From: an uncultured Gemmatimonadota bacterium
GTDB lineage: Bacteria > SM23-81 > DAOVCL01
DNA length: 23,221 nucleotides
Assembly: GCA_964626665.1 (NCBI GenBank)
Contig: CAZVGK010000040.1
Span: 1 to 23,221, forward strand
Direction: 5' to 3'
Shown here: positions 1 through 23,221 of the stretch, in pieces
Numbering within the stretch: the stretch's first letter is position 1
Layout of the letters: every line of letters starts with the position of its first letter
Made by a program: the position numbers and the translations under genes
The notes under the pieces: generated by a model
The model's input: the letters and a program-made list of their open reading frames with translations, nothing else
What the model was told of the DNA's origin: nothing
Databases searched by the model: none

Positions 1-10
1 TTGTTGATAC

Positions 11-949
11 TCATTCGCTGAAAACCTCACTTGCCTCTTTTATAATTTGAGGGGGGATATCTATGCCCAACCTTTCAGCAGCTATCCGATTCAAAGATAG
101 CTTGGTCTTTCTCGGTATTGAACACTCGATATAGGCTGGCCTTTCGCCATTAAGTATCCTTAAGGTGATTTTTGCTGCCTGTCGGCCTAAGTCATTGTAA
201 TTGCAATCAAAAGAAAATAGCGCTCCTGCTTTAGTGTAAAGCGAAGAAAGACCAACAACCGGAAACTTCTCCCTTAAACTTTGAAGCAGTAAATGCTTTA
301 CTGAACCAGGAGAATATATCTTTGAATCGGGAATCATCAGGAAACAGTCTATCCGACGGGAAATATCTTTTAGCGCATTAGGAAATCCTCCTTCTGAATC
401 GATCCTTTTTCCAATAAATTTGAAGCCCATTTGACGGCCAATCCGGGATATTTCCTTGTATGCTGCAGTCAATCCAGGCGAATATATCACACCGATCTTT
501 TTTGTATCAGGAAGTATCCTTTTGATCCCCTGTAATTTTATCTCAACAGGAATCTCCATTGATACCCCGGTGATATTTGAGGTAGAAATTTCCTCAGGGT
601 GGAAAACCATACAAAACACCACCGGGATATTCTTTATCTTCTCTTTGGCCAATTTCGATGCCTTTGTGCCCAGGGTAACAACTACAGCCGGTTCTGCCTT
701 GTTTATTCGGGAATAAACTGCTGCAGGTTCCTCTTTCTTTAAGTTGTATTCAGAAACCCATAGAGGCACTTTTTTAGCATCAAAGAATCCCTGGAATCCC
801 TCCCAAGCCTGCCTGTAGGCTTCTACATCAGATGGGAAAACTACTGAAACTACTGCCCGCTCTGCTGCAGAGCACCAGAGAGTAGAAAATACCAAACAAG
901 CAATTGCCAAGAAAAGAGGGGTTTTCCTTATTTCAACGCCCAAATTCAT
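11..949 (-). CDS. ABC-type periplasmic substrate-binding protein (ABC_sub_bind/PF04392-like), probably a sensory partner
   Basis: 312 aa; N-terminal signal-like segment; family motifs VVTLGTKA, IPVVFCMV, NITGVS, KKIGVIYS, LGRQAA..RILNGERP, LNRIAAERLGIDIP; GGAG RBS; 14 bp after receptor stop. Confidence 0.85.
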   Translation of the reverse strand: MNLGVEIRKTPLFLAIACLVFSTLWCSAAERAVVSVVFPSDVEAYRQAWEGFQGFFDAKKVPLWVSEYNLKKEEPAAVYSRINKAEPAVVVTLGTKASKLAKEKIKNIPVVFCMVFHPEEISTSNITGVSMEIPVEIKLQGIKRILPDTKKIGVIYSPGLTAAYKEISRIGRQMGFKFIGKRIDSEGGFPNALKDISRRIDCFLMIPDSKIYSPGSVKHLLLQSLREKFPVVGLSSLYTKAGALFSFDCNYNDLGRQAAKITLRILNGERPAYIECSIPRKTKLSLNRIAAERLGIDIPPQIIKEASEVFSE

Positions 950-963
950 CTATATGAGATCTC

Positions 964-2814
964 CTAAAATTTGCAACTGACGCTTGCAGTTATGCGGCGG
1001 TCGACTTTGTCTGCACCAACCCACCCAATTGGATTTGATTCATAGTGTATGTCGTTAAGTAGGTTAGAGGTAGCTACCCCAAACTCAAAATTATCCATAG
1101 GCACATAGGCAATCCGGGCATCAACAGTGGTATAAGAAGCGACTTTTTGCGGTGCAGGCAAAAGACCCAACGCCGGGTTAGCTGCATCTAACATCTCATA
1201 AAACTTATCCACATAATGAAAGGTTAAATTGGACGACCATTTGGCAAATTTAGTGTGTAAACCAATGTTGCACATGTTCTTGGGGTCTATCTCCAAGTTG
1301 CCAAAGTCACTGCGATGGATCCTCTGATAAGTATAGTTGACGAAACTTGTTAACCAGTTGGCACACAGAAAATCAAGGCCCAATTCCACTCCATGCTTAT
1401 GGCCATTAACTTCATTTCTCGGAGTGATACTTAAGTCGTTAGGAATTAGACCTCGGTAATCATTGTAGAAAATGGCGCTATTTAATTTAATCCGTTTGGC
1501 CGGGTGGCCGTAGTAAGCTAATTCATAGGAAATAATTCTTTCTTCATTCAAAGAAGGGTTAAATGTAAACGGGAAGATATTGCCCCAACCATAGAGCTGA
1601 GCAAGAGAAGGCAGATAATACCCATTGGCAATAGTTAGAGCAAGACGTTGTCTCTCAGCTGGTTTATAGATAATGCTGCCCCTTCCAAGACCAACAAAGT
1701 CCAGTTCAGAAAAATATTCTACCCTGCCTCCTAAGGTAAGGATAAGTTGATCCGTGGCATGATATTCATTTTCTGCCTTTATGGCATAGTCTTCGATATC
1801 GCTATCATGCCTGTCACCTACATTGTTTTTGACTGTAAAATCAACCATCTTCCCAAATCCGCCTATACTGGTTATGTTCTTGCCCCATTTGAAGATGCGC
1901 ATAACTTCAACCTCATGGTTTGCGTCATTCACACTAATCAGTTCTTCCACAGCGTTTTTAAACTGTTTATTATAGAAAAGACGCATCCAGAAGTTGGGTC
2001 GGTCATACCGCAGAGTAAAATAGGTGTTTTTTACATTCGTACAGTGGCGAGTGATTGCATCATCGCTATAACGATGTCGAATATCCGCGGAAATGGACGA
2101 TTCGTCACCAAGATGATAGACCACCCTGCCAGACACGTAGTTGGTTCGGCTATCTTCGTGCATAAAGAAGTCTCTGGGAGGAGACATATAGTCAGACTTG
2201 AGATGGCCGACGCCAATGCTATAGTCCCAGTTCTTATATCTTCCACCGTAGAGCACATCACCACGTACTGTATTCCAGTTACCGCCTACCAAATTCACTT
2301 GAGCTCCTTCTAATTGTTCGGGGGTTTTGGTGACGATATTGATTACCCCACTGAAAGCAGAACCGCCATAGAATACCCCACCGGGACCCTTAACAATCTC
2401 AATGCGTTCGATCTCCTCCAGAGCTACAGGTATTAAGTCAACATATGTGTGATTCACATGGTGCAGATATGCACTGCTACCATCGAGTGTAATCAGGACA
2501 TGTTGAGCATCAGCGAACCCACGAACGCCTATAGCATGGCTGCTTACAGAAGTTTCCCTTATCTGTATTCCGGTCACATTCCTTAACACATCAGCAATAC
2601 TTGTTGCCCCTGATTGTTTAATGTCCTCAGCAGTAATGATTTCTATGTTTGATGCCGCTTCAGTGATGGGTTGTAGCCTTTTGCTGGATGCAAACACTAC
2701 CGGAATCTCCATAAAAAGCAGTTCCTCATCTGCTTCCTGCTGAGCCAAAGCGTCAGAAGCAACTCCGACAACCAACATTGCAAAAATTGCTAAAACCAAA
2801 ATACCCTTCTTCAT
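964..2814 (-). CDS. TonB-dependent outer-membrane receptor (copy 1)
   Basis: 616 aa; signal peptide; plug motifs IITAEDIKQSGATSIADVLR and IERIEIVKGPGGVFYGGSAFSGVINIVTK; C-terminal Phe; GAGGAGG RBS. Confidence 0.92.
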   Translation of the reverse strand: MKKGILVLAIFAMLVVGVASDALAQQEADEELLFMEIPVVFASSKRLQPITEAASNIEIITAEDIKQSGATSIADVLRNVTGIQIRETSVSSHAIGVRGFADAQHVLITLDGSSAYLHHVNHTYVDLIPVALEEIERIEIVKGPGGVFYGGSAFSGVINIVTKTPEQLEGAQVNLVGGNWNTVRGDVLYGGRYKNWDYSIGVGHLKSDYMSPPRDFFMHEDSRTNYVSGRVVYHLGDESSISADIRHRYSDDAITRHCTNVKNTYFTLRYDRPNFWMRLFYNKQFKNAVEELISVNDANHEVEVMRIFKWGKNITSIGGFGKMVDFTVKNNVGDRHDSDIEDYAIKAENEYHATDQLILTLGGRVEYFSELDFVGLGRGSIIYKPAERQRLALTIANGYYLPSLAQLYGWGNIFPFTFNPSLNEERIISYELAYYGHPAKRIKLNSAIFYNDYRGLIPNDLSITPRNEVNGHKHGVELGLDFLCANWLTSFVNYTYQRIHRSDFGNLEIDPKNMCNIGLHTKFAKWSSNLTFHYVDKFYEMLDAANPALGLLPAPQKVASYTTVDARIAYVPMDNFEFGVATSNLLNDIHYESNPIGWVGADKVDRRITASVSCKF

Positions 2815-2846
2815 TTCCTCCTCTTTTTTGGGAATTATATCCCCGG

Positions 2847-2963
2847 TTAAAAATTACAGTTATTGACCCCTATTTCGTTAATGTTATAGTTCTTAGTGAT
2901 TATGAAGATCTGCACAAAGCTGACTAGATAATTCGCTAACAAATTTTCAATGCCCAAATTCAT
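2847..2963 (-). pseudogene. 38-codon remnant: duplicated first codons of the substrate-binding protein gene running into unrelated sequence
   Basis: ATGAATTTGGGCATTGAAA versus ATGAATTTGGGCGTTGAAA at 949, with the same 14-bp spacer after the receptor stop; reads MNLGIENLL...CNF*. Confidence 0.7.
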
Positions 2964-2977
2964 CTATATGAAATCTC

Positions 2978-4885
2978 CTAAAATTTGCAACTGACACCTA
3001 CGGTTATGCGGCGATCAATCAAATCTCCCGTATGCCAGTTACCTGGATTCGAATCTGGAGGATTTGATTCATAATGCCTGTTTTCAAGCAGATTGTAAGC
3101 GGCTACGGATAACTCGAGATTGTCTATGGGACTGTAGGCAATACGACCATTCAGAGTATAGTAAGACTCTACCTTTGACGGTTGAGCAGTACCAAGCGTG
3201 TCTTGTATACGACCGAATACCGGGTTGGATGTCAGGTATATCTCGTGATACTCATCCACATAATGGAAAGTAGCATTCGCTGACCATTTGGCAAGCTTGG
3301 CCCTTAAACCGAAATTGACTTTGTGTTCCGGGTCCACCGCCAGATCGCCAAAATCGTCTCGGTGAATTGCCTGGTAGGTATAGTTGACAAATCCTCTTAA
3401 TCGATCCGAAACAATGAAATGAAAATCTATTTCTCCACCCTTTTGATGGGCATTGGCCACATTCTTCATAGGACCTGCCTGGGTATTGTCAATCAAGTCC
3501 CGGTAATCGTTGTAAAAAATGGCGGTCTTTAACTGAACCTTCTCAGTTGGCTGGCCGTAATAACTCCATTCATAGGATGTAATCTTCTCTTCTCTCAAAG
3601 AGTAACTACCTAAAGCAAAGGGATAAGCAATACCTTCATTCGTATGCTGAAAGAGAGAGGGTATGTAATAGCCGGTGGCTATGGTAAAACGGAACCCCTG
3701 ATTCCATGTTGGCTTATAAATAACACTGCCCCGTCCAAGGCCGAGATAATCTAAATGCGTATGATACTCTCCTCGAGCCCCTAAGAAAAGTATGAATTGG
3801 TCATTAAAACGGCATTCATTTTCTATGTTTAACGCCCCGTCTTTTACATCGTGTTTTTCGAGGTTCCCGATTTCCGGTCCTCCAGGGAATGTTTCCTTAA
3901 GGGGTTCTACTTCCCAGGCAGTCTGTTTTACAAACCCACCCAGAGAGGTAACATTCTTTCCCCATCTGAAAGAACGAAAGATCTCCAACTCATAGTTAGC
4001 ATCCTTTACCGAATAGGTCTCGTCCCAAAAGGTTTTTTCGTGGTTATTATAGAAAAAACGCGCCCAGAATTCGGGTTGACCCCAACGTAAGGCAATAAAT
4101 GTCGTCTTGGGTTGACATACAGTAGAGATGACATTTTTAGCATCTGAATATCGAGCCATTAAGGATAATGATGATCTTTGGTCCAGGTTATAAATGGCTT
4201 TCCCACCAAAATAACCAACTGAAAACTTCTTTCCTTCTATACCCTTCAGTTGGGGGGCTTCCCACTCCTCGACCTGGTGATAACCGCCAGCAATGCTATA
4301 ATCTAAATTCTTATAGCTTCCGGCATGTATTAGGTTGCTACGGACTGTCTCCCAATTACCACCTACCACATTTAATTGCGTCCCCCTTAACTGCTGGGGA
4401 GTTTTGGTGATGATATTGATGACACCACTGAAGGCATTACCGCCATAGAAAATTGCCCCTGGCCCTTTGATGATCTCAATGTGGTCGACCTCCTCCAAAT
4501 CAACCGGCGCCCAATCAAGAAATATATGGTTCGCGTGATACATAAAGACATTATTCCCATCCAGGGTGACAAGAAGATGGCCGGTATCACAAAAGCCCCG
4601 AACTCCGATGACATGCTGACCGGCGTCTGATTCTCTGACATCTATTCCGGCAACCGATCTTAAAACATCACCGATATTGGTGGCTCCTGACTCCCTAATG
4701 TCCTCAGCAGTAATGATTTCTATGTTTGATGCCGCTTCAGTAATGGGTTGTAGCCTCTTGCTGGATGCAAACACTACCGGAATCTCCATAAACAGGAGTT
4801 CCTCTTCTTCCTGGGCCAGAGTATCAACACCACTTCCTACAACCAACAGCCCAAGAATTGCCAAAGCCAATATACCCTTCTTCAT
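2978..4885 (-). CDS. TonB-dependent outer-membrane receptor (copy 2), 635 aa
   Basis: Start reassigned to ATG 4885 (MKKGILAL..., GGAGGAGG RBS, matches paralog start); plug motif IEIIKGPGAIFYGGNAFSGVINIITK; ends VSCKF like copy 1. Confidence 0.92.
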   Translation of the reverse strand: MKKGILALAILGLLVVGSGVDTLAQEEEELLFMEIPVVFASSKRLQPITEAASNIEIITAEDIRESGATNIGDVLRSVAGIDVRESDAGQHVIGVRGFCDTGHLLVTLDGNNVFMYHANHIFLDWAPVDLEEVDHIEIIKGPGAIFYGGNAFSGVINIITKTPQQLRGTQLNVVGGNWETVRSNLIHAGSYKNLDYSIAGGYHQVEEWEAPQLKGIEGKKFSVGYFGGKAIYNLDQRSSLSLMARYSDAKNVISTVCQPKTTFIALRWGQPEFWARFFYNNHEKTFWDETYSVKDANYELEIFRSFRWGKNVTSLGGFVKQTAWEVEPLKETFPGGPEIGNLEKHDVKDGALNIENECRFNDQFILFLGARGEYHTHLDYLGLGRGSVIYKPTWNQGFRFTIATGYYIPSLFQHTNEGIAYPFALGSYSLREEKITSYEWSYYGQPTEKVQLKTAIFYNDYRDLIDNTQAGPMKNVANAHQKGGEIDFHFIVSDRLRGFVNYTYQAIHRDDFGDLAVDPEHKVNFGLRAKLAKWSANATFHYVDEYHEIYLTSNPVFGRIQDTLGTAQPSKVESYYTLNGRIAYSPIDNLELSVAAYNLLENRHYESNPPDSNPGNWHTGDLIDRRITVGVSCKF

Positions 4886-4946
4886 TTTCCTCCTCCTTTT
4901 TTGGGGATTATATCCCCGGTTAAAAACCGCACCTATCCCTCTATAT

Positions 4947-5115
4947 GAACTTGGCTTCCTTGCGGTCGCTAAATTCTCCAGAGAGTCTCCTGACCCTATG
5001 GCGCTCCGCAATCCCCCACTCGCTCGGATCGCTCCGCTGTCAAGACTGAAGAGGGCATACCCCATTCAAACATCCCCCGACGTTGCGGAATCTCTTAGAA
5101 ATTCCGAAACGTCCC
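4947..5115 (-). repeat. Five-hairpin structured element, copy A (in receptor-operon leader)
   Basis: Same length and hairpin order as 22075-22241; shared motifs TCGGAA.TTCTA...TTCCG and TTAGCGACCG(C)AAGGAAGC. Confidence 0.65.
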
Positions 5116-5175
5116 GTGTAGTAAAGAATTAAACCTTGAAGGCACAGGTATGTCTGTTCCCTCTTGCCTCCAATT

Positions 5176-5203
5176 ATATCGGTAAATATACAAGACAACT
5201 TTA
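5176..5203 (-). promoter_or_regulatory. sigma-28 (FliA/SigD)-type promoter for the receptor operon
   Basis: TAAAGTTG-N12-ACCGATAT versus consensus TAAAGTTT-N11-GCCGATAA. Confidence 0.65.
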
Positions 5204-5363
5204 ATCATTTCTTCCACTCCTCTCGGCTATTATGATTGGAACAACTGAGATGGCAGAATTCCTCCAACATAGAATAGGCGTTTTGCACATTGGAACCCCT
5301 TGTGCTACAACGGATTCCAGAACCACATTTTTTGCTTTTACCCCCAAATTTTCGCTCAGTCCT

Positions 5364-5422
5364 GGTCGGATAAATTCAACCCCTACATCTCAAACCCTTG
5401 TAGAGGTTTGATTTATCGAACC
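5364..5422. repeat. Inverted pair of GTAG-type REP-like palindromes
   Basis: GTAGGGGTTGAATTTATCCGACC (minus, 5386-5364) and GTAGAGGTTTGATTTATCGAACC (plus, 5400-5422), 18/23 identical, each an imperfect hairpin. Confidence 0.65.
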
Positions 5423-5581
5423 CGAGGTTCATACTTGTTTCAGAACCATTTCAAAAACCTTAGAATTAGAGGAGAAACCTTAGAGTTGTTTCGCTCGCTC
5501 CTCTTCAGTGGAGTAATCTGACTGTTCGGAGTTAGATCTTTTTGTTCACAATGACAAGAAGAATTTTGGGATGTATTTTAC

Positions 5582-5754
5582 TAACCTGAATTATTCATGC
5601 CACAAATACACCAAGCCCCAAAGTGTTGATAGAATAGGGATTAAAACAAAAGGTTAGAGGCTAATGGAGAGCGACTCAATTTACAAACCGAAGTGCTCTA
5701 ATGTCTTATATTCTTAGTGTCTTCGTGGCAAAGGTTTGTGAATAATCCGGGCTA
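5582..5754. mobile_element. Non-coding MITE-like element with nested inverted repeats
   Basis: Outer IR TAACCTGAATTATTCAT / GTGAATAATCCGGGCTA (13/17); inner IR TGCCACAAATACACCAAG / CTTAGTGTCTTCGTGGCA (15/18). Confidence 0.55.
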
Positions 5755-5803
5755 AAGGCCTCAAACTTCTGAGATCCCTCCAAAATCACTTAAATGTTAA
5801 ACG

Positions 5804-8800
5804 CTACCGAGCATCTAAGGCCTTGCGCACCTTGTTGGATATCTCCTCCAGGGAGAATGGCTTGTGCAGGAAATCCTTTACCCCCAGGTCCAATATCCCT
5901 TGGGCGGCAGTGTTCTTCGCATAGCCACTGGCGAGCAAAGCCTTTACCTCGGGGTTAATCCGTTTCAGTTCCTGGAAGGTCTCCTTGCCCCCCATCCTGG
6001 GCATCATCATATCAACGATTACCATATCTATCTTTGCCTGATGCTCCCGATAGAGATCTACAGCCTCCTGTCCATCAGAGGCTAACATCACCCCATATCC
6101 CAAGTTCTCCAGGATGTCCTTCATCAAATGGCGCAGAATCTCCTCATCATCAACCACCAGAATAGACTCACTTCCCAAGGATACCTTCTCCTCCTTTCTC
6201 TCGGGCCGGATGAGTGAATCCTGAGCAAGGGGGAGATAAATTTCAAATGTTGTTCCCTTGCCTGCCTCACTGTAGACGGATAGGTAACCATTATGGTTTT
6301 TTACGATGCCATAGACCATGGCCAGACCCAGCCCTGTGCCCCTGCCCTGCTCCTTGGTGGTGAAGAAAGGATCGAATATCTTGGTCTTCGTTCTCTTATC
6401 CATTCCCATACCTGTATCCGAGACTGTGATGCAGAGATAATCCCCGGGGGTAGCTCCTAAGTGTTTGGAGGCAAACCCTTCATCCAGATGCACCTGCCGA
6501 GAGTTGATGGAAAGCTGCCCACCATTGGGCATTGCATCCCGGGCATTGACACAGAGGTTCATCAAAACCTGCTCTAATTGATTTTGATCCCCCTTGGTGA
6601 GAGGATTGTCCTCACATAATTCTGTCTTGATCTCTATCCTCTTGTCGACGGATGCAGAGAGCAGCTCCACCACCCCACCGACTAAGTAGTTAATGTCCAC
6701 GGGCTTGTTCTCATACTTGCCCTGACGGGCAAAGCCGAGCAGCCTGTTGGTCAACTCCGCAGCCCTGTTGCTGGCCCGCTCAATCAGCTCCACATATTTG
6801 CGGTGAGGATCATCCGGGGCCAACTTGCTCAAAAGCAAGGAGGAATAGCCGAGGATTCCGCCAAGGAGGTTATTGAAGTCATGGGCGATCCCACCAGCCA
6901 GGGTTCCCACTGCTTCCATCTTTTGTGCCTGGCGGAGTTGATTCTCCAGCTTTGCCTTCTCCTCCTCTGCTCTTTTGCGATCGGTGATGTTAACTGAAAA
7001 ACCGATTATCCCTATAATGTCACCATTTTCTTCTCTATATGGTATTTTATCCGTGCTAACCCACATTATTCCTTCGGGAGTTTCTACTGGTTCCTCAATA
7101 AGTCTCTTCGGAATGCCAGATTTCATTACTACGAGATTGTCGTTATTAAATCTTCTGGCCATATCTTCAGGGTATAAATCAAATAGAGATTTGCCCTTTA
7201 TATCGTCTGGGGGTTTTTGAAGCGCGGCTGCAAAAGCCTCATTGACTCTTATGAAATTACCTTCCTTATCTATCCAAAAAATCATCGCTGGCACTGTACT
7301 CAATAACACAGCCTGTTCGTTGGTAATTCTTTGCAGCACCTCCTCAGCTCTTTTGCGCTCGGTGATGTCACGATAAATGGCATAGACAGCTACCTGTCCA
7401 CCATTAACTTTAATTGGCTTCCCCAGAATTGATACATCGACCAGGGTTCCATCCTTGCATTGACGCACACTCTCCAGGGCGCCCCCCTCACCCCGTACTA
7501 CCTGCTTTGTGAGAGAGTAGGCTTCCTCACGAAGAGCATCTGGCGCAAGCAGTTCGTCTATTGAGCGGCCCAGTGTCTCATCAAGCGTATACCCAAACAC
7601 CCTGGTGAATGCGCTGTTTGCCCGTAACACCCGACTATCGGTGTCCACCACGGCGATTGCCTCTGGGGAACTCTCGAAGAGCTTCTCCAAATAGGCCTTC
7701 TCCACCCGCAGCGTCTCCTCTATCCTCTTGTGTTTAGTAACATTACGGCTTACTCCCACTAATCCAACGATGTTCCTCTGATCATCAATGACTGGAGATT
7801 TGACAGTATCGAAGAAGATCTTCTCGCCCTTTTCATTGGTCATTTGCTCCTCGACAGCAACCACTTTATGCCTTTTGATGACCTCCGCGTCACTTCTTTT
7901 ACATTGTTTGGCCAATTCCCCCGGAAACAACTGGTCGTCGGTTTTGCCTAAAATCTCCTTTTTCCCTAAGCCCACCATTTTTTCAAATGCTTTGTTCACC
8001 ACAAGGTTTCTCCCCTGGACATCCTTGAAGTAGATCACATCGGAGATAGTATCGAGCAATGTATTGAGCCGGGTATTTGCCTTCCACAACTCTACCTCTG
8101 CCCTCTTCCGCTCGGTGATGTCCCTCTGCACTGATACTGAATACTGGGTCTTCCCGGTTCTCTCCCTCACTGCGCTGGCACTGAGAAGCATGGTTCTCCT
8201 CTCCCCTTCCTTGGTAATGATGATCATCTCCTCATCCTTGAGTCTCCCGATTCTTCTCCACTTGGAGAAAAGCCGGTTTATCTTCCTCTGCGATTCCGGA
8301 GCATAGATTGTATTCAACGGTTTGCCCACAAGCTCCTTTTTCCTATAGCCAAGCATGTGGAGCGCTGCCTTGTTCACATCAAGAACCATGCCCTCAGGGG
8401 AAATCATATAGCAGTATTCGGGATCGTTCTCGAAAAACTGATTGAATCGTTCCTCGCTCTCTTGCAAAGCCTCTTCTGCCCGTTTTCGCTTCGTGATTTC
8501 CAGGGTTATCTCCACTCCTCCAATCACATCATCATTGGCACCTCTTACCGGAATACCTCTGATGAGCCAAGGTCTTCCATCAGGAGTAGTTTTTTCTACT
8601 TTATGGGGATGTCCGGTTTGCATAGCCTTTATCACGGGACAGTCCGGGCAGGGATCCTCCCTTTTGGGCCATATCTCGTAACAGTAGCGGCCGATGAGCT
8701 CCTCCCGGGAGAGGCCAACAGATTTGCAGGCGGCCTGATTGGCCCAGATAATCCTCATCTCCGTATCTTCGTAAACCACATGCTCAATCAAGCTATCGAG

Positions 8801-8932
8801 AATGGAAGTTTCTCTTCCTTCTCCCCTGACCACCCCTGTTTGGCTATTTGATAGCTCTAACTCGGCAACTTGTTGGCGCAAGTTTGCTATTTCATCTATG
8901 AGTTGCCCTTTGGATTTCTCTCTCTCCTTCAT
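5804..8932 (-). CDS. Soluble hybrid sensor histidine kinase/response regulator with five PAS domains (CckA-like architecture)
   Basis: Five PAS/PAC units ending in [10 protein letters not shown]-like linkers; H-box [13 protein letters not shown]-box [11 protein letters not shown]-boxes [20 protein letters not shown]; receiver ILVVDDEE...DMMMP...KPF; no TM segment; ATG 8932 follows GAGGAG (ORF track starts at TTG 8947). Confidence 0.95.
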
Positions 8933-9076
8933 TAGATCTCTCCTCAAATAGACAGCAATTTTATCTGGTCTGCAATCAAAGAATGGCTCTCCCTCTGTTC
9001 GCTCGCACTGTTAGATGAGAGCATCTGACGGCACATATCCGCATAATTCTGCGTTCATCTGCGGTTCCCTATTTCC

Positions 9077-9142
9077 TTCTACCCGGCTTTAGCCCCGTGT
9101 TGGGGCCTGAAGGCCCTGAACCCGCACTAAAGTGCGGTAGAA
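9077..9142. repeat. CTAAAG-loop multi-hairpin element, copy 1
   Basis: TTCTACC...GGTAGAA ends; hairpins with CTTTAG, CTGAAG and CTAAAG centres; 23-bp AACCCGCACTAAAGTGCGGTAGA identical at 9119, 10575 and 12949. Confidence 0.8.
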
Positions 9143-9307
9143 AGGAGCCAAGTCCGTCAATGTGAAGAGCCGGATGATGAAGCCACTTCACAATCTAAAC
9201 CTTTATTCAGGGGTTGGGATTGCTTTTCTGATTTTGCTAAGACAAGTAAGCTTCATAGTGCTCCCAGTAGCAAAAAAGAAAAGCTCCCAAGGATAGACCT
9301 ATCCTTC

Positions 9308-9334
9308 TTATCGGCTGATTACAAAATAACTTTA
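9308..9334 (-). promoter_or_regulatory. sigma-28 (FliA/SigD)-type promoter upstream of the hybrid kinase
   Basis: TAAAGTTA-N11-GCCGATAA, one mismatch from the E. coli sigma-28 consensus, with correct spacing and orientation. Confidence 0.8.
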
Positions 9335-9653
9335 GAAAAATTTACGCTTAAAGATGGAAATGTTTGATTTTGATAGGGGATAGGAGGGAATAAAACATTG
9401 ATGATTGGATTACAGGGGTATTTGTGAGAGAGCTCCTTTCTGAGGAATTGAGCAGTAGAACTATACTTTACATGGGTATAAACTGCGTTCTCTGACCGCA
9501 CGGGGCGATAAAGGACTTATCTTGGCGGCCCTGGTGGTTTCTTTGGGCTCTTTGCGGTTAATTGGTGATCCACAGTTTGTTGGGGATGATAACATCCCCA
9601 ACGAGCAGAAGATTTGCCCTTCAGGGTTTAATCACGAAAGCATCCTGAGGGTT

Positions 9654-10148
9654 TCATTTGAAGTAGTAATGGAGGGCTAACTCAGGGAGAAAGAGGATCT
9701 CATTTCTGTTAGTAAGATAGGTAAACTCCCCATCTATTGCCACGCCAATTCTGGAGGATTTAATGACTTCAATTCCGAACCCGAAGCCGGTATTCAAATA
9801 CTGATGGTCCTTCCAATGGTTCTTTTGCAAATCCTTGTCCCATTTCTTCTCCTTTTGGCGGAAGTAGCCCACTCCGGTCAAGATGTAAAACCTGATAATC
9901 TCGGTTCGGTGTAATGTTCTCTGAAGAAGGAATCCGAGGTCATAATTTAGCTTCTTCTTTGTCTTCCAGATACCACCGGTAAATTGGAGGCAGAGTTTAC
10001 CAGGGGTATGAACTTTATAGCTCATTCCCGCACCTGAGATATATCCGGCGGCAAAGCCCAGTCCCTGAGTAAGCTCCTCTTCAGAGTAAGAGGTAGAAAG
10101 AGGGAGAAAGCCAAGCACCACAACCATTAGGCTAAATTTGAATATCAT
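9654..10148 (-). CDS. Exported hypothetical protein, probable small outer-membrane beta-barrel
   Basis: 164 aa; signal peptide; alternating Gly/aromatic strands; C-terminus LALHYYFK. Confidence 0.6.
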   Translation of the reverse strand: MIFKFSLMVVVLGFLPLSTSYSEEELTQGLGFAAGYISGAGMSYKVHTPGKLCLQFTGGIWKTKKKLNYDLGFLLQRTLHRTEIIRFYILTGVGYFRQKEKKWDKDLQKNHWKDHQYLNTGFGFGIEVIKSSRIGVAIDGEFTYLTNRNEILFLPELALHYYFK

Positions 10149-10214
10149 ATCAAAACCTATATATAGTTAAGGGGATGATGAAGGATCACCATCCCCTTGG
10201 TTTGAGAGAAATCC

Positions 10215-10403
10215 TCACTCCTCTAACATTATGGCGTCAGTGGGACAATCCTCAGCCGCCTCTTTGGCGCATTCCTCTGCCTCCGCAGGAAGGGGATTGG
10301 CCTTGGGTTTAGCCACATCGCCGTCCATTTCAAATCCCTCTGGACAATTGGTGACACAGATTTCACAGCCTATACAACTATCCGCGTCCACTACTGCCTT
10401 CAC
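10215..10403 (-). CDS. Single-cluster [4Fe-4S]/[3Fe-4S] ferredoxin
   Basis: CIGCEICVTNCP and distal DCPTDAI; acidic 62 aa; AAGGAGGT RBS before GTG. Confidence 0.93.
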   Translation of the reverse strand: MKAVVDADSCIGCEICVTNCPEGFEMDGDVAKPKANPLPAEAEECAKEAAEDCPTDAIMLEE

Positions 10404-10435
10404 CTTTACCTCCTTTTAGATTTTAAATTGGTAAG

Positions 10436-10464
10436 AAAATATGCCCTCCGGGGTGGATTGTCAA
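10436..10464 (-). promoter_or_regulatory. sigma-70-type promoter for ferredoxin
   Basis: TTGACA-N17-TATTTT. Confidence 0.7.
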
Positions 10465-10554
10465 GGGGATTTAGCACCCGATAGCAAAAAAGAGATTTTC
10501 TGCCTTACTTCAACCTGTCCCGAACCGGAACGGGTCGGGACAGGTAACCTTATA

Positions 10555-10597
10555 CAGGGGGCCTAAAGGCCCTGAACCCGCACTAAAGTGCGGTAGA
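10555..10597. repeat. CTAAAG-loop multi-hairpin element, copy 2 (partial)
   Basis: GGGCCTAAAGGCCCTGAACCCGCACTAAAGTGCGGTAGA; an unrelated hairpin ACCTGTCCCGA...TCGGGACAGGT lies at 10513-10545. Confidence 0.8.
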
Positions 10598-10698
10598 GGT
10601 TAATTGCTTAAGTAACCCGAGCGGCCATTGGGACACAAGTCCGTGGGAAACTTATGAATAATCCGGGTTAAGCCCGGTAAAGGGTTGTGGAAGAGAAC

Positions 10699-10914
10699 TT
10701 ACTGTGAATCGGTTTCTTCCCTCTTCGGGGGGTGGCCTTCCCTCTTGGGACTTGCTGAGCAGAAGAACAAACGGATCCCCACGATGACGAGGATGATTGG
10801 CCACCACTTCCCTATCCCCCCAGTGAGGTAGCCGAGGTTTTTTAAGAGGAAAAGGAGCCCAATGCTAATGAAGATAAGGCCCCAGAGAATCCTATCGTGG
10901 TATCGATATGACAT
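10699..10914 (-). CDS. Small membrane protein, LiaF/LiaI-like (DUF5668-type)
   Basis: ILWGLIFISIGLLFLLKNLG...KWWPIILVIVGIRLFF pattern; G-rich RBS. Confidence 0.75.
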   Translation of the reverse strand: MSYRYHDRILWGLIFISIGLLFLLKNLGYLTGGIGKWWPIILVIVGIRLFFCSASPKREGHPPKREETDSQ

Positions 10915-11009
10915 ATCCCCCCTTTTTTGTTGCCCGGATTATTCACGGACCGATAACAAAGGCGTATTGGAGCCAAGAGGTTGTTGGAAGCTCTCGGGGA
11001 TCTGCCCCC

Positions 11010-12710
11010 CTATGCCTTTTCCTGTGTCTTTTCGATCTTGGCCCAGGTGTCCCGCAACGGCACGGTCCGATTGAAAATTAGCTTTTCCTTGGTGGAATCA
11101 ACTGAGTCGACACAGAAATAGCCCTTTCTCTCGAACTGGTAACGGTTACCGGGGGCAGCACCCTTGAGGGTCGGTTCAGCCCGGCAGGAGCTAAGTAGCT
11201 CCAATGAATGTGGGTTCAAATAGGTCTTGAAGTCAGCTCCCTCCTTCTCACCAACCGGATTTGCCTTTAGGAAGAGCCTATCATAGAGGCGCACTTCGAC
11301 CTCAAAGGAGTGAGGAGCTGAAACCCAGTGGATGGTTCCCCTGACTTTGCGCCCATCTTTGGACCAACCTCCGCGGGTATCTGGATCGTAGGTGCAGTGC
11401 AGCTCTTGCACCTCACCAGTCTGCTCATCTTTCACCGCCCTCCTACAGGTAATGTAATATGCATACCTCAGCCGTACCTCACGCCCGGGGGCCAAACGGA
11501 ACCACTTTTTGGGAGGATCCTCACGAAAGTCATCTCGTTCGATGAACAGGACTTTGGAAAAGGGGACCTTGCGGGTCCCCATCTTGGGGTCCTCCGGATT
11601 GTTTATGGCTTCCAACTCTTCCATTTGGTCATCCGGATAGTTGTCGATGATCACCTTGAGGGGATGCAACACGACCATAACCCGCTGAGCCCGTTTGTTC
11701 AGATCCTCCCGCAGGCAGTGCTCGAGCAAGGCGCCATCAACCAGACTATCCGCCTTAGCTACCCCGATGCGCTCACAAAAGTCCCGTATTGCCTCCGGTG
11801 TATAACCGCGCCTGCGCAATCCCGATATGGTAGGCATTCGGGGGTCATCCCATCCGCTGACATAGCCGCCCTCTACCAGCTCTAAAAGCCTTCGCTTACT
11901 CAACACGGTATAGCTGAGGTTGAGGCGGGCAAATTCGATCTGCTGCGGATGATGGATGCCTAACTCATTCAGATACCAATCGTAAAGGGGACGGTGGTCT
12001 TCGAATTCGAGCGTGCAGATTGAGTGGGTAATCCCCTCAATGGAGTCCGACTGGCCATGGGCAAAATCGTACATCGGGTAGATGTTCCACTTATCACCCG
12101 TCCGGTGGTGTTTGGCCTTGAGGATTCGATACATAACTGGGTCGCGCAGGTTCAGGTTTCCAGCGGCCATATCAATTTTGGCCCGCAACACGCGAGAACC
12201 ATCAGGAAACTCGCCTGCCCGCATACGGCGAAATAGGTCCAAATTTTCCGCGATGGATCGATTGCGGTAAGGGCTATTCTTCCCCGGCTCAGTCAAGGTG
12301 CCCCTGGTCTGGCGGATTTCATCAGCGTTTAAATCGCAGATATAAGCCTTGCCCTTTTTGATCAACTGCAGGGCATATTCATATAGCTGATCGAAGTAGT
12401 CGGAGGCGTAGAAGAGCCGATCCTCCCAAGCAAACCCCAGCCAGCGAATATCCTCTTTGATCGACTTTACATATTCCTCTTGTTCTTTGGTGGGGTTGGT
12501 ATCATCAAATCGCAAATTGCAGAGGCCGTTGTATTTGAGGGCAATGCCGAAATTAAGGCAGATGGATTTGGCATGGCCTATATGTAGGTAGCCGTTCGGC
12601 TCAGGCGGGAAGCGGGTATGGACTCGGCCATTGTATCTGTTTGTCTTCAGGTCCTCCTCGATGATATCATTGATGAAGTTAGTCGGTTGGGTAGAATTGG
12701 TAGTAGTCAT
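11010..12710 (-). CDS. glnS: Glutamine--tRNA ligase
   Basis: [18 protein letters not shown] (HIGH), [30 protein letters not shown]...FNRTVPLRD. Confidence 0.97.
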
Positions 12711-12779
12711 CTGATCAGTCCCCCTTAAATTTCCTCCTTCGTGAACTTAGCGACCGTAGAACAATTTCTACTCTGTTAG

Positions 12780-12972
12780 GGACAGACATTTATGTCTGTC
12801 CGCTCCTTCGGACTCCGCTAAAGTGGAGTCCCCACACCTTTGATTATTAGTATCAGGAGGTGCCTCCCACAACTTCTACCCCCGCTAAAGCGGGGGGGTA
12901 ACCTCTTCTGGGCTTTAGCCCATTCTCTTAGGGCCCTGAAGGGTCCTTAACCCGCACTAAAGTGCGGTAGAA
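12780..12972. repeat. Cluster of palindromes including CTAAAG-loop element copy 3 (12874-12972)
   Basis: GGACAGACA-TTTA-TGTCTGTCC; GGACTCCGCTAAAGTGGAGTCC; CCCCCGCTAAAGCGGGGG; GGGCTTTAGCCC; GGGCCCTGAAGGGTCC; CCGCACTAAAGTGCGG. Confidence 0.8.
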
Positions 12973-13009
12973 AGAGGGGTTTAGGCCACTTCCTCCCTTG
13001 GTCTGATGG

Positions 13010-14086
13010 TCAATATCTCACCAGCTCCAACTTAGGATTGGGGTTGAATTTCCTTCCCACCTTGGTACAGGGTTTACCCTCCACCTGGACAATATCAGCG
13101 GTAAAATCCATCCTCTCCTTAAACAGGGAGGAACCCACTCCCACGGCATCAAAGGGGACTCCGAGCTTGATGAACTGTTCCAACCTCTGCACATTGAAGC
13201 CTCCGGAGACAACTATCTTTACCCAGGGGAATCCCTCCTCATCCAGCCTCTTTCTGACCAGCCAGCAGAGTTCTGGGCAGACCCCTAAGGACTCCTCCCC
13301 TCGAGGGATCACGGATTTGTCCCGCAGATTCCTGGCTGTATCCAGCCTTATCCCCCAGAGCCTCTTCCCCATTGCCCGGGCCACGGCCAGGGAGGTGTTT
13401 ACACAGTCATTGTCGAAGTCCACCAAAACTATCCGCTTAATTTCCTTGGGCATCTGGCGATCGAAGGCCAAAGCAGCAACTACGGTATCTCCCCCGTAAG
13501 CGGCAATTAGGCTATGGGGAATTGTCCCCAGACCTTCCTCTCCCCACCAGGCTCCCTGGGCATCGGTGGAAACCCCGGTGGCCCCAGCGACAAAGGCCGC
13601 ATATCCATCTGTTGTCTGAACCCGATAATGGTCAAACCTGGCGGGAAAGAAGAGAACTGTTTTCCCTTGAGCAGCCTTAATAACCGTACTAACAGAGGTG
13701 GCCACCGAGGTGGCCCGGGCCATAACCCCCAAATAAACGGTCTCCAGGTGGGCGAAGGTGCTATAATCTCCCTCAATGATGAGGACCGTCTCCCAGGCCT
13801 TAATTCTGTCCCCATCCCTGAGGGCTTTGATTACCAGTTTTTCTGATCTTTCAGCGCAGAGGGTGAGGATAGCAATGGCCTCATCTATCCCGCAAAGAAC
13901 CCCGTCCTTGCGGGGGAAGACCTGCATAAGAACTCGGGGGTGATGGTTATCCCTGATGAGGATATCTTTTGTGCGGACGAAATACTTGTCGCTATACCAA
14001 CCTTTCTTTATCTTTTCCACAGGAAGGTCAAAAACCTGAGGAGGAAGCCTTTTACCTCTCTTCCATTTGCTCTCTTTCTCAGCCAA
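13010..14086 (-). CDS. pncB: Nicotinate phosphoribosyltransferase (QAPRTase-like subfamily)
   Basis: SDKYF, GTIPHSLI, LVDFDND, GIRLDT, IVVSGGF, GVGS, KVGR motifs; 8-bp overlap with the nicotinamidase gene. Confidence 0.8.
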   Translation of the reverse strand: MAEKESKWKRGKRLPPQVFDLPVEKIKKGWYSDKYFVRTKDILIRDNHHPRVLMQVFPRKDGVLCGIDEAIAILTLCAERSEKLVIKALRDGDRIKAWETVLIIEGDYSTFAHLETVYLGVMARATSVATSVSTVIKAAQGKTVLFFPARFDHYRVQTTDGYAAFVAGATGVSTDAQGAWWGEEGLGTIPHSLIAAYGGDTVVAALAFDRQMPKEIKRIVLVDFDNDCVNTSLAVARAMGKRLWGIRLDTARNLRDKSVIPRGEESLGVCPELCWLVRKRLDEEGFPWVKIVVSGGFNVQRLEQFIKLGVPFDAVGVGSSLFKERMDFTADIVQVEGKPCTKVGRKFNPNPKLELVRY

Positions 14087-14597
14087 TTTGAGCCCCGTAT
14101 ATCTTTTCCATTCTCTTTAGGGAGAAGCTATGAAACTGGGGATCGATGTCTGCCACCCCATCCCGATAGACCTTCACCTGGTAATCCCTGTTTCTTAACC
14201 CCCCCACAGTGTCCATCACACAGATGGAGGTGCAGACGCCTACAACCTCCACCTTGGTGAGCCCATTTCTTTTAAGGATGCCAGCGAGATCTGTCCCATA
14301 GAACCCGCTATACCTCGTCTTCCTGACCACCAGGTCTTTCTCCCCAACTGGCAGCTCATCTATAAGCTCTGCACCTTCCGTTCCCTCTACACAGTGAGGG
14401 GGAAAGAGCTCGAACTCCTTGTCGTCCTTCCGGTGAAGGTCACAGAGGAAGATGACCAGCTCATTGTTTTTATGGAAATCCTCTATCTTTCGACGCACGA
14501 AAGGGATAATTCCCCTGACCTTATCCCCACAGTAGAGCTTCCCTGTAGGGTAGAGGAAATCCTTGAGCATATCGATCACAAGCAATGCTTTACTCAT
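14079..14597 (-). CDS. pncA: Nicotinamidase / isochorismatase-family cysteine hydrolase
   Basis: Triad motifs VIDM, KTRYSGF, GVCTSICV; metal ligands in DLH and PPHC; operon with pncB. Confidence 0.85.
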   Translation of the reverse strand: MSKALLVIDMLKDFLYPTGKLYCGDKVRGIIPFVRRKIEDFHKNNELVIFLCDLHRKDDKEFELFPPHCVEGTEGAELIDELPVGEKDLVVRKTRYSGFYGTDLAGILKRNGLTKVEVVGVCTSICVMDTVGGLRNRDYQVKVYRDGVADIDPQFHSFSLKRMEKIYGAQIG

Positions 14598-14604
14598 TGT
14601 CCTT

Positions 14605-14633
14605 AAATTATCTCAAAGCCCTTCAGATGTCAA
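14605..14633 (-). promoter_or_regulatory. sigma-70-type promoter for pncA-pncB
   Basis: TTGACA-N17-TAATTT, with the -10 ending 7 nt before the ATG. Confidence 0.55.
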
Positions 14634-14848
14634 GGGAAAATCCTCAGTTGGCCCATTCACCATTGGATCTCAAGCAATGGATCATTATACAATGGTCAAT
14701 TAACAATTAGCAAGTTAAAATGAAATGAAGCCAGAAAATCTGGAGATGTAAGCCATTTTTCATTGATAATTGTTCATCAATCATTGACCATCTCTTTGTC
14801 AGTCCGTGGTTATCAGTGGTGGACTATTACCCTAATTTAAACTTTTTG

Positions 14849-14877
14849 TTGACACCCTTGGTTAAAAACCTTATATT
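14849..14877 (+). promoter_or_regulatory. sigma-70-type promoter for the tRNA-Ser pair
   Basis: TTGACA-N17-TATATT, 10 nt before the tRNA. Confidence 0.75.
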
Positions 14878-14887
14878 TACCTTGGTT

Positions 14888-14972
14888 GGAGGGTTAGCCT
14901 AACTGGTAAGGCAGCGGACTTGAAATCCGCCGTCCTTTAACGGACTTGGGGGTTCGAGTCCCTCACCCTCCG
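14888..14972 (+). tRNA. tRNA-Ser(TGA), CCA not encoded
   Basis: Acceptor GGAGGGT/ACCCTCC, G73, anticodon arm GCGGA-CTTGAAA-TCCGC, long variable arm, GGTTCGAGTCC. Confidence 0.95.
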
Positions 14973-14984
14973 CTATAGCGAATC

Positions 14985-15082
<98 letters not shown>

Positions 15083-15101
15083 AAGAGGAAGTTGAGGCAT
15101 A

Positions 15102-15818
15102 TTGAGTAAAATGGCTGACAAGGATGGAATTTATAAGAATGCTTCTCTTGTCGAGGTGGTTTTTGAGATAAGATTTCCGGGAGAGCCAGCCATTGAATGT
15201 AATAGGGACAAATTTTATGAGAGGATAAGGGATGTTTACTCGAAAGTTTGGGCTCCTAAATCATTTGAAGGTAAAGCGAAGGCTTTAGAACCATACAAAT
15301 TCGAACGTGAAGATGGCACTAATGGAGTTATGTTGTCTATCGATAAGGTTGCAGTATATTGCAAAAAGTACATGGGCTTTAAACCATTTAAAAAAGAGAC
15401 GATGAGGGTATTCTCCATTTTTGGAGAATTGTTTAAGGTACAAAAACTTAACAGAGTAGGACTGCGGTATATAAATATCATACCTTTTACCAGGGAAAAA
15501 GATGTTATCCCCATAAAAAATTATTTAAATATTAAGATAGAGTTACCGAAGTCCATACCAACTGATTTTAAAAATCTAAACATAATATTTGTATCTCAAA
15601 CCAAAGGTGGCAGTATAACAACGCACATTGAACCAGCTATTTCTCCCGATAAAATCCAAGAAGTCATCATTTTGGATTTTGATTATGCTAAAGAGAAGAA
15701 TTTGATTTTCGGTTTAATAGATAAATATCTTGATGAAAGTCACCAACATACAAAATATTTATTCGAGGAGCTAATAACCGACAGGTATAAAAAAGTAATG
15801 CGTGGGGAGATGATATAA
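15102..15818 (+). CDS. TIGR04255-like protein of unknown function
   Basis: YKNASLVEVVFEIRF, RVGLRYINII, IILDFD signature; AT-rich; start may be ATG 15111. Confidence 0.8.
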   Translation: MSKMADKDGIYKNASLVEVVFEIRFPGEPAIECNRDKFYERIRDVYSKVWAPKSFEGKAKALEPYKFEREDGTNGVMLSIDKVAVYCKKYMGFKPFKKETMRVFSIFGELFKVQKLNRVGLRYINIIPFTREKDVIPIKNYLNIKIELPKSIPTDFKNLNIIFVSQTKGGSITTHIEPAISPDKIQEVIILDFDYAKEKNLIFGLIDKYLDESHQHTKYLFEELITDRYKKVMRGEMI

Positions 15819-16246
15819 TGAGTCCTTCATTGGTTGAAAGCACTTATAATATAATAAAAGAAAGAACGGCGTATGTACCAGAAAATTATATAGACTCCAG
15901 AGTTAGAGGGGTGGGGACGGCTTCTACTATTGCTCCACAACAAATTTTCAGCCATATTAAGAAATATCAACCAAGTCCTATATGGAGAATCTATGCAGAA
16001 GCCAAGAAGTTTTATACTGCTAAACCGGTAGCAGTAAGAATTTATCGTGATGAGGATTTATTTTTTGCTGAGAATGAAAACCTTGCTGTTTGCGGCACCG
16101 GAGATACTTCTAAAGGTGCCCTTCAGGATTTATGTTTGCATATTATACATTTTTATGAGTACTACAGGGAAATTGATAAGAGCAAACTTACTGGCGATGC
16201 TTTGAGATTGAAAGATCTCTACGAGAATTTGCTTGTTGAGGAATAG
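15818..16246 (+). CDS. HicB-like antitoxin domain with a ~65-aa N-terminal extension and no DNA-binding domain
   Basis: VRIYRDEDLFFAENENLAVCGTGDTSKGALQDL resembles the HicB N-domain pattern; TAATG overlap with the upstream gene. Confidence 0.6.
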   Translation: MSPSLVESTYNIIKERTAYVPENYIDSRVRGVGTASTIAPQQIFSHIKKYQPSPIWRIYAEAKKFYTAKPVAVRIYRDEDLFFAENENLAVCGTGDTSKGALQDLCLHIIHFYEYYREIDKSKLTGDALRLKDLYENLLVEE

Positions 16247-16247
16247 C

Positions 16248-16538
16248 ATGCAGGTTGAAAGAAGAACAATAGAGTCTAATCTTCCCTCCAAAGGTTTTGT
16301 AGTCCAAGAGACACATCATAGGTATTTTTATCACGAATATCAAGGGTTGAGGACCGGTCCCTATACCTATACATCGCGTGGAAGCAGGTATAAAACTTAT
16401 AGTAAACCACTCTTTAAAAGAATGAGGAAAGAGTTGAGATTAGATACAATTAGGCAGGTTATTGATTTGTTTGAGTGTCCAATTAGCGGTGAGGACTATA
16501 ATAGTATCTTAAAGGGTAAGGGATTGATTAAATCTTAG
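16248..16538 (+). CDS. HicA-like (dsRBD-fold) toxin, 96 aa
   Basis: Basic protein with helix-KGF-x5-HH-xYF pattern and LFKRMRKELRL helix; ATG 16248 lies 1 nt after the upstream stop, with GAGGA RBS. Confidence 0.6.
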   Translation: MQVERRTIESNLPSKGFVVQETHHRYFYHEYQGLRTGPYTYTSRGSRYKTYSKPLFKRMRKELRLDTIRQVIDLFECPISGEDYNSILKGKGLIKS

Positions 16539-16570
16539 AAAAGGGGCAGCCAAATCTAACTTCAGGAGAA

Positions 16571-16948
16571 ATGGGACTAACATTTCTGAAAATTGAGGTA
16601 GGGAATCCTGCCCAACCGGAGATTAGAGTAGAGGTGAAACTTCTGGTAGACTCTGGTGCTATCTACTCCGTGGTGCCAAGAGGGATCTTAGATAAACTGG
16701 GGATCAAACCTCTTGCCGAGGAGAAGTTTAAATTGGCGAATGGAGAGACGATAACCCGCAAAAAAGGGGGGGCGCTCTTTAAATATGGGGAGAGGATAGG
16801 TGTAGCAGATGTAATCTTTGGCGCACCCGGAGACAGCAACCTTTTGGGGGCATTCACTTTGGAGGCCTTGGGGTTGGCACTTGATCCCCTGAAACGGGAA
16901 CTCAAGCTTCTCCCTATGGTCATCGCCCCAGTTAATTCCAAACCATAA
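16571..16948 (+). CDS. Clan AA (retropepsin-like) aspartic protease
   Basis: LLVDSGAIYS catalytic motif, LANG flap, LLGAFTLEALG; CAGGAG RBS. Confidence 0.88.
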   Translation: MGLTFLKIEVGNPAQPEIRVEVKLLVDSGAIYSVVPRGILDKLGIKPLAEEKFKLANGETITRKKGGALFKYGERIGVADVIFGAPGDSNLLGAFTLEALGLALDPLKRELKLLPMVIAPVNSKP

Positions 16949-16960
16949 GCTCAGGAGGGT

Positions 16961-17329
16961 ATGGTGAATTTCGAATTGAAAAGAGTTGATGTTTGGTCGG
17001 TGGTGAAGATAGTCTTTTTTCTGGATGCTGTCATCGGGCTTTTGGTTGGTTTCTTCTATACTTTTGTCTTTAGTCTAATAGGTGGTTTTCTGAGTGGGGA
17101 GAGAGCCCTCCCGATGATGGGTTTCTTCTCAGGTGTTGTTGGTTTTTTTATGTCCTTTGTGTTAGCCATTTTTTATGCCGTTTTGGGAGCTGTCTTCACA
17201 GCCATCTTGGCTGGCCTTTACAACCTTTTAGCGGGGTGGCTGGGCGGGTTCAAGCTCTCCTTAGCTGAGGAGATACGTCCTGAAGCTTCCCCTCCCCCAG
17301 AGCTGCCAAGCCGAGAGGAACCCGCTTAA
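16961..17329 (+). CDS. Membrane protein, DUF3566-like
   Basis: LKRVDVWSVVK start, two hydrophobic helices, LYNLLAGWLGG. Confidence 0.72.
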   Translation: MVNFELKRVDVWSVVKIVFFLDAVIGLLVGFFYTFVFSLIGGFLSGERALPMMGFFSGVVGFFMSFVLAIFYAVLGAVFTAILAGLYNLLAGWLGGFKLSLAEEIRPEASPPPELPSREEPA

Positions 17330-17331
17330 CT

Positions 17332-18768
17332 ATGGGGGAGGTTAGGGTTCGTATTGCTCCCTCTCCCACCGGGTTTCTGCATATAGGGACGGTTCGCACA
17401 GCCCTTTACAACTGGCTTTTTGCGCGCAACAGGGGGGGGAAATTTATCCTGCGGATTGAGGATACGGACTTAGAGAGATCTGGCCCCGAGATGGTTGAGG
17501 TGATCATTGACAGCTTAAAATGGTTGGGATTGGACTGGGATGAAGGCCCCTATTTTCAATCCCAGAGGATGGGGGTTTACCAGGGATACGCCCAAAGGCT
17601 TTTGGCCTCAGGGAATGCCTACTATTGTTACTGCACGGAGCAGGAGCTACGGGAGAGGAGGGAACAGGCCATTAGGGAAAAGAGGGATAGCAAATATGAT
17701 CGTCGTTGCCTGAAACTTACCCCTGAGGAGAGGCAAAATCTGGGTAGGATGGGTAAGCCCAAGGCCCTGCGTTTCTTAGTGCCAGAGGGGAAGACGGTGG
17801 TTGAGGATTTGGTCTGTGGCCGGGTGGAGAAGGATAACTCAGAAATTGAGGACCTCATCATCGTGCGCTCAGATGGCCGCCCCACCTATAATTTAGCCTG
17901 TGTGGTGGACGACTTGGAGATGGGGATCACCCATGTGATCAGGGGTAATGACCATCTTTCCAATACCTTCAAACAGATTTTGATGTATAGGGCCTTAGGG
18001 GTTCCTTTCCCTTGGTTCGCTCACCTTCCCCTGGGCTTGGGCGAGGACCGCAGCAAGATATCCAAAAGGTATGGGGCGGTCTCTGTCACTGAATACAGAA
18101 AGATGGGTTTCCTTCCCAAGGCTCTGATCAACTATTTGGCCCTTTTGGGATGGTCCCCCGGCGATGATCGGGAGATAATGAGCCATGAGGAGCTGGTAAA
18201 GGCCTTCAGCCTGGCCAGGGTTAGACCCACAAATCCGATCTTTGACCTGCAAAAGTTAGAGTGGATGAACAGCCAGTACATAAAGGGGTTGGAGGAAGAG
18301 GATCTGCTCAGGCTCGTCCTTCCCTTTCTCCAGGAGAAGGGATGGTTCCGGGGGGAACTTGCGGGGGAGAAGAGGGAATGGTTGATGAGAGTTCTTCTGC
18401 TCCTTAGGGAGAGGGCCCATAGGCTCACCGACTTTGTGGACTTGGGGAACTACTTCTTCTCCTCTGAAATAGAGTATGATCCGCAGGCGGTTGAGGAGCA
18501 TCTTCGCAGCCCGGGAATAAAGAGGAAGATAGTCTTGTTGGGGGAGAGGCTTGCCGAGCTGCAGGATTTTTCTGCAGAAAATATCGAAGTTGCCTTAAGA
18601 ACCCTGGCCAAAGAGCTGGGGGTGAAGGCGGCAGAGCTTATTCATCCTCTCCGGGTTGCCGCAACGGGAAGAAAAGGTGGGCCCAGCCTCTTTCACCTGC
18701 TGGAACTTTTGGGGAAGGAGAAGGTTTTAAAAAGGTTAGAGAATGCCCTCAGCTTACTAGCTAAATAG
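17332..18768 (+). CDS. gltX: Glutamate--tRNA ligase
   Basis: RIAPSPTGFLHIG, LRIEDTD, CYC...YDRRC, ITHVIRGNDH, KISKR, C-terminal anticodon-binding domain. Confidence 0.97.
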   Translation: MGEVRVRIAPSPTGFLHIGTVRTALYNWLFARNRGGKFILRIEDTDLERSGPEMVEVIIDSLKWLGLDWDEGPYFQSQRMGVYQGYAQRLLASGNAYYCYCTEQELRERREQAIREKRDSKYDRRCLKLTPEERQNLGRMGKPKALRFLVPEGKTVVEDLVCGRVEKDNSEIEDLIIVRSDGRPTYNLACVVDDLEMGITHVIRGNDHLSNTFKQILMYRALGVPFPWFAHLPLGLGEDRSKISKRYGAVSVTEYRKMGFLPKALINYLALLGWSPGDDREIMSHEELVKAFSLARVRPTNPIFDLQKLEWMNSQYIKGLEEEDLLRLVLPFLQEKGWFRGELAGEKREWLMRVLLLLRERAHRLTDFVDLGNYFFSSEIEYDPQAVEEHLRSPGIKRKIVLLGERLAELQDFSAENIEVALRTLAKELGVKAAELIHPLRVAATGRKGGPSLFHLLELLGKEKVLKRLENALSLLAK

Positions 18769-18771
18769 AAT

Positions 18772-18845
18772 TGGGGAGTCGTCTAATGGCAGGACACGAG
18801 ACTCTGGATCTCGGTGTCGGGGTTCGAATCCCTGCTCCCCAGCCA
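18772..18845 (+). tRNA. tRNA-Gln(CTG)
   Basis: Acceptor TGGGGAG/CTCCCCA, CGAGA-CTCTGGA-TCTCG, GCCA end. Confidence 0.96.
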
Positions 18846-18847
18846 GA

Positions 18848-19000
18848 ATCTGAAATTATGCGAGTAAACACCGAATGACACCGAAACTACCGAAATATAA
18901 ATGATTTATAAAAATTGGCATTTCATTTTTTAGGTAAAATCCTCTCTTCGGGTCTCTTTTTACTTCAGTGATTTTCGGTGTTTAATGCATAATCCGGGAT
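18848..19000. mobile_element. Non-coding MITE-like element with nested inverted repeats filling the tRNA-Gln/tRNA-Glu spacer
   Basis: Outer IR ATCTGAAATTATGC / GCATAATCCGGGAT (10/14); inner IR TAAACACCGAATGACACCGAA / TTCAGTGATTTTCGGTGTTTA (17/21); same layout as 5582-5754. Confidence 0.5.
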
Positions 19001-19005
19001 AAATT

Positions 19006-19078
19006 GGCGCCATCGTCTAGAGGTCTAGGATACGTGGTTCTCAGCCATGTGACCGGGGTTCGATTCCCCGTGGCGCTA
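19006..19078 (+). tRNA. tRNA-Glu(CTC), CCA not encoded
   Basis: Acceptor GGCGCCA/TGGCGCT, CGTGG-TTCTCAG-CCATG, GGTTCGATTCC. Confidence 0.95.
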
Positions 19079-19119
19079 TTTTTCTCCTTTGAGGTTTTTC
19101 TAATGGGGTTAGGTAAAGG

Positions 19120-21174
19120 ATGAAGATGAAGCACCTTTGGATGGCGCTGCTTGTAACCGTTGTTGGTTCTGGGTCAGCAGCAGCCCAAACCCAGGTGGGA
19201 GGAACTATTTCCACGAATACAACCTGGGTGGCTGCCGGAAATCCTTATATTGTGGTGAGGACTGTACAGGTGCTGGAAGGGGTGACCCTTTCCATTGAGC
19301 CCGGAGTAAAGGTGCAGTTTGATCCCCCCTGCAGCCTCCAGGTGGCGGGGACCCTTATAGCTAGGGGAAATCCCACGGATAGCATCATCTTCACCTCTAA
19401 TGCCCCTTCTCCGCAACCAGGTGATTGGGGAGGCATAAAGTTCGACGATACCAGCGTTGATGCTGGCTTTGACTCCTTGGATAATTGGCTCGGCGGGTCC
19501 ATTATTGAATTATGCCGGATTGAATATGGTAAGGGAATCTGTTTAGCTCAGGCTTCGCCCTTTATTCATCGGAACCTCATCGCTTCCAATGCGCTCTCCG
19601 GTATCTCCTGCTATGGTTCCTCACCGAAGATTGAGGGAAATAGAATAGAGGGGAACGCGGCCCCCTCGACGGACTACGGTGGTGGTATCTTCTGTGGTAG
19701 CTCATCTCCCACCATCACCGAGAATTTTATCTTGGGCAACTCCGCCAAATATGGGGGAGGAATCTGTTGCTATGGGAAGTCCTCACCCATTATTACGGAT
19801 AACCGAGTGGAGGGGAATTGGGCCTTAAGGGGAGGAGGTATTTGTTGTCTCTACTATCCCAAGGCTTCCGCCCTGATCAGTGGCAACGATATTAGGGGGA
19901 ACACCGCTGCTCACTTGGGTGGAGGGATCTATACGTCCGGTACAATGGCCTGGGATATCAATGCAAACAAGATAATTGGAAATTCAGCTGCCAATGGAGG
20001 GGGCATTTATTGTAGCTCGTCCCTATTGATGGATGTCTCTCACAATATAATTGGTCATAATTTTGCCTCCGAAAATGGAGGTGGCCTCTTCTGTAACTCC
20101 TCAGCCTTAACTATAAGCTCTAACTCAATTATCCACAACTCCGCCTCTGACTCCGGAGGTGGTATATACACCTTTGGCGTCTCCCACTATCATCGTCCCC
20201 TGATCATTACTCAAAACAACATAGCCGACAATTCGGCAACCCTCTGTGGTGGGATTTATTCTCTCTGTGGTGGGATTTATTCTGCCGATTCCTCTTGGCT
20301 GGTAATGGATGAGAACAATTTGGTTAATAGAGGCCAGTATGAGGTTTACCTAAGCGAGGTAGGTGAGGATGTCAGTGCCCTTGACAACTGGTGGGGAACA
20401 ACAAATCTGGATTCTATTGAGGCAAAGATCTATGACTACTACGATGACACAACCTTGGCAGAGGTCCAGTTCCATCCTTTCCTTACCCTTCCGGTAATTG
20501 GTAACCCTGCTTCAGTCTATTCCCTTAGGTTAAAATCCGACAGCACTTATACCAGCGATTTGACCACCGACCTTTGGATTGGGGCGGAGATGTATATCCA
20601 ACTGGAAGGCTTGGACAGCGACTCCTTATCCTGTGATCAGACCACGGTTTCCCTTAAAGGCAACTTTACCGATACCACGGGCATTCAGGTGACCCTCACG
20701 GAGACAGATACTACCTCAGGAATTTTTCGGGGAGCTGCCCGGATAGATTCAATAAGTGTTGAGGATTTATCAATTAAGGCTGTGCTTGGAGAGACGCTTA
20801 CCGTGATCTCAGCCATCGATTCCACAAAGTTCGTCACGGTGCTGGTGGGAAAAGAAGGGATAAAGGAGGGGAACATATCCCCGATTCCAAGGGAGATTGC
20901 CCTGTTCCAAAACCATCCTAACCCATTTAACTCAAATACAGCGATCAGTTATCAGCTATCAGAGGTCAGGCCGCACCGCACCACCCTAAAGATTTATAAC
21001 ATCTTGGGTGAGGAGGTAAAGACTTTGGTGGATAAGGAACAAGCTTCTGGCTACTATTCTGTTAGCTGGGATGGGCGGGATAACCTGGGCAAAGATGTCT
21101 CCAGCGGGGTCTATTTTTATAGGCTGTCGACGGGAGATTTCCATCAGGCAAGAAAGATGATAATCCTGCGATAG
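19120..21174 (+). CDS. Secreted right-handed beta-helix repeat protein with FlgD-Ig / T9SS-type C-terminal sorting domain
   Basis: Signal peptide; repeated N-x-A-x2-GGGI-x-C motifs; NWWG; tail QNHPNPFN...LKIYNILGEEVKTLV...WDGRD...SSGVYFYRL...KMIILR. Confidence 0.85.
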   Translation: MKMKHLWMALLVTVVGSGSAAAQTQVGGTISTNTTWVAAGNPYIVVRTVQVLEGVTLSIEPGVKVQFDPPCSLQVAGTLIARGNPTDSIIFTSNAPSPQPGDWGGIKFDDTSVDAGFDSLDNWLGGSIIELCRIEYGKGICLAQASPFIHRNLIASNALSGISCYGSSPKIEGNRIEGNAAPSTDYGGGIFCGSSSPTITENFILGNSAKYGGGICCYGKSSPIITDNRVEGNWALRGGGICCLYYPKASALISGNDIRGNTAAHLGGGIYTSGTMAWDINANKIIGNSAANGGGIYCSSSLLMDVSHNIIGHNFASENGGGLFCNSSALTISSNSIIHNSASDSGGGIYTFGVSHYHRPLIITQNNIADNSATLCGGIYSLCGGIYSADSSWLVMDENNLVNRGQYEVYLSEVGEDVSALDNWWGTTNLDSIEAKIYDYYDDTTLAEVQFHPFLTLPVIGNPASVYSLRLKSDSTYTSDLTTDLWIGAEMYIQLEGLDSDSLSCDQTTVSLKGNFTDTTGIQVTLTETDTTSGIFRGAARIDSISVEDLSIKAVLGETLTVISAIDSTKFVTVLVGKEGIKEGNISPIPREIALFQNHPNPFNSNTAISYQLSEVRPHRTTLKIYNILGEEVKTLVDKEQASGYYSVSWDGRDNLGKDVSSGVYFYRLSTGDFHQARKMIILR
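20242..20283 (+). repeat. Perfect 21-bp in-frame tandem duplication
   Basis: CTCTGTGGTGGGATTTATTCT x2 = LCGGIYS LCGGIYS. Confidence 0.95.
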
Positions 21175-21243
21175 ATTGGGCTCTTTCTTAGCTTTGTGGA
21201 CAGGTTTACCTCTTGCCCAATCTTTTTACAACCCACTGGTAAA

Positions 21244-21459
21244 AAAATGGGGACACTTCCCATTTTTCATTTTTCCCGCCAGTTCCCACCATGTCTTCCC
21301 TTTCGCCGGCAAGGAAGAATCCCCCTCAAAGACAAGTCGTCTCAAGGGGATACAGATTTGTGAGAATCTTGTTGGTGAAAACTGGGCAAAGAAGATTGGT
21401 ACCCAAGTTATATGACAGGGCGAGAAGAATGACTTAAAAATAGGAAGTGTCCCTATTTT
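21244..21459. mobile_element. 216-bp MITE-like element with 24-bp self-palindromic terminal inverted repeats
   Basis: AAAATGGGGACACTTCCCATTTTT versus reverse complement of 21436-21459, AAAATAGGGACACTTCCTATTTTT (22/24). Confidence 0.65.
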
Positions 21460-21478
21460 ATTAATCACCCAAATTGGC

Positions 21479-21507
21479 TTGACATCTATTTAGGTGTTGA
21501 TTAAATT
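21479..21507 (+). promoter_or_regulatory. sigma-70-type promoter for tRNA-Arg-tadA
   Basis: TTGACA-N17-TAAATT, 16 nt before the tRNA. Confidence 0.72.
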
Positions 21508-21523
21508 TGGATCAGGGATTTTT

Positions 21524-21597
21524 GCGCCCGTAGCCCAATTGGATAGAGCGCCTGACTACGGATCAGGAGGGTGGGGGTTCGACTCCCTTCGGGCGCG
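21524..21597 (+). tRNA. tRNA-Arg(ACG), CCA not encoded
   Basis: Acceptor GCGCCCG/CGGGCGC, CCTGA-CTACGGA-TCAGG, GGTTCGACTCC. Confidence 0.96.
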
Positions 21598-21604
21598 CTA
21601 AGAG

Positions 21605-22075
21605 ATGGATCAAACCGTTAGGTGGATGAGGGCAGCCCTCCAGGAGGCCCAGAGGGCCTATGAGGAGGGTGAAGTTCCTGTCGGTGCTGTAATTGTGTAT
21701 GGGGAGCGGATAATTGGAAGGGGCCACAATCAGGTGGAAGAGCTGCAGGATCCCACCGCTCATGCCGAGGTCCTGGCCATTGGAGCAGCAGCAGGTTTCC
21801 TCCATTCCTGGAGGTTGGAAGGGGCTACAATCTATGTAACCATTGAACCCTGTCCTATGTGTGTGGGGGCTATTCTCCTTTCCAGATTGGATAGGTTGGT
21901 CTTTGGCGCCCCGGACCCCAGATTTGGCGCCTGCGGCTCGGTGATGAATATAACGGAAAGCTATTATCCTCTCAACCAGAAACCCGTTGTGGTCGGTGGT
22001 GTCCTCCAGGATGAATGTTCCCTGCTTCTTAGTTCATTCTTTCGGAAATTGAGAAAAGCTACCAAGTCAACTTAG
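21605..22075 (+). CDS. tadA: tRNA adenosine(34) deaminase
   Basis: GEVPVGAV, DPTAHAE, EPCPMC, FGACGS, FFRKLR. Confidence 0.95.
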   Translation: MDQTVRWMRAALQEAQRAYEEGEVPVGAVIVYGERIIGRGHNQVEELQDPTAHAEVLAIGAAAGFLHSWRLEGATIYVTIEPCPMCVGAILLSRLDRLVFGAPDPRFGACGSVMNITESYYPLNQKPVVVGGVLQDECSLLLSSFFRKLRKATKST

Positions 22076-22241
22076 CCTCTCGGAAATTCTACAAGTTCCG
22101 AGACGGCCATCAGGGGGTTTGGGGGAAAGGATGTGCTTTCCCCCAAGGGGTAACAGGATTTCGGTGTGAGCTGGCGGAGCACCGAAATCCGCCAGAGGGG
22201 CAATAGCCCCTTGGAAGTTAGCGACCGAAGGAAGCTAACTT
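22075..22241 (+). repeat. Five-hairpin structured element, copy B (fills the tadA/tRNA-Ser spacer)
   Basis: Stems TCTCGGAA/TTCCGAGA, TTGGGGGAAAG/CTTTCCCCCAA, GGATTTCGGTG/CACCGAAATCC, GGGGC/GCCCC, AAGTTAGC/GCTAACTT. Confidence 0.7.
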
Positions 22242-22242
22242 A

Positions 22243-22332
22243 GGAGAGGTGCCGGAGTTTGGCTTAACGGGGCGGTCTCGAAAACCGTTGTCCCTTAGGG
22301 GACCGGGGGTTCAAATCCCTCCCTCTCCGCCA
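22243..22332 (+). tRNA. tRNA-Ser(CGA)
   Basis: Acceptor GGAGAGG/CCTCTCC, GCGGT-CTCGAAA-ACCGT, variable arm GTCCC-TTAG-GGGAC, GCCA end. Confidence 0.96.
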
Positions 22333-22345
22333 GAAAAGGCCTCGC

Positions 22346-22438
22346 GGAGAGATGACCGAGTTGGCCGAAGGTGCACGACTGGAAATCGTGTTCTCGATGT
22401 GAGTCGGGACGAGGGTTCGAATCCCTCTCTCTCCGCCA
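22346..22438 (+). tRNA. tRNA-Ser(GGA)
   Basis: Acceptor GGAGAGA/TCTCTCC, CACGA-CTGGAAA-TCGTG, long variable arm, GCCA end. Confidence 0.96.
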
Positions 22439-22874
22439 GATTTTTGTATTGGTTTAGGGGGATAGCTGTTGACTTGCTGATAACCTTGATTCCCTTCCGT
22501 GATTTCTACCAATCATTAATTTAGGCTCCCTCTCCGGGCCATAGATAGCCTCGAATTTCAAATTGGAAAATGCAAAGTGCAAAAGTAAAAATCATTATTG
22601 TTTCCACCCTGTTAAACCCACATCTTGCCTTTCATTTTGATATTTTCAATTTACAATCCTTGCCCCGTTAGATATAAGATCATCTAACGGGGTGAACAAT
22701 TTACAATTGCTGGCTGCAAAACTTGACACAAATTTTAAGAAGTTGCCTTATGAAGCCAGCTAGTGATATCATCTCGGATAGTCCCCTCAGCGAGACCAAT
22801 CCCCACTGGTGTAGTGGTGAGTAGTCCAATTTAATCCCCTGATAATAGAGCTTATAAACTGCCCCAATTTGGGC

Positions 22875-22926
22875 TTGCTTTTTGCCCTCCCGCTGGTTAG
22901 AATATGGTAATTGGAGGAGGAGAATG
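22875..22926 (+). promoter_or_regulatory. Promoter, RBS and start codon of a gene interrupted by the intron
   Basis: TTGCTT-N17-TAGAAT (22875-22903), GGAGGAGG (22913-22920), ATG (22924). Confidence 0.6.
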
Positions 22927-22927
22927 A

Positions 22928-23184
22928 GTGCGCCGAGGAAGCTTATTAGTTCTTACCAGTGCAAGTCTGGTCTGGGCAAAGGTTAGCCACCAGCCCAGCA
23001 CCAAATCCCACGCACAGGGAGGTAACGAGCTGTGTGAAGCTGGGAGGCGGGAGGTATCGGGCCGCAACGAGAGTGAATGTATTGAGCCCCGAAATAACCA
23101 GCGTCTTGGAGGCCGATGCCCTTCATTTGGCAGCAGGCAGTATTCTCTTAACCGAGAGTGGCGAGGTTAAGCAGGGATTCCACC
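22928..23184 (+). mobile_element. 5' part (domain I) of a group II intron, probably IIB-like and apparently truncated
   Basis: Starts GTGCG; hairpins CCAG-TGCAAGT-CTGG and CTGGGC...GCCCAG; GGAGGTAAC...TGAAGC; TTGAGCCCCGAAA; loop GCCAC (22986) is complementary to loop GTGGC (23158), as expected for alpha-alpha'. Confidence 0.8.
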
Positions 23185-23221
23185 TTTTGGAAATAAATTA
23201 AACATTGAAAATGCTAAGATG

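Follow-up and report, generated by a model that had tools for sequence, protein, structure and literature searches.

What is the role of three small AT-rich genes that lie directly behind a pair of serine tRNA genes in an uncultured Gemmatimonadota bacterium, and do they work as one system? The window analysed here is the whole of contig CAZVGK010000040.1 (assembly GCA_964626665.1; positions 1-23,221), and the cassette, whose genes we call g1, g2 and g3, occupies positions 15102-16538 (Table 1). Judging from the sequence comparisons set out below, the locus is probably a tripartite toxin-antitoxin (TA) module with an adaptor antitoxin.

Table 1. The g1-g2-g3 cassette and the features that border it in the window.
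Feature	Position	Strand	Description
Promoter-like site, TTGACA-17-TATATT	14849..14877	+	11/12 consensus; upstream of both tRNA-Ser genes
tRNA-Ser(tga)	14888-14973	+	ARAGORN; just upstream of tRNA-Ser(gct)
tRNA-Ser(gct)	14985-15076	+	ARAGORN; the tRNA pair (14888..15076) is the left border of the cassette
g1	15102..15818	+	TIGR04255; 238 aa from TTG; 235 aa if counted from the in-frame ATG at 15111
g2	15818..16246	+	142 aa; N-terminal arm and acidic HicB-like core
g2 residues 1-65, N-terminal arm	15818..16012	+	Basic, pI 9.6; candidate TIGR04255-linked module
g2 residues 66-142 and stop codon, core	16013..16246	+	Acidic, pI 4.8; candidate toxin-neutralising domain
g3	16248..16538	+	96 aa from ATG, basic; alternative 101-aa TTG form at 16233 less likely

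A sequence-only reading of this DNA had described the genes as AT-rich, tightly coupled, beginning 25 nt past tRNA-Ser(gct) and without an integrase nearby, and this description held in each respect. The tRNA ends at 15076 and the TTG start of g1 lies at 15102; the G+C counts were reproduced (15/60 at 15481-15540 and 30/60 at 17641-17700), and G+C amounts to 0.355 in the cassette versus 0.523 in gltX. As read in the sequence, TAATG joins g1 to g2 and TAG-C-ATG joins g2 to g3. A Pfam scan of 10 large ORFs of the window found housekeeping, receptor or sensor genes and no integrase; no integration scar was seen either, in that direct repeats of the tRNA 3' end do not exceed 12 nt. The tRNA-cassette junction recurs in L004 and L005, two related MAG records that have the cassette at this site with 84-85% nucleotide identity. 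The promoter-like site is the sole strong plus-strand match upstream, a match to consensus only, with 7 sites versus 6.0 expected in shuffles, and no terminator-like site was found on the plus strand in 14550-17000; it is possible that this candidate promoter drives a single tRNA-tRNA-g1-g2-g3 transcript.

The three genes do form a conserved unit, as had been proposed: at 28 of the 36 loci that hold a g2 relative, which come from more than 12 phyla, g1, g2 and g3 stand in the same order. The first gene is present at 29 of the 36, and at every one of these 29 the g1 stop and the g2 start overlap or adjoin each other, and the g2 ORF is at least 136 aa long. At all seven loci without g1, g2 is either 71-110 aa long or broken, and the arm is absent or truncated; across the 36 loci there is neither a g1 without an arm nor a whole arm without g1. 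This distribution, with the module swap at L074/L077 described below, supports the view that the arm and TIGR04255 share their gains, losses and swaps, although their joint loss can partly reflect DNA adjacency, because one deletion takes out both.

The predicted toxin of the unit is g3. It had been characterised as a basic HicA-like protein, and the analysis bears this out, with a pI of 9.8, the KGF...THH motif and the HicA fold in its model, which is alpha-beta-beta-beta-alpha, resembling a dsRBD, with C-terminal helices at 67-75 and 80-89. All six of the best structural matches of the model are HicA toxins. The Pfam model HicA_toxin (PF07927) gives no match to g3 at E up to 1, and we therefore speak of a HicA-fold or HicA-like protein, not of a member of PF07927; a six-frame genome scan with the Pfam HicA model found nine other sites, none of them in the window. 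In HicA toxins, the conserved histidine of the first strand is catalytic. His24 of g3 (H23 where Met1 is uncounted) does not vary in 29 of 29 sequences, nor in 4 of 4 wider relatives, and aligns with the histidine of the HicA GSH motif, but in an hhalign match of 14.6%. From the fold and the invariant His24 we infer RNase activity, and we propose that g3 is an RNase toxin with His24 as its candidate catalytic residue.

The middle protein, g2, combines two dissimilar parts. Its core had been called HicB-like, and profile comparison with hhalign agrees, at 68% (E 4.6e-5, 61 columns) with six HicBs of its own genome and at 63% with a 38-sequence HicB set, the cross-controls lying at 0.1-1.5%. A Protein Atlas feature search with the core returned HicB, PHD_like and DUF1902 clusters at 0.80-0.85, which, being below 0.9, are leads only. 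The core thus appears to resemble the HicB antitoxin domain and is named HicB-like here; g2 gives no match to the Pfam model HicB_lk_antitox (PF15919) at E up to 1, and a genome scan with the Pfam HicB model found 11 other sites, none in the window. Pfam detects no DNA-binding domain in g2, and the arm is as rich in Ser, Thr, Tyr and Pro as the sequence-only reading had said (21 of 65 residues, or 32%, versus 17% in the core) and is conserved over its full length in 34 aligned homologues. Longer, fused versions of g2 were sought and not found, and viral contigs searched with the g2 alignment held no relative. For g2 and g3 together, Pfam, NCBIfam, PADLOC and PHROGs returned nothing usable; we count this result, like the lack of viral relatives, against the tripartite reading.

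How does the g2-g3 part of the cassette relate to known hicBA loci? The antitoxin-then-toxin order had been presented as the reverse of typical hicAB, yet it is no anomaly: according to Gerdes (2024; PMC10865869), hicBA without a DNA-binding domain is the commonest bicistronic form, and the canonical pairs of the same genome, on C36 and C17, run hicB then hicA. Section 5 of that paper describes 14 hicBA classes, none of which, as given there, has a three-gene form. Class 8 as described in it resembles our locus in having a HicA of about 95 aa (96 aa for g3) with a dsRBD fold and two small C-terminal helices, and a HicB-fold domain encoded directly upstream without a DNA-binding domain; it differs in that its antitoxin is a single three-domain protein of 331-356 aa, whereas here a 142-aa g2 is accompanied by a separate 235-aa TIGR04255 protein. 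Class 2, in the same text, shares the antitoxin-then-toxin order, the overlapping genes, the small HicB core and the lack of a DNA-binding domain, but g2 bears the arm in addition and comes with an obligatory partner upstream, and g2 and g3 fall outside the Pfam HicB and HicA models. Locus L023, whose two-gene derivative has the look of Class 2, encodes a g2 reduced to its core (74 aa), and this gene overlaps an intact g3. A plasmid pair from Geminocystis (356 aa and 95 aa) fits the Class 8 description and is found by the g3 profile at 75.8 bits; the 356-aa protein, encoded beside the g3 relative, matches the g2 core at its C-terminus (E 2e-8). We also considered whether Class 8 HicB is a TIGR04255-HicB fusion and rejected this, since residues 1-265 of the Geminocystis protein have no NCBIfam match at E up to 10 and an hhalign value of 0.1% to TIGR04255.

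The first gene belongs to TIGR04255, a named family of no assigned function. The NCBIfam model, which is the sole NCBIfam match, covers g1 over positions 2-248 of 252 at 107 bits versus a cut-off of 30, and scores it at 106.1 bits in a whole-genome scan; 675 representative relatives were found. At E up to 1, Pfam assigns g1 to no family, and a literature search on the terms 'TIGR04255' and 'DUF7689' found no paper naming either. A SecB-like identity for TIGR04255, as had been entertained, finds no backing in sequence, where no SecB model of Pfam or NCBIfam matches. Comparison of folds, from an AF2 model with a pLDDT of 96.6, yielded no clear functional analogue; SecB is absent from the fold lists, an absence that does not exclude it, while Foldseek returned TATA-binding proteins at probability 0.9-0.99 and the Protein Atlas returned look-alikes without names only. 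Searched against the PDB as single sequences and as profiles, g1, g2 and g3 gave chance-level rows only, and the predicted g1-g2 complex, with a score of 0.52 and one control as high as 0.42, speaks neither for nor against binding. Among 62 TIGR04255 proteins compared, the conserved positions are mostly aromatic and structural residues, together with RxxLRY. We consider it unlikely that g1 is an enzyme or a sensor that binds nucleotides, with the arm or the toxin as the target of modification or with its beta-sheet face reading a small-molecule signal.

We then examined TIGR04255 in two phyla other than that of the window, where it was detected in 43/401 and 35/285 sampled genomes. The sequence-only reading had staked its case on a recurrent linkage of this family to TA-like pairs, and the 61 loci surveyed display just such a linkage. 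TIGR04255 is always the first gene of these cassettes; the second gene starts at most 12 nt after it in each of the 59 readable cases; the third starts at most 15 nt further downstream in 53 of 58. By sequence, the third genes make up 14 clusters, among which matches of the cluster representatives identify PIN, HEPN, PemK/MazF, HicA-like and DUF7689 proteins, and 6 of 58 are g3-like. PADLOC, run on 10 proteins from other cassette types, with four cassette types tried overall, gave no model match. Long frames of 388, 380 and 361 aa were considered as TIGR04255 fusions and rejected as upstream read-through.

These cassettes are inherited in modules, with a boundary inside the middle protein. At loci L074 and L077, where the toxins are unrelated, the TIGR04255 proteins are 85% identical. 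Similarity between the two middle proteins (55% identity) is confined to residues 1-76, an N-terminal module analogous to the g2 arm, and each C-terminus matches that of a locus sharing its toxin (L109 or L096). The swap pattern implies that the inheritance of the arm is tied to TIGR04255 and that of the C-terminus to the toxin. In addition, toxin type follows the TIGR04255 tree, with 14 changes versus 40.6 in shuffles (quick tree). Inspection by eye of middle-protein N-termini across 24 clusters revealed no convincing common motif and, since conservation in TIGR04255 is itself mostly of aromatic and structural residues, the mode of binding, if any, is not evident.

Could g1 instead be the transcriptional regulator of the operon, its beta-sheet lying on DNA and the arm recruiting an antitoxin that has no DNA-binding domain of its own? 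Such regulators are known from other TA loci, as with omega in omega-epsilon-zeta and PaaR in paaR-paaA-parE. The constant first position of g1, its resemblance to TATA-binding proteins, its pI of 9.0 and the lack of a Pfam DNA-binding domain in g2 and in 10 of 10 other middle proteins tested would all suit this idea, to which we nevertheless give a rather low probability. That the functional unit is the hicBA-like g2-g3 pair only, with g1 a hitch-hiking neighbour or an independent defence or immunity gene, is compatible with the two-gene form at L023 and with the plasmid pair, whose fused 356-aa antitoxin comes without TIGR04255, but is made very improbable by the stop/start overlap at 29/29 loci, the family-wide coupling at 59/59, the co-occurrence of arm and g1, the module boundary at L074/L077 and the agreement of toxin type with the TIGR04255 tree.

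Read as a tripartite module with an adaptor antitoxin, the locus invites comparison with known systems of this kind. In TAC systems, as presented by Bordes et al. (2016; PMC5105189), HigBA, MqsRA or HicAB is combined with a SecB-like chaperone. Like them, the cassette has three genes and, by prediction, an extra antitoxin segment tied to a dedicated third protein, segment and partner making up a transferable module on different TA families, HicAB included. Unlike them, it has TIGR04255 and, by sequence, no SecB as the third protein, which is encoded first where that of TAC is encoded last, and the g2 extension is N-terminal and of about 65 aa where TAC has a short C-terminal ChAD. CmdTAC, as described by Vassallo et al. 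(2024; PMC11618068), is likewise a tripartite TA system, whose third protein senses infection and on its release destabilises the antitoxin, freeing an RNA-acting toxin; our sensor reading of g1 is modelled on it. All three proteins are, however, unrelated to those of CmdTAC, which has an ADP-ribosyltransferase toxin and a different chaperone and is an anti-phage system. The hyperpromiscuous antitoxin domain Panacea (PanA; PMC8832971), as outlined in the NetFlax paper (PMC10440598), also shows one conserved domain family with many unrelated toxin partners and extra neutralising segments. There, the Panacea domain lies inside the antitoxin polypeptide, whereas TIGR04255 stands apart as a protein of its own, and neutralisation is predicted to fall to the variable middle protein.

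Taken as a tripartite module, the cassette would work as follows. The HicA-fold toxin g3 would be neutralised through direct binding by the C-terminal HicB-like core of g2, as HicA is by HicB, while the 65-residue N-terminal arm would tie this adaptor antitoxin to g1. An alpha+beta platform protein, g1 would hold the arm and thereby set the stability or activity of the antitoxin; if g1 were lost, titrated or displaced, as a phage or stress signal might bring about, the toxin would be freed. More tentatively, TIGR04255 and its matching arm may be a portable sensing module placed on at least a dozen different TA pairs. TIGR04255 would here serve as a platform for pattern recognition; a phage protein or another signal of an invader would occupy it, upon which the arm would come free and, with the antitoxin gone, the toxin would fire, possibly in defence against phage.

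For the family, TIGR04255 thus gains a concrete candidate role as the common first gene of three-gene TA-like cassettes, and a domain boundary between arm and neutralising domain is predicted within the middle protein. Should the third protein act as a sensor or as an addiction partner, the logic of TAC and CmdTAC would have been invented a second time, independently and with a much wider toxin repertoire, and several effector families of no known function would gain candidate toxin roles. If the portable-sensor reading is true, tripartite abortive-infection systems of this kind would make up a large and as yet undescribed family, carried by about 1/9 of the genomes in the two sampled phyla, with effectors that span HicA-like, PIN, HEPN, MazF and DUF7689 proteins and several of no known family.

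The islet of three AT-rich genes that the sequence-only reading had placed beside a tRNA-Ser gene is real, its reading frames, junctions, spacing and base composition all being reproduced, the two 60-nt G+C counts (cassette and gltX) exactly. Over its whole length the cassette has 35.5% G+C, against 52.3% in gltX. Upstream of g1, tRNA-Ser(tga) is followed by tRNA-Ser(gct), the pair ending at 15076, and both the 25-nt spacing from there to g1 and the coupled junctions can be read in the sequence as claimed: TAATG is common to the g1 stop and g2 start, and TAG-C-ATG joins the g2 stop to the g3 start. On either side the cassette has housekeeping genes: glnS, genes for a phosphoribosyltransferase and an isochorismatase, gltX and tRNAs. 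As the earlier reading had it, no integrase was found in the window; nor was any repeat of the tRNA end found around the cassette. A strong promoter-like site lies upstream of the tRNA pair, and since no terminator-like site was found on the plus strand from there to the end of g3, the cassette is possibly co-transcribed with the two tRNA-Ser genes. The same tRNA-gltX site holds the cassette in two related MAG records (84-85% identity; flanks 78-81%), which points to stable inheritance in this lineage.

Coordinates of the three cassette genes in the window
Gene	Position	Strand	Remark
g1	15102..15818	+	TTG start; in-frame ATG at 15111
g2	15818..16246	+	ORF
g3	16248..16538	+	ORF

An 8-kb part of the window contains seven tRNA genes (14888-15076, 18772-19079 and 21524-22438), four of them tRNA-Ser in two pairs; gltX, glnS and a gene for a tadA-like deaminase stand among them, an unusually translation-centred setting for an AT-rich insert. 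A 125-aa clan AA (retropepsin-like) aspartic protease ORF with host-like G+C (0.49) begins 33 nt past g3 (16571-16948); one of the related MAG records, L004, lacks it there and has instead about 175 nt with a 73% match to window intergenic positions 5582-5755, possibly a small repeated element.

The first protein belongs to TIGR04255 (107 bits, cut-off 30); among 50%-identity representatives it has 675 relatives, 185 of them at E <=1e-10 and 64 at E <=1e-30. Its AF2 model (102 sequences, pLDDT 96.6) consists of two similar beta-alpha halves that form a large antiparallel sheet with long helices behind. Foldseek listed AdoMetDC and TATA-binding proteins (TM 0.27-0.42) with no match standing out, so that the predicted fold points to no function. 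A fair match of the model to an unnamed 202-aa viral protein (BFVD A0A515MGR4; E 7.5e-7, TM 0.54/0.61) and a weak one of g1 to phrog_5464, a phage protein family without assigned function (E 3.8e-6), suggest that viruses may also carry TIGR04255-like proteins.

Neither g2 nor g3 reached any model in Pfam, NCBIfam or PADLOC, and they are not among the 11 and 9 sites in this genome matched by the Pfam HicB and HicA models. Profile comparison supports the HicB-like core proposed for g2, residues ~72 to 135 scoring 68% and 63% against HicB alignments, with cross-controls at 0.1-1.5%. The g3 model is alpha-beta-beta-beta-alpha plus two helices (pLDDT 91.4), and its comparison with HicAs of its own genome is weak (14.6%) and in register, setting the invariant His24 on the GSH-motif His.

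To follow the unit, one genome per species was scanned for g2 relatives, yielding 36 loci that were then examined by HMM scans and ORF reading. By record title, the hosts are Zixibacteria, Clostridia, Sumerlaeota, Omnitrophota, Thermodesulfobacteriota, Actinomycetota, Planctomycetota, Aerophobetes, Atribacterota, Spirochaetota, Ignavibacteria, Acidobacteria, Nitrospirae and Elusimicrobia. All three genes occur in 28/36 loci and g1 in 29. In each of these 29, the g2 start is placed 0, -3 or +1 nt relative to the end of g1, and in all but L015 the g2 product has 136-147 aa. L011 has no g3; g3 is split over two frames in L014, while g1 is split in L017 and truncated by the contig end in L006. In the seven loci lacking g1, g2 is 71-110 aa or broken; in L023 a core of 74 aa remains, its frame overlapping that of an intact g3. 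Three of them, L019, L031 and L036, from different phyla, join a few g1-like N-terminal residues straight to the core (g2 start ~3920-4000) and appear to be deletion derivatives that lost most of g1 together with the arm, which suggests recurrent deletions that spare both the core and the start signals upstream. Neither g1 without the arm nor the whole arm without g1 was found in any of the 36 loci. In L015 (4380-4440), an A-run frameshift near the g2 end turns g2 and g3 into a single frame of 240 aa, and L031 (3971-4303), on another contig of the same Scalindua MAG, is a broken copy joined in the same manner; the frameshift may be genuine or an artefact of sequencing through a homopolymer.

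The first gene has a wider distribution. The TIGR04255 model matched 43/401 and 35/285 sampled genomes of two phyla and 0/14 control genomes. We read 61 loci, the higher-scoring part of the matches (up to 30 loci per search: 29 and 28 from the two phylum surveys, plus L001, L062, L063 and L066; L119 was omitted for an internal stop). The neighbourhood survey proposed earlier revealed recurrent, tight linkage: the second gene starts -14 to +12 nt from the TIGR04255 stop in 59/59 loci (the other two end at a contig edge) and the third within 15 nt of the second in 53/58, figures biased to small gaps because the script takes the start codon closest to the preceding stop. Counter to that bias, 46/59 second and 56/58 third genes have same-position homologues in other loci.

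Two further TIGR04255 sites lie in the window's genome. On contig C17 (31836-33660; L001, locus 1471-3295), a complete cassette comprises a 262-aa TIGR04255 gene, an overlapping 204-aa gene and a coupled 140-aa gene, the latter two products matching no Pfam family; a canonical hicB-hicA pair (C17: 35083-35480) lies ~1.4 kb beyond. On contig C25 (L003, locus 1450-2826), the cassette is decayed, with TIGR04255 reduced to its C-terminal 106 aa, a middle gene of 100 aa similar to the one in L073, and 75 aa left of an SQSCD-type third gene, with SQSGD at the motif; it adjoins a PIN-domain gene. Annotated TIGR04255 genes on plasmids also sit in conflict-gene neighbourhoods: in Thermus brockianus (L158), the gene has a vapBC pair and a DNA methylase on one side and CRISPR cas6 on the other, and in Rhizobium (L159) its neighbours are a multiubiquitin/ThiF/DUF6527 set and an IS110 transposase.

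The 58 third genes fall into 14 BLAST clusters, named from Pfam matches of representatives only: HEPN (9 loci; L082 28.8 bits, L098 38.1), PIN (6; L080 36.7), DUF7689 (5; L069 147.5), MazF (2; L096 PemK 58.1), a g3-like cluster (6), an unknown one with an NHAN motif (6), an unknown one with an SQSCD/TQDCD motif (11) and smaller ones for the remaining loci. The commonest family, of 144-196 aa with a conserved S/T-Q-S/D-C-D motif (L063, L073, L095, L104, L106-L108, L111, L112, L115 and L117), has partners from 10 different middle-gene clusters and matched nothing in Pfam or PADLOC. Middle genes form 24 clusters, and none of 10 tested proteins contained a Pfam family. A quick tree built from 57 TIGR04255 proteins groups those linked to HicA in a single clade (support 98), and toxin type requires 14 changes on it (minimum 11, shuffled mean 40.6).

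Pairwise identities locate a boundary within the middle protein. L074 and L077 share TIGR04255 at 85% over full length and the middle protein at 55% over residues 1-76 only, their third proteins (a 218-aa unknown and MazF, respectively) being unrelated. L074 and L109 are 58% identical in TIGR04255, 34% in the full-length middle protein and 64% in the third; for L077 and L096 the values are 60%, 38% (residues 28-119) and 46% (both MazF). The N-terminal part is thus inherited with TIGR04255 and the C-terminal part with the toxin. The same modular logic fits the window cassette: in its relatives L113, L114, L116 and L122, the g2 core and a g3-like toxin (89-95 bits) persist, the arms being longer and dissimilar and TIGR04255 having diverged.

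In the simplest reading, the g2 core would neutralise the HicA-fold toxin g3, the arm would make g2 dependent on, or controlled by, g1, and g1 would be the conserved control element. Joint deletion of g1 and arm, never of one alone, is what addiction would predict; the two adjoin on the DNA, however, which favours joint loss anyway, so the pattern is suggestive only. That g1 is an enzyme or nucleotide-binding sensor seems unlikely; against an enzyme, conservation among 62 TIGR04255 proteins is confined to Tyr87 (62/62), Arg115 (50), Arg119 (54) and Tyr120 (58), and mainly hydrophobic residues. A DNA-binding transcriptional regulator of the operon also seems unlikely, the median pI of TIGR04255 proteins being 5.6. 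Control of g2 through its arm would parallel the chaperone addiction of toxin-antitoxin-chaperone systems, in which a SecB-like chaperone, together with a short extension on the antitoxin, makes up a transferable pair occurring with HigA, MqsA and HicB (PMC5105189). It would likewise parallel the chaperone logic of CmdTAC, whose chaperone senses a phage capsid protein (PMC11618068).

Among the 14 classes of HicA context in section 5 of Gerdes 2024 (PMC10865869), none has the three-gene form. As described there, Class 8 HicA matches g3 in shape (~95 aa with two extra helices), whereas its HicB is one 331-356-aa protein where the window has separate g1 and g2. A pair on Geminocystis plasmid NZ_AP014827.1, in which an ORF of 356 aa that spans the record origin overlaps a 95-aa gene, fits the Class 8 description and shows homology with g3 at 75.8 bits and with the g2 core at E 2e-8; TIGR04255 was not detected in the N-terminal 265 residues of the larger protein. 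No paper on this family was found when the literature was searched under the names TIGR04255 and DUF7689 and, from 2022 on, for tripartite toxin-antitoxin systems.

Comparison thus supports well the earlier proposal that the cassette functions as a toxin-antitoxin system; TIGR04255 as the probable partner of the arm draws its support from inheritance patterns only. Within the HicA/HicB type, the window cassette represents a novel three-component form; it also belongs, as one branch, to a far larger and apparently undescribed group of cassettes led by TIGR04255, which, we conjecture, may act in sensing and phage defence.
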